Source of the DNA: a virus
Virus record (IMG/VR): IMGVR_UViG_3300027896_000002
Location: 1 to 64,000 of that record
DNA length: 64,000 nucleotides
Direction: 5' to 3' (one strand)
Part shown: positions 1-64,000 of the stretch, piece by piece
Layout of the letters: the number at the start of each line of letters is the position of its first letter
Position numbering within the stretch: the first letter of the stretch is position 1
Translations under genes and position numbers: made by a program
The notes under the pieces: model-generated
Seen by the model: the letters and a program-made list of their open reading frames with translations, nothing else
What the model was told of the DNA's origin: nothing
Databases searched by the model: none

Positions 1-441
1 AATGGGCTTCATCCAATGAACCTCAAAGTCCATGGGATGTTCAATGGGCTTCATCCAATGAACCTCAAAGTCCATGGGATGTTTAATGGGCTTCATCAGA
101 TGAACCTCAAAGTCCATGGGATGTTTAATGGGCTTCATCCAATGAACCTCAAAGTCCATGGGATGTTTAATGGGCTTCATCCAATGAACCTCAAAGTCCA
201 TGGGATGTTTAATGGGCTTCATCAGATGAACCTCAAAGTCCATGGGATGTTTAATGGGCTTCATCAGATGAACCTCAAAGTCCATGGGATGTTTAATGGG
301 CTTCATCAGATGAACCTCAAAGTCCATGGGATGTTCAATGGGCTTCATCAGATGAACCTCAAAGTCCATGGGATGTTCAATGGGCTTCATCAGATGAACC
401 TCAAAGTCCATGGGATGTTCAATGGGCTTCATCCAATGAAC
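1..441. repeat. 42-bp tandem repeat, ~10.5 copies (truncated at window start)
   Basis: Unit AATGGGCTTCAT(CCA/CAG)ATGAACCTCAAAGTCCATGGGATGTT(C/T) starts at 1, 43, 85 ... 421. It is open in + frame 1 (NGLH[P/Q]MNLKVHGMF; ORF 16..453), but coding status is uncertain. Confidence 0.95.
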
Positions 442-472
442 TGTTTAAATTAAAAATAATGAAGGAGGGTTC

Positions 473-2008
473 TTGAAGGCAAAAGCTAAACGCCTTACTC
501 ATTTCACCTTAGCACCTTCACCAATCAATCGCCTATATACCCCTGTCAATGCATCTTTGTCTTCAAGTAATGATAACTCACCAATGATTCAAATGCCAGA
601 AGTCATGGAATTTTTGTTTGAGCCAGCTCGATACAAAGTGGCTTATGGAGGACGAGGAGGCGTAAAGTCTTGGAGCTTTGCTAGGGCGTTGTTGCTGCTT
701 GGCGCCCAGAACAAGTTGAGGATACTATGTGCTCGTGAGTTTCAAAACTCTATCAAGGATTCAGTTCATCAGTTGCTTCAAGACCAGATCACCTTGATGA
801 GGCTCCATGATTATTATCAGGTGCTTCAGACAGAGATTAGAGGCATTACGGGCACAGAGATGATTTTCATGGGCCTTAAGAATAATGTCAATAAGGTAAA
901 GTCGACAGAAGGGATCGATATTTGTTGGGTTGAGGAGGCCGAGAAGATCAGTGAGAACTCTTGGCAGGTTTTAATTCCAACGATTCGTAAAGAAGGAAGC
1001 GAGATCTGGATAAGTTTCAACCCAATCAACGAGACCGATCCTACTTATAAGCGTTTTAAGACTAACCACCCTTCTGAGTTCACACCCAGTGGAAAAAGAT
1101 ATTGTTTTTTAATTGAAACGGGTTGGAAGGATAATCCGTGGCTGCCTGAAGAGTTGCAGATGGAAAAGGATTATTTGGCCAGGGTTGATAAGGACGCCTA
1201 TGACCACGTGTGGGGCGGGCAGGTTCAACGGAAGTCTAACTCTCAGGTGATGCATGATAAGTGTATCCTTGACGCATTCGTCCCAGACTTGACGCTGTGC
1301 GAGTGTGGCCACCGGGTTGATAAGCACAACCTACCATCTGGGCAAGAGATTCCTTGCCAGGTATGCGGGTGTAAAGAGTTTAAGGAAGTTTGGAATGGTC
1401 CTTACTATGGGGCAGATTGGGGCTTTTCATCTGACCCGGTTGTTTTAATTAAGGATTGGATTTGTGGGAGAAAGCTTTATGTTGAAGAAGAGTTTTGGAA
1501 GGTGGGAGTGGAGCTTGATCAATTGCCTACGGCCTTTGACACCATCTCAGGAGCCAAAGAGCATACTATTCGCGGAGATAGCTCTAGGCCAGAAACGATT
1601 TCCTACCTCAAGAACCATAAGGAAAACCCTTACCCGAAAATCATCGCGGCAGAAAGTTGGCCGGGTAGCGTAGAGGACGGGATCTCCTATCTTCGCTCCT
1701 TTGAGCAGATCGTCATTCACCCTAGATGTGTTCATACGGACGAGGAGTCACGCACCTATAAGCATAAGATTGATCAATTAACTGGGGACGTGCTGCCAGA
1801 CATCATCGACAAGAACAATCACTGTTGGGATTCAATCAGGTATTCAGTGCAGCCTCTGATTAGGCGGCGACAGATGCCAGGGTTGTTCTTCGTGAGCCGG
1901 GATGATAAGGGAAAAGTAAAGCATCCAGACGATCAGCATCAAGTCGTGCCTAAGAATATTGGCGGGTTGGTAGATGCCAGGGCAGAGGCGTGGTACAGGG
2001 GAGATTGA
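473..2008 (+). CDS. terL: Terminase large subunit (PBSX-like)
   Basis: Walker A-like YGGRGGVKS, ILCAREFQNSIKDSV, Walker B WVEEAE, nuclease GADWGF and NHCWDSIRY; SD GGAGGG before TTG. Confidence 0.95.
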   Translation: MKAKAKRLTHFTLAPSPINRLYTPVNASLSSSNDNSPMIQMPEVMEFLFEPARYKVAYGGRGGVKSWSFARALLLLGAQNKLRILCAREFQNSIKDSVHQLLQDQITLMRLHDYYQVLQTEIRGITGTEMIFMGLKNNVNKVKSTEGIDICWVEEAEKISENSWQVLIPTIRKEGSEIWISFNPINETDPTYKRFKTNHPSEFTPSGKRYCFLIETGWKDNPWLPEELQMEKDYLARVDKDAYDHVWGGQVQRKSNSQVMHDKCILDAFVPDLTLCECGHRVDKHNLPSGQEIPCQVCGCKEFKEVWNGPYYGADWGFSSDPVVLIKDWICGRKLYVEEEFWKVGVELDQLPTAFDTISGAKEHTIRGDSSRPETISYLKNHKENPYPKIIAAESWPGSVEDGISYLRSFEQIVIHPRCVHTDEESRTYKHKIDQLTGDVLPDIIDKNNHCWDSIRYSVQPLIRRRQMPGLFFVSRDDKGKVKHPDDQHQVVPKNIGGLVDARAEAWYRGD

Positions 2009-2013
2009 GGTAT

Positions 2014-2193
2014 ATGGAAGACCAAGCAATGATACTAACGACGCACAAAGTTCTCTCTGATAAGGTTGTTGGTGAGATGAAGAAAAGGCTGGAGGCAATG
2101 GCAAGGGTCGGGATCTCGTTGAGAGTTGCCTTTAGGCAGATAGCCAAAGAATTTGGGTTAGAGATAAAATGGACAAAAACAATAAGCGAGTAA
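2014..2193 (+). CDS. hypothetical protein
   Basis: ORF with SD (GAGG) in operon context. Confidence 0.55.
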   Translation: MEDQAMILTTHKVLSDKVVGEMKKRLEAMARVGISLRVAFRQIAKEFGLEIKWTKTISE

Positions 2194-2206
2194 GGAGGAT
2201 GATCTT

Positions 2207-2446
2207 ATGACACAGTTAAATAAAGATGGGTTGAAGGTCAAGTTTGCGAAAGATTTGATTGAGGATATTGTTCTTATGGACTCTCAAGTTAAGGCATTCT
2301 CTGATGAGCTGAAGCTTGAAAAGGGCTACAGAGCAGATTTAATCTTTGTGACGAACTATGAAAATGCCCTGGGAGCTGTCGCCACGATATTGGGAAATGA
2401 AAAGTCAAGGCTTGAAGCCATAGCCGTGGTACTGCACACCAAGTAA
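2207..2446 (+). CDS. hypothetical protein
   Basis: ORF with strong SD AAGGAGG. Confidence 0.7.
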   Translation: MTQLNKDGLKVKFAKDLIEDIVLMDSQVKAFSDELKLEKGYRADLIFVTNYENALGAVATILGNEKSRLEAIAVVLHTK

Positions 2447-2472
2447 TTGCATCGATTGAGTGAGGTTAAAAA

Positions 2473-2703
2473 ATGGGCAAAGACAGCAGACGGATGAGGA
2501 AGGAGCTTAGACGATTTACCAAGGACAAGGTGGATGACCTGAATCCTAGGGACGTTGTCCTGGCCTTCATCGATGAGGCCATGCAGCGACCCTTGCTGCA
2601 AAGGGTTAAGCTGGGGTTTGGATTGATCACGAGGTGGCAGAAGCTTCTGCCGGTTCAATTGAGAGAGGACAAGCGAAGCAATGAAGAGAGAACACTTCAA
2701 TAG
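2473..2703 (+). CDS. hypothetical protein
   Basis: ORF with SD GAGG, overlaps the next gene. Confidence 0.6.
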   Translation: MGKDSRRMRKELRRFTKDKVDDLNPRDVVLAFIDEAMQRPLLQRVKLGFGLITRWQKLLPVQLREDKRSNEERTLQ

Positions 2704-4147
2704 GCTTATTAATCTTTCTAGAGATGCTTGGCTCGTTCAACAGTCGACCAAGCAAGATCTCACTGGCAAGAGCATTGGCTTCGTTGATACTAACCTGGGT
2801 CTTGACCACGCGTTAGCTTGCGTTGGGTCTGGGTTTAAGGTTATTTATTATATAGCCAGTGGCGGAGCATATCCCTACCTGAAAGACGAGAGGTCCGGGG
2901 ATGGATTTCCGGGGATCAATAAGGTGGAGTGTCTGACGGACGCTGTGGCTTGCGACGTCGTGGCCTTTATGGATTGCTACTTTGGTCGGGACGCTGATGA
3001 CTTGCGAAAGGCTGGCAGAGATGTCTATGGGCCGTCTCAATGGTGGACTGAAGTTGAGAATGATAGGCGTAAGGGATGGCTCCGGCTTGAGGAGATGGGT
3101 GTCGGCGTGCCGGACGGGGTGATCGTCAAGGGGTTAAAAGAGCTTTTGAGGTATATTAGAGATAATCAGGGAGAAGGCAGAAAGGATATTTATTTTACTG
3201 AAACAAAGTCGGGGACATTGATTGCGGTAGCAGTTCCCAAGTATATTTATCCACCAGCACCTTACTATGTTCCTAAGTCCTATCAAGATTTAATCCAATT
3301 GACTGAAGTGAAAGACAACCCCTCGGTAAAGGTCTTCTATATCAAGACGTCTAAGTATCGTGGCTCTAAGGAAACTGGCGGTAGCGTGTTGAATTGGGTT
3401 GAGGCTTTAGTATCTGTTACTCAGGGGATGTTTGGCCCTTACCTGACTGATATGGAATTTTTAGTACAGAGCCAGTGTCCTGGAAAAGAGTTTGGGGTAG
3501 ATGCCTATGTTAATGGCAAAATGATTCTACGCCCTTACCTTTTTACGACTGAAGAGAAAGGCTCGGGCACCGTGGGCAAGTGGGTAGAGTCCGGGCCGTT
3601 GGATGATTTGCTCTTTAAGAAGGTCTTGCCGTCGTTGATAAAGACAGACTATCGGGGGATGATTTGCTTTGAATTTTTCATCGACGATAAAGGTCGGCTC
3701 AGGGTGCATGACCCTTGCACTAGAAATAGTTATCCTTGTTCGGCTATCCAAGCTCATAGGATTAAGAATTATCCGGAGGTCATTTGTGCCGTGGCCGCTG
3801 GAAAGAATATTCAAATTGAGGTTGATGAAGGTTATGAAGCACAGGTTGGCCTTTATACCGATGAGAAGGACACGTGGCGGCCTATCAGGTTTCCTGAAGA
3901 GATCAGAGAGAGCGTAGGGTTCAGGAGGGTCGTGATCCGAGATAAGGAATACTACTACTGCCCTGGGGATTTTGTCGTGGCCACGGCCATGGGTTCAGGC
4001 CCGACGGCGGAGACGGCAATCGATAAGGCCAACGAGGTCGTAAAGCAGATCGAGTGCTCCAACAGCGCATATCCGGGAGGGTTCAAAGAAGACGTGCTCA
4101 AGAAGATTGAGACGTTGAACTCCTGGCCAACGGACCTAAAGTTTTGA
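2681..4147 (+). CDS. ATP-grasp amide ligase, phosphoribosylamine-glycine ligase (PurD)-like
   Basis: VYGPS..W.EVENDR..G...LEEMGVGVP, GKEFGVDAYVNG, YRGMICFEF, C-terminal VVATAMGSG.T.E.A resemble the PurD/ATP-grasp architecture. Confidence 0.65.
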   Translation: MKREHFNRLINLSRDAWLVQQSTKQDLTGKSIGFVDTNLGLDHALACVGSGFKVIYYIASGGAYPYLKDERSGDGFPGINKVECLTDAVACDVVAFMDCYFGRDADDLRKAGRDVYGPSQWWTEVENDRRKGWLRLEEMGVGVPDGVIVKGLKELLRYIRDNQGEGRKDIYFTETKSGTLIAVAVPKYIYPPAPYYVPKSYQDLIQLTEVKDNPSVKVFYIKTSKYRGSKETGGSVLNWVEALVSVTQGMFGPYLTDMEFLVQSQCPGKEFGVDAYVNGKMILRPYLFTTEEKGSGTVGKWVESGPLDDLLFKKVLPSLIKTDYRGMICFEFFIDDKGRLRVHDPCTRNSYPCSAIQAHRIKNYPEVICAVAAGKNIQIEVDEGYEAQVGLYTDEKDTWRPIRFPEEIRESVGFRRVVIRDKEYYYCPGDFVVATAMGSGPTAETAIDKANEVVKQIECSNSAYPGGFKEDVLKKIETLNSWPTDLKF

Positions 4148-4161
4148 TGAGGAGAAAATAA

Positions 4162-4368
4162 ATGGGAGTCGTTGTTAATATGCCTCTTGAGGAGATGCCG
4201 AAGGGAAACATGATACTTGACAAGCTCACGAAAGATGCTTTGGAGAAGATGAAGTTTTGGATGAGGATAGAGGAGTTTGACAAAAGGCTTGCAGCAGCTC
4301 AAGTGCAGAAGTTTGTTGATGAGTTTAACCAGGAGATGTGTAAGGTCGTTCGTCGGAGGATGAGATGA
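4162..4368 (+). CDS. hypothetical protein
   Basis: ORF with SD GAGGAG. Confidence 0.6.
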   Translation: MGVVVNMPLEEMPKGNMILDKLTKDALEKMKFWMRIEEFDKRLAAAQVQKFVDEFNQEMCKVVRRRMR

Positions 4369-4706
4369 GAGACAAGCTTAGTGTCATTTGGACGTTGATT
4401 GGAATTGTGGTGATTGTAGGTGGATTTTTTGCTTATCTTGAAACCCATTACGCTCACGCCTCCAGCATTGCCGCACAGTTTGAGGCGCTTCAAAAACAGA
4501 CCGATAAGATCAATGACAAGGTTGATTTGGGCGTCTCTATCCAAGAGCGAGACTACTTGCAGAGACAGATTGACGACTTAAAGAAGAAGTGGGAGAACAA
4601 GAAGATGACCGATGAGGCCAAAGAGTTGCTCAAGGGTTATGAGGAAAGACTGAAGCAGAAGCAAGAAGAGATCGGTGACTTGAAAGCGAAGATGAAGCAG
4701 AAGTAA
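4365..4706 (+). CDS. membrane-anchored coiled-coil protein
   Basis: N-terminal TM helix (VIWTLIGIVVIVGGFFAYL) followed by a charged heptad-rich region. Confidence 0.7.
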   Translation: MRDKLSVIWTLIGIVVIVGGFFAYLETHYAHASSIAAQFEALQKQTDKINDKVDLGVSIQERDYLQRQIDDLKKKWENKKMTDEAKELLKGYEERLKQKQEEIGDLKAKMKQK

Positions 4707-4726
4707 AAATAGGAGTGTGACTTTAG

Positions 4727-5086
4727 ATGAGATTCATCTTTACTGATAAAGACCAATATTTCAAAGATGAGTACCAAGAAGCTTGGCTATCTGAAGAGAC
4801 AGGTTGGTGGACCCTGGCGGGTGAGATCTATGTCTGGACTCCAGGTCAAGAGCGATTGAAACAAATTGGGGTGGCGGTGCATGAGGCTTTTGAGTGGTTC
4901 ATCATGGTTCGGGTTCTTAAGGGCTTAAGGAAGAGGCATCGCGTCCTTTTTAAATTTTTTTCAGACGCCAGTCACAACATCGCTAATGTTCTGGAGTTCG
5001 TGGTGAGCTCAGGCAGGGCAGATCAGTACTGGGGAAAGCAGGATTGGTATGGTGGAAAAGATCAAGGCATGGCTCAAAGAAAATAA
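4727..5086 (+). CDS. hypothetical protein with HExxE...H metal-binding-like motif
   Basis: VHEAFEWFIM...SHNIANVLE; a similar motif occurs inside the prohead protease. Confidence 0.65.
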   Translation: MRFIFTDKDQYFKDEYQEAWLSEETGWWTLAGEIYVWTPGQERLKQIGVAVHEAFEWFIMVRVLKGLRKRHRVLFKFFSDASHNIANVLEFVVSSGRADQYWGKQDWYGGKDQGMAQRK

Positions 5087-5228
5087 TCTGGATGAGAGAG
5101 ATGTTGTCATTGGCATAGGGTTGCTGATGATTGGCATAGGGTGTGGATTAATATATCTTCCAGTGGCCTTTATCGTGGTGGGGGTTGGGTTGTTTGGGCT
5201 AGGCACTGGGATGATAAAGATAAAGTGA
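5049..5228 (+). CDS. small membrane protein upstream of portal
   Basis: Read by hand: MVEKIKAWLKENNLDERDVVIGIGLLMIGIGCGLIYLPVAFIVVGVGLFGLGTGMIKIK (59 aa, 2 TM); typical position in HK97-like head modules. Confidence 0.7.
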   Translation: MVEKIKAWLKENNLDERDVVIGIGLLMIGIGCGLIYLPVAFIVVGVGLFGLGTGMIKIK

Positions 5229-5238
5229 GGAGAGAATT

Positions 5239-7392
5239 ATGGGATTCTTCGAGTCACTCCAGCAGAACAAGCAGCAGAAGCCAGAGGGGCCACGGACACC
5301 AATCGTTAGCTCCTTTTACACTGCCCCGCAAGCTATCGCGGCTGAGAAGCCCTACTACGCCTTAGTTCAGGCTTATAAGTCCTGGGTTTATACCTGTATT
5401 GACAAGATAGCTAAGGCGGTAGCCATGATCCCGCTGAACCTTTATATCTATCGAAAGGTAAAGTCTGGAACAAAGGTGGTGGACCTTCAGTGGCGAAGTG
5501 AGTACAAATCTATAAAGACTAAAGGGAGGAAGGAGTATTTTCTCAAGCAGATTGGGGTGAAGAAAGAGCAAGTGCTTGACCATCCCTTTCTTTCCCTGAT
5601 TAGCCGTCCCAATCCCTTGATGACTAGATTCATGCTCTGGTATGAGACGATGGTCAGGCTTGAGTTAGGAGGGATGTGTGGATGGCTCCAGATCAAGAAT
5701 GTTTTAAACACCCCCTCAGAGATTTGGCCACTGCCCTTGACTCAATTTGCTAACCTGAGGCCAAAGGTCAGCCCATCGCTTCGGCTTGAGTATTGGGATT
5801 ATCAAGACGGTGACGTGAGGCAGAGGTTTAGGCCAGATGAAATCCTCTTATACAAATACCCACACCCGGCTTCACCTTTCCAAGCCATGTCGCCGTTGAT
5901 GGCACAGACCTACCCCTATGACATTGACCTTTTTCTGATGCAGCAGCAGCGGGCCTTGTTTAAGAACATGGGGATCCCAGGCATTACCCTTGAGACGGAT
6001 GCCGAACTTAGTCCTGATCAAGTTAAAGAGATCAGGGAGCAGTTGTTGTTTGAGTTTGGCAACGCTATGGCTGCAGGCCTCCCGATGATTTTGCATTCGG
6101 GCCTTAAGCAGGGGCAGAAGGCCATGATGAGCAGTAGCCGTGAGGCCATGCTCAACGAGGTGCAGCAGTTCGTCCGAGAAAAATTGATCACGGCCTTTGA
6201 CCTTTCGCCCTCAAAGATTGGGCTTCATGAAAAAGACAATCGGGCAACGGCCGAGGTGGCGGACTGGACGTTTATCAAGGAGTGCTTAAACCCAAAGTGC
6301 ATGCTGATGGAAGAGGTGATCGAGACGTTTGCCCTCCCCCAGTATGACGATGGCCTCACATGCGATTTTGACCTTCCTGATTATCCTGATAATGAATTCA
6401 ATCTCAAGGAGAGGGAGGTAAATCTCAAGACGGGTTATCATTCAATCAACCAGGAGCTTGAGAAAGAAGGTGAGCCACCTGTTCCATGGGGCGAGAAGCC
6501 GTGGATGCCATTTAATTATGTACAATTAGGAGGGACCGTTGTGCCTCCAACTCTAGCAGATGGGGGAACAGACGAGGGCAAGGGAATCAAGTCTCTCAAG
6601 CTGATGAACCGAGCTTTTTGGACCGAGGAAAGGAAAGAACTCTACTGGAAACTTTTTGTCAGGACGGCAGATAACTATCAGCCCCTGATTGAGGGGCCGA
6701 TGAAGAAATATTTTAGCAGCCTTAAGGAAGAAGTTATCAACCGGCTCCACAAGGAAGGAAACAAGGCCCTGAATATTCAAGGCATAAACATTAATAAAAA
6801 GACCGAGGCCAAGAAGCTTGTCAAAAGAACCGAGCCAGCGGTCAGGCAGATAGTGGAAGACGCCGGTCAGCATCGCATGAAGGACCTGCTTGAGACCGTA
6901 AAGCTTCAGACGCAGTTTGAGTGGAATGCCAGGGTGACGGGATGGCTTGGCGATCGCCTGAAACAGTTTTCAGAGCAGGTGTCAGGGACTACCTTTGATG
7001 CGATTGAGAAGATATTAAAAGAAGGGTTTGCGGCGGAGGCCACCATCACCGAGATGGCGGAGACGTTGAGGCAGACGTTTGATTCTTGGGAAGAGTACAG
7101 GGCGGCCAACATCGCTCGCACCGAAACGATTTCTGCCATGAACGCTGGTGACATTGAGGGCGTCCGACAGTCAGGGCTTGAGGATGCTTTGCTTAAGTGC
7201 TGGCTGTCTTCACGGGACGCTGCCGTTCGGCCAACCCATCAGCAGGCAGATGAGGAATACGCTGACGGGATTCCGATGGATGAAGATTTTATCGTTGGCG
7301 CTGATTCGATGGATGCCCCTGGGGAAGGGACAGACCCAGCAGAGGTCTGTAACTGTAGGTGCACGCTCTATTATATAGAGGCAGGCGAGTAA
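5239..7392 (+). CDS. Portal protein (HK97 family) fused to SPP1 gp7/Mu gpF-like head morphogenesis domain
   Basis: WVYTCIDKIA, HPFLSLISRPNPLMT, portal core; C-terminal RAANIARTET, WLSSRD..VRPTH, NCRC. Confidence 0.92.
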   Translation: MGFFESLQQNKQQKPEGPRTPIVSSFYTAPQAIAAEKPYYALVQAYKSWVYTCIDKIAKAVAMIPLNLYIYRKVKSGTKVVDLQWRSEYKSIKTKGRKEYFLKQIGVKKEQVLDHPFLSLISRPNPLMTRFMLWYETMVRLELGGMCGWLQIKNVLNTPSEIWPLPLTQFANLRPKVSPSLRLEYWDYQDGDVRQRFRPDEILLYKYPHPASPFQAMSPLMAQTYPYDIDLFLMQQQRALFKNMGIPGITLETDAELSPDQVKEIREQLLFEFGNAMAAGLPMILHSGLKQGQKAMMSSSREAMLNEVQQFVREKLITAFDLSPSKIGLHEKDNRATAEVADWTFIKECLNPKCMLMEEVIETFALPQYDDGLTCDFDLPDYPDNEFNLKEREVNLKTGYHSINQELEKEGEPPVPWGEKPWMPFNYVQLGGTVVPPTLADGGTDEGKGIKSLKLMNRAFWTEERKELYWKLFVRTADNYQPLIEGPMKKYFSSLKEEVINRLHKEGNKALNIQGININKKTEAKKLVKRTEPAVRQIVEDAGQHRMKDLLETVKLQTQFEWNARVTGWLGDRLKQFSEQVSGTTFDAIEKILKEGFAAEATITEMAETLRQTFDSWEEYRAANIARTETISAMNAGDIEGVRQSGLEDALLKCWLSSRDAAVRPTHQQADEEYADGIPMDEDFIVGADSMDAPGEGTDPAEVCNCRCTLYYIEAGE

Positions 7393-7402
7393 GAGGTAAA
7401 CT

Positions 7403-9403
7403 ATGGCCTTAACATTTAACAGAATTTTTGGCACTTCGGGATCCAGCAACGGACAGTTTAGCAATCCAAGCAAGCTAAAGGTCTATGGGGATAAGATCTA
7501 TATCCTTGATGTCAATAACATAAGAATTGAGGTCGTAGACCTTCAGGGAAATTATGTAACTCAATGGGCAGAGGCGGCACAGGGTGCGGACCTTGATGTT
7601 GCTGATGGTTATGTTTATGTCGCTTACCCAAGCTCAGGGTATGTTTATAGATATGACCTAATTGGAAATGGGGCAGGAAGCTTTCATCCAGTGTTTGATG
7701 AGACGTATTATATTTGTGCGGCGACAAATTATCTCTTGTGTGCCAGGGTCTCGGACTTGATCGCTGTTTATGACCCTGGCTTTAATCTTTTAGGGCAATA
7801 CTCTACCAGTCCAATTGTTAACGTAAAGGGACTGGCATTTTACAACGGTGAGATCTATATTCTTGGTCAGAATAGTGGCTCCTATCCGGAAGTTGTCGTA
7901 ATGAACCCTTTGAACGGTAGCATAAACCGTAGTTTTTTAATCCCTCAGGTTGTGTATAGCCCGTATGGCATTGACGTTGACAGCACAGGGGTCTATATCG
8001 CGGGCTTTGGAAACAACAAAGTTTATCGGTATGACATTAATGGAACTTATCTGGATTATGCCCAGTACGGGGACGGGGCAGCCTTCTATCCTTCGGACGT
8101 CTCTCTTTACAAGGGAGAAATCTTTGTCGCTAATGCCCCACTTGATAATATCTTGGTTTATGAGGAGCCAGCCCCACCATCAATCACCGCATTTACCATC
8201 CCTCAATCGTATGGTTCGAGGACCGTTCCTATTACTGCATTTACGGCTTCAAATTCTCCGACGGGCTATTTGGTGAATCAGGCGTCAAGCCCTCCGGCAC
8301 CCAATGATCTTGGGTGGACGGCTAACCCTCCGACCAATTATGTCTTTGGCACCGTTGGCTTGAAATGGCTTTATCCCTGGGCCAAGAATGGGGTCGGGGT
8401 GTCGACAGATGGAGACAATAATAGAAAGAGCGTGTTCGTCTACGACCAGGTACCTCCGACGGTCTCGGAGTTTGAGATTCCACCGACGTCGGATTCTCTG
8501 ACCGTGCCGATTACCACGTTCGTTTTGACAGGGGTCTACATCACAGGTTATATCGTTACTGAATCAAGTAATGCTCCTGATCCGAATGGCCAAGGATGGA
8601 CCCCTTGGCCTACTTTGAATTATACGTTTGGATCGGCTGGCGCTAAGACGCTTTACGCATGGGGAAAAAATGTCTATGGGGTATCAAGCTCGTTGAGTGC
8701 CCAGGTGGTTGTAACCCTGACGCCTCCGACCCCATTTCCGTCACCTCCTTCTGGATTTAAGTTAGAAATTTATTTGGAGTTTGATGAGAAGATCGGTGCC
8801 ACAGGAATTTATCTCGCCGACGGAACGCCATGGGGTTATGCTGAATTTGAAAATAACACCACGAGAATTTATCTGGCCGATGGGACGCCGTGGGGTTATC
8901 TGGAATATGATGAGAAGACCGATTCTACAAGGATTTATCTTGAAGATGGAACGCTTCGTGGCTACTGGGTGTTCGATGCAAAAGCTGATACCGTAGAGAT
9001 CTATCTCGCTGACGGGACGCCGTGGGGAAGAGCAGCTTACGATGAGAAGACGAACCAGACTCTGGTATATAAGAGAAAAGACATCATTGGGATAAACGAT
9101 ACGGTCGTTGGCAGGTTGACGGCAGCAAGCCCTCCAGATCCTTACTACCTTCCAGATATTTATTATTCAGAGGATTGGAACTTGGTGGAGGTTGTTGTCG
9201 GGCAGGCGATAACCGTCGTTGAAACAAGTCCTGATTTTAAGATTTGGATAGATATTCTCGACGCCACAGATTTGGTAAATCCCATTTTTGAAGGGGGAGG
9301 GCCGATAACGTTTACGCCGCAAGCTGGGATAAATTACGTGATCAGAGCAAGCACCTATGCTGAATATCAGGTGGGTGCTTATACGTTGGCGACGGTGTCG
9401 TAA
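7403..9403 (+). CDS. NHL/beta-propeller + Ig-like repeat protein, putative head-associated/surface protein
   Basis: FGTSGSSNGQFSNP NHL start; two P.ITAFTIP...LY.W.KN modules; four IYLADGTPWG repeats. Confidence 0.7.
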   Translation: MALTFNRIFGTSGSSNGQFSNPSKLKVYGDKIYILDVNNIRIEVVDLQGNYVTQWAEAAQGADLDVADGYVYVAYPSSGYVYRYDLIGNGAGSFHPVFDETYYICAATNYLLCARVSDLIAVYDPGFNLLGQYSTSPIVNVKGLAFYNGEIYILGQNSGSYPEVVVMNPLNGSINRSFLIPQVVYSPYGIDVDSTGVYIAGFGNNKVYRYDINGTYLDYAQYGDGAAFYPSDVSLYKGEIFVANAPLDNILVYEEPAPPSITAFTIPQSYGSRTVPITAFTASNSPTGYLVNQASSPPAPNDLGWTANPPTNYVFGTVGLKWLYPWAKNGVGVSTDGDNNRKSVFVYDQVPPTVSEFEIPPTSDSLTVPITTFVLTGVYITGYIVTESSNAPDPNGQGWTPWPTLNYTFGSAGAKTLYAWGKNVYGVSSSLSAQVVVTLTPPTPFPSPPSGFKLEIYLEFDEKIGATGIYLADGTPWGYAEFENNTTRIYLADGTPWGYLEYDEKTDSTRIYLEDGTLRGYWVFDAKADTVEIYLADGTPWGRAAYDEKTNQTLVYKRKDIIGINDTVVGRLTAASPPDPYYLPDIYYSEDWNLVEVVVGQAITVVETSPDFKIWIDILDATDLVNPIFEGGGPITFTPQAGINYVIRASTYAEYQVGAYTLATVS

Positions 9404-9442
9404 GATGAAAGAATAAACAAGGAATTTTAAAAGGAGGGAACA

Positions 9443-12400
9443 ATGAAGATCCCAAAATTGGAGCGTAAAGTATTCTCTGCAGAGGTCAAGGAATTTGATG
9501 ACGAGCAATTGACAGTGACCCACTTCATCTCAACAGAGAAGAGAGACAGGGGTGGAGACTCCATGAAGGCTGACGGCATGAAGATCAGGGGTAAGGTCGT
9601 TGTGCTTCTGGCCCATGGGTTTTCTAGCATGGGGCAGGAGCCTATCGCCAAGCCTTTGAAGATCTGGCCGGACACATTTAAGGGATCTCCAGGTATATGT
9701 GCAATGACCCAGTTCTACGACGGCAGTCATCTTAACCCGCCCGACAATACGGGTCGAAGGTTCTATGATAAGACTAAGAATGGCTACATGCCCAACTGGT
9801 CTATCGGGTGGATCCCCATTAAGTGGGAAGACATAAAAGGGCCCCACGGTGAATATTATCGAGATGTCATTGAATGGGAGCTTCTTGAATACTCTCCGGT
9901 GGGCGTGCCAATGAACCCTGACTGTCAGACCGTGGATAAATCTGGCAAGTGCAATGTGGACAAGTGTGGCACCTGCCAAAAAGAAGCATGGTTCAGAGTT
10001 CTCCCAGATGATGTTGTGCCAGTTGGTAAAGAGGAATTTAAACATTATACATACCTTGATGGAAAGCCTCTTTGGAAAGAGGATGATCGGGAGGAGCTTG
10101 AGAAGAAGCTTGGAGATCTCTGCCAGTATAAAGACGGCTTGCTCTGTGACATGGAAGGCAAGCCCTATCCGAACGAGCATGCCTGCTGCATCAACGACCC
10201 AAAAAAGTATGACCGTATCAGGAGAAACAATGATAAGTTTGGCAAGGGCATTCACGCTCTCTGGGGGATCAAAAAAGGAAATCCGGTTGAGCTTCAAGCC
10301 ATTCGGTTTTCTAAGAGTAAGTTCACGCCAGCGGAGGCCCGTAAGTGGTGCAAGGACCATGAGTACAAATGCAAGCCCTTTGAGCCTGCCAGTGAAAAGT
10401 GTGCAACGTGTGGCGCAGAGATGGTCTGGAAGTGGTTTATGGAAGATGAGGAAGATGGTGTCTATTCTTGCGAGGCCTGCAAGGGGATCAAGGCAAAAAA
10501 GAACGAGTGCAAGTGTGACAACGAGAAGTGTGGCCACACGGTCGCGTGGGATAGCAATTGCCACGGGATGAAGTGCCTCAAGTGTGGCAAGGGAACGTTG
10601 AGAAGGGTGAAGAAGACGAAGAAAGATCTTGAGGGTAAGATGAGTGTTGAAACAAAGAGTGGACGGATGTTTATCGGCATTCATTCTATCCCGACCTTAA
10701 TTGGCGTTGACATATATTCCGAACCAAAGTTAAGAGAGATACTTGAATTTACAAGAGAATTTCTGAATCGAGGGACTCCAGTGACTTTGATGGCTGACGA
10801 CGATTCAATCTGTGAGCTTGATAAAGATAAAATTCGCTTACTTGAAGAGCCGAAAGGAGCTATTCCATATAAGAAGACCCCTTCTGCCAAAGATGATGAG
10901 CCTTGGAGCTTAAGGGAAGAGATAGGTAAGGCATCGCTGGATGACTTGAGAGAGATGGCAGTATGGGTTGATGAGAAGCGTCCCAAGGCTAAAGGCTCAT
11001 ACAAGGGAATTCACCACAAGGCTGGTGGAGATTATCCTGTCGTTAAGAAAGCTGTCAGGGCATTGGCGGCCAACCTTTTAAATTCCAGGGGAGGAATTCA
11101 CATCCCAACCGTTGACTTGAAAAAAGCACGAGAGCACTGTGCTTCCCACTACGAAGATCTGGGAATGGGTGAAGTGCCATGGAAGAGCAAGAAGGGAATA
11201 GAGTTTGTTGAGTGGGTAGCTATCAGTTTTGATCTTAGCGGAATTTCTTTTAGGTCGTTTACTGAAGAAGATAATAAAAAGATCTTTGAGAAAGCTAAAA
11301 CTCTTATTCCAGACCTTGTTGAATTCTTCAGCCTAGAGTATAAGCAAGACGATTGGGGGTACGGGGATGGTGGAGATGGTGACGGTACTGGAGATAGTGC
11401 CGAGCCGAACCTTACCGAAAGCGAGACGGTGGTCATCGAGATGATAGATGGCCAGGAGATCCGAGACCGCATGGATAACTTGGGCATTGAGTACACGATG
11501 GGCGGCCATCACTACGTTTATCCTGACTTGGTTCCAGAGGAAAATAAGATCATCGTCGATGGAAGGATGAGCGATGAGGATATCGTTGCCACAAAAGTTC
11601 ACGAGTTCACTGAACGTGAGCTTATGAAGTATTACGACTTTCCCTATAATAACGCCCACGAGATTGCTAACATAGCAGAGGAAGGAGTTCGCCATATCCT
11701 GAAAGACTGTGAAGATGGTGGGCACGGCGGGGTGCTGGGGGATGGCCGTAATCACGATCCTGAACACAGAGGCAACCATCATCACGACCATGGGAGGACG
11801 GTAGACCACACGTGGGAGCAGGATGCACTCAACGTTGTTAAGGAACTTTATCAGGCTTGGGATGAAATGAAAAAGCTTGGGCAGCATGATGACGAATGCA
11901 CCTTTGATTCAATATGTCCAGCATGTAAAACTCCCATAGGGAAATGTGATAAGCACGTTGAAGCGATGGCGACTCGAATTGTAAAAATGGACAAGGCCAT
12001 TGCTGATTGTGAAGAGAAAATCGGACAGGGCATCAGCTCAGCTTCAACAGACGTAAGGGATGAGGAGTTGGATTCCTTTATCGATTTTATAAAGACCATG
12101 AAGGAGAAGTTTAATTCAATAGAGTTGATGGTTGCCGCTTTGACAAATAAGCAGAACGACATGTGCGAGCACTACATCGAAAAATGTTCTGTCTGTGATA
12201 AGGTGATCTCATCTTGTCGATGTTCATCGAAGGATAAAGTGATCAAGCTTTCTGTTTGTAAGGAGTGCAGAGAGAAGAATAAAACTTCGGAGCCACAAAA
12301 GATAGTTGCGGTCAATGGCGGGGATGAGGAGAAGAGGATGCTTGCTGAGATCTCAAAGCAGCTGTCAAGGGAGTTCAGTGACCTGATAACCCAGTATGAA

Positions 12401-12460
12401 GAAAATACACGGAAGCTTATCAGGGCTGAAATCAATAAAGCTAAAGGGAGGGTAGAATAG
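9443..12460 (+). CDS. Prohead maturation protease (HK97-type) with long multi-domain/scaffold extension
   Basis: ISTEKRDRGGD, VVLLAH, WSIGW, WELLEYSPVGVPMNP; located between portal and capsid; Cys-rich and accessory domains downstream. Confidence 0.88.
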   Translation: MKIPKLERKVFSAEVKEFDDEQLTVTHFISTEKRDRGGDSMKADGMKIRGKVVVLLAHGFSSMGQEPIAKPLKIWPDTFKGSPGICAMTQFYDGSHLNPPDNTGRRFYDKTKNGYMPNWSIGWIPIKWEDIKGPHGEYYRDVIEWELLEYSPVGVPMNPDCQTVDKSGKCNVDKCGTCQKEAWFRVLPDDVVPVGKEEFKHYTYLDGKPLWKEDDREELEKKLGDLCQYKDGLLCDMEGKPYPNEHACCINDPKKYDRIRRNNDKFGKGIHALWGIKKGNPVELQAIRFSKSKFTPAEARKWCKDHEYKCKPFEPASEKCATCGAEMVWKWFMEDEEDGVYSCEACKGIKAKKNECKCDNEKCGHTVAWDSNCHGMKCLKCGKGTLRRVKKTKKDLEGKMSVETKSGRMFIGIHSIPTLIGVDIYSEPKLREILEFTREFLNRGTPVTLMADDDSICELDKDKIRLLEEPKGAIPYKKTPSAKDDEPWSLREEIGKASLDDLREMAVWVDEKRPKAKGSYKGIHHKAGGDYPVVKKAVRALAANLLNSRGGIHIPTVDLKKAREHCASHYEDLGMGEVPWKSKKGIEFVEWVAISFDLSGISFRSFTEEDNKKIFEKAKTLIPDLVEFFSLEYKQDDWGYGDGGDGDGTGDSAEPNLTESETVVIEMIDGQEIRDRMDNLGIEYTMGGHHYVYPDLVPEENKIIVDGRMSDEDIVATKVHEFTERELMKYYDFPYNNAHEIANIAEEGVRHILKDCEDGGHGGVLGDGRNHDPEHRGNHHHDHGRTVDHTWEQDALNVVKELYQAWDEMKKLGQHDDECTFDSICPACKTPIGKCDKHVEAMATRIVKMDKAIADCEEKIGQGISSASTDVRDEELDSFIDFIKTMKEKFNSIELMVAALTNKQNDMCEHYIEKCSVCDKVISSCRCSSKDKVIKLSVCKECREKNKTSEPQKIVAVNGGDEEKRMLAEISKQLSREFSDLITQYEENTRKLIRAEINKAKGRVE

Positions 12461-12468
12461 AGATCCTA

Positions 12469-12590
12469 ACCCGAATAGACGGGATCATCCCAATAGGGAT
12501 TAACAGGTCGGGTGAAAATAAGATTTAACAAGGATTCCACCCTGAATAGACGGAATCACCCAGGACTTAAAGGGGTTAGCAGGACAGGGG
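12469..12590 (+). ncRNA. tandem structured element (2 copies) in capsid gene leader
   Basis: Two copies of stem-AATAGACGGRATC-hairpin-TARCAGG-stem with compensatory changes (12469-12513, 12539-12590). Confidence 0.55.
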
Positions 12591-12630
12591 AAAAAAGAAA
12601 ATAAAAAACTAAAAAAGGAGGAAACACACT

Positions 12631-13953
12631 ATGGACCCGATAGAAGTTGAAGTTAAAAAGAAAGAGGACGGCTCGTTGTATTTTGACGTGGCTAAGATCA
12701 TGGAGCACATGCAGAATGGCACCTTAGGCGTTATTAGGCAGGAGATGAAGAGTCTTTTGCAGGCCGAGGTGAAGACCATTTTTGACAACAGCGATGGGCG
12801 TTTTGTCGGTAAAGAAGATAAGTCCATCATCGACACAAGCTATTTCAGCAAAGGCTACGCGGCTGGCAGACGGGGTGAAATGGACGGAAGCCAGTTGGCT
12901 TTTACCCTGGCTGCTTGTGGTGGGCCGTGGCTAAAGCTCTCACCGGCTATGGAAAAGTTTGCAAACTTAGTTCGGCTGAGATTCGATCCCAATCAGATTG
13001 TCGCTAAGGGAATTAGCATGCAGGACTATAACAAGGAGATGTATGATTGGAACAAGAAGGCCGCACTTTCTGGAGCTTTGACAGAGGCTGATGTGGGCGC
13101 GATTGTTCCAATTGAGTTCCTTGCAACCGTCATTGAGTTTGCGATTGAGCAGAGCAAGATATTGCCCAAGCTCTGGAGAATTCCACTGGGTGCCTATCAG
13201 ACAAGAATCCCGCAGCTTGCCCAGTCTGCAGGCAGCTATTTTGGTGGGATTTTGCTCTATCACCCAGAGGAAGCTTACGAGAAGACAGGTACAAAACCAA
13301 CTTTCGTTTACAAGACCCTGACACCTAAGAAGTTGATCGGTTTGATTCCGATCTCTGACGAATTGGTTATGGACAGCTCAATCAACATCATCAATTACCT
13401 AACGGGCCTTTTCACCAGGGCCTTTCAGTATGCGTCAGAGGGTGAGGTGATTGCAGGTGCTGGGCTGTTGGGCCAGATGCTGGGCATCACCAGTGACCCT
13501 TTTATCAACGTAGTGCCCAGACAGACAGCAGGGACAGTCAAGAGAGATGATGTGATTAACCTTGAGTCTATCCTTGATGAGAACTTTCAGGACCTTAATT
13601 ACCTGACAAGGAGAACAACCCTTAATATTCTTCGCAAGGAGAAAAATGTTGTTGGCACTCCATTTTACTATGACACGATGGAGTCTGGGCTTGAGAGAGG
13701 GGTTGGCCCCCAGCTTAATGGGTATCCAGTGCTTAAAACTCGGAACGTGCCAGCCACAGGAAAGAAAGGTGACATCATCTGTGGTGAGCTTGGGTATTAT
13801 CTCTGGGGCATTCGTCAGGACATGACCATTGATATGTCAGCCGAGCGATATTTTGAGTACGATGTGAAGGCCATCCGCTTTGTGGTTCGTCAGGACGGAC
13901 TGCCAGGCGTTTCGATTGCCTTTGCAGTGCTTGACAGTACCCCAGAATCATAA
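12631..13953 (+). CDS. Major capsid protein (HK97 fold)
   Basis: GAIVPIEF, TLTPKKLIGLIPISDEL..DS, LNGYPV, GDIICGEL..Y, F..D..AIRFVVRQDG; strong SD. Confidence 0.95.
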   Translation: MDPIEVEVKKKEDGSLYFDVAKIMEHMQNGTLGVIRQEMKSLLQAEVKTIFDNSDGRFVGKEDKSIIDTSYFSKGYAAGRRGEMDGSQLAFTLAACGGPWLKLSPAMEKFANLVRLRFDPNQIVAKGISMQDYNKEMYDWNKKAALSGALTEADVGAIVPIEFLATVIEFAIEQSKILPKLWRIPLGAYQTRIPQLAQSAGSYFGGILLYHPEEAYEKTGTKPTFVYKTLTPKKLIGLIPISDELVMDSSINIINYLTGLFTRAFQYASEGEVIAGAGLLGQMLGITSDPFINVVPRQTAGTVKRDDVINLESILDENFQDLNYLTRRTTLNILRKEKNVVGTPFYYDTMESGLERGVGPQLNGYPVLKTRNVPATGKKGDIICGELGYYLWGIRQDMTIDMSAERYFEYDVKAIRFVVRQDGLPGVSIAFAVLDSTPES

Positions 13954-13964
13954 GAGCATTCATC

Positions 13965-14028
13965 ATCCAGCCTCCTTTCTGGATTGAACCGTGGCCCAGG
14001 GTAGTAGGGTAAACTGAAGACTGGGCCA
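13965..14028 (+). promoter_or_regulatory. two hairpins after capsid gene (anti-SD loop; AGUA/GAA loop-E-like stem)
   Basis: ATCCAG-CCTCCTTT-CTGGAT and TGGCCCAG...AGTA...GAA...CTGGGCCA. Confidence 0.45.
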
Positions 14029-14045
14029 ATTTAAAAAGGAGAATT

Positions 14046-15176
14046 ATGAACAAGGAGATTCCGGAAGTTTTAAAAGACGCCATTTTTACGGATGATAAAA
14101 GCATGGTTGAAGTTGAATATACTTTATCTGGGTATGGAGGCGCCAAGACCTGGATTAGTGTGGAGCGGGCACTGCTTGGTGAAGCTCATGGAAGATGGAA
14201 GATAGTTAGAAGACTTCAGCGGTATGATAACAAGATGATGACAGCGGAGATTCCTCCTGATTCTTTAACCAGGGGCAATTTATTCTCTAATGGAACGTAT
14301 GAAACCAAGGGGGTAAAAAAAAAGAAAGTAGCTTGGGTTCAGGACCTGGTGATAAGGGGCGGGGCGGAGATCAGCAATGAGCTTGTCATTAGGACTGGGA
14401 TTGAGTGTGGGTTTAACATCAAGCGAGTCTTTCAAACGGTGTCTTGTTCCATTATAGAGGACCTGTTGGGTCAGTGTGATCTTATTGTTCTTAATAACAT
14501 CTGGGCCTTCTCAGATGAGCAAATGAGGGTTATTAAGATGTTTATCCAGAAGAAGCCTTATGTTAAATATGAGCATGATCATAGAGAGCTTGGCAGATTA
14601 GAATTTTCAAAAGGCCTTTTCTCAAATTCTAAGCTTAACGTCTTTTTGTCCCCTGCCCATCTTAATAACTATCAAGAGAAGCTTGGGATAGACGGAATCT
14701 GTCTGCCTCTTGCCATTGATGTTGATCTTTTTAAACCTGTACAGGGGGTTGAGAGGAAATCTAACACGGCGCTGATATGTAACGTCAGGCATCTTAGGAC
14801 ATGGTTAAATCTTCAGAAATATGTGGACGAGCATCCTGAGATTTTATTTACGGTAATGTTAAACGGTGAGACTAAGGTGGTGGGAGATAATGTTACCACC
14901 AGGCCGATGATTCCATATGAAGAGATGCCTAAACTTTATTCTGGGTTTGAGTACCTTGTCCATATCATGGATGGGTGGGGAGCTGGAGAGAGAGTCTTCT
15001 TTGAAGGCATGCTTTGTGGATGTAATGTGATTTCAAACAAAAGGGTAGGACATACTTCCTGGAATGAGCAGGAATCTATGGGTTGGGTCGTTGATTTTAA
15101 AGACGTCAATGGCTTGAGAGAATGGCTCAAGAAAGCGCCATATCAGTTTTGGAAAGCAATTGACCAAAGAATATAA
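14046..15176 (+). CDS. Glycosyltransferase (GT-B/GT4-like) with N-terminal extension
   Basis: GGAEISN, YVKYEHD, FLSPAH, IDVDLFKP, GAGERVFFEGMLCGC. Confidence 0.85.
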   Translation: MNKEIPEVLKDAIFTDDKSMVEVEYTLSGYGGAKTWISVERALLGEAHGRWKIVRRLQRYDNKMMTAEIPPDSLTRGNLFSNGTYETKGVKKKKVAWVQDLVIRGGAEISNELVIRTGIECGFNIKRVFQTVSCSIIEDLLGQCDLIVLNNIWAFSDEQMRVIKMFIQKKPYVKYEHDHRELGRLEFSKGLFSNSKLNVFLSPAHLNNYQEKLGIDGICLPLAIDVDLFKPVQGVERKSNTALICNVRHLRTWLNLQKYVDEHPEILFTVMLNGETKVVGDNVTTRPMIPYEEMPKLYSGFEYLVHIMDGWGAGERVFFEGMLCGCNVISNKRVGHTSWNEQESMGWVVDFKDVNGLREWLKKAPYQFWKAIDQRI

Positions 15177-15187
15177 TAGGGATTTAC

Positions 15188-15949
15188 GTGAAAATATTTT
15201 GGGCATTTTGCATTTATAATGAAAGAGAAATGCTTCCTTTCAAGATAGATTTCATGAGAAAGAATGCCATCAATTTTTATGTCTTTGATAATGTAAGCGT
15301 AGATGGGTCGTGGGAATGGCTTCAAGAGAACAAAATTCCGTCTGGTAGGTTCAACTCTGATGGAATGTTCAACCTGACATTAAACCTTAGTTTGTTGACC
15401 AAGAAGATTCACGAGGTGAAGCCTGATTGGGTTATTATGGCTGGGACAGATACCTTCTATGTCCATGGTAAGAGGACGCTTAGGGAGACGATAGAATCTG
15501 TGGACAAGCAGGGATTTAATTGTATCTATGATGTTTTTAAATCGTTTCAGTTTATGTTTACTGGGGAAGAAAAACCTGGGGAAGATCCTAGGTTGACTTA
15601 TATGTATTATGTTTTAAAATCTTTTAATAATGTTTGCTGCATTGCCAAGTATTGTTCGCAGCTGAAGTTTAGGTCTGCTGATTGTCTTGTTGTCCCAAAG
15701 GCAAAGTTATATCAAGACGGGGATTTTGTGGCATTGCATTATAGCATGAGGCATGACGCAGAGAACAGGAAGACGGAACAATACATCAGGAGAAAAAAAG
15801 CTTGGGATTCGGGGCGTACCGCACGGTGCTATGGCACTCACTACGAGAGGATCGTGAACAGCGGCCGTTTTATTTTTGATAAAAAAGATCTCCTAGATGT
15901 AAGAGATTCTTTTCTTTGGGGGGCTATAAGGAAGTCTGTAGAAGCGTGA
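15188..15949 (+). CDS. Glycosyltransferase (GT-A/GT2-like)
   Basis: CIYNEREML, YVFDNVSVDGSWEWL, PDWVI...D. Confidence 0.8.
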   Translation: MKIFWAFCIYNEREMLPFKIDFMRKNAINFYVFDNVSVDGSWEWLQENKIPSGRFNSDGMFNLTLNLSLLTKKIHEVKPDWVIMAGTDTFYVHGKRTLRETIESVDKQGFNCIYDVFKSFQFMFTGEEKPGEDPRLTYMYYVLKSFNNVCCIAKYCSQLKFRSADCLVVPKAKLYQDGDFVALHYSMRHDAENRKTEQYIRRKKAWDSGRTARCYGTHYERIVNSGRFIFDKKDLLDVRDSFLWGAIRKSVEA

Positions 15950-16905
15950 TGAATGTTGTGATGCTTTCTAAACATGATTATGCTGGGAGCGGGTGGCAGA
16001 TAGTCCAGGCTGTTCGTCGTCACACGAGGCATAATATTGTGCACGTCAAAACGACCTCCCATAAGCACGGTTATAAGACAGACTATATTCTAGATGGAAA
16101 AAATCGGGCAGTTGTTCAAGGGCTTGTGGACAAGGCTGATGTTGTTCACTTCAAGGGAGATGATCTTCCATCGAGAGATTGGTATGGAGTTAAGATCCCA
16201 GAGAAAGTGAAAATTATTCTTACCGTTGGGGGATCGTTTTTTAGAAGAAATGGAAGGAGGACAGGGCTTAGGCCAATTGAAGAGTATGTTAAAAGATCGG
16301 ATTTTAGGACTGCCTTGTCTCCTGATTTGAATTATGATGAATTTAAGTCAGTGTATACTCCATACTTGATCGATAGCGAAAAAGCGGAGTATTCTTGGAA
16401 AGAGGATAGGGATGGAAAGTTTGTTATTGGCTGCTATCCTGGAGTGAGAAAAGAAAAGGGTTTTGAATCAGTTGTCGAGCCTGCTTGGCGTCAGCTTGAA
16501 AAGGAAGGATATAAATTTGAGAAGGTGTTAACGATTGGAATGACATACGAACAAAGCGTTGGGGCCAAGAAGGGGATGTCAATATTTATAGATCAGATTT
16601 CCTTGGCCGGCTGCTATGGGAATTCTGCTCTTGAGGCCATGCAGTTTGGCATTCCTGTAGTTGCTTATATAGGAGATGTGGCTTTAAAGCATGCCATGGA
16701 AGAATTTAAAAAATCTCCGATTATGAATCCTGGAAAAACAAAGGAGGGGCTTTATCTTTTACTCAAGAGGATACTGTCAAGAAAAATTGACTTGTCAGAT
16801 ATATCTAAAAAGACGAAATGTTACTGCGATGGTTTTCACTCCTATACCGTAGGGGCAAGGATATGGAATGAGATTTATGAAAAAGTTGCAAGCAAAAATG
16901 TTTAA
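15949..16905 (+). CDS. Glycosyltransferase (GT-B/GT4-like)
   Basis: DYAGSG, ADVVHF, KGF, IFIDQ...YGNSALEAMQFGIPVVA. Confidence 0.85.
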   Translation: MNVVMLSKHDYAGSGWQIVQAVRRHTRHNIVHVKTTSHKHGYKTDYILDGKNRAVVQGLVDKADVVHFKGDDLPSRDWYGVKIPEKVKIILTVGGSFFRRNGRRTGLRPIEEYVKRSDFRTALSPDLNYDEFKSVYTPYLIDSEKAEYSWKEDRDGKFVIGCYPGVRKEKGFESVVEPAWRQLEKEGYKFEKVLTIGMTYEQSVGAKKGMSIFIDQISLAGCYGNSALEAMQFGIPVVAYIGDVALKHAMEEFKKSPIMNPGKTKEGLYLLLKRILSRKIDLSDISKKTKCYCDGFHSYTVGARIWNEIYEKVASKNV

Positions 16906-17506
16906 AAACGTTTTAGTTGTGTCTCCTCACACGGATGATGGTGAACTTGGGGCAGGGGGGTCATTGGCTAAATTCTCAAGAGAAGGAAGCCAAATTACTC
17001 ATCTGGTGTTTTTTGATGGGGAAAAGCAGTCAGAGGAAATTTTAAAAGAGTTTGAAAAGTCAAACGGTATTTTTGCCCCATCTTCAAACAGGATAGTGGA
17101 GAGGCTTAAGATAAGAAGTTATGAAAAGGACCGTCAAAGAATATTGGATTTAATGATTGAAATTGAAAGAAGTTTTAAACCAGACCTTGTCTTTCTTCCC
17201 TCGTCGAGAGACTTTCATCAAGATCACATGACGGTTTCAAGGGAAGGGCTTAGGGCATTTAAATTTTCTACTATCTTCGGTTATGAGGAACCTTGGAATA
17301 ACCTCGTGTTTGAGACGTCTTGCTTTATTGAGATATCAAAAGGAGATCTTTCAAAGAAATTGCGGGCGTTAAATTGTTATAAGTCTCAAAAGGCGCACTA
17401 TTATTTTTCAGATGAGATTATTCGATCACTGGCTTTAGTCAGGGGAATGCAGATCAGGGCTCAGTACGCGGAGGCATTTGAGATCATTAGGATGATTGTT
17501 CATTGA
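16898..17506 (+). CDS. PIG-L/LmbE family N-acetylsugar deacetylase
   Basis: VVSPHTDDGELGAGG, DFHQDH, KKLRALNCYKSQ, AEAF. Confidence 0.92.
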   Translation: MFKNVLVVSPHTDDGELGAGGSLAKFSREGSQITHLVFFDGEKQSEEILKEFEKSNGIFAPSSNRIVERLKIRSYEKDRQRILDLMIEIERSFKPDLVFLPSSRDFHQDHMTVSREGLRAFKFSTIFGYEEPWNNLVFETSCFIEISKGDLSKKLRALNCYKSQKAHYYFSDEIIRSLALVRGMQIRAQYAEAFEIIRMIVH

Positions 17507-18078
17507 GGAGTAATGGTTTGAAAATGATAGAAAGATTCAAGTTTTGTCTGGAGATGAGAGAGAAATGTCCTGAGACTCTTGGGATTCATCCCTCAATAAT
17601 TATCCCAGAATGGGTTTTAATTGGGAAAAATGTTTCAATTCATGAGAGAGTTATCTTGGGAAGTCAGGGTTTTGGATTTGCGAGAGATGAGGATGGCCAT
17701 TGGTTTCATATCCCTCACGTTGGAAAGGTGATAATTGAGGATGACGTAGAGATATTTGAAGGGACAAATGTTTGCCGTGGTACGCTGGGAGATACTAAAA
17801 TTGGCAGGGGGACGAAGATTGATGCCTTATGCCACATTGGGCATAATGCCGTGATAGGAGAAAATTGTATCATAACCGCTCATTGCATGATCGCAGGGTG
17901 CGTGATAGGAAATGACGTGTGGGTTGGCCCAAATTCAACGACTAAGCCCAAGATCCAGATAGCTGACAATGTGCTCATAGGCCAAGGTTCTAATGTCGTT
18001 GAGAGTATCCTAAAGCCTGGGGAAGTTTGGGCAGGAAATCCAGCTCGTTTTTTAAGAATGAGAAAACCGTTTGAGTAG
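17503..18078 (+). CDS. LpxD-like hexapeptide-repeat acyltransferase
   Basis: ILGSQGFGF, HIPHVGKVIIEDDVEI, TKIGRGTKID..CHIGHN, WAGNPAR. Confidence 0.88.
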   Translation: MRSNGLKMIERFKFCLEMREKCPETLGIHPSIIIPEWVLIGKNVSIHERVILGSQGFGFARDEDGHWFHIPHVGKVIIEDDVEIFEGTNVCRGTLGDTKIGRGTKIDALCHIGHNAVIGENCIITAHCMIAGCVIGNDVWVGPNSTTKPKIQIADNVLIGQGSNVVESILKPGEVWAGNPARFLRMRKPFE

Positions 18079-18089
18079 AAAGGTAAAAA

Positions 18090-18344
18090 ATGTCATTGCA
18101 TCCGGTGACTGATGAGGAGAGAAGAGCCAATAACCCAAAGATGTATGTGAGCAACAAGTGGACGATTTGTGAGTTGCTGCGAAAGATTTATATTTTGGCT
18201 GAAGCCAGGAATGATACAAGAACAATGCACCTTTCTCACGACGCTCTTTGCTATGCTAAAAGAATGAATCTTAAGCTAGGCCAAAAAGATCCGAAGTATG
18301 GAGAAGAGTGGTATTATGGTAAACGAGAAAGAAAAAATTATTAA
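18090..18344 (+). CDS. hypothetical protein
   Basis: ORF with SD AAAGGT within the cluster. Confidence 0.6.
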   Translation: MSLHPVTDEERRANNPKMYVSNKWTICELLRKIYILAEARNDTRTMHLSHDALCYAKRMNLKLGQKDPKYGEEWYYGKRERKNY

Positions 18345-19263
18345 GAGGGCTTTGGTTACGGGCGGGGCAGGTTTTATAGGCTCTCACTTATGTGAGCGGT
18401 TGACGGGCATGGGGATTGAAGTAATTTCTCTTGATGATTATTCTGCTGGTCACATTGAAAATTTACGGAAAGTTCATTGCAAAAAAGTATATGGAGATGT
18501 GCTCAATGAATATTTGGTAATGGACTTGATGAAAGATGTGGATGTGGTATTTCACAACGCAGCAAGTAAAAAAACCATCTGCATCGCAGATCCTAAACAT
18601 GATCTTGACGTAAATGCCAAGGGAACTTTGACACTGCTTACGGCAGCTTTGAAACAGGGGGTAAAAAAATTTATTCATGCATCAACTGGTTCTGTTTATG
18701 GACAGCCCTCCTGTTTTCCACAGGACGAAGATCACCCCTTGAGGCCGATCTCTTATTACGGCGTGAGTAAGTTGGCTGGGGAACGTTACGTTGAAATGTT
18801 TTACAAATTGTTTGGTTTAGACACGACAATTTTGAGATATTTTCACGTGTATGGGCCTCGACAGGCTAATGGAAAATATGGCGGAGTGGTGGCAATTTTT
18901 ATTACAGGCATGTTGATGGATTTGCCAATATTTATTCACGGGGATGGTAGTCAAGAGAGATCTTTTACCTATGTGAAAGATATAGTAGACATAAATCTGG
19001 AAGCAATGAAATCTCCTTTTTCAAGTGGGCAGGTTTATAATTGTGCCTCTGGGCTGCACGTAAGCGTGCTTGATTTGCATCGGGAACTTGCAAGGCAATT
19101 AGATTGTAATGGAAAATCTCCAGTTTATACAGAGAGTGATCTGGGAGAAGTTTTTAAGTTTGACGTTTCAAATGAAAAAGTCAAGAAGGATTTGAAGATA
19201 AATTTTACGTCGCTCGATGAAGGATTGCGGGAGACAATATCTTGGTTCAAGGTCAGTGCCTAG
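18316..19263 (+). CDS. NAD-dependent nucleotide-sugar epimerase/dehydratase (extended SDR)
   Basis: LVTGGAGFIGSHL, ASTGSVYG, YGVSK (YxxxK), LRYFHVYGPRQ, GDGSQERSFTYV. Confidence 0.95.
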   Translation: MVNEKEKIIKRALVTGGAGFIGSHLCERLTGMGIEVISLDDYSAGHIENLRKVHCKKVYGDVLNEYLVMDLMKDVDVVFHNAASKKTICIADPKHDLDVNAKGTLTLLTAALKQGVKKFIHASTGSVYGQPSCFPQDEDHPLRPISYYGVSKLAGERYVEMFYKLFGLDTTILRYFHVYGPRQANGKYGGVVAIFITGMLMDLPIFIHGDGSQERSFTYVKDIVDINLEAMKSPFSSGQVYNCASGLHVSVLDLHRELARQLDCNGKSPVYTESDLGEVFKFDVSNEKVKKDLKINFTSLDEGLRETISWFKVSA

Positions 19264-19277
19264 TAGAGGTGATTGTC

Positions 19278-19982
19278 TTGAAGATATGTGCTTATCTACC
19301 CATTTATAAAAGAGAGGGACTTTTGGCGGAAACACTTCGAAGATTGAAACACCAGACATTGTCATTTGAGCGTATTGTAACTGTTGGAAGTTGTGACGAG
19401 GACAAGGAGATTGCAAAAAAATTTGGGGTTGATTATATTGGCCATGAAAACCATCCCTTGAGTGATAAGATTCAGGCAGGGGTGTCATACCTTCGTCAAT
19501 TTAAACCTGATGCAATTATGGGCATAGGTTCAGATGATTGGGTTACAAGTAATTGGGTTGAGGAGGTCTCCAAATGCTTAGGAGAATTTGATATCATTGG
19601 GGCAGACCACTTTTATCTTTTTCTCGTAGATTCAAAGCCAATACAGTTGATTCGGTACTGTTATCCCTCTTCTCGGTATGGTGAGCCGATGGGCGCAGGC
19701 AGATTTGTATCAAGACGGATTTTGGATAAGCTTGATTGGAGGCTTTATCCTCGGGGATTTGAATGGGGCCTTGACGGTAAAAGCCACAGCAGGATGGTGG
19801 CTTTAGGTGCAACGTACTCATTGTATAGAAGTGATAAAGCAAAAATCTTATGCCCAAAAGGAATTCAGGGACAATTGACCACTTGGGACCATGCGATCAA
19901 CTCAGATCGCAGTAAGAAAATTGATGATAAGCACTGGATCAGCACAAATTTCCCTGGCGTTGTAATGGAAGGGTCGGTATGA
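19278..19982 (+). CDS. Glycosyltransferase (GT2-like)
   Basis: YLPIYKR..LL..TL..LKHQT, GSDD motif, GAGR, GLD. Confidence 0.8.
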   Translation: MKICAYLPIYKREGLLAETLRRLKHQTLSFERIVTVGSCDEDKEIAKKFGVDYIGHENHPLSDKIQAGVSYLRQFKPDAIMGIGSDDWVTSNWVEEVSKCLGEFDIIGADHFYLFLVDSKPIQLIRYCYPSSRYGEPMGAGRFVSRRILDKLDWRLYPRGFEWGLDGKSHSRMVALGATYSLYRSDKAKILCPKGIQGQLTTWDHAINSDRSKKIDDKHWISTNFPGVVMEGSV

Positions 19983-20770
19983 TTCTGATCGTCTCAAGGT
20001 TTGGTAGAATGAATAAATATCCAGATCAGGTTATGATGAGGAAAACATTGGCTGCTTTTTTAAGATCTCTGGACAATCAGACGGATAAGGGCTTCAGGGC
20101 TTTCTTAAGCTGCCATGATGTACCAGAGGGGTTCAATTATCCCTGGCTTGAATGGTGTTCGATGGCCGCTAACCCAGAGAACAGTGGCACAAAATACTGG
20201 AAACGATTCCCTATAAATCTAGATGATCTTGGAGAAAGAATTGTCTGTACGTATGGCAGCAAAATTCAAGACTCTGGCCGTAAGGGGATTCACTCGGTGA
20301 TAAAAGCAGGGCAATGGGCATATAGAAATGGACTAAAAGATTTTTGGATAATGAGGATGGATAGCGACGACATGCTTGCAAAACGCACGATTGAAACTAT
20401 TCACGCTCTTGATAAGCAAGGGATAGAGGCTATTTATAATAGACGCTGTCACATCTTTGACGCACGAACAAGAGAGATTGGGGAATATAATTACAGATCT
20501 TCTACAACCTGTAACGCTCTTAAGATGAGAATTGAGAAAAATATACTCCTGCGTTGGTTTTATCTTTGCACCAATCACACGAGATTTATCTCTGATGTGA
20601 GGAGAGATAAAATAAAATTTAAAGAGGTAGACTGGACTTATTGCATTGTCACTAATTCTAGGAATTCAATTTCTAGCAGGCCAACATTAACCGCAGAGAG
20701 ATGGGCAAGGAAAATTGGCATGACGAAGAAATTATCAGATCGCTATGGCTTAGATCAGTTTGGGAGATAA
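19979..20770 (+). CDS. putative GT-A fold glycosyltransferase
   Basis: LRSLDNQTDKGF, WIMRMDSDD (DxD). Confidence 0.65.
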   Translation: MILIVSRFGRMNKYPDQVMMRKTLAAFLRSLDNQTDKGFRAFLSCHDVPEGFNYPWLEWCSMAANPENSGTKYWKRFPINLDDLGERIVCTYGSKIQDSGRKGIHSVIKAGQWAYRNGLKDFWIMRMDSDDMLAKRTIETIHALDKQGIEAIYNRRCHIFDARTREIGEYNYRSSTTCNALKMRIEKNILLRWFYLCTNHTRFISDVRRDKIKFKEVDWTYCIVTNSRNSISSRPTLTAERWARKIGMTKKLSDRYGLDQFGR

Positions 20771-21506
20771 CGTGATTGACATAATTGTTACAACGTATAA
20801 TCGACTTCATTTTTTACAAAGTACTCTTGAAAGTCTTCTTGACAGCGTAACTAGTGAGCTGTTCAAACTTTATATCATTGATGATTGCAGCTTTGACGGG
20901 ACGAGGGAATATCTTAGCAAGATGAATAAATTTCTTGACATTTCTATCATCCTATCTGATGAAAGAAGAGGGGTCGTTCCAAACTTTAATTCTTTGTGGG
21001 ATACAGTTATTTTAAATGAAAGGCATCCATTCTTGTGCTATCTGCAGGACGATATAGTTGCAGTGGAAAAAGATTGGCTTACCGTATTGACTGTGGCGTG
21101 GCACGAAATGAAAGACGCCTATAAGATTGGTTTTTTGAGTGGGTATGATGCTCCAGAGCATCCAACAGAAAGAGAAATAATGTGGATGGGTCGAAATGTA
21201 AAGATTAAGAAGTCTACGTCAGGGCAAAATTTATTCGCTGATAAGAAGTTTTGGGCTTCTATAGGAAAGCCCCCTGAATTAAATTTTAATGGTTCGGTGC
21301 GTGGCTTTCCAGACAATGGTAAAGGGTCTAATATTGATGTCTGGTTTACAGGTTGTTATTCCTTGAGTAAATTTGACCAGAAAAATGCAGCTCCTAATTG
21401 TCTTTATAAGCAAGGCAAGAGGGTTATGGTTATTCCAATGTTAAAGCATCTTGGCATTGAAAAAAAAGACTCAACTTGGCGACAAAATCGGGTCGGAGGG
21501 TTTTAA
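20760..21506 (+). CDS. Glycosyltransferase (GT2)
   Basis: IIVTTYNR, IIDDCSFDGTREYL, LQDD, KHLG. Confidence 0.9.
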   Translation: MGDNVIDIIVTTYNRLHFLQSTLESLLDSVTSELFKLYIIDDCSFDGTREYLSKMNKFLDISIILSDERRGVVPNFNSLWDTVILNERHPFLCYLQDDIVAVEKDWLTVLTVAWHEMKDAYKIGFLSGYDAPEHPTEREIMWMGRNVKIKKSTSGQNLFADKKFWASIGKPPELNFNGSVRGFPDNGKGSNIDVWFTGCYSLSKFDQKNAAPNCLYKQGKRVMVIPMLKHLGIEKKDSTWRQNRVGGF

Positions 21507-21512
21507 GGAAAG

Positions 21513-22523
21513 ATGGGAAAAAGCGTAGCATATTTTGCTAACGGAATTGGAAATTTTATTATGATGATGCCTGCCCTGCAAGCAATGGCAACCTTGGCAG
21601 ATAACAAGGTAGTAGACATCATTATAGATAGCAATTGGGTTGACAACCGAAGACCCGCGGTCGAGGAGATCTGCACAGCTTGGCCTGTAATAGGAAAGAT
21701 TATAAGGTATCCTAAACAAAAGTTCGATAAAAATAGCTATGGGCACTGGTTCTTTACTGTTCATGGAATGACAAATGGCGCAGCCTCTATATTCCTTCCG
21801 AGAATGAAAAAGATTATTCCAAAACCCCACTGGAGATCTTCTCAAACGCATGAGAGAGATTATTATATGAATGTGGCGAGAGGGGTGGGGTACGAAGGTT
21901 TAGAACCAGAGATTCAGTTTCCATTGGCTAAGAATCCTATTGTTAATTTAACAAGGCCAATTATTGGTTTGTGCAATGGGTACTTTCGCACTTTTAATCA
22001 TTATTGGGATAAAAAGGGATGGCAGTATTTTCCAAGGTTGTCAGAAATTTTAGCACTGTATTTTGGTGGGTCTGTTGTTGGCCTTGGCCATGAGAATGAG
22101 ATTCCAAAGGGGACAAAGCTTATTGTAGATTATGCAGGCAAACTTTCTATTTTGGAGACAGCTAAGGTTTTATCTCAGCTTGATTTGTTTATTACCACAG
22201 ATACGGGGCTTATGCATCTGGCAGATGTACTTAATATCCCCACCATAGCAATGTTTGGGCCAACGCTTGTGACCAAAAACGGGATTAGGGGAGAGAATTC
22301 TTATGTTCTGCAAGCGGGCCTTAAGTGTGTCCCATGTCAGGAGACCTCAGCATATTATATGTGTAAGTTGAATGAATGCATGAGGTCTATTAAAACAGAT
22401 GATGTGATGGCTAAGGCAAAAGAAATTTTGGGAGGACATGCCAATGAGCGAAGTTATCATAGCTGGAATTATAAAGTGGAGCGATCTTCAGAATTGGATA
22501 GAACCGTCTCCTCTGGATACTGA
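21513..22523 (+). CDS. Glycosyltransferase family 9 (heptosyltransferase-like)
   Basis: GIGNFIMMMPAL, KKGW, AGKLSILETA, FITTDTGLMHLA....PTIAMFGPT, C.PC...C...CM. Confidence 0.92.
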   Translation: MGKSVAYFANGIGNFIMMMPALQAMATLADNKVVDIIIDSNWVDNRRPAVEEICTAWPVIGKIIRYPKQKFDKNSYGHWFFTVHGMTNGAASIFLPRMKKIIPKPHWRSSQTHERDYYMNVARGVGYEGLEPEIQFPLAKNPIVNLTRPIIGLCNGYFRTFNHYWDKKGWQYFPRLSEILALYFGGSVVGLGHENEIPKGTKLIVDYAGKLSILETAKVLSQLDLFITTDTGLMHLADVLNIPTIAMFGPTLVTKNGIRGENSYVLQAGLKCVPCQETSAYYMCKLNECMRSIKTDDVMAKAKEILGGHANERSYHSWNYKVERSSELDRTVSSGY

Positions 22524-23127
22524 TCTCGGAAAGCTAACGCTGATCGGAGAGGGCGTTGTTTCTGACGCTGAAGATTATGTTCATGGAAAAATTAGTCGAG
22601 TTGAGGGTGAAATTGCCCATCTCGATGGGGGTAAAAATTATTTGACTTTACCTCATTTGAATGTCAGCAACGTTTTAATTTGGGAGGATATGAACAGGGT
22701 CTTTGGTAGTTCCACTTTGATCAATCCAAAAAGATATCAAGTTTATGGGCCGAGGGGAATTGCCAGAATTGGGAAGCCTAAGAGCCATTCGATAGGGGGT
22801 ATTGCCTGGATGGATAGATTTTTCTCCGATTACTATTGGGATGATTTCTGGTTTGATAGATTTTTTGAGGGGAGGAGAGAATTTATTCATGGCAGGCTTG
22901 TAATAAAGGTTCGGTACGATGGGGGTTGGGATCAAGATACAGTTGAAAAAGGGTTGAAGCTTGCCATGATAACCCAGATTGGATATCGGTACAGAAGAAG
23001 AAAAGATCCTGGTCTTTCAACAGTGAGTTATCCAGATGGGTCGGTGACAAAAATGATGAACATCGATCAATGGCTTCCAGAGGTTAAAGCTACATTGAAT
23101 AAGTATAAGAGGATATCGTTGATATGA
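22438..23127 (+). CDS. Head-tail connector/adaptor protein (gp6-like)
   Basis: Position after head genes; HLDGG..YLTLP, IKVRYDGGW, LKLA.I......YRRR, LP.VKATL.KY. Confidence 0.7.
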   Translation: MPMSEVIIAGIIKWSDLQNWIEPSPLDTDLGKLTLIGEGVVSDAEDYVHGKISRVEGEIAHLDGGKNYLTLPHLNVSNVLIWEDMNRVFGSSTLINPKRYQVYGPRGIARIGKPKSHSIGGIAWMDRFFSDYYWDDFWFDRFFEGRREFIHGRLVIKVRYDGGWDQDTVEKGLKLAMITQIGYRYRRRKDPGLSTVSYPDGSVTKMMNIDQWLPEVKATLNKYKRISLI

Positions 23128-23783
23128 ATACATTAGATGTTGTCTATGAAAGTAAAATAGATATAAACCAGATCGCGCCATCGTTAACGAAAAAATTAGT
23201 TAGGACATTTGATCTTGGTGCTATTTGGCTGCAGAAACTTATTAGAACGGGATATATGAGTGGGCCAACGTCTGCTAAGTCGGTGAGCGTTAGAACTGGA
23301 GCTCTTAGGGCATCGGTGATACCGATTAAGACTGAAATCAAGGAAGATGCCGTTCAGGCAGGGGTTTCTATTGGTGGGAACATTTCACAAGGAGCAGGTA
23401 CTCCAGCTGGTCGATATGCAGGGGTTCATGTTGGAGGATATAGGTCTACTGTCATATCGGCAAAGAACAAAAAGTTTCTAACCATTCCCCTTACGGCTGC
23501 AAAAACTGGAGCAGGGGTAGCAAAAGGTTCAGCCTTAAGTGGTATTTGGGGTGAGACGTTTATTGCGAAGTCAAAGCAAGGAAATTTAATTATCTTTGGA
23601 AGAGAGAAGTTTGTCAAGGGGAAAAAGATGGGAGAATTTAAGACGCCTATAGTTCCTCTTTTTCTTTTAAAGAAATCTGTTTCTGTACCAGGGAGAATTC
23701 ATCCAAATGAAATTCTTGAGACCTTTGGCCGAAAATTAATTGGAGATTTATCAGCTCTCGGCATAGAAGACATAGGAAAGTGA
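23124..23783 (+). CDS. Neck/tail-completion protein (HK97 gp10-like)
   Basis: VRTGALRASV, YAGVHVGG, ISAKNKKFLTIP, LKKSVSVPGR. Confidence 0.6.
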   Translation: MNTLDVVYESKIDINQIAPSLTKKLVRTFDLGAIWLQKLIRTGYMSGPTSAKSVSVRTGALRASVIPIKTEIKEDAVQAGVSIGGNISQGAGTPAGRYAGVHVGGYRSTVISAKNKKFLTIPLTAAKTGAGVAKGSALSGIWGETFIAKSKQGNLIIFGREKFVKGKKMGEFKTPIVPLFLLKKSVSVPGRIHPNEILETFGRKLIGDLSALGIEDIGK

Positions 23784-24460
23784 AAATGGATAAGGTGATC
23801 TTAGCGATTGGTGGTGTGGTCATTAAAACTGCTTGGGAAGAGTTGAAAGAGGTAGTCAGAAGCGAGAAAGTTGAGATCCTTGTTCATAACGGGGCTTCAC
23901 TTTTTCATGACTTTCAGAGGGCAACGGATAAAATTCTTGCAGCAGCTGGGATGCATTCATATCCGTTGGATGATCTTTTAATTAACAGAGAACTTGATCG
24001 ACCTGCTGCTAATTTAGTTTGGAGTTGGATCAGGGGGGCACAGGCACCAGAAGCAAGCGTAACAAGGATTTGCGAGGAGATGAAAATTCCAACTCTTTGC
24101 TTCACGGCATTAGGATGTGATTTCTGGCAGCTTTTTGATCGAGGGTGGGATGAATTCGCGCAGAAAACAAAAAGGGATTTGGCTTTTTTGGCCAATAGGA
24201 TGGTGGGAGGGCAGTTCCATTATCTTCTTCTTGGCTCTGCCGTGATTCACCCTGAGATATTTAGATCGGCAATGGCTCTTGCAAAGCCTGGAGTCTTTCG
24301 TGCTGATGTCGTGGATTTTAAGGATATGTATCGGCCCCGGACAAGGGTTGCCAGGTATGGTTCTTATTATCAAACAGACTTTAAAACTTTTTTAAGAAAA
24401 TGGCTTAATGAGGATAAAGTTATGCCAGGATTAGATTTTCAAGACGTAAGCAATCATTAG
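23780..24460 (+). CDS. Deoxyhypusine-synthase-like NAD-binding protein (truncated-looking)
   Basis: IGGVVIK, HNGASLFHDFQ, ALGCD, LGSAVIHPEIF, YRP.TRV match a bacterial DHS-like family from memory. Confidence 0.5.
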   Translation: MKMDKVILAIGGVVIKTAWEELKEVVRSEKVEILVHNGASLFHDFQRATDKILAAAGMHSYPLDDLLINRELDRPAANLVWSWIRGAQAPEASVTRICEEMKIPTLCFTALGCDFWQLFDRGWDEFAQKTKRDLAFLANRMVGGQFHYLLLGSAVIHPEIFRSAMALAKPGVFRADVVDFKDMYRPRTRVARYGSYYQTDFKTFLRKWLNEDKVMPGLDFQDVSNH

Positions 24461-24469
24461 AGGTGAAAG

Positions 24470-24919
24470 ATGGCTAAGCCTGTAAAGACAGTTTTTATGG
24501 ATCTTGTAGAGATAGCCTTGAAGGCAACGATCTCATCTGACCATGATGTACAGAGGCGGCCAACTTTACCTATAGATCGGGATACTTATAAAGCCCCATT
24601 TATTAGGTTTGCATATACCACGTCAAAGAGGCGTAGGAATAACAGAGTGCAGCTTATAGAATTCGATCTACACGTTGAAGCTTCTATTGAGAGAACTGCC
24701 ACAGACAGCGTGGATGTTGTTGGGGAGATCTTGCAAGCAGATATAGAAAAGGCCTTGGCAGCGCTCGCCAATTTAAAGGTGAGTGGAAAACCTCAAATGA
24801 AAATTGAATGCACAGCAGATGATATTCTTTATTTTGACGATGAGTTAAAGGCTGGTATGGCAGTTTCAATTTATTCAATCACGTTAATGCATGAGTACGG
24901 GGATCCGTACAAATTCTAA
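24470..24919 (+). CDS. putative tail terminator
   Basis: Size and position immediately before tail tube; ILQADIEKAL, C-terminal GDPY. Confidence 0.55.
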   Translation: MAKPVKTVFMDLVEIALKATISSDHDVQRRPTLPIDRDTYKAPFIRFAYTTSKRRRNNRVQLIEFDLHVEASIERTATDSVDVVGEILQADIEKALAALANLKVSGKPQMKIECTADDILYFDDELKAGMAVSIYSITLMHEYGDPYKF

Positions 24920-24936
24920 AAAAGGAGGAAAGTAGA

Positions 24937-25464
24937 ATGGAACACACACCGCATGATGTTCAGTTATTGTCACTTGGCAAGGGGATTTTGAAGTTTGACC
25001 GGTTTGATGTCGATGGTCTTCCAACTGGGTTGGTTGATATCGGCAATGCTCCAACCTTCAACCTTACTATAACGGTTGATAAGTTAGAGCATCTTAGCTC
25101 GCGTGAAGGTGTCGCGACGATGGACGATCAGGTTATTCGGTCGAGAAAGATGGAAGGTGATTTTGAGCTCGATGAACTGGGCCGTGAAAATCTTCGTCTT
25201 TGGTTGATGGGCAAGATCGGAAGTTTTGGCATTAAACCAATGACCGCGGGCGCGATTCAGGGAATGATTGATTTTATAGGAACGAGCGACGTTGGCCCTC
25301 GTTATCATTTCCAGGGATGGGTTGTCAATCTCTTTCCAAAGGGCTCTCTCGGCTTGATCAGCACTGATTGGGGGAAGATGGGTTTTGATTTTACAATTCT
25401 TCAGGATTCGGTTGGGCATCCTGACAGTCCTTGGGGTGATTTGACCTTGTTGGGTCAATCATAA
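24937..25464 (+). CDS. Major tail tube protein
   Basis: LSLGKGILKF, DIGNAPTFNLT..VDKLEHLSSREG, LDEL..ENL, L.PKG.LGLIS.DW; strong SD. Confidence 0.8.
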   Translation: MEHTPHDVQLLSLGKGILKFDRFDVDGLPTGLVDIGNAPTFNLTITVDKLEHLSSREGVATMDDQVIRSRKMEGDFELDELGRENLRLWLMGKIGSFGIKPMTAGAIQGMIDFIGTSDVGPRYHFQGWVVNLFPKGSLGLISTDWGKMGFDFTILQDSVGHPDSPWGDLTLLGQS

Positions 25465-25489
25465 GATTCTAATTTAATTGGAGGTTTTT

Positions 25490-25924
25490 ATGAGAGAAGA
25501 ATTAAAAAAATCCGAGGCTGAAGTAATGTTTCCAGCGATCAGTCTCGATGGGTATCAGTTAAGGCCATGGACTTGGGATCAATTGATATCTGTTTTGCCA
25601 GATGTCATGAGTGCCATGGAAAAGGTGGAGACCCTTAAGATCAATTTTGATCAGATTGAAGCAATGGCTAATGACCCAAGGCAAAAGACAGAGCTGTTTA
25701 AACTTTTAGTCCCTGTCTTGATTGCAATTGGCCCAATTGTTCTAAACATCATTGCAAAGACGATTGATGAGGATTTGGATAAAATTAAATCTTGGGACGC
25801 TTATAAAATTCTTAACATCGCTCTTGTGATAGCGATTCAGAATGCGTCTAGAATAAAAAACTCGGTCGGCCTCGTGGCAAGTCAGCTGGAGATGATTGGC
25901 CCGAGGCCTTTGCTGAAGCAATAG
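25490..25924 (+). CDS. Tail assembly chaperone (gpG-like)
   Basis: Lies between tube and tape measure; slippery A AAA AAC at 25855-25861. Confidence 0.8.
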   Translation: MREELKKSEAEVMFPAISLDGYQLRPWTWDQLISVLPDVMSAMEKVETLKINFDQIEAMANDPRQKTELFKLLVPVLIAIGPIVLNIIAKTIDEDLDKIKSWDAYKILNIALVIAIQNASRIKNSVGLVASQLEMIGPRPLLKQ

Positions 25925-26187
25925 AATTTTTGATTTCAAGGGGCCATCGATTCGAGGATATCTTTAAGGTCTATACGGTTGATCAATTTTTTCTTCTTTT
26001 AGAGAAAGCAAGGGTCAATCGAAATAAGGAAATCCTCGAAGGCTCTTTTGGGGTGAGAGCGGCTTTAGGGGCAAATCAAAGAGAATGGAAGCAATACATT
26101 GATTCTTTGATGCCTCGTCCTGAGAAAGTCAAAGTTTCATCTAAGGTTGAATATCTGCAATTTAGGAGGTTGATGTCACATGGCTGA
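25861..26187 (+). CDS. Tail assembly chaperone gpGT extension via -1 frameshift
   Basis: The -1 frame from 25861 (LGRPRGKSAGDDWPEAFAEAIEFLISRGH...) is open and continuous with ORF 25930..26187. Confidence 0.8.
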   Translation, partial: LGRPRGKSAGDDWPEAFAEAIEFLISRGHRFEDIFKVYTVDQFFLLLEKARVNRNKEILEGSFGVRAALGANQREWKQYIDSLMPRPEKVKVSSKVEYLQFRRLMSHG

Positions 26188-28912
26188 TACCGAACTTGGC
26201 ACGTTGATCCTGAGATTAAAAGCCGATCTTTCTGATTTGAAGAAGGGGCTTAAGGACGCCGAGAATACTATCAAGGGATCTGTTGATACCCAGCAGAAAA
26301 GCGCTGGCACCCTTGGCCAATCTATTATAGGCATAAAGACACAGTGGCTGGCTCTTGCGGCTGCCGCAGTTGCAATTGCGGCAACGATAAAAAAAGCCTT
26401 TGATTGGTCAGAGCTTGGGGCAAGGGCAGAGGCTATTCAAGAATCCTTTGACGCGATCACTAAAAGCTTTGATGTTAACGGGGCACAGCTTATCGCTAAA
26501 ATTAAAGACACGGCGGGAGTTTATGTTAATGAAACTGAGTTGATGGTTTTTACGAATAAGCTTCTTGCCGAAGGCATTGCTGCAGCTGACATTCCAAAAT
26601 TGTTTGAGGCCGCTCGGGTTGCTGCCAGGTTAATGGGAACTGACGTCAATGAGGCAATGACATTGGTAACACGGGCTGTCCTTACCTTTCAGACCAGAGG
26701 TTTATTCAGGCAAGCTTTCCCAATGGAATCAGCAAAGGTTTTTGAAGTATATGCCACAGGCATTGGGCAAGACGTTGACATGCTTAGCACCTTTGCCAAG
26801 CAACAAGCAATGGTGAACGAGATCCTAAAACAATCAGCTGAAAAAATGCAGATACTTGGTGGCCCAGGAGGATTAGTTAGAAATCATTATGAAAATCTTC
26901 AATTGCTTAGTTCAGCTTACATGGAAGCTAAGGAGATGATTGGTAAGTTCATCGTTGATGGGGTCATGTGGCTTTCAGATGCCTTGGGAGGGCTTATTGG
27001 GATTGTTGAAAAAACCTATGAGAAAATTACCTCTATTCCTAAGGCAATCAAGGGAGTTATTACCAGTGCTTCAGAATTTCTTGGAATAGCATCAAAAGCT
27101 CCTCCTCCGTTAGAACTTGCCACTAGTCATGGCGCTGCAGCCACTCCTGAGCTTGAACTTGCAGTTTCTCATGGTGCAGTTGATAAAGAAAAGAAGTCTT
27201 TGGTCGATGAAGACAAGCTTCAAAAGGCATTGACAAAATTGAGATTAGACGCTGAGAAGGCCCGTATCGACGCTGAAGGGCAGTTAAGAATTTATGGCCT
27301 TGAAGCCCAGCATAATCGAATCTTAACTGAAGCGGCTAAGGTGGGGGAAGACACCCTTGAAATTGATTTAGCATTTGCTAAGAAAAAGGCCGCTATGGAA
27401 TTAGCAAATACCCTGGCCTCCCTTAAGGCCCAAGAAGCAGCCGAGATGGCAACTGCTATCTCTGATAAAAAGACAAGAGAAATACCTGGAATTAAGGAAA
27501 AAATCAGACAGCAAGAATTAATCGCCGAGGGGAAATATCGAGAAGAAATAACCAAACTTGACTTGGATGAAGTAAAAAAGAGAAATGAAAGAAAGCTCGC
27601 CATTGATGAAGCTGCCACAAAAACTGAAATGTCTAATCAGCAAGCCGTTCTTGACCAGGCTCAAGATTATTACGACAGGCTTTTAATCTCTGCTAAGAAC
27701 TTTTATAAGATCAAAGAAGATATTACTCTTTCAACCGGAACATCTGAGATCAGGATGCTTCAAGAGAGGCTTGACCTCGAAACTGATGAGGGAAAGAAAG
27801 CCGACCTTCGGGCACAAATCGCAGAAAAAATTAATGCCCTTGAAAAAAAGATCACCAGCGACCGGTGGGAGGGATATAAGGCACTTCAAGCTGAGGCTGA
27901 CCTTCATAATCAAATTTTGCAAACAGATACCAGTCGCCAGAACATGATGATTGACATGGCTCGGGAGAAATTTGAGATAACTGAGGCCGATGCCTTAACA
28001 AAAAGAATTCAACTTCAAAATGATCTCCTTTCAGCGTTGCAAGATCAATTAAATATTACCGATAAGATTAGTGACCCGAAAAAATATGCTGACCTTAAAC
28101 TTGCGATCACTCAAACTACTGCCCAAATTCAAACGATGAATATTTCACTTACCGAGCAAGTGGGGACGTTTGTCCAGCTTAGTGATTTGGGGATGAAACG
28201 GTATGCGGATAGTTTGCAGAAGAATCTTATCACTAACGTGGAAAATTTGGTTCCTAACGCCTTCGATACTGCCGGAAGCTCTGTCAAGGGGTTTATCAAT
28301 AACCTTGTTGACGGGACAATGTCAGCAAGTGCAGCCTTAAAAGAAATGGCCAATAGTTTTGCAAAAGGTATATTGAATATGGTGGTTGACATTGGCCTTC
28401 TTATTGTAAAGATGGAGATTCTAAAAGCTCTTGGCTATGGTCAAGGAAGTACACCCGCTGCGGGTGAAAGTAGCTTAGGTGGAATGGGGGGTGGGAGTGG
28501 CATCCTTAACGTTGTTGTGGGGCTTATTGGTAGCATATTTCAAGGTGGTGGTCAAGTTACTGGTCAATCTGGAATTGATAAAGTTCCAATTCGAGCTACT
28601 GTTGGAGAGTTTGTTATTCAACAATCTGCGGTTAAAAAATATGGATCAGGATTTATGGCAATGATCAACGAGGGAATGCTTGATGTTTCAAAATTAGTGG
28701 GAATATCTTCTCGACCACAACCTACTTTAGCTTTTGCCAGCGGTGGTGAGGTTACCTCTCAACCGACCCAAACGATGAAAAACGAAATTACCCTTATCAA
28801 TGTCGTTGATTCAAGAGATATGGATAAATGGGCAGCATCAGCGGCAGGTCAAAATGCGGTTATTAATGTTCTTAGTTCCAGATTAGCAACCGTAAAAAAG
28901 ATTGTGAGGTAG
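26180..28912 (+). CDS. Tape measure protein
   Basis: LGTLILRLKADLSDLKKG start, long helical Ala/Leu/Lys/Glu-rich body, C-terminal GGQVTG..GIDKVPI....GEFV, FASGG. Confidence 0.92.
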   Translation: MADTELGTLILRLKADLSDLKKGLKDAENTIKGSVDTQQKSAGTLGQSIIGIKTQWLALAAAAVAIAATIKKAFDWSELGARAEAIQESFDAITKSFDVNGAQLIAKIKDTAGVYVNETELMVFTNKLLAEGIAAADIPKLFEAARVAARLMGTDVNEAMTLVTRAVLTFQTRGLFRQAFPMESAKVFEVYATGIGQDVDMLSTFAKQQAMVNEILKQSAEKMQILGGPGGLVRNHYENLQLLSSAYMEAKEMIGKFIVDGVMWLSDALGGLIGIVEKTYEKITSIPKAIKGVITSASEFLGIASKAPPPLELATSHGAAATPELELAVSHGAVDKEKKSLVDEDKLQKALTKLRLDAEKARIDAEGQLRIYGLEAQHNRILTEAAKVGEDTLEIDLAFAKKKAAMELANTLASLKAQEAAEMATAISDKKTREIPGIKEKIRQQELIAEGKYREEITKLDLDEVKKRNERKLAIDEAATKTEMSNQQAVLDQAQDYYDRLLISAKNFYKIKEDITLSTGTSEIRMLQERLDLETDEGKKADLRAQIAEKINALEKKITSDRWEGYKALQAEADLHNQILQTDTSRQNMMIDMAREKFEITEADALTKRIQLQNDLLSALQDQLNITDKISDPKKYADLKLAITQTTAQIQTMNISLTEQVGTFVQLSDLGMKRYADSLQKNLITNVENLVPNAFDTAGSSVKGFINNLVDGTMSASAALKEMANSFAKGILNMVVDIGLLIVKMEILKALGYGQGSTPAAGESSLGGMGGGSGILNVVVGLIGSIFQGGGQVTGQSGIDKVPIRATVGEFVIQQSAVKKYGSGFMAMINEGMLDVSKLVGISSRPQPTLAFASGGEVTSQPTQTMKNEITLINVVDSRDMDKWAASAAGQNAVINVLSSRLATVKKIVR

Positions 28913-28915
28913 TTT

Positions 28916-30121
28916 TTGAACATCGTAAGCGATTATCTTCTTCTTAAACCAAATTGGGTAGACCCTGTTAGTTATAAGAGGAAGTGGCAGACGAATATTC
29001 AGACAGGGTTAAAGGGGAGCGAGCAGCGGTCTGCACTTTTCACATGGCCAAGAAGGTCTCTGTCCTATTCGATACTTTCTTTGAATTATTCCAAGACGGC
29101 ATCTTTGAAGAGGGTGCTCTATAAAAATATGCATAATCTTCTGGGAATTCCCTTTTGGCAAGATGGAACTGTCCTGTCGTCTCAAGCTGCTTTTGGGCAG
29201 AAGGTCTTAAACGTTAGATCTACTATAAATAGAAATTTTGAGGTTGGGGGTTTATGTGTCTTGGTTAATTCAGAGGTCAATTTTGAGGATGGGATCATTG
29301 ACGTTATGTCAAGTACCCAGATCACGTTGCATAGCAACCTCGCCCACACGTGGCCGATTGGCACGGAAGTTTATCCTGCTATGATTAGTCGAATTCAACC
29401 AAGTCAGCAGATTGATATGGCTACCTCTCTTTACGGAAAAATGAAGATTGATGCTGAAGAAGACTATTATGCTGGAATCGTCAGGCATATTGGTGGAGAT
29501 GAATCATTTTCATTTTATAAGGGGTCTCGGGTATTTGACTGCCAGCCGAATTGGAGTTCTGAGCTTAACTACAAGCTCTATCACCCTTATGAGCGGCTTG
29601 CGTTCTTGGGCAAAACTTTCTCGATGACTCATTATGATGAGACGGCAATTGGTTTAAATGTTCCGTATACCAAATTCAATAAAGCGTCAATTCAGAAGAT
29701 CATTGACTTTTTTGACAGTCGAAAGGGAAGGTGGGGAAACTTCTGGATGCCAACATGGCAGAACGACATGATTGTCACTGCTCCTTTTTTAGCGTCAGAT
29801 AATATCTTGAACATTCGCACGATGGATTTTTCCTCTTACTGGCTTGCTGGGGCGATGGGTTCTTATATCATTATCTTCTGGCCTGACTGGACATTTGCGT
29901 GTGGAAAAGTAGTTGATGCCACCGCAACGACTATTACTTTAGAATCAGTGATTGGAAAAAAGTGCGTTGCTAATCAACGATCACATCTTTTGGTTTGTTT
30001 TCTTCTGTGTTCAAGGTTCGATCAGGATGAGATTGAAGTCGGATATTTGACCTCTGAGGTTGCTAACGTTAGTCTTTCCTCTCGAGCCTTGTTTGATGAA
30101 GTGTCAGTGATGGAATCATGA
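28916..30121 (+). CDS. Distal tail/baseplate hub protein
   Basis: PNW...W.T.I...GSEQR.AL...PRR; FFDSRKGRWGNFWMPTW; RFDQD; follows TMP. Confidence 0.7.
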   Translation: MNIVSDYLLLKPNWVDPVSYKRKWQTNIQTGLKGSEQRSALFTWPRRSLSYSILSLNYSKTASLKRVLYKNMHNLLGIPFWQDGTVLSSQAAFGQKVLNVRSTINRNFEVGGLCVLVNSEVNFEDGIIDVMSSTQITLHSNLAHTWPIGTEVYPAMISRIQPSQQIDMATSLYGKMKIDAEEDYYAGIVRHIGGDESFSFYKGSRVFDCQPNWSSELNYKLYHPYERLAFLGKTFSMTHYDETAIGLNVPYTKFNKASIQKIIDFFDSRKGRWGNFWMPTWQNDMIVTAPFLASDNILNIRTMDFSSYWLAGAMGSYIIIFWPDWTFACGKVVDATATTITLESVIGKKCVANQRSHLLVCFLLCSRFDQDEIEVGYLTSEVANVSLSSRALFDEVSVMES

Positions 30122-30966
30122 AAGATGTTACCTCAGAATATACTAACAAGGAAAAGGCAGCCAAAAGAAAGCCCGTTGAACTTTATCACATTTGGGCAGG
30201 CGCCGGGGATCAATTGAATATTAATACCTGGTACTATACGAGCGGTGATATTATTGTGTCGTTTGGAACTCCACCCCATGACTATGTTCCTGCCACTTTG
30301 AAACGAAGTCTGGTTCAATATGATGCTTCAAATGAAGTTACAAAAATGACTTTGCAAGCCGCTTACATCGAGAATCCTGCCCTTGAATTTATTAGCATCA
30401 ACCCGATCGAAATTATTTGGATTGAGGTAATGAGACTTCACAGGGATCAGGTACCCCTTGAGGCAGACGTGGTCTTTGTTGGGCAGATCAAGAATGTTTC
30501 ATTTAAGGGGACAGCGGCAAATGCCGAGTGCGTTGGCTTTGAGCATTTTCTTTCAATGCCAATTCCCCGCTATCGGTATCAACTCACCTGTAACTGGATG
30601 CTTTTTGAACCTAAATGTACCTTAGTTAAAGATGGAAGTAGTCCTGTTTTTAAGGTTGAGACAATCGTGACGGTTGATTCTACGGGGACAATTTTAACCA
30701 GTGCAGCTTTCTCTGCATTTGATGACGGGTACTTTATCTTTGGGTCGCTTGAATTTGGAGATGATGCCCGAACGATCGTCGATCACATTGGGAGTGGGAT
30801 CACGATCAACTTTAAGATTAAGGCCCTTGTTAGTGGAGACATTATTAAAGCTTATCCTGGATGCGATGGTAGGATCACAACCTGTAGGGATAAATTTAAT
30901 AATCTTTTGAATTTTTTAGGGTTTCCTTTTATCCCAGAAGAAAACCCGACATTAAGGAATTATTAA
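30118..30966 (+). CDS. Tail protein, DUF2163/BR0599 (lambda gpL-like, Cys cluster)
   Basis: KPVELY, YQLTCNWMLFEPKC, YPGCDG..TTC..KFNN..NFLGFPFIP..NP. Confidence 0.88.
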   Translation: MKDVTSEYTNKEKAAKRKPVELYHIWAGAGDQLNINTWYYTSGDIIVSFGTPPHDYVPATLKRSLVQYDASNEVTKMTLQAAYIENPALEFISINPIEIIWIEVMRLHRDQVPLEADVVFVGQIKNVSFKGTAANAECVGFEHFLSMPIPRYRYQLTCNWMLFEPKCTLVKDGSSPVFKVETIVTVDSTGTILTSAAFSAFDDGYFIFGSLEFGDDARTIVDHIGSGITINFKIKALVSGDIIKAYPGCDGRITTCRDKFNNLLNFLGFPFIPEENPTLRNY

Positions 30967-31418
30967 TGAAGTATTTTTTTGAAGACATTGAGCGGCAAAG
31001 GAAATTAAGGAAGATTTTAGATGAATGGATCGGGACGCCTCACCGTCACCACTGTGGCGTAAAGGGGTTGGGGACTGATTGCATTCACTTTGTCGCCCGC
31101 GTCCTTGAAGAGATGGGGATATTGAAGTGGCGAAAGGATTTAGTGCCTGATTATCCACCTGACTGGCACATGCATAATACAAAAGAGCTGTTAAAAGAGC
31201 ATCTTGAGAAAGAAATTCGAGGCGAGTGGGTTAACTTGAATACCCTGGTCAATGGTGACATAACCCTTAGTTATTTTGGAAAAGCCTCATCACACGCGGG
31301 TATTTACATGGATGGGTCTATCTACCAGGCTTTGGATCGTATTGGAGTAAGAAAAATTAATTTTAATGATCCGTGGTTAAAAAAACATATAAAATTTGCA
31401 TATAGGATTTTAATATGA
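30966..31418 (+). CDS. NlpC/P60 tail-associated peptidase
   Basis: WIGTPHRH...KGLGTDCIHF, SHAGIY. Confidence 0.9.
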   Translation: MKYFFEDIERQRKLRKILDEWIGTPHRHHCGVKGLGTDCIHFVARVLEEMGILKWRKDLVPDYPPDWHMHNTKELLKEHLEKEIRGEWVNLNTLVNGDITLSYFGKASSHAGIYMDGSIYQALDRIGVRKINFNDPWLKKHIKFAYRILI

Positions 31419-33889
31419 GCACGGGTGGAGCGATTGGTGGAATATTGGGTGCAGTGATTGGCGCCCTCTTTGCTTATTTTACAGGGGGACTTAGCATTGT
31501 AGCAGGCGCCCTTATTGGGGGTTCGATTGGTTATACGGTTGGCACTATCATTGATCCTCAAAAGCCAGATGTAAGAACCGCTGGCGTTCCGATTCAGGCC
31601 CTTCAATTCATGTCAAATGTGATAGGATCTCCAATTCCTGATTTATTGGGGACGGGAAAAATTGTTGGATTTCTTCTTTGTTTTGGAAAAGAAAGAACTG
31701 TGGCAACTTGGCAAAGGACTGGAGGGAAAGGTGGTTCAGGAAGTGGTAGGCAATTCGCTGGTTATAATTATTATGCCTCTTGGGTTGTGGGAATTTGCTT
31801 AGGTCCGATTGATTCACTTTATACTATTTTTAGAGATTCGGAGGATGTCGTTTGGACGGGTGAGGTTACTCTTCCTGTATCGGGTGGGAAGCAAACGATT
31901 GCAATACCAATTATGGGGTCGGTTGATTTTTATTTTGGAACGAATGATCATCAACTTAACCCCCGCATTGCGGAGACTTTGCAGGCGGCCAGTCAATTGA
32001 CTCAAGCCGCTGGAATTTTAAGTGGAGACACAGTCATTGAACTTTCTGACAGTACCTTTTTTAATGTTAATGATCGCATCCTTATCTATGGCACAGCTAC
32101 TGAATTGTCGGCAGATTGGGAAGAAAATCATATCATCCAGTTGAAAGCTGGTGCTAATATTACCCTTACCACTCCGATGCTCTATTCTTATGTCAACGCG
32201 ACAGTCTATAATTACAGTGCAGTTGGAGGTGTAGGTACCGCGATCAATTATCCATACCGAAATCTTTGTTTCGCTTTCTTTGACGACTGTCTTCTTGGAG
32301 GTTCAAACAGAATTCCAAGCATGCAATTTGTGATTAGAAAATCTCCGGTTATTGCCTTTTCACCCTTTAATCAGATTCAAACTTTTGATTATAATCCAGC
32401 TCATGCCATGTGGTACATTTTGAAGAGCATGACTGGATTTCCAGAGGGATGGCTTCATGAGGGTGATTTCGCAGATTTGGCAGAAAAACTTGCCCTTGAA
32501 AATCGGGGGATTAGCCTTTTGATCGATTCACTTCAAGCTTGTCTTAGTTATATTGAAAATATTGACACCCACATCGATGGCATCTTGCGATATGGTTCGG
32601 ACGGAAAATTTCATCCTAAACTAATCAGAAATGATTATATTCTTGGAGACCTCCTCTCTATCGATGAATCAATGCTCATAGATGAACCAGAAATTTCGAG
32701 GAAAAGTTGGATCGATACCGTCAACGAGATGAAAGTTCAGTATTCAGAGATTACGGGGACTACAGGAAGAGTTACAGCCATGGGCCAGTATCTTGGATTC
32801 ATTCCCCTTCATTTAGAAATTGATGGGGATTATGTCTATGTTTGTGGCCAGCAGGCATACGGCGTAGGAGAAACGAGTTACTATTATGCCGCAGTGAGGA
32901 AAATGAATGTAAGTGACTTGATGATAGTGGACGAGTTTGATCTTCACCAAGCGACTGACAACTTGAACAATGCCTTTTACCGAGTTCACGTGGATGGAGA
33001 CTATTTGTATTTGGTTGGTTCTTCCTACGTAGATGGCAAGGTTCAAACTGTTATTACCAAAAGAGATAAGAATAACCTTGCTATTGGACTTTGGACAAAC
33101 TATCATTACCTTGGAGATCCAGCTTATTCGGTTAACACAGGGATGGATTGCATTACAGATAATTTTTATTTATATGTTACAGAAAGCTGGAATGATGCTT
33201 ATTACCATCAAGCGGCGTGGAGGCAAAAATTGAATAAATTGGATGGCTCCTTAATTTGGGAAGGAGGCTGGCCTTCCGTTATGACAGGTTATGATGGGAT
33301 AGTCGATGCTGATCCCTACGTTATCATAGCAGGAACGGCAGGAGGAGATAGGGCCATAGAGAAGATAAATATGGCAACGAATGCGTCTAATATATACAGT
33401 GTTTCACGTGATCGCTATTCAAACGAGGGCATTGTTTTATATGATGATGGCTATTATTATGTTTGTGGTAAAGGTTATGCAACGGCATACGGTGATTTTA
33501 GAGTTTCAGTGTTAAAATACGATGACTTTTTTATAAAGGTCTGGGAATGGACCAAAAATTATTTTACCGCTCCGCCTGATTTAGTTGAAGAATTACTTAA
33601 CTGCGTGGTAGATGCTTCGGGAGTCTATTCGATAGGACGTTTACAATATAACCCAATTCCTGGCATCTATTATTATCAGGCGGTATTTGCAAAGGTGAGC
33701 CTTGATGGCTCCCCCCTATGGGATCTTCAGCATGAGACTCAGTACCGGGCGGCCATGAGAGCGATCGGGCTATTAGATACCGATACCTTTGTAGTTGGAA
33801 CCTATGACGACAACCAGTCCGTTTCGATCGTGGATCGTTATGGCTATCTTGAAAAAAGGCTAACAGCAACGGGGGCAATGATAGGATAA
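31415..33889 (+). CDS. Tail tip/central hub protein N-terminal part with appended beta-propeller
   Basis: GSPIPDLLGT, GICLGPID, YPYRNLC, YNPAHAMWYIL, KLIRNDY, NEMKVQY; then D.dyvYv.G propeller repeats. Confidence 0.8.
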   Translation: MSTGGAIGGILGAVIGALFAYFTGGLSIVAGALIGGSIGYTVGTIIDPQKPDVRTAGVPIQALQFMSNVIGSPIPDLLGTGKIVGFLLCFGKERTVATWQRTGGKGGSGSGRQFAGYNYYASWVVGICLGPIDSLYTIFRDSEDVVWTGEVTLPVSGGKQTIAIPIMGSVDFYFGTNDHQLNPRIAETLQAASQLTQAAGILSGDTVIELSDSTFFNVNDRILIYGTATELSADWEENHIIQLKAGANITLTTPMLYSYVNATVYNYSAVGGVGTAINYPYRNLCFAFFDDCLLGGSNRIPSMQFVIRKSPVIAFSPFNQIQTFDYNPAHAMWYILKSMTGFPEGWLHEGDFADLAEKLALENRGISLLIDSLQACLSYIENIDTHIDGILRYGSDGKFHPKLIRNDYILGDLLSIDESMLIDEPEISRKSWIDTVNEMKVQYSEITGTTGRVTAMGQYLGFIPLHLEIDGDYVYVCGQQAYGVGETSYYYAAVRKMNVSDLMIVDEFDLHQATDNLNNAFYRVHVDGDYLYLVGSSYVDGKVQTVITKRDKNNLAIGLWTNYHYLGDPAYSVNTGMDCITDNFYLYVTESWNDAYYHQAAWRQKLNKLDGSLIWEGGWPSVMTGYDGIVDADPYVIIAGTAGGDRAIEKINMATNASNIYSVSRDRYSNEGIVLYDDGYYYVCGKGYATAYGDFRVSVLKYDDFFIKVWEWTKNYFTAPPDLVEELLNCVVDASGVYSIGRLQYNPIPGIYYYQAVFAKVSLDGSPLWDLQHETQYRAAMRAIGLLDTDTFVVGTYDDNQSVSIVDRYGYLEKRLTATGAMIG

Positions 33890-33893
33890 TAGA

Positions 33894-35297
33894 ATGACAA
33901 TAGATGCAATAAACATCAAACAGTCAACCGCGGACCCAATGGTCATTGATACTGGGAATCAGAAGATTCAGCAGAGGGTTGCATCAAAGACAGTTCAGTT
34001 TGGGCTCTTTACCAATAACCGAAACGCCGTGTGGGCCTGTAAGAACCAATTGAGAAAGGAGTCCTACCCGTTCGCTACGCTTAATTTAAAGATGAATCGA
34101 AACGCTTTTCCCTTTGAGATTGGCGATACCTTTAAGTTCTCTTACTCAAAATATAACATCGTAGACATGGTGGTCAGGGTTCTGCAAAGAAGTGAAGCGG
34201 AACTTGAATCAGAGGAGATTAACATCATAGTGATGGAAGACCTTTTTCAGATCACTAATACAATTTCAGAATATTCACCTTCTCAAGAACGTTCTCAACC
34301 GAGGGTTGATTATGCGGTTAAGAATATCATTCACGAAAAGCTCTTTGAACCCGTCTATGCTTGGTCTCTTGGAGAAGTAGCTATAACTCCCCTGGCCGCT
34401 CGAGAGTCTCAGATTGACCTTGGGTTCAATGCTTATATGAGTTTGGATGGTGGGGCTTCCTATTCTCCAAACCCAATTGCCCAGGGATTATTTTTTAGGG
34501 CTTATGGGGCACTTATTGGAACCTATCCCAAGGAGACTTATGAAATCGACGAGCTGGTGGGAATGGTAATCGACTTTTCTAATGCAGATGTTGACTTAAT
34601 TGAAAGTCAAACTTGGCCTATGATCCTTTCTGGGAATCAAAATCTTGCTCTTCTTGGAGATGAAATCATTTCTTTTAAGACCATCACACCAATTTCTGGA
34701 TCTCAGTATAAGCTTGAGGACATAATTCGAGGGCGCTACGGTACGGAAAAACAGGCCCATGTCGATGGCGAAACCTTCTTTTTTCTTGGCCAAGATATTC
34801 CTGTCATTACGAACAATGACATTTCAACGGGAGCTGATAGGTTCTTTAAGCTCGTAGGATTTAACGCCGTTGAGTTTGGGGATATTTCGGCGGCAACTGC
34901 CATGGAACATCAATTTTTAGGGGTGGCCAAAACGCCTTATGTCCCGATCAACTTTGAGGCTAACGGTGGCTCATTTGCCTCTCGGTATGATACCGACATC
35001 ATTCTTACCTGGTCATCAAGGTATCGAAACAAAGGAGCGGGGATCGGAATTCCAGGGACGGTTCTTTCTGATCTGACCTATGAGGGGTTGTTTGAGATTG
35101 AGGTTTGGGTTGGAGGCATCAAGGTAAGAACCCAAAGCGCCATTGACGCTTTGACATGGACTTATACGGAAGCGATGAACATCTCTGATAATGGTTCTTT
35201 GGCGAGCGAGGTAACATTTAAGCTCTCTAACTATCGAACGGAAGACGGGATCACTTACTATTCAAGCCAAGCTCAAGTGACCTGTAAAAAGAATTAG
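33894..35297 (+). CDS. Tail tip protein C-terminal part
   Basis: ESYPFA...RNAFPFEIGDTF, NLALLGDEIISF, IRGRYGT...H, ILTWSSR; continues the gpJ-like hub domain. Confidence 0.78.
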   Translation: MTIDAINIKQSTADPMVIDTGNQKIQQRVASKTVQFGLFTNNRNAVWACKNQLRKESYPFATLNLKMNRNAFPFEIGDTFKFSYSKYNIVDMVVRVLQRSEAELESEEINIIVMEDLFQITNTISEYSPSQERSQPRVDYAVKNIIHEKLFEPVYAWSLGEVAITPLAARESQIDLGFNAYMSLDGGASYSPNPIAQGLFFRAYGALIGTYPKETYEIDELVGMVIDFSNADVDLIESQTWPMILSGNQNLALLGDEIISFKTITPISGSQYKLEDIIRGRYGTEKQAHVDGETFFFLGQDIPVITNNDISTGADRFFKLVGFNAVEFGDISAATAMEHQFLGVAKTPYVPINFEANGGSFASRYDTDIILTWSSRYRNKGAGIGIPGTVLSDLTYEGLFEIEVWVGGIKVRTQSAIDALTWTYTEAMNISDNGSLASEVTFKLSNYRTEDGITYYSSQAQVTCKKN

Positions 35298-35308
35298 GAG
35301 GAAATTTT

Positions 35309-36529
35309 ATGGACAACGATAAATATGGCCTTCACGATGTCCTCTATGGAGTGCAGGGTTGGGATGCGATCATGGCCACCGACATGCAGATCATCAACGA
35401 CCAGATGCCGACGAGAATCATAGGGACTCTCGGAGAAACTGTGGTAGCCTACGAAGCCTTGTACCAAAAGGCCGCTGATTCAAAATGGTGGAAGGCTAAG
35501 GCGGATGGGGCCAAGCAGCCATGCCAGGGGTTAGCGGTTGAGGGTGGAGATGCTGATGATGAGATAAGAATTCATCGGATGGGGGAGATTACCAATGTCT
35601 CTTGGGCTTGGGCAACTATCGGAGCGGCCATCTACCTTGACCCCTCTACGGAGGGTGCTTTGACCCAAACGCCTCCAGCTGATAACGTTCAAATAATTGG
35701 TTATGCTAAGGCGGCAACCATAATGATTGTAATGATTCAGGTGGTTGGCACCGGAACCGTTATGGTTCATGCGCTTGGAGGAGACGCTCATAGCGCTGAT
35801 CTTAAGGCAAATCTTGACAATAAAATCTCAGATGGGGATCTTTTTTCTACCCTCCCTGGTGAGATTAACATTTTAACGGAGAAAGATGTTCCTGTCGGAA
35901 CTGATCTGCTTTTAATTGAGGACAGTGAAGCAGACAACGCTAAAATGAAGGTGCAAATTGCGAACTTACCCGCTGGTATACCTGCCCCTCATGCACTGGG
36001 AGGAGATCAGCACACTGCCGACTCCAAAGCCAACCTTGATTCTAAATTAACAGACGCGACACTCATTTCCACCCTCCCTGGGGAAATTGCCGTACTTGAA
36101 GAAAAAATTATTCTTGACGCTGACGATGTGATACTTGCGGAGGATAGTGCCGACGATAATGAAAAGGTAATGGTGAAAGCATCCAATCTTCCTGGCGCTG
36201 TTTTCAGCCAGGGCGGAACAATTTATAAATCAGATGGGATAGTTGACGCAGCCAACATCATTATCTGGGAGGCACCTTTTGCCTGCACGGTGACGAACGT
36301 AAAAGGATACCGGGTGGGGGGAACTGGGGCAACGATCAACGCAAGAAAGAACGGAGCGTCAAATCACCTTTCATCAAACTTATCTTTGTCAAGCACCGAT
36401 GCCTGGGAAGATGGCGGGGTGGTTCAAAATACTGCCTATGCCATTGAAGATAAGCTTGAGATCATGTTGGTTTCGGTGGCTGGCAACCCGACTCAGATAG
36501 CAATCAAAGTAAATTTCAAGAGGCCTTAA
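35309..36529 (+). CDS. Tail fibre/structural protein with internal duplication
   Basis: KWWKAKAD, GAAIYLDP..GALTQT.P, two HALGGD.H.AD.KANLD.K...STLPGEI..L.EK...D....EDS..DN.K..V...NLP repeats. Confidence 0.65.
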   Translation: MDNDKYGLHDVLYGVQGWDAIMATDMQIINDQMPTRIIGTLGETVVAYEALYQKAADSKWWKAKADGAKQPCQGLAVEGGDADDEIRIHRMGEITNVSWAWATIGAAIYLDPSTEGALTQTPPADNVQIIGYAKAATIMIVMIQVVGTGTVMVHALGGDAHSADLKANLDNKISDGDLFSTLPGEINILTEKDVPVGTDLLLIEDSEADNAKMKVQIANLPAGIPAPHALGGDQHTADSKANLDSKLTDATLISTLPGEIAVLEEKIILDADDVILAEDSADDNEKVMVKASNLPGAVFSQGGTIYKSDGIVDAANIIIWEAPFACTVTNVKGYRVGGTGATINARKNGASNHLSSNLSLSSTDAWEDGGVVQNTAYAIEDKLEIMLVSVAGNPTQIAIKVNFKRP

Positions 36530-36540
36530 AAGAGGTATAA

Positions 36541-37890
36541 ATGGCAAGACTTTGGACTTGTGGCTTTGAGCTAAATTCTACAACCACTGGGATCGAATGG
36601 TCTGGTGGTTCTCACAATGTTTCTATTGGAATAACGAACGTTAGAAGCGGGACCTATTCACTACACTTTCCAGCTAACATCCAAAGTTATATTTATCAGC
36701 ATTTTAACTCTGGTAATGTCAATGGTCCTTTCTATTTTCGTATGTATGTCTATGTGACCCATGCCCCAGCAGGTGCATCAGATATTTTAGACTTTCAAGA
36801 TTCAGGTGGCACTCATAGACTATATGTATATCTTAACGCCGATATGACCTTAACCCTGAAAGATGGGGCGGGTGTTACAATAGGGTCATCATCTGCTTTT
36901 AGTTTAAATGATTGGCATTGCATAGAAGCCAGTTATTATAACAATGGGGTGTCTGGAAAGGCTGAATTGGAAGCACGCCTCGACTATGGCGCTTTTGCTT
37001 CAACAACGACAGATGCTAATAATGGAACAGTTAATCTTGTAAATATTGGAAATGAGTTGAGTGACGCACAATTAATCTTTGACATAGATGACCTCGCGAT
37101 AAACGACAATACGGGTGCATTTCAGAATAGTTATCCAGGAAGCGGAAAAGTAATCCGTTTAAAGCCGAACGCCGATGGAGATGCACACGCATGGCTTAAA
37201 TCTGGTGGCGGTGCAGGAGATGCAAACAACTATAACCAGGTATATGAAGTAACCCCAGATAATGCGGCGACATATCTAAAGGCTTTAAACCTTAACGTAG
37301 AGGATTTTTACAATTGTGACAACTCTGGAATAGGGGCCGGTGATATCGTCAATGTGGTTCAGGTTGGTGTTAGGTTTTCAGGCTATGCCAGTGGTTCTTA
37401 TGGGCAACAATTTAAGGTTGAGTGTAAGAAAGCTTCAGCTGGAACAATTGCCCAAGGTTCAGCGATTGTAGGGGTAAATAATTGGAGAACAAATACACCT
37501 TCTCTCCCGTTTTTTCCTACTCTTACTTTACATCAAGACCCAGATGGTGGTGCCTGGACGCAGGCTACGTTAGACACCATGCAGATAGGAATGAAACAAA
37601 CTGGTTATTATGCAGGTTGTTATGATTATGTTTCTACTATATGGGCTTACGTAGATTATACCCCGGCAGCAACCACGACGACTACTACCACTACAACCTC
37701 AACTACAACGACGACAACGACGACGACCACCACGACGACGACGACGACGACCACCACCACCACTACTACCACCACCACCACCACCACTACTACGACGACC
37801 ACTACTACGACGACCACTACTACGACGACCACTACCACGACGACCACCACTACCTCGCCACCATTATTTGTCCTGTGGCTGAGCGGGTGA
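36541..37890 (+). CDS. Putative receptor-binding/lectin-like tail protein with C-terminal poly-Thr tract
   Basis: GFE..., SGTYSL, LNDWHCIE, FDIDDLAIND (ConA/LamG-like); 60 Thr + 1 Ser near the C-terminus. Confidence 0.75.
   Translation: MARLWTCGFELNSTTTGIEWSGGSHNVSIGITNVRSGTYSLHFPANIQSYIYQHFNSGNVNGPFYFRMYVYVTHAPAGASDILDFQDSGGTHRLYVYLNADMTLTLKDGAGVTIGSSSAFSLNDWHCIEASYYNNGVSGKAELEARLDYGAFASTTTDANNGTVNLVNIGNELSDAQLIFDIDDLAINDNTGAFQNSYPGSGKVIRLKPNADGDAHAWLKSGGGAGDANNYNQVYEVTPDNAATYLKALNLNVEDFYNCDNSGIGAGDIVNVVQVGVRFSGYASGSYGQQFKVECKKASAGTIAQGSAIVGVNNWRTNTPSLPFFPTLTLHQDPDGGAWTQATLDTMQIGMKQTGYYAGCYDYVSTIWAYVDYTPAATTTTTTTTTSTTTTTTTTTTTTTTTTTTTTTTTTTTTTTTTTTTTTTTTTTTTTTTTTTTTSPPLFVLWLSG
37672..37854 (+). 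repeat. (ACN)n trinucleotide tract encoding poly-threonine
   Basis: 61 codons mixing ACC/ACG/ACT/ACA, with one TCA. Confidence 0.95.
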
Positions 37891-37904
37891 GAAAGGAGAA
37901 GATT

Positions 37905-38090
37905 ATGGAAAAAGTTTTATGTAAAGATTGTAAGGCTTGGGAAAGAGATGGGGCAGACGGGATATGTTGTAAAAATGCTCCAAGGCCAGAATGTCTTCCA
38001 ATCGATAAGAAAGGATATACTCTTGTGTTGCCAAGAACCCAGGCTAATGGAGGATGCTTTGAAGGCATCCTGATAGAGGTGGCAAGTTGA
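37905..38090 (+). CDS. small Cys-rich protein
   Basis: SD AAAGGAG; MEKVLCKDCKAW...GICCKNAP...PRT...GCFEG. Confidence 0.7.
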   Translation: MEKVLCKDCKAWERDGADGICCKNAPRPECLPIDKKGYTLVLPRTQANGGCFEGILIEVAS

Positions 38091-39151
38091 AGCTAAGCGT
38101 AATTATCCCAAATCGAAACGACACAGTGATGCTTGCCATCACGGTCAGAAGCATCCTTGAAGAGCTGAAAGCCGTGGAGGGTGGCGGGGAGATCGTGGTC
38201 GTTGACAATTCAGACGAGGACCTTTGGCTAATTTTGAAGACCATGAACGTTAGCCCTCTTGCCCTTCAATACGTCGAGGAGGGGAAAGTTCAACTCATCC
38301 ATCAAAAGTTTCAAGGTATCTATTCGGCCAGGGCAGAGGCCATTCGAGCCGCCCGGGGGGAGTATGTCTATAACGTCGACAGCCACATGCTGGTCGGCCA
38401 CAACACCCTGAAGGATATGGTTGACTTTATGGACGCAGATAAAGAGGGAAAGGTTGGCTTTGCCTTCTCGCCGATCGGTTGGTTCAGTGCCCACGAGGCC
38501 CTTGCAAGGCACGATATCCGAATTGATCAGGGGACGATTTTTGGCAGCTGGGGAAAACGGTATTATAGGCCGATGAAGATCTGCTGGAACTTTGGCTCGT
38601 GCATCTGTCGAACGAGATGGTTCAATGAGGATTTTGGAGGATATGGTTTCTTTGATAAAAAAAGAATCTCATGGGGAGGGGGAGAATTTTATGCCGCCAT
38701 AAAATCCTGGCTTCTTGGATATGAGAACTGGGCGGTGCCGACAAGCCCTCAATACCACATTGGGCCATTTTCCAAGGAGATTGAAGCAAGAACATCCTAC
38801 CGTTTTAGACAGTATGGGGGTTCAGGGAACGGAAAACTTGGGATAGGGATTTTTGCAGCTTTCTATGCTCTTGGCGGAGACGAGATGAAGGAAGAGGCAT
38901 GGAACGCAGAAATTGCTGGAGTGGGTAAAAATTATGGCATCAGCGTCGAGCGAGATTGGGAAACGGCCAAGGAACTTGCCCACGAGGATTGGCTGTGGTT
39001 AAAGGAAAAGCAGAAGCTAACCTATTTTAAGCTCATGGAAAAACAACCCTGGAAAGAGGACGGATGGGGAGATTGGGAAAATTGGAAGCCAGACAAAGAC
39101 GCTGGGATAAAAAGGGTCTTCAATCTGGCCAACTTAAAAGTGATTGGTTGA
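38087..39151 (+). CDS. GT-A glycosyltransferase with polypeptide GalNAc-transferase (GT27)-like motifs
   Basis: LSVIIPNRND, EIVVVDN, AR..AIRAARGEY...VDSH (DxH), WGGGE...IKSWLLG.....VP.S..H. Confidence 0.82.
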   Translation: MKLSVIIPNRNDTVMLAITVRSILEELKAVEGGGEIVVVDNSDEDLWLILKTMNVSPLALQYVEEGKVQLIHQKFQGIYSARAEAIRAARGEYVYNVDSHMLVGHNTLKDMVDFMDADKEGKVGFAFSPIGWFSAHEALARHDIRIDQGTIFGSWGKRYYRPMKICWNFGSCICRTRWFNEDFGGYGFFDKKRISWGGGEFYAAIKSWLLGYENWAVPTSPQYHIGPFSKEIEARTSYRFRQYGGSGNGKLGIGIFAAFYALGGDEMKEEAWNAEIAGVGKNYGISVERDWETAKELAHEDWLWLKEKQKLTYFKLMEKQPWKEDGWGDWENWKPDKDAGIKRVFNLANLKVIG

Positions 39152-39600
39152 AAGGTGTCATCGCTGACGTTCATCCGAGCGTAAAGTTCGGAAAGAATTG
39201 TTTAGTCTGGTCTTTTGCCGTGATCTGTCAGGGCGTGGAGATAGGAGAAAATTGTGCAATCGGTTCGGGGGTGTTTATAGGAAAGAATTGCAGAATAGGC
39301 AATAACGTAAGGATCCAAGATAAGGCACACTTGACTCCGGGCATGATCGTTGAGAACAATGTCTTCATCGGGCCATGCGTAGTAACAATGAACGATAAAT
39401 ATCCAGTTGTATTAAATCCTGATTATGCGAAACGGCCCCCTTATTTTGAGGAGGGGTGCTCAATCGGAGCTGGAGCAATCATACTTCCAGGAGTCCGAAT
39501 AGGGAGGTTCTCTGTAATTGGGGCAGGGGCTGTCGTGACTAAAGATGTAATAGCAGAATCAATCGTGGTTGGATGCCCTGCAAAAAAGATAACTGATTAG
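39148..39600 (+). CDS. Hexapeptide-repeat sugar N-acetyltransferase (WbpD-like)
   Basis: IGENCAIGSGVFIG, IGNNVRIQ, VFIGPCVVTMNDKYP, SIGAGAIILPGV.IG, VVGCPAK. Confidence 0.9.
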   Translation: MKGVIADVHPSVKFGKNCLVWSFAVICQGVEIGENCAIGSGVFIGKNCRIGNNVRIQDKAHLTPGMIVENNVFIGPCVVTMNDKYPVVLNPDYAKRPPYFEEGCSIGAGAIILPGVRIGRFSVIGAGAVVTKDVIAESIVVGCPAKKITD

Positions 39601-39614
39601 GGAAGGAGATTAAA

Positions 39615-40037
39615 TTGAAAAAACTAAGATATGGCTTGATCGCTGGTTTCGGGTTGCTTTCTCTCATCTGTTTGTTGAATGGCCAGGCAGATGTTTATCC
39701 AGTGGTGGCACCTGAACCTTTTCGATTTTCTTTAACAGAAGTCGTGGGTTTGGTCAGCGGGATTGTTTCCGTATTTTTGGTTATTATGGGATTTTTGCTC
39801 AAGCGAACTGTCTTTGGAGAAATCGATGGCGTAAAAAAATCGGTTGAAAAGATGGATACCAAGAAACAGGATAAGTCAATGTGTGAGCAAATTGAATCTA
39901 CTGCTTGCAGGGATAGAGAAGAGATTAAGAAAGACCTTAAAGATGGAGTCAAAAAATTCAGCCGAATAGATCGAAACATTGACCGCATCATGATAAAAAT
40001 GAAACTTCCAATCGAGGGTAATAGGACTGATGATTGA
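39615..40037 (+). CDS. membrane protein (holin-like candidate)
   Basis: Two hydrophobic segments plus a charged C-terminus. Confidence 0.55.
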   Translation: MKKLRYGLIAGFGLLSLICLLNGQADVYPVVAPEPFRFSLTEVVGLVSGIVSVFLVIMGFLLKRTVFGEIDGVKKSVEKMDTKKQDKSMCEQIESTACRDREEIKKDLKDGVKKFSRIDRNIDRIMIKMKLPIEGNRTDD

Positions 40038-40053
40038 AGGAGGAAAAGAAATC

Positions 40054-40185
40054 GTGAAAGTAATTGTTTGGAGCGTTGTAATGTTTGCCATGTTTGTGGC
40101 GGGGTTGTTTGTTCCTAACGTTCGCACCTTGGCTTTATTTGGATTGGTGGCAATATTTTGGGGCTTTGTAGTTTATAGTAAATAA
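40054..40185 (+). CDS. small membrane protein
   Basis: SD GGAGG; VKVIVWSVVMFAMFVAGLFVPNVRTLALFGLVAIFWGFVVYSK. Confidence 0.55.
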   Translation: MKVIVWSVVMFAMFVAGLFVPNVRTLALFGLVAIFWGFVVYSK

Positions 40186-40216
40186 ATTTATCAAAAACTA
40201 AAGGAGGAAAAAAATT

Positions 40217-40957
40217 ATGAAAAGAAGATATGACTGGATACGTGACCTGCCAGACCATAGAGATTTTATGTTTTTGAGGCTGCCGACGAAGATTCCAAAC
40301 ACGGTAGATCTTCGCCCGAAGTGCTCTCCGATAGAGAATCAGCTACAACTTGGAGCTTGTACGGCTAATGCTGGAGTTGGCATCTATGAATGCCTTGAGC
40401 ACATTCAGGGGATGAAGTTTGATGATAAATCCCGTTTGTTTCTATACTATAATACCCGCCTTATCCAAGGAACTGTCAGTACTGACAGTGGGGGAACGAT
40501 TCGGAATACCTTCAAGGCAGAGGCGAAATATGGCATCTGTTCAGAGAAACTGTGGCTATATGATATTCAAAAGTTTGCGGTGTTACCACCGAAAAATTGT
40601 TATGCTGACGCGATAAAGCACACAATAATTATTTATCAGAGAATGCAGACCCTCGATGATTTGCTCAACTGTCTTGCTCTCGGATTTCCATTTGAATTTG
40701 GCTTCTCAGTTTATCAATCTTTTGAAAGTGATAAAGTGGCGAAGACGGGAATCGTACCAATGCCGAAGAAGACCGAAGCGTTTCTCGGGGGCCATGCGGT
40801 AGACGGAGTTGGCTATGAGATGGACAAGAAGTGGATCATCTGTCGGAACTCGTGGGGTCCGCAGTGGGGGGACTACGGATATTTTTATCTCCCGTTTAAT
40901 TACATTTCTAATCCTAACCTGGCCGCCGACTTTTGGATGGCAAAAAAAGAGACGTGA
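40217..40957 (+). CDS. Papain-family (C1A) cysteine peptidase
   Basis: VDLR, NQLQLGACTANA (Q, C), SRLFLYYN, GGHAV, RNSWG..WGDYGYF. Confidence 0.92.
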   Translation: MKRRYDWIRDLPDHRDFMFLRLPTKIPNTVDLRPKCSPIENQLQLGACTANAGVGIYECLEHIQGMKFDDKSRLFLYYNTRLIQGTVSTDSGGTIRNTFKAEAKYGICSEKLWLYDIQKFAVLPPKNCYADAIKHTIIIYQRMQTLDDLLNCLALGFPFEFGFSVYQSFESDKVAKTGIVPMPKKTEAFLGGHAVDGVGYEMDKKWIICRNSWGPQWGDYGYFYLPFNYISNPNLAADFWMAKKET

Positions 40958-41002
40958 TGCCTAAGACGCTCGTACTGTCTATTCTAAAGAGAGGTGATGG
41001 TT

Positions 41003-41188
41003 ATGATTGAAATTATTTTGACAGCCATTCTTAGAAAGGCCATATTTGCTGCCCTAATAGCTGTAGTATTTTTATGTTGGGACAAAGGGTATTTTAGGGC
41101 ATTTGATACAGATAAGGTGATAGCAAATGATCCACAGGCAATCGCGATTCTTTATGCTGGTCTTTTTATTTCCCTTGCTTTTGCTTAG
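41003..41188 (+). CDS. small 2-TM membrane protein (holin candidate)
   Basis: Two TM segments, directly upstream of and overlapping the endolysin. Confidence 0.55.
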   Translation: MIEIILTAILRKAIFAALIAVVFLCWDKGYFRAFDTDKVIANDPQAIAILYAGLFISLAFA

Positions 41189-41714
41189 CTGTAAGGGGGA
41201 AATAACAGCAGAGGCAATAGCTAAGCCAGTGGCGGCTAAGGTGTCAATTCCTGAACCTGTTGGGAAGTATGATCTTTCTTTCAAGCGCTGGGGAGAGTTT
41301 TATTTTCCCTTTGACGACTGGCGCTGGTGGAAATCTCAGGGGATAGCGGAAAGCAACCTTAACCCAAATGCGGTGTCATGGTGTGGGGCTGTTGGGGTAA
41401 TGCAAATTATGCCAGCTACTGCAACGGGTTTAGGCGTAAAGAACAGGTTAGATGCAGAAGAGAGTATCCAGGGAGGAATTAAATACGATAATCAGGTCGA
41501 TAGAGTTTTTAAAAGTGTTGACCAGCCAGAGCGAAGGAAATTTATGTTTGCAGGTTACAACGCTGGGCCTGGAAATATTACGAAGGCTAAAAAATTGGCC
41601 GGTTCTGATACGTGGGATGTTACCGCAAATTCTCTTAACCTTGTTACCGGCCATAATTCGTTAGAGACAATAAACTACGTTAAGAGGATCTGCAAAATAA
41701 AAAAAGACCTTTAA
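41127..41714 (+). CDS. Lytic transglycosylase (SLT) endolysin with lipoprotein-type signal
   Basis: AESNLNPNAVS..GAVGVMQIMPAT, AGYNAGPGN, ETINYVKRI; N-terminal ..RQSR-hydrophobic-LLSC. Confidence 0.88.
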   Translation: MIHRQSRFFMLVFLFPLLLLSCKGEITAEAIAKPVAAKVSIPEPVGKYDLSFKRWGEFYFPFDDWRWWKSQGIAESNLNPNAVSWCGAVGVMQIMPATATGLGVKNRLDAEESIQGGIKYDNQVDRVFKSVDQPERRKFMFAGYNAGPGNITKAKKLAGSDTWDVTANSLNLVTGHNSLETINYVKRICKIKKDL

Positions 41715-41729
41715 AGGAGGTGATCACAA

Positions 41730-41993
41730 ATGAGAAAATGGCTATCATGGTTTATGTTTTTTTTGATGTCGTGTCTCTTGTTCGTTATCTCTGCGTGTTC
41801 GGGGTCAACGACAGGTTCAGCTGTCGAAAAAACGATCATCCTGATTGTGGTGCTGATGATTGTGGCTATCTGCTTATTGATCGCCTTGGGGATTTTCCTC
41901 TACAAGGTATATAAGCACAATAAGGACAAAATCGCCGCAGTTCATACTACTGTCAATGAGGTGCAACAAGCTGTGGCCACTCTCAAAAAGTAA
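41730..41993 (+). CDS. membrane protein
   Basis: SD AAAGGAGGTG; two hydrophobic segments. Confidence 0.65.
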   Translation: MRKWLSWFMFFLMSCLLFVISACSGSTTGSAVEKTIILIVVLMIVAICLLIALGIFLYKVYKHNKDKIAAVHTTVNEVQQAVATLKK

Positions 41994-42000
41994 AAATTCA

Positions 42001-42070
42001 TTCTGGGACGAGGGGTCAAACACGGGTTAGCCAAGGGCAAGAAATACTCCACCCGTGCCTCGTCCCAGAA
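42001..42070 (+). other. intergenic nested stem-loop
   Basis: TTCTGGGACGAGG/CCTCGTCCCAGAA outer stem (13 bp) and CACGGGT/ACCCGTG inner stem. Confidence 0.6.
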
Positions 42071-42085
42071 TAAAGGAAAATAAAC

Positions 42086-42790
42086 ATGAACTTAAAAACA
42101 AGGCTTGATCTTTTATGGCAGAGCCCACCCGTTTATTTGAAGACCAAAGATCCGGTGGCAATATTCTCTGATCATCACATGAATGATCAAGGCGTGGCAG
42201 ATTATTTCTTTCCGAACTATCCTCGTTACTTAAAAATTCGTAGAAATTATGCAAATAGTGGGTGGGTGACTATTGATTTAGGAGATAGGGAAGATCTCTG
42301 GAAATATCCGAAAGTACAAATTATTCGAGAAAGATACAAGGAAGCCTACGAGCTGGATGAACAACTTCGACGAGAAGGGCTATACTTTAAGGTGGGAGGA
42401 AATCACAATATTCAACTTGGGTATCCAGAAGCCTTAGTTTTAGACCATCCTGCCGGAAAGTTTCTACTGGTTCATGGGTACCAGGGTGATTTTTTTAATG
42501 ATACGATGTGGCCGATTGCCATGCTGTTTGTGAGATATGTTGCCGACCCACTTGAAAAGATCGGCATTAAAGACCCTTGGAGCGTGAGCAAGAACCCAAA
42601 GAGGCACAAGAAGATAAGGGATGCCTTGATCTACTGGGCCAATCATGCTGATCCATCTATGACAGGAATGATCGCAGGACACACTCATAAGCAAGAGCAG
42701 ATTGGGCGTTATTTTAATGTGGGGTGTGAGATGCATACCCAGCTTGAGTGTATAGAGATTAATCAAACAATTCAACTGAGAACGTGGTAG
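42086..42790 (+). CDS. Calcineurin-like metallophosphoesterase (LpxH-like)
   Basis: FSDHH, LGDREDLW, GGNHN, LVHG, AGHTH. Confidence 0.88.
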   Translation: MNLKTRLDLLWQSPPVYLKTKDPVAIFSDHHMNDQGVADYFFPNYPRYLKIRRNYANSGWVTIDLGDREDLWKYPKVQIIRERYKEAYELDEQLRREGLYFKVGGNHNIQLGYPEALVLDHPAGKFLLVHGYQGDFFNDTMWPIAMLFVRYVADPLEKIGIKDPWSVSKNPKRHKKIRDALIYWANHADPSMTGMIAGHTHKQEQIGRYFNVGCEMHTQLECIEINQTIQLRTW

Positions 42791-42802
42791 GAGGATAAGT
42801 TA

Positions 42803-42925
42803 ATGAAAAAAGTTATTCGCTGGTCGGTAATAGGAATTTTAGTAGGTGTTTTTTCTCCGTATATAATCATAGCTATCTTGAACTTCGTCAACTCCTGGCT
42901 TAATAGCTGGAAATTTAATTGGTGA
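42803..42925 (+). CDS. small membrane peptide (40 aa)
   Basis: SD GGAGG; MKKVIRWSVIGILVGVFSPYIIIAILNFVNSWLNSWKFNW. Confidence 0.6.
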   Translation: MKKVIRWSVIGILVGVFSPYIIIAILNFVNSWLNSWKFNW

Positions 42926-42938
42926 AGGAGATTAGAGA

Positions 42939-43055
42939 ATGAAAAAGATTATCTATTGGTCAATAATAGTAATTTTGATAGTTGCTCTTTCTCCATTTAT
43001 AATCTTGTTTATAGCTGGAGATTTAGTTGGCGAAGGTCTTTCAATGTTAAGTTAA
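42939..43055 (+). CDS. small membrane peptide (38 aa), paralog of the preceding one
   Basis: SD AAGGAG; MKKIIYWSIIVILIVALSPFIILFIAGDLVGEGLSMLS. Confidence 0.6.
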   Translation: MKKIIYWSIIVILIVALSPFIILFIAGDLVGEGLSMLS

Positions 43056-43069
43056 AAGGATGTATAAAA

Positions 43070-43138
43070 ATGGAAATCTATATTGGAATTTTTGGTTTAA
43101 TTTTGGCTCTCCTTATTTGCTGGCTAATTTGGCCGTAG
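43070..43138 (+). CDS. small membrane peptide (22 aa)
   Basis: SD AAAGGA; MEIYIGIFGLILALLICWLIWP. Confidence 0.5.
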   Translation: MEIYIGIFGLILALLICWLIWP

Positions 43139-43149
43139 GAGGTGAGTTT

Positions 43150-43209
43150 ATGATTCCTTATATTGTGGTAGGTCTTTTAGTGATAGGTGTGATTTGGAGA
43201 AACTGGTAG
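43150..43209 (+). CDS. small membrane peptide (19 aa)
   Basis: SD AGGAGGTG; MIPYIVVGLLVIGVIWRNW. Confidence 0.5.
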   Translation: MIPYIVVGLLVIGVIWRNW

Positions 43210-43222
43210 GAGGTGAATCAGT

Positions 43223-43390
43223 ATGTTGAAGTATTGGCTATGTCTTATTGCGATTGTAGGTCTGGTTATAGCGGGACTAATATTCAAGACCAAAACAGGT
43301 GGAGTGAATGTTATTTTCTTCTTTGCTTTGATAGCATTAGGTTGGGCATTTTTATTGCTTACAAACAGAAAATGGGAACGGGAGGAATAA
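43223..43390 (+). CDS. small 2-TM protein (55 aa)
   Basis: SD AGGAGGTG; MLKYWLCLIAIVGLVIAGLIFKTKTGGVNVIFFFALIALGWAFLLLTNRKWEREE. Confidence 0.6.
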   Translation: MLKYWLCLIAIVGLVIAGLIFKTKTGGVNVIFFFALIALGWAFLLLTNRKWEREE

Positions 43391-43393
43391 ATA

Positions 43394-43498
43394 ATGTTAC
43401 GAATCTTACATAACCAAAAAAGGTATCAGAGATTTAATCCATTTACACTCATTATGGTGTTGATAGTTATTGCAGTCACATATCTCTTATCAAAGTAA
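43394..43498 (+). CDS. small membrane peptide (34 aa)
   Basis: SD GGAGG; MLRILHNQKRYQRFNPFTLIMVLIVIAVTYLLSK. Confidence 0.5.
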   Translation: MLRILHNQKRYQRFNPFTLIMVLIVIAVTYLLSK

Positions 43499-43520
43499 GA
43501 ACTGAAAAGGAGGGAGTTTG

Positions 43521-43940
43521 ATGGAACGAATAATGAAATTTATTAAGATATTTCCATGGTGGTTTTGGATCTTGGTAATTGTAGGCTTGCTTTTTCTATG
43601 GCAGGCTTTTTCAGGATGGTCAATGTCTAAAAAATATTTCGATCTGGCCGTTCAGGGCCTTAAGACAGAAGAGTCTCAGGTCCTTAAAAATAAGGATGAA
43701 TACATCAAGGCATGTGAGACAGAGATCAGAGATAAGCAGGTAGAGATCGATCAGATTAAGAAAGAGAAGGCAACGCTACAGATTGATAAAGTCAATTCGG
43801 CCGCTGAAGTTGTCCGGCTAAAAAGGAGCAACGATGACCTTAAAAGGCAGATTCGAGAAATCATTATTCCTGATGATCCTGATCGGATCATTGACGATCT
43901 GCGGAAACGCTTTCCCTCAATCCATAAGATTCAGCCTTGA
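43521..43940 (+). CDS. putative i-spanin (Rz-like)
   Basis: N-terminal TM plus coiled coil; overlaps the next gene. Confidence 0.6.
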   Translation: MERIMKFIKIFPWWFWILVIVGLLFLWQAFSGWSMSKKYFDLAVQGLKTEESQVLKNKDEYIKACETEIRDKQVEIDQIKKEKATLQIDKVNSAAEVVRLKRSNDDLKRQIREIIIPDDPDRIIDDLRKRFPSIHKIQP

Positions 43941-44283
43941 GTTTCCTGATCTTAAGGAATGGGATAAGCAGACCCAGGAATATCCGCTTCAAAATAAATT
44001 GATTGAAGATCAGGCCAAGACAATTCAAGAGCTCGAAAAATCTCTCGCCATAGAGATAAAAACCAACGAGCTGAACCAGCGAGAGCTCAATTTAAAAGAT
44101 CAGATCATTGGCTTAAAAGATCAGGAGATAGCGGCAACAAACAGGGCCAACGCTCAGTTAAAAGATGTCACGGATCGAGCTATCAAGCTGGCTGAGATCT
44201 CAAAGCCAAAATCCAACTGGGAACTCCAGGGAATTCTCTCTGGGGTAGCATTGGCTGTTGGATATTTTCTTGGAAGAAGATAA
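43834..44283 (+). CDS. putative spanin partner (signal peptide, coiled coil, C-terminal TM)
   Basis: Overlapping arrangement at the end of the lysis cassette. Confidence 0.5.
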   Translation: MTLKGRFEKSLFLMILIGSLTICGNAFPQSIRFSLEFPDLKEWDKQTQEYPLQNKLIEDQAKTIQELEKSLAIEIKTNELNQRELNLKDQIIGLKDQEIAATNRANAQLKDVTDRAIKLAEISKPKSNWELQGILSGVALAVGYFLGRR

Positions 44284-44700
44284 TTATAAGTAATGACATT
44301 CCGCTATCAACGGGTGATCTTTCACTAGCATCGGGACGATCCAATTTAGGTTAGTAATTATATTTGGGGGTAAAGAATCAATAGAAAATATTTTGACCTC
44401 TTCATCAGTTATAGACCTTATGTCTCGCATAGAGCCAAAGGCGCGAAACACCCAGCACTTCCAGTCTTTACCATTCATCTTTAGGATTATCTCCCAACTT
44501 GAGATTTCTAACCCTGCCTCCTCCTTAAATTCACGGATCATTGCCTTAAGAGGGTCTTCCCCGATCATGACCTTTCCTCCAATCCCGTTGAACCTCCCAC
44601 TCTGCCATTTTGGCCTATTCTTTTTTATTAAGGCTACTGTAGTTTTATCCCCTGAAAAATAAAAACCCAAGACATACCATCTTATAGCAATATTTTTCAC
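44284..44700 (-). CDS. NUDIX hydrolase
   Basis: NGIGGKVMIGEDPLKAMIREFKEEAGL Nudix box. Confidence 0.93.
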   Translation of the reverse strand: MKNIAIRWYVLGFYFSGDKTTVALIKKNRPKWQSGRFNGIGGKVMIGEDPLKAMIREFKEEAGLEISSWEIILKMNGKDWKCWVFRAFGSMRDIRSITDEEVKIFSIDSLPPNIITNLNWIVPMLVKDHPLIAECHYL

Positions 44701-44711
44701 AATGCACCTCC

Positions 44712-45272
44712 TTATTGGTTTTGAACCAGGACATATAGGTTAGCTAAATTTTCTAAGATTCTATTTTTATAGTGCCCGTCTTTTCCGCCTAGATATAGGT
44801 CAAGGGTTTTAGAAATATCTTCACTACTCTGTTTGGAGCATTCATCTAGGATCAAAGATCCTGCCCTTATCGATGGTTTAACATCAAACAAATCTCTCCT
44901 GTTTTTTGCTATCCCCAACTTTAACAAGGCAACCTTGTGAGTATCATACATCACCTGAGTTAGGCCAATCGCCCCTTTGCTTGAAATGGCCGTGGGGACA
45001 AATTCGCTTTCGACAAAAGTTAAAGCCAGGACCAAAAGGGGCTTGTGAGTTTTAAGTGACTCTTGAACTATGGTCCTTGCCGTAAATTCAGAAATCCGGC
45101 TTGAATGGTCAAAGACCCATTTTGTCAGGGAGATTTGAACTATCTCATTTCTTAAGCGGTTGGTCTCTTCCTTCTTTGTCTCTGGTAAATTCATCATTTC
45201 TAATTGGTATAAAACCCAGATCCCAGTTCCTATTGCAGTAAGTAAAAGTATCCCAGCAATTAATTTTTTCAT
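44712..45272 (-). CDS. Lytic transglycosylase (SLT) with N-terminal membrane anchor
   Basis: LVLALTFVESEF.P.AISSKGAIGLTQVM, LFD...SIRAG..IL. Confidence 0.88.
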   Translation of the reverse strand: MKKLIAGILLLTAIGTGIWVLYQLEMMNLPETKKEETNRLRNEIVQISLTKWVFDHSSRISEFTARTIVQESLKTHKPLLVLALTFVESEFVPTAISSKGAIGLTQVMYDTHKVALLKLGIAKNRRDLFDVKPSIRAGSLILDECSKQSSEDISKTLDLYLGGKDGHYKNRILENLANLYVLVQNQ

Positions 45273-45292
45273 CTTTATTACCTCCCTTTATT

Positions 45293-45706
45293 TTATGCCC
45301 ATGAAATAATTCTTTTGAATTGTGGCCAATCAATTGAATTATCCCAAACATGGGTTGCCACATCTTCCATCTGGGCCTTATTTAAGGTCCCAATAAGATA
45401 AATCTTTTTCCATGAAAAAATAAGATAGGTTCGTTCAATTCGAATTAAGAGCCAGCACCATCCACCATTATGGCCACGGTTTTGTAACCATGCTCGCTGT
45501 TGGTCAGTAAATCCTGGGACCTTAACAATTGTCATTGGATTTTTTGGCCAAGCATCAAGAGACTTCAACTCAATCCAACCATTTATCTTATTGATTCCAT
45601 ATGAAACATCTGGCACCCCAGGTGAAAGTCGATCTTCATGTCGAGCAGCATCCCATGAGTTTCTCATTCCGCTTCGTAAGTATAGCCATAGAGACCTTTC
45701 TGCCAT
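45293..45706 (-). CDS. PD-(D/E)xK nuclease / VRR-NUC-like Holliday junction resolvase
   Basis: RHE....GVPDV......GWIELK, QRAW...R...GG; adjacent to the polymerase. Confidence 0.8.
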   Translation of the reverse strand: MAERSLWLYLRSGMRNSWDAARHEDRLSPGVPDVSYGINKINGWIELKSLDAWPKNPMTIVKVPGFTDQQRAWLQNRGHNGGWCWLLIRIERTYLIFSWKKIYLIGTLNKAQMEDVATHVWDNSIDWPQFKRIISWA

Positions 45707-47628
45707 TATTTTGTCCCCCAATTCTCTACAAGAGCATGGTCTATGATGATTGGGACCTTAAACTTGATCGTTGTTTCCATGATGTGGATCATTTCCTTAA
45801 AGGCCTCTTTTCCCTCTTTCGTCTTTGGCACAGAAGAAATTAGTTCATCATGAACGGTAAGATGTGGAATTAAAATACCACACAGCCCTGCTTCCCAAAT
45901 ATCAACCATGGCCTTTTTTATAAGGTCAGCGGCACTTCCCTGGATGATAGCGTTTAGGGCCCGATAGGTATAAGCTCGCTGTACCCCAGGACGTGGTGGA
46001 ATTTCACCTTTGTCTAAGGCTTCCCAAATTTTTTTATTAACTTGTTTAAGCATCAAGCTTTTATCTTCAATGGCATCAAGTTCCTTAGCTAAGGTGTAAT
46101 CAACTGGAGCCCAGGTAATAAAGCGGCGCCGCCGGTTTAAAATTGTTTTAACATAGCCCTTTAAAAGAGCCGCGTTGGAAGCAGCCTCAAGGGTAGTTTT
46201 CATAAAAGGAATCTTTTCATTATATTCTTGAAGAAATTTTTCGGCTTCAGTGTACGGAAGTCCCAACTGTCTGGCAAGTTTTCTAAGGCCCATGCCATAG
46301 ATTAAACCAAAATTAATGTCTTTAGCCTTTCGCCTTTGCTCTGGTTTACCAATTGTATTTGCGCACCATTGGTGATAGTCAATTTTTGGATTTTCATTAT
46401 ACTCAGCCCTAAATTGATCTGACCCAAGCCCAATGGCATAATGGGCAAAGATCCGAAATTCAACCTGTGAGTAGTCGGCTTTTCCTAAATCACATCCTTT
46501 TTCAGGGATAAACATTGAACGACACAATGGCCCCAGTTCTTCATCACGAGCTGGAATAAATTGCAAGTTTGGGTGAGAGCATGAAAAACGCCCAGTAACA
46601 GTTCCGTACTCATCTGATAGTAGTTGGTTGAAAAGACAATGAACTCGGCCATTGATAAGCTGGTCTTTAATCGAGCCTTTCAAAAAGGTTCCAATAAATT
46701 TATCAAGGGTACGGCACGCGGTGATTAACTTAGGCAACGGATGCTCATGGGCCCTTAACCATTCCTTAACAAAAGAAGGCTTTTTAGTCTTAGCGGTCAG
46801 AGGATATTCAACTTTAAATTTGTCAAAGGCCTTGGCAATATCCTCCGCTGCCTGATAATTAATTTTAAAGCCTACAAGCTTTTTTAATTCAGCGTAGGTT
46901 CGTTTTAGACGTTTATTATATTCAATGATAGCGTGATTTAACTTAGTTTCATCAATCCGAATACCAATGCGTCTCATCTGTAAAAGTAGCGGGGAAAGCC
47001 TAGTCTCAAGCAAGAAAAGGTCCCATAGCTCTTCGGCCTTTAAAATTGACGCCTGCTTCTTAAAGATTTTAATTGGCAGCCTGACGTCTTGCTTCGCGTA
47101 GCAGGTGACTTTTTCAAAGGGAATTTTCCAAAGGTATTTTTGAACCTTGCCCTTCCACCCACGCTCAAGGCAATAGGCCTCAAGCTCAGTTTCTTCCTTA
47201 GTTTCACCTAAATACTTTTTAGCGAGGGCTCCAAGATTATAGTTGCCAGCGTTGTTCTCATCAAGCAAGGGCTCGGCAATTTGCACATCATACCAAGGTC
47301 CTTTTACCTGAACACCTTGCTCGGCTAAAAAATCAAAATCATATAGAAGGTTAGTCCCAAGCTTTATCTGTGAAACTCGACTAAGTTCTTTTTTAAGCCA
47401 TGAAAAAACAGCCTTCTTGTTAAGGTTAGGGCCCCAATCATGGGCGATAGGGTAATATTCACAAAAATCATGGTCAGCGGCAATTGAGACGCCAATGATG
47501 TAAGCATCTCGACGAACCCCAGGTCCTTTTTCTACAAGGTCATCATCTCTGGTCTCAACGTCAATGCTAATGACCTTGGCTCTTGAAAGGTCAGGAAAAC
47601 TATCTGGTAAATGGTAAAGGTCAGGCAT
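45706..47628 (-). CDS. DNA polymerase family A with 3'-5' exonuclease
   Basis: SIDVET, TVTGRFSCSHPNLQFIP, ADYSQVEFR, RRKAKDINFGLIYGMG, NAIIQGSAAD, TVHDEL. Confidence 0.97.
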   Translation of the reverse strand: MPDLYHLPDSFPDLSRAKVISIDVETRDDDLVEKGPGVRRDAYIIGVSIAADHDFCEYYPIAHDWGPNLNKKAVFSWLKKELSRVSQIKLGTNLLYDFDFLAEQGVQVKGPWYDVQIAEPLLDENNAGNYNLGALAKKYLGETKEETELEAYCLERGWKGKVQKYLWKIPFEKVTCYAKQDVRLPIKIFKKQASILKAEELWDLFLLETRLSPLLLQMRRIGIRIDETKLNHAIIEYNKRLKRTYAELKKLVGFKINYQAAEDIAKAFDKFKVEYPLTAKTKKPSFVKEWLRAHEHPLPKLITACRTLDKFIGTFLKGSIKDQLINGRVHCLFNQLLSDEYGTVTGRFSCSHPNLQFIPARDEELGPLCRSMFIPEKGCDLGKADYSQVEFRIFAHYAIGLGSDQFRAEYNENPKIDYHQWCANTIGKPEQRRKAKDINFGLIYGMGLRKLARQLGLPYTEAEKFLQEYNEKIPFMKTTLEAASNAALLKGYVKTILNRRRRFITWAPVDYTLAKELDAIEDKSLMLKQVNKKIWEALDKGEIPPRPGVQRAYTYRALNAIIQGSAADLIKKAMVDIWEAGLCGILIPHLTVHDELISSVPKTKEGKEAFKEMIHIMETTIKFKVPIIIDHALVENWGTK

Positions 47629-47845
47629 AGCTACCTCATGGCTTCATACCCTGGGTCATTCAGGATCATCCAGGATCATTTTCTTTGGTTAGGTATATAT
47701 CTTCCTATTAGGGCCCCTTAAAAAGAGGCTTAAAACATGTCCTCGGGAGCATAAATCTAATCATTTAGGACCATTCAGAATCAACTTTGATCATAAGTAC
47801 ATAACCTTCTATAGGTCTTATGGGATAACACCTTAAGACCATGTC

Positions 47846-48328
47846 CTATGCTTCATAGGATAGTACTTTTTCATGGAGGATAGACCATTTGACTCCTAAC
47901 TCAGAGAACAGTTGCTTTGACCTTTCAGAACTCTGATAGTCATAGGTGGCCTTAACCTCAACGATACCTACGTTCACGATGGCCTTAGCGCAGTCATAAC
48001 ACGGAAAAATTTTACAGTATAAAATTGCTCCTTCTACCGTGGGGCCATAGCGAGCCGCTTGTAGAATAGCATTAAGCTCCGCGTGCAAAGTCCTGGCACA
48101 ATTTTTTGTTTCAATTTGCATATCATTTGACCAGTATTTTCTTGATTCGATCTCATGTCCAGCCTCATCACAGTGAGGTGCCCCCATTGGAGAGCCAACA
48201 TGCCCAGTGGCAATGATCCGGCCTTGTTTCACGATGACTGCCCCAGCCATCCCTCGGTCACAGGTGCCACGCAAAGTAATCGCCTCAACTACGGCTCGAT
48301 AGTATTCATCCCTTGAAATTCGGCTCAT
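47846..48328 (-). CDS. dCMP deaminase
   Basis: RGTCDR...GAVIV, HCD..GH, HAELNAI, PCYDCAKAIVN.GI. Confidence 0.93.
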   Translation of the reverse strand: MSRISRDEYYRAVVEAITLRGTCDRGMAGAVIVKQGRIIATGHVGSPMGAPHCDEAGHEIESRKYWSNDMQIETKNCARTLHAELNAILQAARYGPTVEGAILYCKIFPCYDCAKAIVNVGIVEVKATYDYQSSERSKQLFSELGVKWSILHEKVLSYEA

Positions 48329-49197
48329 AGTTTCTCCTTTCCTGCTAACCAATTTAATTTCTGTTTTAATAATGGGTCCTTGATCAAGTCAATAAAGCCA
48401 TCAATCACTGGTAAATACTCTAGCTTATTGGCCCGGATAAATTCATCCGTCATCTCAACATTTCGAAGCTCATAGTCAAGTTCAATGCCGCTTTTCAACG
48501 TCGAAAGAGGAGTGAACTGACTGTTAGGGATTAAGTTATGGCTTAAGATCTCATTGACCTTATCATAATGCTCTTGATAAACGTGAAAGCTGCCTTGGAT
48601 CAGCCGAAATTCTCCTGGCTCAAGCTCCAAGATGGAGGCAAGAATTAGCTGGAGACAGGTAAAATTATGCACGTCGTAAGGAAACCCGAGCCAGGCATCT
48701 TGGCTTCGCATGTAGACGTTAAGATTCAAGCGCTCAAGGGGCCGGCGGATAAATTGCATAGTGATGGTGCATGGCACGTCCTTGGTTACTGGTGGCTTTT
48801 CACGCCAGATAGTTAGGACCGCTTGCCTGGTCCATGGATCTTGTCGCAGGGCATTTTCAACGTATGATAATTGATCCATGATCTTGGGCCCATAGGCGCC
48901 AAAGAACGTGATCCCGTCGTCAGAGTAAGCTTTAACCTTCTTGCTATAAAAGCCAATCATCTCGACATCATCGCGCCCAAGCAAGATCCAAAGAAGCTCG
49001 GCAGCCATGAACCTCTTAGAGGCATTTCGCACTAAGTTAATGAGGATATTATTCTGGATATTATTAAGTATGGTGCAAAATGGGCTTAGCTCCAAGCACT
49101 GATAACCCCGAGGCATGGTTATATTTCCATAACTCATAAGGTATTCTAAAGCATCCAAGTACAAGGCGTCAATTGAGCTGTTTGAAATAACTAACAT
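48325..49197 (-). CDS. Thymidylate synthase-family enzyme, probable dCMP hydroxymethylase/methylase
   Basis: AELLWIL.G, GAYGP, TRQAV, KDVPCT, MRSQDAWLGFPYD (Asp at the specificity site), GSFHVY. Confidence 0.85.
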   Translation of the reverse strand: MLVISNSSIDALYLDALEYLMSYGNITMPRGYQCLELSPFCTILNNIQNNILINLVRNASKRFMAAELLWILLGRDDVEMIGFYSKKVKAYSDDGITFFGAYGPKIMDQLSYVENALRQDPWTRQAVLTIWREKPPVTKDVPCTITMQFIRRPLERLNLNVYMRSQDAWLGFPYDVHNFTCLQLILASILELEPGEFRLIQGSFHVYQEHYDKVNEILSHNLIPNSQFTPLSTLKSGIELDYELRNVEMTDEFIRANKLEYLPVIDGFIDLIKDPLLKQKLNWLAGKEKL

Positions 49198-50105
49198 GGG
49201 TTTTCTCCTTTCATCGCGGCCTTTAAAAACTTCACATAGGCCTTAGGTTCATGGGCATGGAAGCGGTGCCAATATTGCGGGTGGGGAATTGTCTGGTGCT
49301 TGACTCCAAGGTTTAAAAGCTTTTGATGGGCATAGGTACCTAAACCTATCCAAGTTGTATTTTCAAGGTTTAAAAAGTTAACTTCACCTTTAGTCAAGTT
49401 AATGGCATTGCAAAGATAAACTAAATCCTCGGGAACATTTGCTTCTTTGAATCGCTCATAAAGATAACTACTTGCCGGCCCATTGTCAAATGGCAACCCA
49501 AGCCAAGTTATTTTCATATTTAGCCTATCGCCCACGAACACGACCTTTTCACCATAAATAGTTCCTACCCCTGAACAACAGTTCATAGCTAAGATAGCAT
49601 GGCTCCTAAGCGGAAGAAGCAATCGTTCAAGGTGTAAGAGCAAGTCAGCTAGCGCTGTTTCCTTGGTGGCATCATAAAAAAGCAAGGGCCAAAGGTTACA
49701 GGAATGGATTAATGTTTTAAACCGAACCCAAGCCCTTTGATTATCTTTCAATGAGATCTTCTCATTGGCTAAATTATCATTAAGCCGAGCTTGACAAACT
49801 TTGAGCGGGGTCGAGGCATAGATAAAGATTGCCCCCTTAAGTCGACAGATGCGCTCGATCACGGCATATTGCAGGTCGCTTATCTTTGAGGCTCCCCGCA
49901 GCAGTGGGCCATAAACTCGCTCCCCAAAATAAGACCGGTCACACACGGTCGGGTAAGAGATGCCTTCAAAAAATGAAGCGTACTCTGACGCTGGGTCATT
50001 TCCCGGGGCACTAAAGTGAGCATATTGATAATGAAATCGCTCCTCAATCTTTTTTGCCAGGGTAGTTTTTCCTGACTTATCTGGGCCTTCAATGATGATC
50101 AACAT
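49191..50105 (-). CDS. dNMP (thymidylate-type) kinase fused to UDG-like domain
   Basis: IIEGPDKSGKTT, CDRSYFGE.VYGP..RG; C-terminal VFVGD, LPF, YLCNA, IGLG..A, IPHPQY. Confidence 0.8.
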   Translation of the reverse strand: MLIIIEGPDKSGKTTLAKKIEERFHYQYAHFSAPGNDPASEYASFFEGISYPTVCDRSYFGERVYGPLLRGASKISDLQYAVIERICRLKGAIFIYASTPLKVCQARLNDNLANEKISLKDNQRAWVRFKTLIHSCNLWPLLFYDATKETALADLLLHLERLLLPLRSHAILAMNCCSGVGTIYGEKVVFVGDRLNMKITWLGLPFDNGPASSYLYERFKEANVPEDLVYLCNAINLTKGEVNFLNLENTTWIGLGTYAHQKLLNLGVKHQTIPHPQYWHRFHAHEPKAYVKFLKAAMKGENPC

Positions 50106-50142
50106 GACAGGGTCTCCTTTCAATTCAATGGACGTTAAATTC

Positions 50143-50919
50143 TTAATGCCTATGGGGCTTATAGCTTAAGATTGGCTTTTGGCAAAGCCAAACGTTATTG
50201 CGGCTTTCATCTGGGTGCAAAGGCGCTAGGAAACAAGCCATAACATCATGGCTATAATAAGCAAGCAACTCGTCATAAATCTCTCGTTCATGGATACTAA
50301 GCGCTGATAAAAAGGATTTTTGATGTGAGGCGAAGGTGCCAAAACGACCAGTGATCATAAACCCAGTTTCTACGAGCGCTTTTTGAAGCTCAATGATCAT
50401 CCACTCATGCACATGGTTGCGGGCTGCCTTGCCGTCAAAGACGGGGGTTGAAAGGATAATCAACCCATCTTGAGCACAGCACTCAAATAACCCACGTAAT
50501 AAGCATAGACCATTTTCCCTGGTCATGTGCTCAATTACTTCATAGCAGACCACCACGTCAAATTGCCCATAGAGTTTAATTAACTCTTGGTATCGTTTTA
50601 CAAAATTAAATTCTGAGTGCCAGTGAGCCCATTGCCTGATACCTACCTCAGGCAACTTGTTAAGATCTACCCCTACATATAACTTGGGCACTGAACTTTT
50701 ACTGGCCGTTAAGACATTCATCAATGGCTTATCCTGCCCACACCCCACGTCTAAGATCTTTGATTTTGGATTAATAAATCGTCTTGTAAAACCCCAGCGA
50801 AAAAAGTGGGCGGCATAATCTCGATGTACATATTTCCCATGTTGAGCTTCTCGAAGTTGGGTCTGATCAAATTCTCTTTCCTCTCTGACCTTATTTGGAT
50901 TTCTTATTTCTTGTTTCAT
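50143..50919 (-). CDS. SAM-dependent methyltransferase
   Basis: ILDVGCG, YVGVD, FDVVVCYEVIEHM, LSTP. Confidence 0.88.
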   Translation of the reverse strand: MKQEIRNPNKVREEREFDQTQLREAQHGKYVHRDYAAHFFRWGFTRRFINPKSKILDVGCGQDKPLMNVLTASKSSVPKLYVGVDLNKLPEVGIRQWAHWHSEFNFVKRYQELIKLYGQFDVVVCYEVIEHMTRENGLCLLRGLFECCAQDGLIILSTPVFDGKAARNHVHEWMIIELQKALVETGFMITGRFGTFASHQKSFLSALSIHEREIYDELLAYYSHDVMACFLAPLHPDESRNNVWLCQKPILSYKPHRH

Positions 50920-51266
50920 TAGTACCCCCTATCTTGGCGTGCTTGATTTTCCGCCATTTTATTTTCATAGGCCTCAAAGATCATTTCAGCATTCATCCCC
51001 CACATGATCATAAGTTCCATGGTAAAGTGAAAGATGTCAATTAGCTCGGTCTGAAGCAAGTCAAAGTTTACTGGCTTAACGGTTCGCTTCCATGGCTTCC
51101 AATTGATCTCGTCCCCAGCCTCACCCAATTCACAACAGATGGCAAATAATAGGTCTTTAGTTTGCTCTTGGATGAGGGCGTCATTTTTCTTGTCCTCTAA
51201 AACTTGTACTCCAAGCCGTTGCATCAAGGCCTTTTGCATCTCAACTATTTGGCTTAACTTATCCAT
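50919..51266 (-). CDS. Dimeric dUTPase/dCTPase (all-alpha NTP pyrophosphatase)
   Basis: ELGE..DEINWKPWK, ELIDIFHF, Y..KM.EN..RQ..GY. Confidence 0.88.
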   Translation of the reverse strand: MDKLSQIVEMQKALMQRLGVQVLEDKKNDALIQEQTKDLLFAICCELGEAGDEINWKPWKRTVKPVNFDLLQTELIDIFHFTMELMIMWGMNAEMIFEAYENKMAENQARQDRGY

Positions 51267-51275
51267 TGTTTTATT

Positions 51276-51500
51276 TTACCTCCTTTTCAAAGCAATAAGT
51301 TTTTCTACGAGTTTCTCAGTAAACTTTTGGCGTTTTTCTACCTTATCGAGTGGAAACCACTCCTGTACCCCCTTCCATTTTCCAGGTATTTTTAAATTAG
51401 TTACCTTATAACGTAAAAAATGAGCCTCGACATTTAGTCGAAGGTTAGTCCCGTCCTTATTCTGAGTAGCCCGAATGACAATTATTTGATTATCTCTCAT
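51276..51500 (-). CDS. hypothetical protein
   Basis: ORF with SD GGGAGG. Confidence 0.6.
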   Translation of the reverse strand: MRDNQIIVIRATQNKDGTNLRLNVEAHFLRYKVTNLKIPGKWKGVQEWFPLDKVEKRQKFTEKLVEKLIALKRR

Positions 51501-51540
51501 TTGAATTTACCTCCCTTTATCCAATAGGTTTAGAAACAGC

Positions 51541-51574
51541 AAAAGGGCTTGAGAAATAAATCCCAAGCCCTTTT
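51541..51574 (-). terminator. rho-independent terminator (possibly bidirectional)
   Basis: AAAAGGGCTTG...CAAGCCCTTTT hairpin after 51583..52356. Confidence 0.7.
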
Positions 51575-51582
51575 CATTTTGA

Positions 51583-52356
51583 TCATTTGACAAGGCTGTA
51601 TGTCTCGGTCTTCTTATCATAGTCGGTGACCAAAAGTTCCTTGGTCCGCTTCGGGTTTTTAAAGATGCTCATGGCACACATCAGGTTGGCCTTGTCAAAG
51701 CCAGATCGTTTCATCAAGTCCTTTAATGACCAGTTCTTTTTCTCAATGAAAGCAGCCCTGATCTTTCCCATCTTAGAATTTGGGTTTAACTTAAACCCCC
51801 TGGCCTTGCCAGATTTTGCTTTTCCCTTGGCTTTATCTCCCTTGTAATAAGCGCAATCAGCCACGCACTTATTCTTGGGCTTAGCCTGACGCTTTTCGCA
51901 GCCGCCAAAGGGGATCCGCTTTTGTTCCCCGGCGCAATGGATCATTTCGTTTGGCTTTGGGACATCAGCGTCTAGGGTATTTAACCGTTCGATCGCGGTT
52001 TTTCGGTCCGTGAACTTATAGACCTTTTTCCCAGTCCGCTTGTTAAATAGATCAACAAGCTCTTTCATGGTGAGTTGCTCGTACCCCTTTGCTTCTGGCT
52101 GTGCTTCCTGCTTCTTGTCGCCAACCATCTTTTTATTGGCGTTCGAAATTTCCTCAAGCTCTTTTTTAGTAGATTCTTTTGTCATGGTCTCCTCCGGTTT
52201 TTTCACGCACGAGGCGTGGGCCGCGACGAACGGCTCAGTTGATTGAACGATAAAGTTATGGCCTATCCTAATTTGGCCATGGCACTCGGAACAAGGAGTG
52301 TTCCGGTGTGCTACTTCTGCCTCTAAGTCCCAAACTTTTACTTGCGTCTCTGCCAT
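51583..52356 (-). CDS. hypothetical Lys-rich protein, possible internal in-frame start at 52185
   Basis: A GGAGGAGAC RBS precedes both ATG 52356 and ATG 52185. Confidence 0.7.
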   Translation of the reverse strand: MAETQVKVWDLEAEVAHRNTPCSECHGQIRIGHNFIVQSTEPFVAAHASCVKKPEETMTKESTKKELEEISNANKKMVGDKKQEAQPEAKGYEQLTMKELVDLFNKRTGKKVYKFTDRKTAIERLNTLDADVPKPNEMIHCAGEQKRIPFGGCEKRQAKPKNKCVADCAYYKGDKAKGKAKSGKARGFKLNPNSKMGKIRAAFIEKKNWSLKDLMKRSGFDKANLMCAMSIFKNPKRTKELLVTDYDKKTETYSLVK

Positions 52357-52427
52357 TGTCTCCTCCTTTTTTTGTTCAAAGTGACTACCCCAGGGGGCAA
52401 AATATTTAGCATCTAACTTTTGCTTTT

Positions 52428-52640
52428 TCATCTTTCAACATTTCTCCCATTATGTTCAGAGATGCCTATAAAATTTTTATTGCGTGAATACCATTCCTTC
52501 CCATAGGTGCATTTAAGCCAGTTAATGACCGTTGGTTTTCCCCTCGGTCTCTTAGGATCTGTCCTTCGTTCTGGCATCTCTGCAAGGACTGAAATCTCAT
52601 GGGTCTTAGGGTCATAGAGCGTAATTTTATAGGTTGTCAT
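52428..52640 (-). CDS. hypothetical protein
   Basis: ORF with SD AAGGAGG. Confidence 0.7.
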   Translation of the reverse strand: MTTYKITLYDPKTHEISVLAEMPERRTDPKRPRGKPTVINWLKCTYGKEWYSRNKNFIGISEHNGRNVER

Positions 52641-52657
52641 TTTAACCTACCTCCTTT

Positions 52658-53542
52658 TCAAGCCGCCCGTTTTTGCTTGGCCATTTCTTCCATCAAGTGC
52701 CACAAGCCACGGTTGACCCGAATATTTTCGGTAATGCCAGTGATGCCAGGGACCTTTTCCTTATGGACCAAGTGGCCATTTGGGGTTGTGTGCACGGTTC
52801 TTTCAAAGCGATTTCCCTTGGTCATTTTTTCTTGGATCCGATTAAAAATGTTCCAAATGGTTGGGGCCTCATCACTGACGCGAAGGGGCTTTAAAAGAGC
52901 TGGGACATCAAAGGTTCGGTCATCAACGTGAAAATTAAAACCCTCGCTTGAGGTCTTTGAATCATCCTTGGCATATTTAAGAAGTAAAGTTGACTCGGCA
53001 AAGATGATTTGCTCAACGGGCTTGAGCTCAATTGCCTGATAGGATGAAATCTTCTTTGCAAGTTTAGGAACTTCCTCAATCACCTTATAGCTGGCTTCAA
53101 TTACTTCTTTTTGCTCTTGCCCAAGATGCATGACGTTGATCTGACCAAAGCTGCCCTCACTTACGATCAAGCCATTTAAGCAAGCCAGCTTAAAAAAGCC
53201 TGCCATGATTGAGTACCTGGTTGTCCTATCATGAGCATTAGTCAAAATTAATTCAGGAGCCAAGTCTCCAACCTTATCAAGGTAGGTGCCCTCTTGCCGA
53301 AAACGAACCATATGTTTCTGATAACCCAACCGATTTTCCTTTAAGACCCGTTGCTCTTGCGCTTTTACCGGATACCAGTTATGATCGCAAAGGCCATCAA
53401 TCACGTCCATGGTTGAATAAAACCGGTACTTAGCGCTTGCCGTAGAAATTGGCTTAGTTTGAATGATGCTTCGAAGCGCCGCTAATTGTTCAAGGGAAAT
53501 AAAACTTTTGCCATCGCCAATAGTAGTAATTCTGGTTGTCAT
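52658..53542 (-). CDS. DUF932/DUF945 family protein
   Basis: S.KY.F.ST..VI..L, Q.RV.....GYQKHMVRFR, ELILTNAHD, AGFFKLACLNGLIV, R..D....W..FN.IQE, N..LW. Confidence 0.88.
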   Translation of the reverse strand: MTTRITTIGDGKSFISLEQLAALRSIIQTKPISTASAKYRFYSTMDVIDGLCDHNWYPVKAQEQRVLKENRLGYQKHMVRFRQEGTYLDKVGDLAPELILTNAHDRTTRYSIMAGFFKLACLNGLIVSEGSFGQINVMHLGQEQKEVIEASYKVIEEVPKLAKKISSYQAIELKPVEQIIFAESTLLLKYAKDDSKTSSEGFNFHVDDRTFDVPALLKPLRVSDEAPTIWNIFNRIQEKMTKGNRFERTVHTTPNGHLVHKEKVPGITGITENIRVNRGLWHLMEEMAKQKRAA

Positions 53543-53580
53543 AGGTCTCCTCCTTTTTTAAGTTATTCTGGATGGTTTAA

Positions 53581-53937
53581 TCACCACCCATACCGTTTAA
53601 AGGGAAAGGCAAATTCATTAATTGCCCTCTGCTTCTTTTCATCCATCTTATAGTAAAGGTTAATCACTGTCAACAACATTTCCTTTCCATCTTTTCCCCA
53701 GCCCCTCCATTGAACATGGGTTTTAAGGCAATCAGCATCAGTCACTGCTTCAATTACCTCTGCCCTTGAAATAGTTTTTCTACTTCCATGGCCAATCATA
53801 GCCTCTAACCAATCAGAGCCAATTTCCTGCCATGTTGAACTCATCGCCGAGCTTAATGCCTTTACCTGCTCACTTGTTAGGCCTGTTGCCTTGACCACTT
53901 TCGCCAATTCTTTTTCATAAATTTCTTTTGACATCAT
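53581..53937 (-). CDS. hypothetical protein
   Basis: ORF with conserved GGAGGAGACC RBS. Confidence 0.75.
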   Translation of the reverse strand: MMSKEIYEKELAKVVKATGLTSEQVKALSSAMSSTWQEIGSDWLEAMIGHGSRKTISRAEVIEAVTDADCLKTHVQWRGWGKDGKEMLLTVINLYYKMDEKKQRAINEFAFPFKRYGW

Positions 53938-53966
53938 CTTGGTCTCCTCCTTTTGAATTTTATTTT

Positions 53967-54032
53967 GCACTCTTCCTCCCTTAACTTATAAAGCGCCGGC
54001 GGGCCTATCATTAGATAAGCCCACCCCAGGGA
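53967..54032 (-). ncRNA. pseudoknotted RNA motif, copy B (unrecognised)
   Basis: UCCCU-GG-[12-bp hairpin]-G-GCGCUUU-AUAAGUUA-AGGGA-GGA-AGAGUGC; covaries with the copy at 57726-57800. Confidence 0.65.
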
Positions 54033-54033
54033 C

Positions 54034-54219
54034 CTACTTCCTGATGAAGGCGCCGGTCGTTCCCTTTGCAAATTTTCTAATCGCGCTCACGACGCTGGTC
54101 AAATCCTTCGGGTCGATTCGCATCGTGCCAAGAGATGCCTTTCGGTCAGTGGTAAGAAGCATCACGCCAAGGGTCCCACCGTTCTTTTTAATGGCCTTCT
54201 TTGCTGGCTTTTTTGCCAT
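54034..54219 (-). CDS. small basic hypothetical protein
   Basis: SD AAAGGAGGTG; MAKKPAKKAIKK. Confidence 0.7.
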   Translation of the reverse strand: MAKKPAKKAIKKNGGTLGVMLLTTDRKASLGTMRIDPKDLTSVVSAIRKFAKGTTGAFIRK

Positions 54220-54261
54220 GGTCCTCACCTCCTTTCATGGAAAATTTTTACTAATAAAAAA

Positions 54262-54447
54262 TCAACGTAAGTCTATTCTCTCTTTCATTCGGCAATAAAT
54301 AGGATTCCCAGACCTATCTATAAGTTTTGGGCTTAAAATGATATGGCATTTTGGACAGGTCAAAGTCTCCCACTTTTTTATCTCCTCTCCCATTGCCATA
54401 AATTCATCTCCACATACTGTGCAATATAGCATTAAACCCTTTTCCAT
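54262..54447 (-). CDS. zinc-ribbon protein
   Basis: CTVC...CPKC; SD AAGGAG. Confidence 0.7.
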   Translation of the reverse strand: MEKGLMLYCTVCGDEFMAMGEEIKKWETLTCPKCHIILSPKLIDRSGNPIYCRMKERIDLR

Positions 54448-54464
54448 TATTTTATTCTCCTTTC

Positions 54465-55232
54465 TTAATGGCCAATTACCCGTTGACCTTGACCTGGGTT
54501 ATGGCGAAGGGCATTAGCCCTAAGGGAAACCTCGTTGGCCATTTGCTCACCTCGTCGTTGGCCCTCACTGTTGTGCCGAAACTGGTTTAACCTGTTAGCA
54601 GACCTAAGCCCCTTAAGATTTTTCATCCAATCATTTACCTCAGTCAAGGCCCGATCTAACCTAACCAAGGCGGTGGAGCCAGTAGGAGCTGCTGCGTTTC
54701 GCTCGGCATCAAACCGTTTGCTTAGACCAAGGACAAAACCATAAAGCCAAGCACTTCGAAAGCCACGAGCTTCAGTCACATCACCATTGTCGCGGCATTC
54801 GTAAAAGTACTTGACATATTCCTTCTCGGCCATCTTCTCCGCAAGCTTATACATGGTTACAAAAAGATATTCGGCAATCTCACGGTCGCTTTTATGCCCA
54901 ACTAAGCAGATATGATTTGAGCCAACGGAAATTAAGATCTTACAGAAATGGGCCTTAGCAATGATGCTGGCTAATTGCTCAGACCATTGCTGACGGGCCT
55001 TTTTTGAAGTAATTCCTTGAGTTTCAAAGTCAACCCATACCTTACAAATGGGGTCGGTATCTTCTCTCTTGTCCCAATCAACTTCAGACATAGAAAGATT
55101 GTGCTTGAGCAGCAGCTGATTAACCATTCCAGCAAAGGCCTCGGCCTCTTCTTGGCTACCAATTTTCTCACATGATTCTGCCTTTGCATGAAGCTTTCGA
55201 ATCTTGTCAATTACTTTTTCCTCGGTTGTCAT
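54465..55232 (-). CDS. DUF2786-domain protein
   Basis: KVIDKIRKL.AKAE...EEAEAF.....L..KHNL, W...LA..IA..HFC, FR..W..GF. Confidence 0.82.
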   Translation of the reverse strand: MTTEEKVIDKIRKLHAKAESCEKIGSQEEAEAFAGMVNQLLLKHNLSMSEVDWDKREDTDPICKVWVDFETQGITSKKARQQWSEQLASIIAKAHFCKILISVGSNHICLVGHKSDREIAEYLFVTMYKLAEKMAEKEYVKYFYECRDNGDVTEARGFRSAWLYGFVLGLSKRFDAERNAAAPTGSTALVRLDRALTEVNDWMKNLKGLRSANRLNQFRHNSEGQRRGEQMANEVSLRANALRHNPGQGQRVIGH

Positions 55233-55261
55233 GGTGGTCTCCTCCTTTTAGATTTTATTTT

Positions 55262-55317
55262 GTTACCTACCTGGGATTAAACCCAGGTTTCGGCCATTTA
55301 GGCCTCATCAGGGCAAC
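55262..55317 (-). ncRNA. Hammerhead ribozyme, type I (HH1)
   Basis: GUUGCC CUGAUGA GGCC-UAAAU-GGCC GAAA CCUGGG-UUUAAU-CCCAGG UA / GGUAAC; complete core with stems I-III. Confidence 0.92.
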
Positions 55318-55667
55318 TGAATTGAAATTTCAAGGCCATCTTTAAAACTTTGAATTGTGAGTGGAATTTCCTTAATCCGTAAAATCTTTGAAAGGTTTTT
55401 TCCTTGCAGGTCAGTCAATGGTTCTTTAAAATACAGGTGCAATAAAGCCCGTTTATAGGAAAAAGGCTTTGTTTCCATGAAGGAATTGTTAAAATACATC
55501 TGAGACCTGACAACCTCAATGCCCCTTCGTTTAAGGATTGGAAACACTGTTGTTATATGCTTATCAGCCAAGTCACTTAAAAGCTTGCAGTTTTTTTCTG
55601 CTAAATCTGCCTCAAGTAAAAGTTCTTGAACTTCCATCTCAATTCGTTCCTTATTAATCTTTTCCAT
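55308..55667 (-). CDS. hypothetical protein
   Basis: Conserved RBS; the stop codon lies inside the HH1 core. Confidence 0.75.
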   Translation of the reverse strand: MEKINKERIEMEVQELLLEADLAEKNCKLLSDLADKHITTVFPILKRRGIEVVRSQMYFNNSFMETKPFSYKRALLHLYFKEPLTDLQGKNLSKILRIKEIPLTIQSFKDGLEISIQLP

Positions 55668-55697
55668 GGTCTCCTCCTTTTGAATTTTATTTTATAG

Positions 55698-55883
55698 TTA
55701 ACAATCAAATTTACTTTCAACCTTAAACTTCTTGATCGCTTCATTCAGATAACTTTTCTCAATCTGCTTTCCCGCTGAAACAAGAATCGCATAATCGAGG
55801 TCACATCCCTTTAATGTGATCATCAGGGCTAATTTTAATTGGGCTGGCGTCATTTGCATTATGATGCTTTCTAAATTTTCCAT
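55698..55883 (-). CDS. hypothetical protein
   Basis: Conserved RBS. Confidence 0.7.
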   Translation of the reverse strand: MENLESIIMQMTPAQLKLALMITLKGCDLDYAILVSAGKQIEKSYLNEAIKKFKVESKFDC

Positions 55884-55909
55884 AGTCTCCTCCTTTTGAA
55901 TTTTATTTT

Positions 55910-55965
55910 ACCACCGACCCGAGATTAATCTCGGGTTTCGACCATTGAGGTCTCATCAGGATGAT
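55910..55965 (-). ncRNA. Hammerhead ribozyme, type I (HH2)
   Basis: AUCAUC CUGAUGA GACC-UCAAU-GGUC GAAA CCCGAG-AUUAAU-CUCGGG UC / GGUGGU. Confidence 0.92.
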
Positions 55966-56342
55966 TTTCTTGCCTGAAATGTTTCTCCTCTTTTCTCGAT
56001 GATTGCCCCTAATTGAAAAGCCGCTGCCATATCTATTAGATCTTGTACCTCCTCTTTAGCAAGTTTAACGGCTCTGGCAACACTCATCTTCCAATTTTTA
56101 ATGTAATGATCTCGAAGTTGAAAGAGTAAAGTTTCTTCAAGAACTGGAAGCTCTACCACTTTCATCGTGGTGGTAGATTTATTGCACTCAACTCCCGCCA
56201 TTGACCGTCGGCATCCACAGCTTCCATCCACTGTCTCACCATCACACTCAAAGGAAAAATGAACAATCTCACCTTCCGGTACCCAGCAAAAATCATTTTT
56301 CCTTTGCCCCTGCATCTCTTTCGTTGCCACGATAATCTTCAT
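55956..56342 (-). CDS. conserved Cys-motif hypothetical protein
   Basis: QGQR.NDFCW..EGE, CD......CGCRRSMAG; the stop codon lies inside the HH2 core. Confidence 0.75.
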   Translation of the reverse strand: MKIIVATKEMQGQRKNDFCWVPEGEIVHFSFECDGETVDGSCGCRRSMAGVECNKSTTTMKVVELPVLEETLLFQLRDHYIKNWKMSVARAVKLAKEEVQDLIDMAAAFQLGAIIEKRGETFQARKSS

Positions 56343-56383
56343 AATCAGTCTCCTCCGTTTTGCCCATTGGGCGGTTAAAGGTT

Positions 56384-56530
56384 TTAATAAATTTCCCTGG
56401 CATTGATCGAATCAACTGTGATCTTTGCTGGCCCATTTTCCAAGGTCATTTTAATATACTCTTCGATCTGCCCGTCACCATCCATCTCACCATCATTGAC
56501 TTCAATCTCCATTATAACTTTTATCTTCAT
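56384..56530 (-). CDS. small hypothetical protein (48 aa)
   Basis: Conserved RBS; MKIKVIMEIEVNDGEMDGDGQIEEYIKMTLENGPAKITVDSINAREIY. Confidence 0.65.
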   Translation of the reverse strand: MKIKVIMEIEVNDGEMDGDGQIEEYIKMTLENGPAKITVDSINAREIY

Positions 56531-56556
56531 GGTCTCCTCCTTTTTAATTTTATTCT

Positions 56557-56611
56557 ATCATCGACCCGAGTTAAACTCGGGTTTCGACCATTTAGGTCTC
56601 ATCAGGATGAT
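56557..56611 (-). ncRNA. Hammerhead ribozyme, type I (HH3)
   Basis: AUCAUC CUGAUGA GACC-UAAAU-GGUC GAAA CCCGAG-UUUAA-CUCGGG UC / GAUGAU. Confidence 0.93.
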
Positions 56612-56627
56612 TTTTATATTTTTCTCA

Positions 56628-56906
56628 TTAGATTACTCTTACGATAGAAAGATAAGGTGTCGTATCCTGCTCCAATTTCCATCGCATCCTATCAACTATC
56701 AAATTAAGATCCATTCTGTGCGTGAAGTCTTGCTCCTCACCGTGCTCAAAATTAATGGTCACGATGAACTCCGTCTTCTCCTCGTCCTGCATATTGCTGT
56801 GAGAAGAAGAGACTCTCGACTTTGGAAAAAAAGATGCTGCCACTCTATAAAGACTGTTCATCTCGTTCCATGCTACTGCTCTTTTTTCCTGAATTTTTTT
56901 ATTCAT
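56628..56906 (-). CDS. hypothetical protein
   Basis: Conserved RBS. Confidence 0.7.
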   Translation of the reverse strand: MNKKIQEKRAVAWNEMNSLYRVAASFFPKSRVSSSHSNMQDEEKTEFIVTINFEHGEEQDFTHRMDLNLIVDRMRWKLEQDTTPYLSIVRVI

Positions 56907-56941
56907 TTTGGTCTCCTCCTTTTAAAATTTGAATTTAAAAT

Positions 56942-57136
56942 TTAAGGCAATACAACAATTTCCAAAGCACCAGGAAAATTTCTTTTTATCTCTTTTAGAG
57001 CACTGGTAAAAAATCCATATCTCATTTCTCTAAAAGCCTGGCCGTTAGAATATTTAATATTAAACCACCATTGACCTTTTCCTTTTGGTTCTTTTCCATG
57101 GCTAAAAAAATATTCATTCTTATTTATTGCTTTCAT
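56942..57136 (-). CDS. hypothetical protein
   Basis: Conserved RBS; Y..SHGK.PKG.G.W.F motif. Confidence 0.72.
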   Translation of the reverse strand: MKAINKNEYFFSHGKEPKGKGQWWFNIKYSNGQAFREMRYGFFTSALKEIKRNFPGALEIVVLP

Positions 57137-57164
57137 CTTGGTCTCCTCCTTTTAAATTTTTTAG

Positions 57165-57407
57165 TTAGAACCTGCAGTTAACTTCAAAGTAAGAATCCTT
57201 TGGCCATGCTCGCCATATTTTCCAAGCATTGATAATCTCGACATGGGGAAATATTTTTTTAATTTGTTCAGCATAACTCTCAGCTGTTTTCCCAAAGGTA
57301 TAAAAGAATCCAAACCTAAAACTTATCGTCTTATCCTTTTTGAAGATAATTTTATCAGGATAGATATTGGTCCCATCAATCATCTCTTTGAATTGTCTTT
57401 TTGTCAT
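57165..57407 (-). CDS. hypothetical protein
   Basis: Conserved RBS. Confidence 0.72.
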   Translation of the reverse strand: MTKRQFKEMIDGTNIYPDKIIFKKDKTISFRFGFFYTFGKTAESYAEQIKKIFPHVEIINAWKIWRAWPKDSYFEVNCRF

Positions 57408-57422
57408 GGTCTCCTCCTTTTT

Positions 57423-57551
57423 TTACTTAATCCCTTTAACAAGGATTTGAAGTGCGACCGGCTCTAAAGAAAATAGAACCTTAATCGCTGTTAGAAATCC
57501 AATGATCTTCCAAATTCCAAAAAAATTTTTCTTTGTGATGTTGCCTTTCAT
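57423..57551 (-). CDS. small hypothetical protein (42 aa)
   Basis: Conserved RBS; MKGNITKKNFFGIWKIIGFLTAIKVLFSLEPVALQILVKGIK. Confidence 0.6.
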   Translation of the reverse strand: MKGNITKKNFFGIWKIIGFLTAIKVLFSLEPVALQILVKGIK

Positions 57552-57565
57552 TTTGGTCTCCTCCT

Positions 57566-57700
57566 TTATTTTTTGATAAGGCTTTTATGAATAATTTTTC
57601 CAGTAGAAAGTACAAGAAAACCTCTACCATAACCATCTTCCTTTGTTGCTTTTCTAATAATAAAAATTTCCTTATTTCTAAACGTGTAAACTTTTCTCAT
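57566..57700 (-). CDS. small hypothetical protein (44 aa), first gene of early operon
   Basis: Conserved RBS; MRKVYTFRNKEIFIIRKATKEDGYGRGFLVLSTGKIIHKSLIKK. Confidence 0.62.
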   Translation of the reverse strand: MRKVYTFRNKEIFIIRKATKEDGYGRGFLVLSTGKIIHKSLIKK

Positions 57701-57725
57701 GGTCTCCTCCTTTTAAATTTTAATC

Positions 57726-57800
57726 GCGGCTTGCAACCCTTAACTTTTTTACCGCCGGCATGATCTATATCTTAATGATATAAACCACGCCACAGGGTCA
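57726..57800 (-). ncRNA. pseudoknotted RNA motif, copy A (unrecognised)
   Basis: UGACCCU-GU-[15-bp hairpin]-G-GCGGU-AAAAAAGUUA-AGGGUUG-CAA-GCCGC. Confidence 0.65.
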
Positions 57801-58012
57801 TTTTGTCTTTTCACTCTTCAGTTGTCAAGGTTGGTGGCGGATTATTCTAATGATAGGCCTGAAAAATGTTTTTCAGATCCTACGTTCGAAACGCCTTGGT
57901 TATTGTCAAAAACTTCTGCCTTTGCCAATGAGGCTTGGTCCCCGGCTCGCTTGTTGCCTTTGTTTCTCGCCTCGCTTGCCTCATGATATTTATTAATCTT
58001 AACCATGACCTA

Positions 58013-58041
58013 ATCCTACTATATCTAAATGATAATGTAAA
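58013..58041 (-). promoter_or_regulatory. sigma70-type promoter for the early operon
   Basis: TTTACA-17 bp-TAGGAT on the minus strand, with an AT-rich upstream region. Confidence 0.55.
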
Positions 58042-58068
58042 TACTTTTTTTCATTTCCAGGAAAATAG

Positions 58069-58188
58069 TTTCTAAGTTATTGAAATCATTAGGCTTTTTA
58101 ATCATTAATTTTTTTTAATTTTAACCATTTTTCTGTCTTAAAAAAGCTTCATGGTACATGTTTTTCTAAGTTATTGAAATTATTAGGC
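58069..58188. repeat. 26-bp direct repeat (2 copies)
   Basis: TTTCTAAGTTATTGAAATYATTAGGC at 58069-58094 and 58163-58188. Confidence 0.8.
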
Positions 58189-58279
58189 CTTTTGAGTTAG
58201 AAACTAACACATTTCTCCTGGATAATATTATTTTTTTCAATATTCAATTCCATGATGATCTGGACATCATTATAGAGCT

Positions 58280-59737
58280 TTAAACATAAAACCCACGGTC
58301 TGTGGTAGGGGTCACTAAAAATAAATTCTGTTTTGCCCGAGTCATGCCAACGTAGAAAACACGATTCTCAGCATCTGAATTTTTTTCCAAATGCTCTTCA
58401 GTTGAACGAGTTAAATCAGTCAATAAAACTACGTGATCAGCCTCACCACCCTTAACTCCATGAATAGTGTCAAGATGCACTTTTGGAATGCCAGTTAACT
58501 TACGTCCTTTTTTTAAAATTGTAAGGTAATAGGAACGCTTATCGGCTGTCAATCCAGTCATGGCATCATGCCAAATACCTGGATCGAAGGAGACCAATCC
58601 CGACAACCGATAAGCGCCCGGTATTAAATCTCGTGGTTTACCAAGATACTGTAAAATTTCTTCGCCCTTTATCTCATCTGTCATTCCGCCCTTTCGCAAG
58701 CGTTCATATTCTTGGATAATTTGTACTTCATCAGGGTTGACTGACACAAATGATCCTCGCATGGTATAAGAAATTCCCTGAGTTATACAAACCTCTTGTA
58801 GGATAGATAAAAAACAAACGTTGCGGGCAAGCAGCAACCAACTACCAGGTAAAGTTAAATCAATTTGATCAAGAGAAGAGCAGCGAACTACCCGGCCTAA
58901 ATCATCACGAGGCTGTAATTTTTTCTCGTACCGCTTATCAATTCTTTTAGTCAAGGCCATGGCCTCATTAAAGATCATTTTAGGAAGACGATAGGAGTAT
59001 GGCAAAATCTCACGCTCATTTTCTCCTAACTCTAAGAAGCGATTGATATCAGCCCCAGACCATTCATAAATTGCCTGGTCATCATCACCAGCGATATAAA
59101 GTCGCTTGGCCTTGGCAAAGGCAATATCAACTACCTGCCACTGCAAGGGCGTTAAGTCTTGGGCCTCGTCAATGATCGTGGCCTCAACCCCAATGTCACC
59201 CCCATCTTTTACAAAATTCTGAAGCATGTCGGTAAAATCAATTAAGCCACGCTTTTGCTTATAGGCCCTTAGAGTTTTTGAAAAGAGCTCAACCATGTGC
59301 CATGAAAGGTCCCAATCAGTTTGATGCCAAACGTCCTTTAAATCTTGCCCAATGTTTCGAGCAAGGTTATCTATGAATAACATCTTGTCACCGTCTCGCA
59401 TTCCAGAATCATCGTCAATGATCATTTTACCAATGATTGGGATGCCAAGCAAATCGCCAATTTCCTTTAGGTGCTCAGTTCGTATCACCTGGTCTCTTTT
59501 TATTCCAAGTTGACGATAGCATAAAGAATGAAGAGTCCTAAAAAAAAGAAAATCTTTTTCCTTCAACTTGAACTTTAGGGCCGCGCGTTGACATGCCTCG
59601 TTTACGGCCTTTTTAGTAAAGGAAACAAAGGCAATCAGGTGGGGCTTTAGGCCACGTGATAGTTCCTCATCCATAACTTCTAAAAGCCTGGTAGTTTTAC
59701 CTGCCCCAGGACCTCCAAGAATCAACCTTTTATACAT
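58280..59737 (-). CDS. UvrD/Rep-like SF1 helicase
   Basis: GGPGAGKTT, SFTKKA..EA, FRTLHS, IIDEAQDL, AGDDDQAIY.W.GAD, SYRLP, TIHGVKGGEAD, FYVGMTRAK. Confidence 0.95.
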   Translation of the reverse strand: MYKRLILGGPGAGKTTRLLEVMDEELSRGLKPHLIAFVSFTKKAVNEACQRAALKFKLKEKDFLFFRTLHSLCYRQLGIKRDQVIRTEHLKEIGDLLGIPIIGKMIIDDDSGMRDGDKMLFIDNLARNIGQDLKDVWHQTDWDLSWHMVELFSKTLRAYKQKRGLIDFTDMLQNFVKDGGDIGVEATIIDEAQDLTPLQWQVVDIAFAKAKRLYIAGDDDQAIYEWSGADINRFLELGENEREILPYSYRLPKMIFNEAMALTKRIDKRYEKKLQPRDDLGRVVRCSSLDQIDLTLPGSWLLLARNVCFLSILQEVCITQGISYTMRGSFVSVNPDEVQIIQEYERLRKGGMTDEIKGEEILQYLGKPRDLIPGAYRLSGLVSFDPGIWHDAMTGLTADKRSYYLTILKKGRKLTGIPKVHLDTIHGVKGGEADHVVLLTDLTRSTEEHLEKNSDAENRVFYVGMTRAKQNLFLVTPTTDRGFYV

Positions 59738-60101
59738 GGGGATTTTTTCTCCTTCCATGGCCACAGCAAGTTTTTTTTAACAGTTGTTTTTCAAGAAGTT
59801 GTAGCACGCGCCCACAAGAACATTTTACCGTCCAATGGGTTGGGTATAAAAATGGGTGCCTCATGACCACGGTCAATTGGCCAAATTGCTGCCCGACATA
59901 ATTACGGTCTTTTTTTAAATGACCATTAGGGCCCCCATGCCGACGGTTTAAGCCGTTACGCCGAGGCACTCCCCAGCGAGAGAGGTACTTAGCGATCGTA
60001 GGCGCAGTGGTTCTAAATTCACGTGCCAAAGCCCGAAGCGATTTTCCCTTTTTTATATAACCCGTAGTCAAAGCAGTTTTATGTTTATCCCAGAGTTTCA
60101 T
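59730..60101 (-). CDS. HTH-containing protein with HNH/AP2-associated N-terminal-like motif
   Basis: GKSLRALAREF......I.KYL...GV.RR; GQQFGQLTV...W.VKCSCG. Confidence 0.55.
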   Translation of the reverse strand: MKLWDKHKTALTTGYIKKGKSLRALAREFRTTAPTIAKYLSRWGVPRRNGLNRRHGGPNGHLKKDRNYVGQQFGQLTVVMRHPFLYPTHWTVKCSCGRVLQLLEKQLLKKTCCGHGRRKNPHV

Positions 60102-60113
60102 TCTTTTCTCCCT

Positions 60114-61616
60114 TTAAAACTCTTGGTCTTTAATTGATGGCACTTCAAGTGGCTCGGTCTGCGTTGAAAAAGCGGGGATTGCCCAAGCCCTAAAGAATTT
60201 TCCCTTGATCTTAAAGGTCTTTACCCCAGCCTTAAGCTCACGGAGAATGTTCCATGCCTTACGAGATTCAATCATAAATTTTTTCTTACGCAGCCATTCA
60301 AGTAAGTCCATTGATCTAAAATAAGTCCGCTCATTTTCAGTAAAAGGCTTGCCAAGAAGCATTTCTTCAGCTGAACGAGCCCCTGCTCGTTCAGTGCAAA
60401 AGCGCTCAATCATTGAAAGAAACTCACCACGCAGCCCTGCGTCTTCAGGGGCAGGAAGTGGTTCAGCTTTGCTTAAAAGGTCCTTAATCAAGTTACGCCA
60501 AACATTGTCCTTGATCCGATTTGGCAAAATGTTAAAGCTGTCTACACAAGCCTTGGTAAAACGATTCTGGCTTAAAAAATCCTCTGATGAGGGCAGGGTC
60601 AACCGCTTGCCGTCTACGTTTAATAGCCACATTGGCGGATCAGTTAAAATCTTTATCATCCCGTCCATTATTATCCCTGGATCTTCTCCTGACCGCTTTA
60701 ACCCAAATTCACGACGCGCACAAATTGACCGATTGCAAACGAGCGAGATGGGTGGGTCACTACACTTATAAAAATAATCCTTACGGCCAACTGACTTTAG
60801 CGTTCCCTCTACCTCCTTGTCCTTTAAGGGAGGAATCAAGTAGCGTTTATTCATCTCCCCAGCTTTAACTTGCCAGCTGTCACCATATTTCATCTTGCAA
60901 AAAATAGCCAAGTTAAATAGGCCCTTGTTGCGAGTCCCTTCAGGAAAACCAGCTCGTGCCAAATGCTGTAGGCAAGGGGGACCGCCAACTAGTTCCTCAT
61001 CTGTCTTTAACTTTAATTCCCCTATTGTCTTAGCCGTCGTTGAAAGCTTAGCGGCGTAAGTTAAAAATTCCTCGGGGGATAGGGCTTCACCCTTTTTAAG
61101 GGCGTAGCGGGTCGTTCTTGCCCCAGCGAAATAAGGCATATTAATCCATGAACCAACATCATCCTCACCGCCAAGCTCGGCCTGCTTTGGAAAGATTTCT
61201 ACCTGTGGGTAGCCAAGGAGTACCGCCCACTCCATTAAATGGTCGCGCACAAATGCCGCTGGGGTTGGCTCACTTAGGAAAAGGTAGAGATGAGCCCCGC
61301 CACTTTTCGTGCGGCACACGACCAAAGGAAGCCCAATTCGATTGACAAGGGCCTCTAACGCAGTAAGGTCAAGGTTATAGACATCAATGTCAATCGCCCC
61401 GAAATGACAAAAGTTCTCATCATCAATGGGCACGATGCCAAGCCCAACTTTACCAGCTAAGTGGGCTTTCCAAATTTCAACAGTGACAATTTCCTTGAGC
61501 GTTTTTGCTTGGCCACCAACTTTTCCTTGTGTATTTACACCACCCACAGTCTGATACGAGCCATGAGCTCGTTCAAGCCCCTTAAACAGTTCAAGGAACT
61601 GTTGTGCTATTGTCAT
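60114..61616 (-). CDS. Primase (AEP/prim-pol type with PriCT-like domain)
   Basis: HLAG..GLGIVPI, FGAIDID, CRTKSGGAHLYLF, EIFPKQ, GSWINMPYF, PPCL, EGTRN.GLFN. Confidence 0.85.
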   Translation of the reverse strand: MTIAQQFLELFKGLERAHGSYQTVGGVNTQGKVGGQAKTLKEIVTVEIWKAHLAGKVGLGIVPIDDENFCHFGAIDIDVYNLDLTALEALVNRIGLPLVVCRTKSGGAHLYLFLSEPTPAAFVRDHLMEWAVLLGYPQVEIFPKQAELGGEDDVGSWINMPYFAGARTTRYALKKGEALSPEEFLTYAAKLSTTAKTIGELKLKTDEELVGGPPCLQHLARAGFPEGTRNKGLFNLAIFCKMKYGDSWQVKAGEMNKRYLIPPLKDKEVEGTLKSVGRKDYFYKCSDPPISLVCNRSICARREFGLKRSGEDPGIIMDGMIKILTDPPMWLLNVDGKRLTLPSSEDFLSQNRFTKACVDSFNILPNRIKDNVWRNLIKDLLSKAEPLPAPEDAGLRGEFLSMIERFCTERAGARSAEEMLLGKPFTENERTYFRSMDLLEWLRKKKFMIESRKAWNILRELKAGVKTFKIKGKFFRAWAIPAFSTQTEPLEVPSIKDQEF

Positions 61617-61707
61617 GACGTCGCGGCCTATATTTCATACCCCTATGTGCTTCACCACTTTTTATTCATTTAGGGGTAAGTTTTTTCCTTTCAAAGTTTT
61701 TGACAAC

Positions 61708-61748
61708 AACTGGATCAAGGGAAATTTTAAAAGACCCCTGATCCAGTT
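61708..61748 (-). terminator. stem-loop after SSB gene (putative terminator)
   Basis: AACTGGATCA...TGATCCAGTT inverted repeat. Confidence 0.5.
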
Positions 61749-61766
61749 TACTCAATGATCATTTCC

Positions 61767-62594
61767 TTAAAACGCATCATCCTGAACGACTTGATTTGAT
61801 GGTTCCGCGGCTCTTGCCTTATTGCTACTGATTTGCTGGCTAAATTGCTTGGCCAATTCATAAATGTCAACCTCAGAGGTAGGACTAAGCTTATGATCTA
61901 ACTCGATCATGATACCTTTCCAAGTACCTTTGTCATTGCTCTCGGTCACGGTCGTCAGCTTATAGCTGTGTGAAAACATCGGAGGCGTAAACTTCCCACC
62001 ACTCTTTCCCACGAGCTTGATGGTCTTCATCAGGGTCATCCAATTTCGTGACTTCTTAAGCTGGGTAGAACTAAGAGCCAGAACAATCATTCTTGGCCCC
62101 TGTTCAGTTAGGTGAAGACAAAAATGATAGCAGGTATCCACCAGCACGTCCCCATTGTCTAAATTAAACTTGCCGCTCGCGTCACGCTTCAAGACAGTGG
62201 TGTCTATATCTTCAAAAAGATGCTCACCGCGATAACCACCACCCTGGTCACGTGGGACCCATTCCGTGAATTTGTGCTGATAGCTCGCGGGGACAATGAC
62301 CACGCCTTTTTTGCCATCATATAATTCTTTAGTTGCCGTGTTTAAAAACATTCCTGGCTTAGCACCCTTGACATAAGCTCCGTTGTCCTCGGCGCATTGC
62401 GGAGAATTTGTTTGCAGCACGATCAAAAACGGCACGGCATAGGCATCTCGGCCTGCCATCTCGAAGCCAGCGTCTCGGTCAGCCTCAAAGTTCATGAGGC
62501 TGGCTGGCAAGTTCTTGGTAGCACCCACCGGATGCCTTGTTGATACTTCTTTTCCTACTTTTTTTCCCGTATTTTTTTCGTCTGTCTTTTTCAT
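61767..62594 (-). CDS. putative single-stranded DNA-binding protein
   Basis: FEAD...GFE, PFL.VLQ..SPQ, GAKPG...NT, EW.PR..GGG, STQLKKSRNW, acidic-aromatic C-terminus DDAF. Confidence 0.7.
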   Translation of the reverse strand: MKKTDEKNTGKKVGKEVSTRHPVGATKNLPASLMNFEADRDAGFEMAGRDAYAVPFLIVLQTNSPQCAEDNGAYVKGAKPGMFLNTATKELYDGKKGVVIVPASYQHKFTEWVPRDQGGGYRGEHLFEDIDTTVLKRDASGKFNLDNGDVLVDTCYHFCLHLTEQGPRMIVLALSSTQLKKSRNWMTLMKTIKLVGKSGGKFTPPMFSHSYKLTTVTESNDKGTWKGIMIELDHKLSPTSEVDIYELAKQFSQQISSNKARAAEPSNQVVQDDAF

Positions 62595-62728
62595 GATTTC
62601 CTCCCTTTCGATTTTCAATGATTATTGGGTCTGTAATATCGCCACAGTGAAGACAGCGATAACCTTTAAAACGTTCTCCAGTTTCATGGTCAACAAACCA
62701 TTCACGGCTTAATGGCCCGTGACAAATT

Positions 62729-63304
62729 TCACACCTTAGCAGGCTTTTCTCTTGGCCGCTCAACCTTTGCCTCCCGGTATTCAAAAATTTCAAAAAACGT
62801 TGGCAATGGGTTACCGGCCTCAAGCTGCTCTTTTACGAAGGCCTTTAAGGTTCCGCCATGAATACTTTCCTTATGGGCAGAATCATAGCCCTTGGCCATT
62901 AATTCTTTTAAAAGTTTCAAAGCCTTTTTGTCTTCTTTCATGCCAAATTTTGTAACTACCTCATTTTTAATCAAGGAATCAAATTCATTTTCCCGCAACC
63001 AGGCAAAAGCCTTAAATTGATTCTCTGCCTTAATGCTAGCTTCAATTAGTTCTCTGATTGTTACCTTAATGCCAGAGGTTAACTTAAATTCACTAACCCC
63101 AATATCTCGCATTAGGTCAGGAATTAATCTTCTTCTTAATTCATTTAATTTTAACTGCTTTTGTTCAAGCTTCTCAGTTAAATCCTGTATGACTTTTTCT
63201 TGTGTCAATAGAGCTTTGGCTAAAACAGATAACTGTTTTAACTGGGCATTATTTGGCATCACCATTGCCTCTTTTGCATCTTGTTCAAGGTTCATTTTTT
63301 TCAC
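62729..63304 (-). CDS. conserved replication-module protein
   Basis: IPDLM...G..EFKL..G, AF.WLREN....LIKNEV, IH..TLKAFVKE. Confidence 0.7.
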   Translation of the reverse strand: MKKMNLEQDAKEAMVMPNNAQLKQLSVLAKALLTQEKVIQDLTEKLEQKQLKLNELRRRLIPDLMRDIGVSEFKLTSGIKVTIRELIEASIKAENQFKAFAWLRENEFDSLIKNEVVTKFGMKEDKKALKLLKELMAKGYDSAHKESIHGGTLKAFVKEQLEAGNPLPTFFEIFEYREAKVERPREKPAKV

Positions 63305-63391
63305 CTCCTTTCATTGATGGTCAATGAGCAGGATTCACACCTATAGGTTTCCAGCCCCACAGCTTGCTCTGGATAGCCATCATTGACCATT

Positions 63392-63547
63392 TCAACAATC
63401 ACCATAGCTTTGACACAATTGGCACCAGCAAGGTCCTTCATAATCCTCGGGGTGCTCTTCCTCAGCCTCGGTCTTTTTCATTAGCTCATCGTACCGGTCA
63501 CAATTTTCACGAAGGCTTTTTAACTCTTCCCATTCTTCAGGGGTCAA
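63392..63547 (-). CDS. small Cys-motif protein (51 aa)
   Basis: SD AAGGAGGTG, TTG start; ...EHPEDYEGPCWCQLCQSYGDC. Confidence 0.6.
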   Translation of the reverse strand: MTPEEWEELKSLRENCDRYDELMKKTEAEEEHPEDYEGPCWCQLCQSYGDC

Positions 63548-63561
63548 GATTTTTCACCTCC

Positions 63562-63792
63562 TTAATTTGGATTTCTTTTTGTAGGAGGATCTGACATTGA
63601 TCCACCTGGCTTTTCAATTACTTCTCCCAGGGATTGTTCATCAAAATAAACCCAATCCAACGGTTTTCCATCCTTAAGTTCTGGAGATAATAACCCAACA
63701 CGAGTGCAGCCATAAAGATATTCTGTCTTGCACATGGCCACTCCAATAAATCCAGTATGCATGTCCCTATATCTCTCTCCCAATTTTATCAT
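63562..63792 (-). CDS. hypothetical protein
   Basis: SD AAGGAGGTG; KLG...RD..TGF.G.......YL.GC. Confidence 0.72.
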   Translation of the reverse strand: MIKLGERYRDMHTGFIGVAMCKTEYLYGCTRVGLLSPELKDGKPLDWVYFDEQSLGEVIEKPGGSMSDPPTKRNPN

Positions 63793-63949
63793 TGCTTTCA
63801 CCTCCTTCCTCTTTGACTTTATCATCTAAAAAATCTTGATAGCCATCGTATAAACCGTCCATGTAGTCTTTGCCATGAGGCTCGACACGAACGTCTTGAG
63901 TCTGTCCGTCAGCATACCCATGGATATATTCTTCCCAGTTTCTGCTCAT
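63767..63949 (-). CDS. hypothetical protein
   Basis: Y..GY.DG repeats. Confidence 0.55.
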   Translation of the reverse strand: MSRNWEEYIHGYADGQTQDVRVEPHGKDYMDGLYDGYQDFLDDKVKEEGGESNDKIGREI

Positions 63950-64000
63950 AACTTCTCTTTAATTTTATCATCAACCAAAAACGTAGCTTCTTGGTCTGCT

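Follow-up and report, generated by a model that had tools for sequence, protein, structure and literature searches.

A covarying, strand-specific structured RNA is present in two diverged copies in a freshwater phage, in the same slot as hammerhead ribozymes

Two diverged copies of a folded RNA of ~70 nt lie on the minus strand of the 74-kb genome of a freshwater phage; in each, a 5' tail is followed by a hairpin (P2) and then a helix (P3), and the tail can pair with the loop of that helix (P1). Because 25 of the 25 base pairs proposed are present in each copy, five pairs have changed on both sides between the copies, and G-U pairs set the strand, the element is a covarying, strand-specific structured RNA under RNA-level selection on the minus strand; it matches no Rfam family. 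A first-pass annotation of the window (64,000 nt, positions 1 to 64,000 of IMG/VR record IMGVR_UViG_3300027896_000002) had proposed two minus-strand copies at 57726-57800 and 53967-54032, and both were found there, copy A spanning 57726-57798 and copy B 53967-54032. Covariance model R1, trained on copy A only, recovered copy B with 33.7 bits (E=3.5e-6); the sole additional R1 match in the window was the complementary strand of copy A's own hairpin, and no further copy was detected in the 74-kb genome. The parts of the two copies are as follows.

57726..57798, minus strand: copy A, whole element, 73 nt, identified by sequence; model R1 107.9 bits, model R2 95.4 bits, fold z -3.6
57794..57798, minus strand: copy A, P1 5' strand ACCCU, pairing with AGGGU at 57736-57740; the outer pair covaries relative to copy B
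57757..57791, minus strand: copy A, P2 hairpin of 15 bp with three G-U pairs and the loop AUUAA; -20.9 kcal/mol alone
57741..57755, minus strand: copy A, P3 5' strand GCGGU (57751-57755), followed by linker AAAAAAGUUA (57741-57750) with the invariant AAGUUA
57726..57740, minus strand: copy A, P1 3' strand AGGGU (57736-57740), joiner UGCAA and P3 3' strand GCCGC (57726-57730)
53967..54032, minus strand: copy B, whole element, 66 nt; model R1 33.7 bits (E 3.5e-6), model R2 79.3 bits
54028..54032, minus strand: copy B, P1 5' strand UCCCU, pairing with AGGGA at 53977-53981; 2 nt after a UAG stop codon (54034-54036)
53998..54025, minus strand: copy B, P2 hairpin of 12 bp with two U-G pairs and the loop UAAU; -22.8 kcal/mol alone
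53982..53996, minus strand: copy B, P3 5' strand GCGCUUU (53990-53996), followed by linker AUAAGUUA (53982-53989)
53967..53981, minus strand: copy B, P1 3' strand AGGGA (53977-53981), joiner GGA and P3 3' strand AGAGUGC (53967-53973)

The two copies share a single layout. P1 is linked to P2 by GU in copy A and GG in copy B, a single G (57756 and 53997, respectively) separates P2 from P3, and P3 closes a loop, of 20 nt in copy A, that holds the invariant AAGUUAAGGG in both. The P2 hairpin of copy A extends to 16 bp if a U-G pair is counted. Stacked on each other, P2 and P3 span 19-21 bp in both copies, or about two helical turns, despite their division into 15+5 bp in copy A and 12+7 bp in copy B. 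The joiner had been described as 3 nt long, which is true of copy B, whereas that of copy A has 5 nt.

Comparison of the copies bore out the earlier claims that the helices differ in sequence yet keep pairing and that G-U pairs fix the strand. The compensatory changes comprised three pairs in P2, one in P3, and one in P1, and all 47 of 47 pair cells were standard pairs, compared with 32-50% when the 3' partners were slid by 1-3 columns. Pairing was kept in 5/5 changed P2 pairs and 3/3 changed P3 pairs, an outcome with a chance of ~1e-4 under drift by a rough estimate. Minimum-free-energy folds gave P2 and P3 with z-scores of -2.5 to -4.5 relative to shuffled sequence, folding of copy B alone recovered P1 and P2, and P1 and P3 each contributed 3-5 kcal/mol on top of P2. 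The formation of P2 and P3 is solid. The crossing CCCU/AGGG helix proposed earlier pairs in both copies and can be read as 5 bp, with an outer pair that covaries (A-U in copy A, U-A in copy B), although taken alone it is moderately above chance, since 7% of random 8-mer trials gave at least five Watson-Crick pairs to the loop; the P1 pseudoknot is plausible, at roughly p 0.02-0.07 with one covarying pair. The unpaired AAGUUA, as had been claimed, was invariant, as were the junction GCC-G-GCG and the blocks AGGG and CCCU that pair with each other. Invariant nucleotides that are unpaired or lie at the junction number ~10 (G, G, AAGUUA, GCC-G-GCG). An unchanged 10-nt block adjoins positions that are ~65% diverged (near saturation), and conservation ends exactly at the 5' end of P1 and the 3' end of P3.

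The genomic setting places the element in the slot that three hammerhead ribozymes occupy in the same operon, as the first-pass annotation had noticed, and the features concerned are listed here.

57701..57725, minus strand: 15-nt A/U-rich spacer and ribosome-binding site (RBS) GGAGGAGACC, before the ATG at 57698-57700 (44-aa ORF); predicted unpaired
53941..53966, minus strand: 16-nt A/U-rich spacer and RBS GGAGGAGACC, before the ATG at 53935-53937 (118-aa ORF); predicted unpaired
56557..56611, minus strand: hammerhead 1 (type I), same slot, 16 nt before the RBS; Hammerhead_1 33.7 bits (cut-off 34), RAGATH-1-hammerhead 45.2 bits
55911..55980, minus strand: hammerhead 2, same slot; RAGATH-1-hammerhead 28.6 bits, with CUGAUGAG, CGAAAC, and GUC read directly
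55263..55342, minus strand: hammerhead 3, same slot; RAGATH-1-hammerhead 23 bits, core boxes read directly
57800..57828, minus strand: promoter-like site TTGACA-17-CAAAAT, 10/12 matches, consensus match only

The distance to GGAGGAGACC is 15 nt for copy A, 16 nt for copy B, and 16-17 nt for the three hammerheads. The equivalent slot before the RBS at 53553 is filled by a simple hairpin. Promoter-like sites numbered 14 against 11.7 expected, and the one at 57800-57828, with its -10 box at 57805-57800, was the best in the 480-nt intergenic region. The start predicted from this consensus match lies at ~G57793, at the base of P2 and 1-2 nt before it, and the P1 5' strand of copy A falls between the -10 box and that start; a transcript beginning there would open with the 16-bp hairpin (z -4.5, 0/200 shuffles as good). 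If the predicted promoter is real, the P1 5' strand lies outside the main transcript of copy A, so its conservation there is unexplained. The strong GGAGG sites, together with the hosts of the capsid protein's nearest cultured relatives (Streptomyces, Clostridium, and Rhodococcus), suggest that the phage host is probably Gram-positive-like.

No Rfam family fitted either copy in searches to E<=10 that included hammerhead, hatchet, pistol, twister, twister-sister, and HDV, in agreement with the earlier failure to fit the element to hammerhead, twister, pistol, or HDV, to which hatchet and twister-sister can now be added. No homologues were found in ~5 Mb of related phage DNA, a set that does not include the phage's closer relatives. 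A covariance model and a viral metagenome search had been proposed as checks; the model found copy B, while three IMG/VR scans with invariant-block patterns returned nothing real in 2.9 million viral contigs.

Individual candidates were also compared by structure. Hammerhead types, including the permuted ones, have stems I-III that connect a CUGANGA box, a GAAA box, and a UH cleavage site (PMC10085705); both boxes are missing in both copies (types I-III and permuted SGC/CSG/GCS), and the Rfam hammerhead models matched just the three true hammerheads. The hatchet model RF02678 (gathering score 51 bits) matched neither copy in short-window scans, its sole match genome-wide at E<=10 being one of 13.2 bits within a helicase gene (59607-59691, plus strand). 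Hatchets have a conserved CAA linker after the P1 hairpin and UGGG and GCAG...AAA in loop L2 (PMC6561176), whereas the 5' strand of the element is GU or GG, its 3' strand is GGCGGUAAAAAAGUUA or GGCGCUUUAUAAGUUA, and no P1 hairpin common to both copies lies upstream. HDV-like ribozymes are defined by a nested double pseudoknot (P1/P2/P3/P1.1, with or without P4) and a catalytic C in J4/2; only 8-10 unpaired nt separate the P3 5' strand from the P1 3' strand, which leaves no space for an HDV-like hairpin, the copy B joiner GGA has no C, and there was no Rfam match. Twister, twister-sister, and pistol gave no match at E<=10, and the topology differs from all listed dot-bracket structures (PMC12016570 supplement). 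The retroviral read-through pseudoknot GP_knot2 (RF01092; model score 80 bits), which calls for a stop codon with an in-frame extension behind it, matched copy B only, at 12.1 bits (E=5), in a position not aligned to copy B's real stop codon, where read-through would add just 15 codons.

We tentatively favor a reading in which both copies act in cis as a non-catalytic structured leader module of an early polycistronic mRNA, combining 5' protection with insulation of the ribosome site. The very stable P2 hairpin would sit beside P3, whose loop would clamp the 5' tail through CCCU/AGGG, and the resulting fold may stand at or close to the 5' end of the downstream mRNA segment. It would shield that segment from 5'-end-dependent decay by enzymes of the RNase J or RNase E type, RNase J being usual in Gram-positive-like hosts, and would keep upstream RNA from pairing with the RBS. 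The hammerheads may achieve the same end by cutting off the upstream RNA and leaving a 5'-OH. Hammerhead cleavage would give downstream segments a 5'-OH and upstream segments a structured 3' end, so that the first segment alone, which is where copy A lies, would need its 5' end protected in another way. Copy A would guard the primary 5' end of the array, and copy B would halt decay starting upstream and give the distal genes a stability of their own. The RNA-level selection, the folding stronger than shuffled sequence, the hammerhead-like distance to the RBS, and the predicted unpaired spacer and RBS all argue for this leader module, and a primary transcript starting with a hairpin would have the geometry of known 5' stabilizers. 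However, a roadblock needs stability rather than sequence, which leaves the invariant AAGUUA and GCC-G-GCG without explanation; copy B is internal and would be a 5' structure only if an upstream cut occurs; and the promoter behind the 5' end of copy A is a consensus match only.

These invariant nucleotides could instead form the contact surface of a protein recognition site, either for an endoribonuclease, of the phage or of its host, that would process the operon at this point or as a translational repressor or operator site, a possibility that we consider unlikely. The near-constant length of the P2/P3 stack despite different helix lengths would suit such a site, and in T7 early mRNA, RNase III sites lie behind promoters and between genes, a distribution like that of the element copies. 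The 5' tail of copy B, GGUCCCU, can alternatively pair with the RBS (AGG-A-GACC), hinting at a switch, but this pairing is not present in copy A. Moreover, the P2/P3 stack is nicked and not a continuous RNase III-type hairpin, and no candidate RNA-binding protein or nuclease was recognized among the small early proteins (10/10 without PHROG hits) and their neighbors, which are DUFs.

By analogy with small ribozymes, which the possible pseudoknot and the ~10 invariant unpaired or junction nucleotides recall, the element could be a new self-cleaving RNA, which we regard as unlikely. It shares slot and register with three hammerheads, fits no known family, and has a coarse layout in common with hatchet (PMC12016570 supplement); pistol, hatchet, and twister-sister were themselves discovered through co-location with hammerhead and twister ribozymes (PMC4604424). 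Against self-cleavage, the predicted start of copy A would drop the P1 5' strand and thereby fits a 5'-terminal protective structure, the second option of the first-pass annotation, somewhat better than a pseudoknot ribozyme, the invariant-block patterns yielded nothing real in the viral contigs, and the element is represented by two copies in a single genome, with one covarying pair in P1. Most hammerhead-associated (RAGATH) motifs reportedly showed no cleavage when tested.

Improbable, though open to comparison by size and shape, is a role as a processive antiterminator, in which the nascent double hairpin would bind the elongating host RNA polymerase and permit terminator read-through, with copy B reloading the polymerase once the hammerheads had severed the tether to copy A. 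The put RNAs of HK022 are ~65-nt double hairpins in early operons, two copies per phage, promoter-proximal and acting in cis on early transcription (PMC8632103), and the element resembles them in its 66-73 nt, in P2 and P3 lying 0-1 nt apart, in its two copies, and in the position of the first directly behind a promoter-like site. The invariant junction and loop nucleotides would suit a binding surface, and a strong terminator-like hairpin lies at 51541-51574, 2.4 kb downstream of copy B, with genes continuing past it. Yet no terminator was predicted between or just after the copies, which share one transcription direction and do not stand behind two separate promoters; neither a pseudoknot nor a conserved 5' tail has been described for put, there is no sequence model of it for comparison, and the likeness is limited to size and shape.

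It is more doubtful still that the element has no function of its own and is a drifting duplicate with a stable hairpin and a coincidental pseudoknot. The restriction to two copies, the weak significance of P1 alone, and the lack of homologues in the material searched would fit such drift, whereas the retained pairing at every changed P2 and P3 position, the unchanged block beside strongly diverged positions, and the exact limits of conservation speak against it. A metabolite-sensing riboswitch, with a ligand stabilizing the pseudoknot, is highly improbable: a 5' leader with an H-type-like pseudoknot and an A-rich linker bears a loose resemblance to the architectures of preQ1-I, SAM-II, and guanidine-III riboswitches, but no riboswitch family scored at E<=10 (preQ1-I/II/III, SAM-II/V, fluoride, and guanidine-III included), the genes downstream encode two unrelated small orphan proteins (44 and 118 aa), and the RBS, predicted to be free, is 15-16 nt away from the fold.

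The element is a genuine lead that can be tested at low cost, although it rests on two copies, and if it proved to be a ribozyme, it would be a new self-cleaving RNA sharing the hammerhead slot in a phage operon. Among known systems, hatchet (RF02678) likewise occurs in unclassified metagenomic DNA and came to light beside hammerhead and twister ribozymes, and in its layout, too, a helix of 5 bp surrounds a short 5' strand, a long variable hairpin, and a conserved 3' strand of 14-16 nt with GUUAA; hatchet examples have the strings CCUGUGG..CG and GUUAA in common with copy A (PMC12016570 supplement). In contrast, the hatchet blocks CAA, UGGG, GCAG, and AAA (PMC6561176) are missing from the copies or stand out of register in them, neither a conserved P1 hairpin nor a cleavage-site helix precedes the copies, and hatchet has no counterpart of P3. 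HDV-like ribozymes share the crossing-strand order a, b, a', b' and the placement of the first helix's 5' strand at the 5' edge, but the element lacks P1.1 and P4 as well as any P3/L3 hairpin between b and a'. The xrRNAs of flaviviruses and plant viruses, of which we know of no established bacterial or phage example, are also compact folds with a 5' end held by a pseudoknot, and they block 5'-to-3' decay by stalling an exoribonuclease at a defined position, blocking of decay being the role proposed for the element as well, although they have no sequence or secondary-structure homology to it. The put sites lie in two divergent operons, unlike the tandem copies here, which have an extra 5' tail pairing. 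Stabilizers of the 5'-terminal stem-loop type, such as those of the ompA 5' UTR, the T7 phi10 leader, and the B. subtilis aprE and SP82 leaders, require a stable hairpin within ~4 nt of the mRNA 5' end; copy A resembles them in its stable hairpin a few nt from the predicted 5' end, its unstructured leader, and its strong RBS, but it has this spacing only if the predicted promoter and start (~57793) are real, and copy B is internal, whereas such stabilizers are simple hairpins that have neither invariant loops nor a pseudoknot, and they occur once per transcript, not also internally. The type I/RAGATH-1 hammerheads of the same operon differ in their CUGANGA box, GAAA box, and three-way junction, blocks that permuted hammerheads also keep (PMC10085705), so the element is not one of these types, but they share with it the strand, the slot, the 15-17-nt A/U spacer, and the RBS cassette.

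Two diverged copies of a candidate pseudoknot RNA, copy A and copy B, lie on the minus strand of the window, at the positions where the first-pass annotation had placed them. Together they make up a real folded RNA that fits none of the described families considered, known from two paralogous copies and with one helix weakly supported. In the proposed fold, P1 would pair the 5' tail with the P3 loop and so form the pseudoknot, P2 is a long hairpin, and P3 is a second helix.

Layout of the two copies of the element (segments separated by slashes)
57798-57726, minus strand, copy A: ACCCU / GU / 15-bp hairpin, loop AUUAA / G / GCGGU / AAAAAAGUUA / AGGGU / UGCAA / GCCGC
54032-53967, minus strand, copy B: UCCCU / GG / 12-bp hairpin, loop UAAU / G / GCGCUUU / AUAAGUUA / AGGGA / GGA / AGAGUGC

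The alignment of the two copies is gap-free over 31 nt of the 3' half and 7 nt of the 5' tail, with length change in the hairpin only, and their similarity runs up to the outer pair of P1 on one side and the last pair of P3 on the other, and no further. AAGUUAAGGG, GCC-G-GCG, and CCCUG.GG are unchanged between the copies, and 11 of the 17 remaining positions of the 3' half differ. In a search of the window with a covariance model built from copy A alone, copy B scored 33.7 bits (E=3.5e-6), and the sole other match was the opposite strand of copy A's hairpin (19.8 bits, non-standard pairs). The two-copy model, R2, returned copies A and B and no third site in the whole genome; a third candidate at 58449-58458, lying inside the helicase gene, was dropped. 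Copy A also contains a 9-codon mini-ORF (57771-57800, minus strand; AUG ACC CUG UGG CGU GGU UUA UAU CAU UAA), which runs across the 5' strand of P1 and the first half of the P2 hairpin, with its end in the P2 loop and just beyond; it is probably a coincidence, since no Shine-Dalgarno sequence lies 5' of it. In copy B (53968-53980, minus strand), a GUG lies 5 nt after the GGGAGG of the P3 loop; it shares the reading frame of the downstream 118-aa gene (ORF 53581-53970) and could be an alternative start.

All 47 of the 47 pair cells in the model-fitted alignment are standard, with five both-sided pair changes (three in P2, one in P3, and one in P1) and four further one-sided changes via G-U, a count drawn from two paralogous copies in one genome. 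When the 3' partners were shifted by 1-3 columns, 32-50% of the cells remained paired and compensatory changes were nearly absent, and the observed pairing values were matched by 13 of 500 shuffles, which is near the limit of what two sequences can give. The minimum-free-energy folds of both copies contain P2 and P3 (z -2.5 to -4.5), and the fold of copy B alone contains P1 with P2; P2 by itself accounts for -21 to -23 kcal/mol, to which P3 adds ~5 and P1 3-5. Because pair counts, slide and shuffle tests, folds, and patchy conservation agree, P2 and P3 are well supported. The earlier claim that all three helices had diverged while keeping their pairing stands for P2 and P3, with their compensatory changes, and is plausible for P1, where conserved complementarity and one covarying pair point to a helix. 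By our own estimate, the significance of P1 is p roughly 0.02-0.07, and 7% of the random genomic 8-mers tried formed a Watson-Crick helix of at least 5 bp with the loop. The G-U wobbles, proposed from the outset to fix the strand, indeed become A-C mismatches when read on the plus strand, and the element is therefore an RNA read from the minus strand. A kissing contact between the P2 loop and GUUAA was dropped; four A/U-rich pairs could form in each copy, but 12-15 bp separate the loop from the linker.

The copies belong to an array of small orphan genes running from ~58,000 to 52,300 on the minus strand, in which AAAGGAGGAGAC lies 5' of 12 genes (52369-57713, minus strand), usually with an A/U-rich spacer; none of the 10 array proteins tested had a PHROG match. 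AAAGGAGGAGAC forms an extended, unusually uniform ribosome-site cassette, with a AAAAUAAAAUUNAAAA-like spacer before most copies. Three type I hammerheads occur in the same array, all carrying CUGAUGAG, CGAAAC, and GUC, one of them scoring 33.7 bits against a cut-off of 34. The first-pass annotation had assigned the two copies to the slot of the hammerheads, and the agreement is exact: the distance to the ribosome-binding site (RBS) is 15-16 nt from the end of P3 and 16-17 nt from the hammerhead end. The element stands in for a hammerhead at two of the five structured gene junctions, in equal register; copy A heads the array, and copy B follows the last hammerhead at a distance of 1.2 kb and begins 2 nt past a UAG, in keeping with its description as starting just past a stop codon. 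The element is a hammerhead-associated phage RNA motif; its fold is strand-specific and under selection, contains unpaired nucleotides that do not vary, and has a hammerhead-like placement before a standard RBS cassette.

In hammerheads 2 and 3 (55956-55965 and 55308-55317, minus strand), the UGA of CUGAUGAG is the stop codon of the upstream ORF, these ORFs ending at 55956 and 55308. The other array junctions are without structure, except for one plain 8-bp hairpin (GGGUGGU...ACCAUCC, 53559-53595, minus strand) in the pre-RBS slot of a DUF932 gene; because it fills an equal slot, it suggests that structure, A/U spacer, and RBS in succession are a general array design. A strong terminator-like hairpin (51541-51574, minus strand; 14-bp stem with an A tract on one side and a U tract on the other) closes the gene block 2.4 kb beyond copy B, and same-strand genes carry on past it.

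Within the 480-nt intergenic region upstream of copy A, TTGACA-17-CAAAAT (57828-57800) is, by consensus match only, the best promoter-like sequence; such matches are unenriched there (14 vs 11.7 expected). The expected start is ~G57793, past the P1 5' strand and 1-2 nt ahead of P2, so that one copy heads an operon with its predicted start at the hairpin base. With a genuine promoter at this site, copy A's main transcript would therefore start with the hairpin, and P1 could not form in it. A leader from 57793 is predicted to fold into a hairpin of 16 bp at its 5' end, followed by P3, and to leave the spacer and RBS unpaired (z -4.5). The same intergenic region, bounded by the helicase gene and copy A, contains a 31-nt direct repeat (58069-58099 and 58163-58193; 94% identical, 94 nt apart) that may be an operator or iteron.

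The phage genome (74,127 bp, rated complete), whose first 64 kb make up the window, derives from a freshwater metagenome and codes for a large terminase, portal, HK97-type capsid, family A DNA polymerase, ThyA-like enzyme, AEP primase, and UvrD-type helicase; ARAGORN found no tRNA gene or tmRNA in it. Its cultured relatives are remote, with at most 37% identity for the helicase (Pseudanabaena phage Pan1 and others) and at most 27% for the capsid protein (Streptomyces, Clostridium, and Rhodococcus phages). The stretch occurred in one sequencing run only, a freshwater metagenome that is probably its source, and no RNA run was listed as containing it. A minor strain in that run covers only 56358-56614 and 57419-57551, neither of which includes an element; at a depth of ~18 vs 180, it links 56548 to 57419 via 165 other letters. 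Both of its junctions fall at AAAGGAGGAGAC cassettes, which suggests that gene cassettes are exchanged through recombination at these RBS repeats.

The family has two members for now. Scanning IMG/VR for GCCGGCG-N6-AAGTTAAGGG gave two chance matches, both within coding sequence, and for CCCTGNGG-N20-50-AAGTTAAGGG 94 matches, none with the hairpin; the RBS cassette AAAAGGAGGAGACCA gave single-match contigs only, and there is therefore no sister phage in IMG/VR. The DUF7168 protein as a query yielded no related loci, the helicase yielded loci at 48% identity at best, and the large terminase reached ~63-64%, on a 49.8-kb record without the helicase, hammerheads, or early module. Regex and descriptor scans of ~5 Mb (helicase and terminase loci and pattern-scan matches) found no credible match, and blastn found none in GenBank phages. 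The covariance model proposed at the outset recovers copies A and B and no homologue in ~4 Mb of these related loci, where R2 gave two chance matches only, both rejected (L003, 19 bits, without P3; L402, 13.8 bits, within a 464-aa ORF). Helicase relatives of 59-88% identity occur in ENA, Logan, and JGI assemblies.

From fold and placement, our tentative reading is a non-cleaving boundary module. Such a module would provide the mRNA segment downstream of it with a folded 5' end resistant to 5'-end-dependent RNases and would shield the RBS from upstream sequence, an equal result to that which the hammerheads would reach by cutting off the upstream RNA and leaving a 5'-OH. It would place copy A at the first segment because only that segment has no hammerhead before it; it leaves unexplained the invariant AAGUUA, the conserved P1 tail of copy A, and the placement of copy B. 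A recognition site for a protein or nuclease would be a rather unlikely function. A new self-cleaving ribozyme class, one of the functions first proposed, is an unlikely candidate, favored by a genomic context that has yielded ribozymes before. A put-like antiterminator is a doubtful one, to which the element would correspond in its size, its shape as a double hairpin, its two copies, and its closeness to a promoter (PMC8632103). Drift without function appears improbable, and a candidate riboswitch highly improbable. A stop-codon read-through element was considered and dropped, as were an intrinsic terminator (no U tract after the hairpin) and a DNA-level palindrome (GCCGGC occurs 7x in the genome, the chance expectation).

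Compared with known RNAs, the element lies outside every described family considered. As the first-pass annotation had advised, Infernal was run against Rfam: Rfam 15 at gathering thresholds gave nothing on either copy across the whole window, and at E<=10 the 4.7-kb region and each copy alone gave only noise (mir-101, GP_knot2 at 12 bits, PyrR210, and SurA in these permissive scans). At E<=10, noise was also all that was returned for tandem pseudoknot-like units in the capsid leader (12462-12589, plus strand), which share conserved AAUAGAC and UUARCAGG and are unrelated to copies A and B. The topology is unlike the published dot-brackets of hatchet, pistol, twister, twister-sister, HDV, and CPEB3 (PMC12016570 supplement), and the permuted-hammerhead block definition does not fit (PMC10085705), upholding the initial impression of no fit to hammerhead, twister, pistol, or HDV.

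Hatchet is nearest in outline among the families compared, with a similar layout in which a 5-bp helix surrounds three parts (a short strand, then a long hairpin, then a GUUAA-containing strand of 14-16 nt), and CCUGUGG..CG is common to published hatchet examples and copy A (PMC12016570 supplement). However, its defining CAA, UGGG, GCAG, and AAA blocks and P1 cleavage helix (PMC4604424, PMC6561176) are absent or out of register here, P3 has no equivalent in hatchet, and the hatchet model found only noise over the genome, inside the helicase gene. Pistol, hatchet, and twister-sister were found via unknown folded RNAs beside hammerheads or twisters in phage-like DNA (PMC4604424). Copies A and B show this co-location in its strictest sense, in the hammerhead's own slot and register. 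Should the element cleave, it would represent a new ribozyme class. Otherwise, it would show how a phage sets the ends and lifetimes of segments in one long early transcript, a subject that to our knowledge is largely unexplored beyond T7 and lambda, and it would be a natural counterpart of ribozyme insulators without cleavage.

Follow-up and report, generated by a model that had tools for sequence, protein, structure and literature searches.

Three predicted type I hammerhead ribozymes between the small genes of a plausible early operon in an uncultured freshwater phage

A block of small genes on the minus strand of an uncultured phage genome carries three short segments with the sequence of hammerhead ribozymes. 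Are these segments catalytic RNAs, and what would cleavage do to the message in which they lie? The window analysed was the whole stretch of 64,000 nt; the virus record from which it was taken is 74,127 bp long and was rated complete (CheckV). The sole sequencing run containing the stretch was a freshwater metagenome (DNA). The three segments are probably active, constitutively self-cleaving type I hammerheads. They belong to a large class, commonly met in uncultured phages, and the operon transcript would be cut by them into pieces.

Structure of the three elements and the case against chance

The minus strand of the window contains three type I hammerheads, each of about 55 nt and all within 1.35 kb. 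HH3 (56611–56557, minus strand) has stem I AUCAUC/GAUGAU, stem II GACC/GGUC closed by the loop UAAAU, and a stem III in which A and CCCGAG are paired with CUCGGG and U, followed by C17; the predicted cut is after GUC (56563/56562). HH2 (55965–55910, minus strand) has its predicted cut after GUC as well (55916/55915). The 5′ strand of its stem I (AUCAUC/GGUGGU) is that of HH3, the 3′ strand gives two G-U pairs, and stem III is one pair longer than in HH3. HH1 (55317–55262, minus strand) has the triplet GUA, with the predicted cut at 55268/55267, and consists of stems I GUUGCC/GGUAAC, II GGCC/GGCC and III CCUGGG/CCCAGG. All three share CUGAUGA and GAAA, a stem II of 4 bp whose loop has 5 nt, the A15.1-U16.1 pair, and a stem III of 7–8 bp. 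The nucleotides required in the core (C3 U4 G5 A6 N7 G8 A9, G12 A13 A14, A15.1-U16.1 and an H17 that is not G) are present in 3/3, and in each element stem I is open, stems II and III are loop-closed, and no mispair stands beside the core. Three type I hammerheads with intact CUGAUGA/GAAA cores had been called in a preliminary description of the locus; they were recovered on the minus strand at matching coordinates, and the three cut sites given there were correct.

Each isolated element (3/3) adopted the hammerhead as both its minimum-energy and its centroid fold, with z-scores of −4.3 for HH3 and −4.1 for HH1. Folding of HH2 in a 144-nt context gave a minimum-energy structure that pairs C17 and the 3′ strand with a distal AUCAUCG (56003–55997) and not within stem I. 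Because this alternative pairing wins in the longer context, HH2 may misfold or cut slowly.

Chance resemblance, with no ribozymes behind it, was considered in view of the Rfam results, as nothing in the whole window matched at the Rfam gathering thresholds. With relaxed thresholds, Hammerhead_1 (RF00163, cut-off 34) gave 33.7 bits for HH3 (E 5e-6) and 15.2 bits for HH2, and HH1 was not reported. The best Rfam match by bits was the RAGATH-1 hammerhead (RF03152), with 45.2, 28.6 and 23.0 bits against a gathering score of 56.3. A covariance model of our own was then built on 60 type I hammerheads, all taken from unrelated contigs in IMG/VR, with this phage and its relatives left out. This class model scored HH3 at 59.2, HH2 at 56.5 and HH1 at 54.0 bits (E 1e-12 to 3e-14), and the next match in the window had 14 bits. 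The covariance-model check proposed in the preliminary description had thus come out below threshold in Rfam, but at 54–59 bits with the phage hammerhead model. Since the phage model scores all three this high, the Rfam shortfall is a fault of the Rfam model and not of the motifs. It likely comes from the long stem III and the G-U pairs in stem I, and standard annotation would therefore miss all three; the Rfam gathering thresholds overlook a common subclass of phage hammerheads.

Shuffling and covariation also spoke against chance. A descriptor scan (exact core; stems I, II and III of at least 4, 3 and 4 pairs, respectively) returned three matches in the window; when the window was shuffled 300 times and both strands were scanned, a single match was obtained. 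In an alignment of HH1, HH2 and HH3 with the L128 hammerhead (L128 is a related contig, see below), all 17 pairs were 100% paired; at seven of the 17 both partners were changed, three times each in stems I and III and once in stem II. In slid alignment controls, pairing fell to 18–46%. The compensatory changes previously noted in stems I, II and III were borne out by this alignment. With the descriptor count, the class-model E-values and the compensatory changes against it, chance resemblance is refuted as far as sequence analysis reaches.

Placement in the operon and predicted processing of the transcript

The small-gene block carries HH1–HH3 on its coding strand. It is preceded by a helicase gene, a terminator-like hairpin ending that gene (58309–58292) and a non-coding stretch of about 560 nt. 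In this stretch, downstream of the hairpin, are two candidate promoters of the operon on the minus strand. These, TTGACA-17-CAAAAT (57828–57800) and TTTACA-17-TAGGAT (58041–58013), come from a consensus scan only, and are weak evidence, as promoter-like matches were no more numerous than in shuffles. Judged from the layout, the block is plausibly an early operon. Protein matches were obtained to DUF7715 (128 aa, Pfam, E 5.6e-30), to DUF2786 and DUF7168 (255 aa), and to DUF932 (294 aa).

Between ATG 57700, where the first operon gene starts, and the end of the 255-aa ORF, the hammerheads occupy three of the four longest spacers (97, 72 and 75 nt). The remaining one of these four is 41 nt long, separates the 48-aa and 128-aa ORFs and has a small hairpin; the other spacers are 14–35 nt long. 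HH3 is intergenic; its 97-nt spacer is bounded by the stop of the 92-aa ORF (56628), 16 nt ahead of stem I, and by the ATG of the 48-aa ORF (56530). In HH2, the first core UGA (55958–55956) is the stop codon of the 128-aa DUF7715 ORF (55956–56342), the last codons of which are overlapped by the 5′ strand of stem I and by the core. In HH1, the first core UGA (55310–55308) is the stop codon of the 119-aa ORF (55308–55667). This double use of the UGA in HH1 and HH2 had been pointed out before and is confirmed by the ORF list.

The cuts are predicted 32, 32 and 35 nt before the next ATG, in agreement with the leader of about 30 nt that had been read from the sequence. Between the ribozymes lie two units on the minus strand: unit 1 (55916–56562, 647 nt) with the 48-aa and 128-aa ORFs, and unit 2 (55268–55915, 648 nt) with the 61-aa and 119-aa ORFs, which are the two-gene pieces of about 650 nt of the preliminary description. 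That the units are duplicates of each other was ruled out by blastn and blastp, the likeness being limited to the leader and hammerhead parts, so the near-equal lengths do not come from duplication.

Each hammerhead is followed on the minus strand by the same cassette of an A-rich leader (AAAAUAAAAU...) and a strong Shine-Dalgarno site (AAAGGAGGAGAC), located at 55233–55261 after HH1, 55884–55909 after HH2 and 56531–56556 after HH3. In the interval 52358–57713, the minus strand carries 13 copies of the 12-mer of the cassette (at most one mismatch), vs 0.5 expected. The near-identical ribosome-binding site AAAGGAGGAGAC is present at thirteen genes of the block, several of which also have the A-rich leader AAAAUAAAAU. 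According to folding, the Shine-Dalgarno sites are unmasked before cleavage, and cutting is therefore not obviously required for translation.

The following course of events is proposed. The minus-strand operon, starting near 58000, would be transcribed into one long RNA, in which each hammerhead, approximately 55 nt filling the space from one gene to the next, would fold and cut itself after H17. The upstream piece would retain its stop codon about 43 nt before the new 3′ end, and this end would be formed by the hairpins of stems II and III and bear a 2′,3′-cyclic phosphate. After the cut, the 6-bp stem I would dissociate, and the downstream piece would start with a 5′-OH, six nt of the former stem I and the A-rich leader, with the strong Shine-Dalgarno site about 20 nt from the end. 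In this way the operon would be split into one piece of five genes, two of two genes and the remainder. Each piece would have defined ends, decay independently and possess a translation-start region of its own, cleared of the folded ribozyme and of ribosomes coming from upstream. We infer cleavage because the cores are intact and because other phage hammerheads were cleaved in published assays; what cleavage would do to stability and translation is predicted. In Bacillus subtilis, a 5′-OH end marks the glmS product for RNase J1, and any stabilisation of the pieces would thus depend on the RNases of the host. Processing of the polycistronic mRNA by HH1–HH3 is a reasonable reading of the locus, and is already the published hypothesis.

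Related phages, the wider class and other explanations

A search for the hammerhead followed by the leader returned a few related contigs, and in three of them (L158, L128 and L162) a hammerhead with the same leader is present. L158 is a 78-kb metagenome contig that encodes close homologues of the 42-aa and 48-aa proteins of the window. At the head of its operon stands a Twister-P5 ribozyme (RF02684; 51 bits, above the Rfam cut-off), and its hammerhead lies two genes past the start of the 48-aa gene. Both ribozymes are followed by an A-rich leader and a ribosome-binding site as in the window, and L128 has the same design of hammerhead and Twister-P5 with that leader. No hammerhead precedes the 48-aa gene in L158 or L128, and the gene ahead of the hammerhead in the relatives encodes a protein of about 200 aa that is not DUF7715. 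The slot is therefore conserved, with its occupancy and the flanking genes fluid. As Twister-P5 and the hammerhead are interchangeable in an equivalent slot, cleavage itself would be the function; two ribozyme folds in the same slot argue that the cut is what matters.

Beyond these contigs, GenBank phages gave no blastn match to 54000–58000, and no related loci were found in IMG/VR through the 255-aa or the 48-aa protein. Homologues of the DUF7715 protein (77 proteins) led to 28 IMG/VR loci, in which the descriptor scan detected no type I hammerheads and no ribozymes were found at the Rfam gathering score. With 28 of 28 loci lacking it, the hammerhead does not travel with that gene. The pattern of hammerhead and leader was not found in GTDB genomes; the plain class pattern had 11 matches there, in very diverse MAGs that point to no host. 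Pseudoknot-like elements had no Rfam match, and matches to their pattern in IMG/VR were mostly due to chance and inside genes.

In the loci surveyed, 167 distinct type I hammerheads were counted. They often stood in arrays, the largest with nine at one locus, and neighbours were a median of 735 nt apart. The stem II motif was present in at least 119 IMG/VR contigs among the matches listed. In the 95 hammerheads sharing the loop motif, the 6-bp stem I is flanked by A-7 (100%) and A+7 (100%), and G-6 and C+6 are each found at 96%. Loop II of the class is UNAAU, and HH1–HH3 all keep it together with A-7 and A+7. Rapid cleavage at the Mg2+ level of the cell requires a tertiary contact of loop II with stem I in type I hammerheads. 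Mutual information between the variable nucleotide of loop II and the flanks revealed no clear covarying partner. The distance from the cut to the start codon has a median of 26 nt in the class (interquartile range 22–33).

Stop codons were surveyed in 152 class members preceded by an ORF of 40 codons or more, with the C of CUGAUGA as the reference for positions. In about 70% of the 152, ribozyme and upstream stop overlap. The stop was located at −9/−8 in 34, using the conserved A-7 and G-6; at −3 in 32, as a UAA closing stem I; at +1 in 28, as the core UGA used in HH1 and HH2; and at +11/+12 in 14, in loop II. All three reading frames were used (36, 30 and 16 among the ORFs ending at −5 or later). 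The stop overlaps of HH1 and HH2 are typical of the class. Stops at several fixed positions and in all three frames suggest that a compact genome takes its stops opportunistically from conserved nucleotides, its ORFs running on until the ribozyme supplies one; genome compaction is the simplest explanation and is favoured over a designed ribosome gate.

Such a gate had been put forward in the preliminary description. A terminating ribosome would unfold stem I, the core and stem II, and the RNA would be cut only when the upstream gene is untranslated, so that mRNA processing would be coupled to translation. If the overlap were selected for this, each hammerhead would be a translation sensor that cuts its boundary only when upstream translation falls, and the release of downstream early messages would be timed by it. 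The stops of the 128-aa and 119-aa ORFs at the first core UGA of HH2 and HH1, the frequency of overlap in the class with 28 stops at exactly that position, and the alternative pairing of HH2 with a segment of the upstream ORF, which a translating ribosome could melt, are consistent with gating. We nevertheless consider both the gate and the selected sensor unlikely. Stops at four or five ribozyme positions and in three frames are expected if ORFs simply run to the first stop, HH3 and the hammerheads of the relatives sit after the stop and not on it, and the alternative pairing occurs in HH2 alone, where the distal strand lies inside the upstream ORF and encodes a conserved protein motif. The stop overlap itself stood, but gating found no specific support, with stops at −9/−8, −3, +1 and +11.

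The hammerhead and leader cassettes might also be mobile or duplicated sequence of little benefit, spread by recombination between standardised translation-start regions. Hammerhead positions and flanking genes differ between this phage and L158/L128; HH2, HH3 and the hammerhead of L158 are near-identical, as recent duplication predicts; and the 28 loci with DUF7715 homologues are devoid of hammerheads. Yet the core nucleotides are intact in every copy, the changes in the stems are compensatory, and the placement rule (flush with the stop, 22–33 nt before the start) holds in more than 150 unrelated examples, so that we regard spread of this kind as quite improbable. Circularisation, suggested in the preliminary description, has very little in its favour by comparison with the class. 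The pieces of about 650 nt would be closed by hammerhead-catalysed ligation or by host RtcB to give circular two-gene mRNAs. Both fragments would have 5′-OH and 2′,3′-cyclic phosphate ends, the downstream 5′ strand pairs 6/6 with the upstream 3′ strand in both units, and the unit lengths differ by one nucleotide. However, the HH2-HH1 pairing includes four G-U pairs, and across 51 neighbouring pairs of the class the needed pairing had a mean of 4.41/6 vs 4.33/6 for the reverse, with 14 wins for each, which leaves no directional compatibility of the strands. The phage had no match to the RtcB or RNA_ligase (PF09414) families, and circular or spliced products were sought by Perreault et al. and none were found (PMC3088659). 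Circles are highly improbable on these grounds. A ribozyme-flanked circular RNA of the retrozyme or viroid-like type was likewise rejected: the pairs in the window are compatible, but the class has no directional excess and a ligase match to RtcB or PF09414 was lacking. Self-cleavage of the operon transcript into linear pieces by HH1–HH3 is the reading kept here.

Comparison with known systems

Clusters of hammerheads in phages and prophages were described in 2011 for Clostridium scindens, Azorhizobium caulinodans and Agrobacterium tumefaciens (Perreault et al., PMC3088659). Tandem phage hammerheads were cleaved in vitro and in vivo in that study, and processing into gene-length mRNAs was proposed. 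A 2019 review listed the function of such hammerheads as unresolved (PMC6765202). A paper from 2026 names type I hammerheads as a typical form in bacteria and phages and shows that ribozymes directly ahead of ORFs aid translation in eukaryotic RNA viruses (PMC13725137). The role of phage hammerheads has been in question since 2011. Although the locus gives no answer, it offers a small and tidy system for a test, with three ribozymes of which two are fused to stop codons, a standardised leader and ribosome-binding site after each, and a twister in an equivalent slot of related phages. Functional models must explain both the overlap with stops in about 70% of the class and a cut 22–33 nt before the next start codon.

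As in the clusters of 2011, several hammerheads are present in one orientation within a few kb and bound genes or short blocks of variable identity; here, three on the coding strand bound two two-gene blocks. The proposed role, processing of a polycistronic RNA, is also the same, and circular products were considered there too. Unlike those clusters, HH1–HH3 are of type I with an open stem I of 6 bp and come from an uncultured freshwater phage, and two of the three use the core UGA as the upstream stop, a detail without mention in PMC3088659. In the literature, no paper was found that states stop-codon overlap for phage hammerheads.

Among the Rfam families, RF00163 has the same topology, core and stem II loop consensus as HH1–HH3. 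The RAGATH-1 hammerhead (RF03152) shares with them the core and, 5′ of stem I, a stretch rich in A and U; membership in that family was rejected, as the scores are below 56.3 bits, stem II is a regular 4-bp stem that is not reduced, and a convincing 5′ hairpin is absent. The Twister-P5 ribozymes of L158 and L128 resemble HH1–HH3 in the order of ribozyme, leader, Shine-Dalgarno site and ATG within a homologous operon. They differ in fold, and none was found in this genome. RiboJ and other synthetic insulators place a hammerhead just upstream of a ribosome-binding site, and the message receives a fixed 5′ end whatever lies upstream. These insulators are engineered and derive from a type III ribozyme of satellite RNA, to which a hairpin was added; HH1–HH3 resemble them in the way of working and not by membership, and would be a natural counterpart of RiboJ.

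The standard leader and its ribosome-binding site

The start codons that follow the three hammerheads are preceded by a standard leader, which consists of an A-rich stretch and a Shine-Dalgarno site. The ribosome-binding site AAAGGAGGAGAC was found 13 times on the minus strand between positions 52358 and 57713 (at most one mismatch), and the chance expectation for this sequence was 0.5 matches in the whole window, both strands included. Every copy was located 3–8 nt 5' of a start codon, and AAAAUAAAAU was present 5' of several copies.

Elements at the head of the operon and in hammerhead-type slots

Two copies of a pseudoknot-like element were recognized on the minus strand (57795-57715 and 54040-53962). 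Both are placed 3' of a stop codon or a candidate promoter and 5' of the standard leader with its ribosome-binding site, which is the same type of slot as that of the hammerheads in the window. The copies share, in this order, CCCUG, a hairpin of variable sequence with GGC/GCC closure, GCCGGCG, and AAGUUAAGGG. When the two were compared, a compensatory difference (A-U vs U-A) was observed in the flank of the CCCU/AGGG pairing, and the GCGN/NNGC stem also had compensatory differences. The Rfam search of the element gave no match at E values up to 10.

In the related freshwater phage contigs L158 and L128, the homologous operon starts with a Twister-P5 ribozyme (plus strand; L158 5409-5474, 51.0 bits; L128 1822-1884, 50.2 bits), both Rfam matches exceeding the cut-off of 37.6 bits. 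The A-rich leader 3' of these ribozymes is the same as that after the hammerheads. The slot at the operon head is occupied by Twister-P5 in the relatives.

Possible alternative pairing of the second hammerhead and other non-coding elements

A second AUCAUCG is located within the 128-aa ORF (DUF7715; 56003-55997, minus strand) and can form 7 pairs with 55916-55910 on the same strand, i.e., with C17 and the 3' strand of stem I of the second hammerhead, HH2. In the minimum-energy fold of HH2 in a 144-nt context, this pairing displaces the proper stem I.

The 48-aa ORF is separated from the 128-aa ORF by a 41-nt spacer (56383-56343, minus strand) with a small hairpin, GCCC-AAU-GGGC, and its L128 counterpart in the same place is GCC-UAAUA-GGC; the stem has therefore been kept while the sequence has changed. 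The non-coding DNA upstream of the operon contains two direct repeats of ~28 nt (58200-58060, minus strand; consensus near AGSCCTAATRATTTCAATAACTTAGAAA), which may serve as an operator or have some other regulatory function.

Other hammerhead arrays of the class

The 1772-bp metagenome contig L161 carries three type I hammerheads within 700 nt of its minus strand, all three with an identical stem I (GGUUAA/UUAACC), and represents another dense array of the same hammerhead class as that of the window. Far larger than the window's array are those in the IMG/VR loci L113, L040, and L009, having 9, 7, and 6 type I hammerheads, respectively, each array on one strand and within 15 kb.
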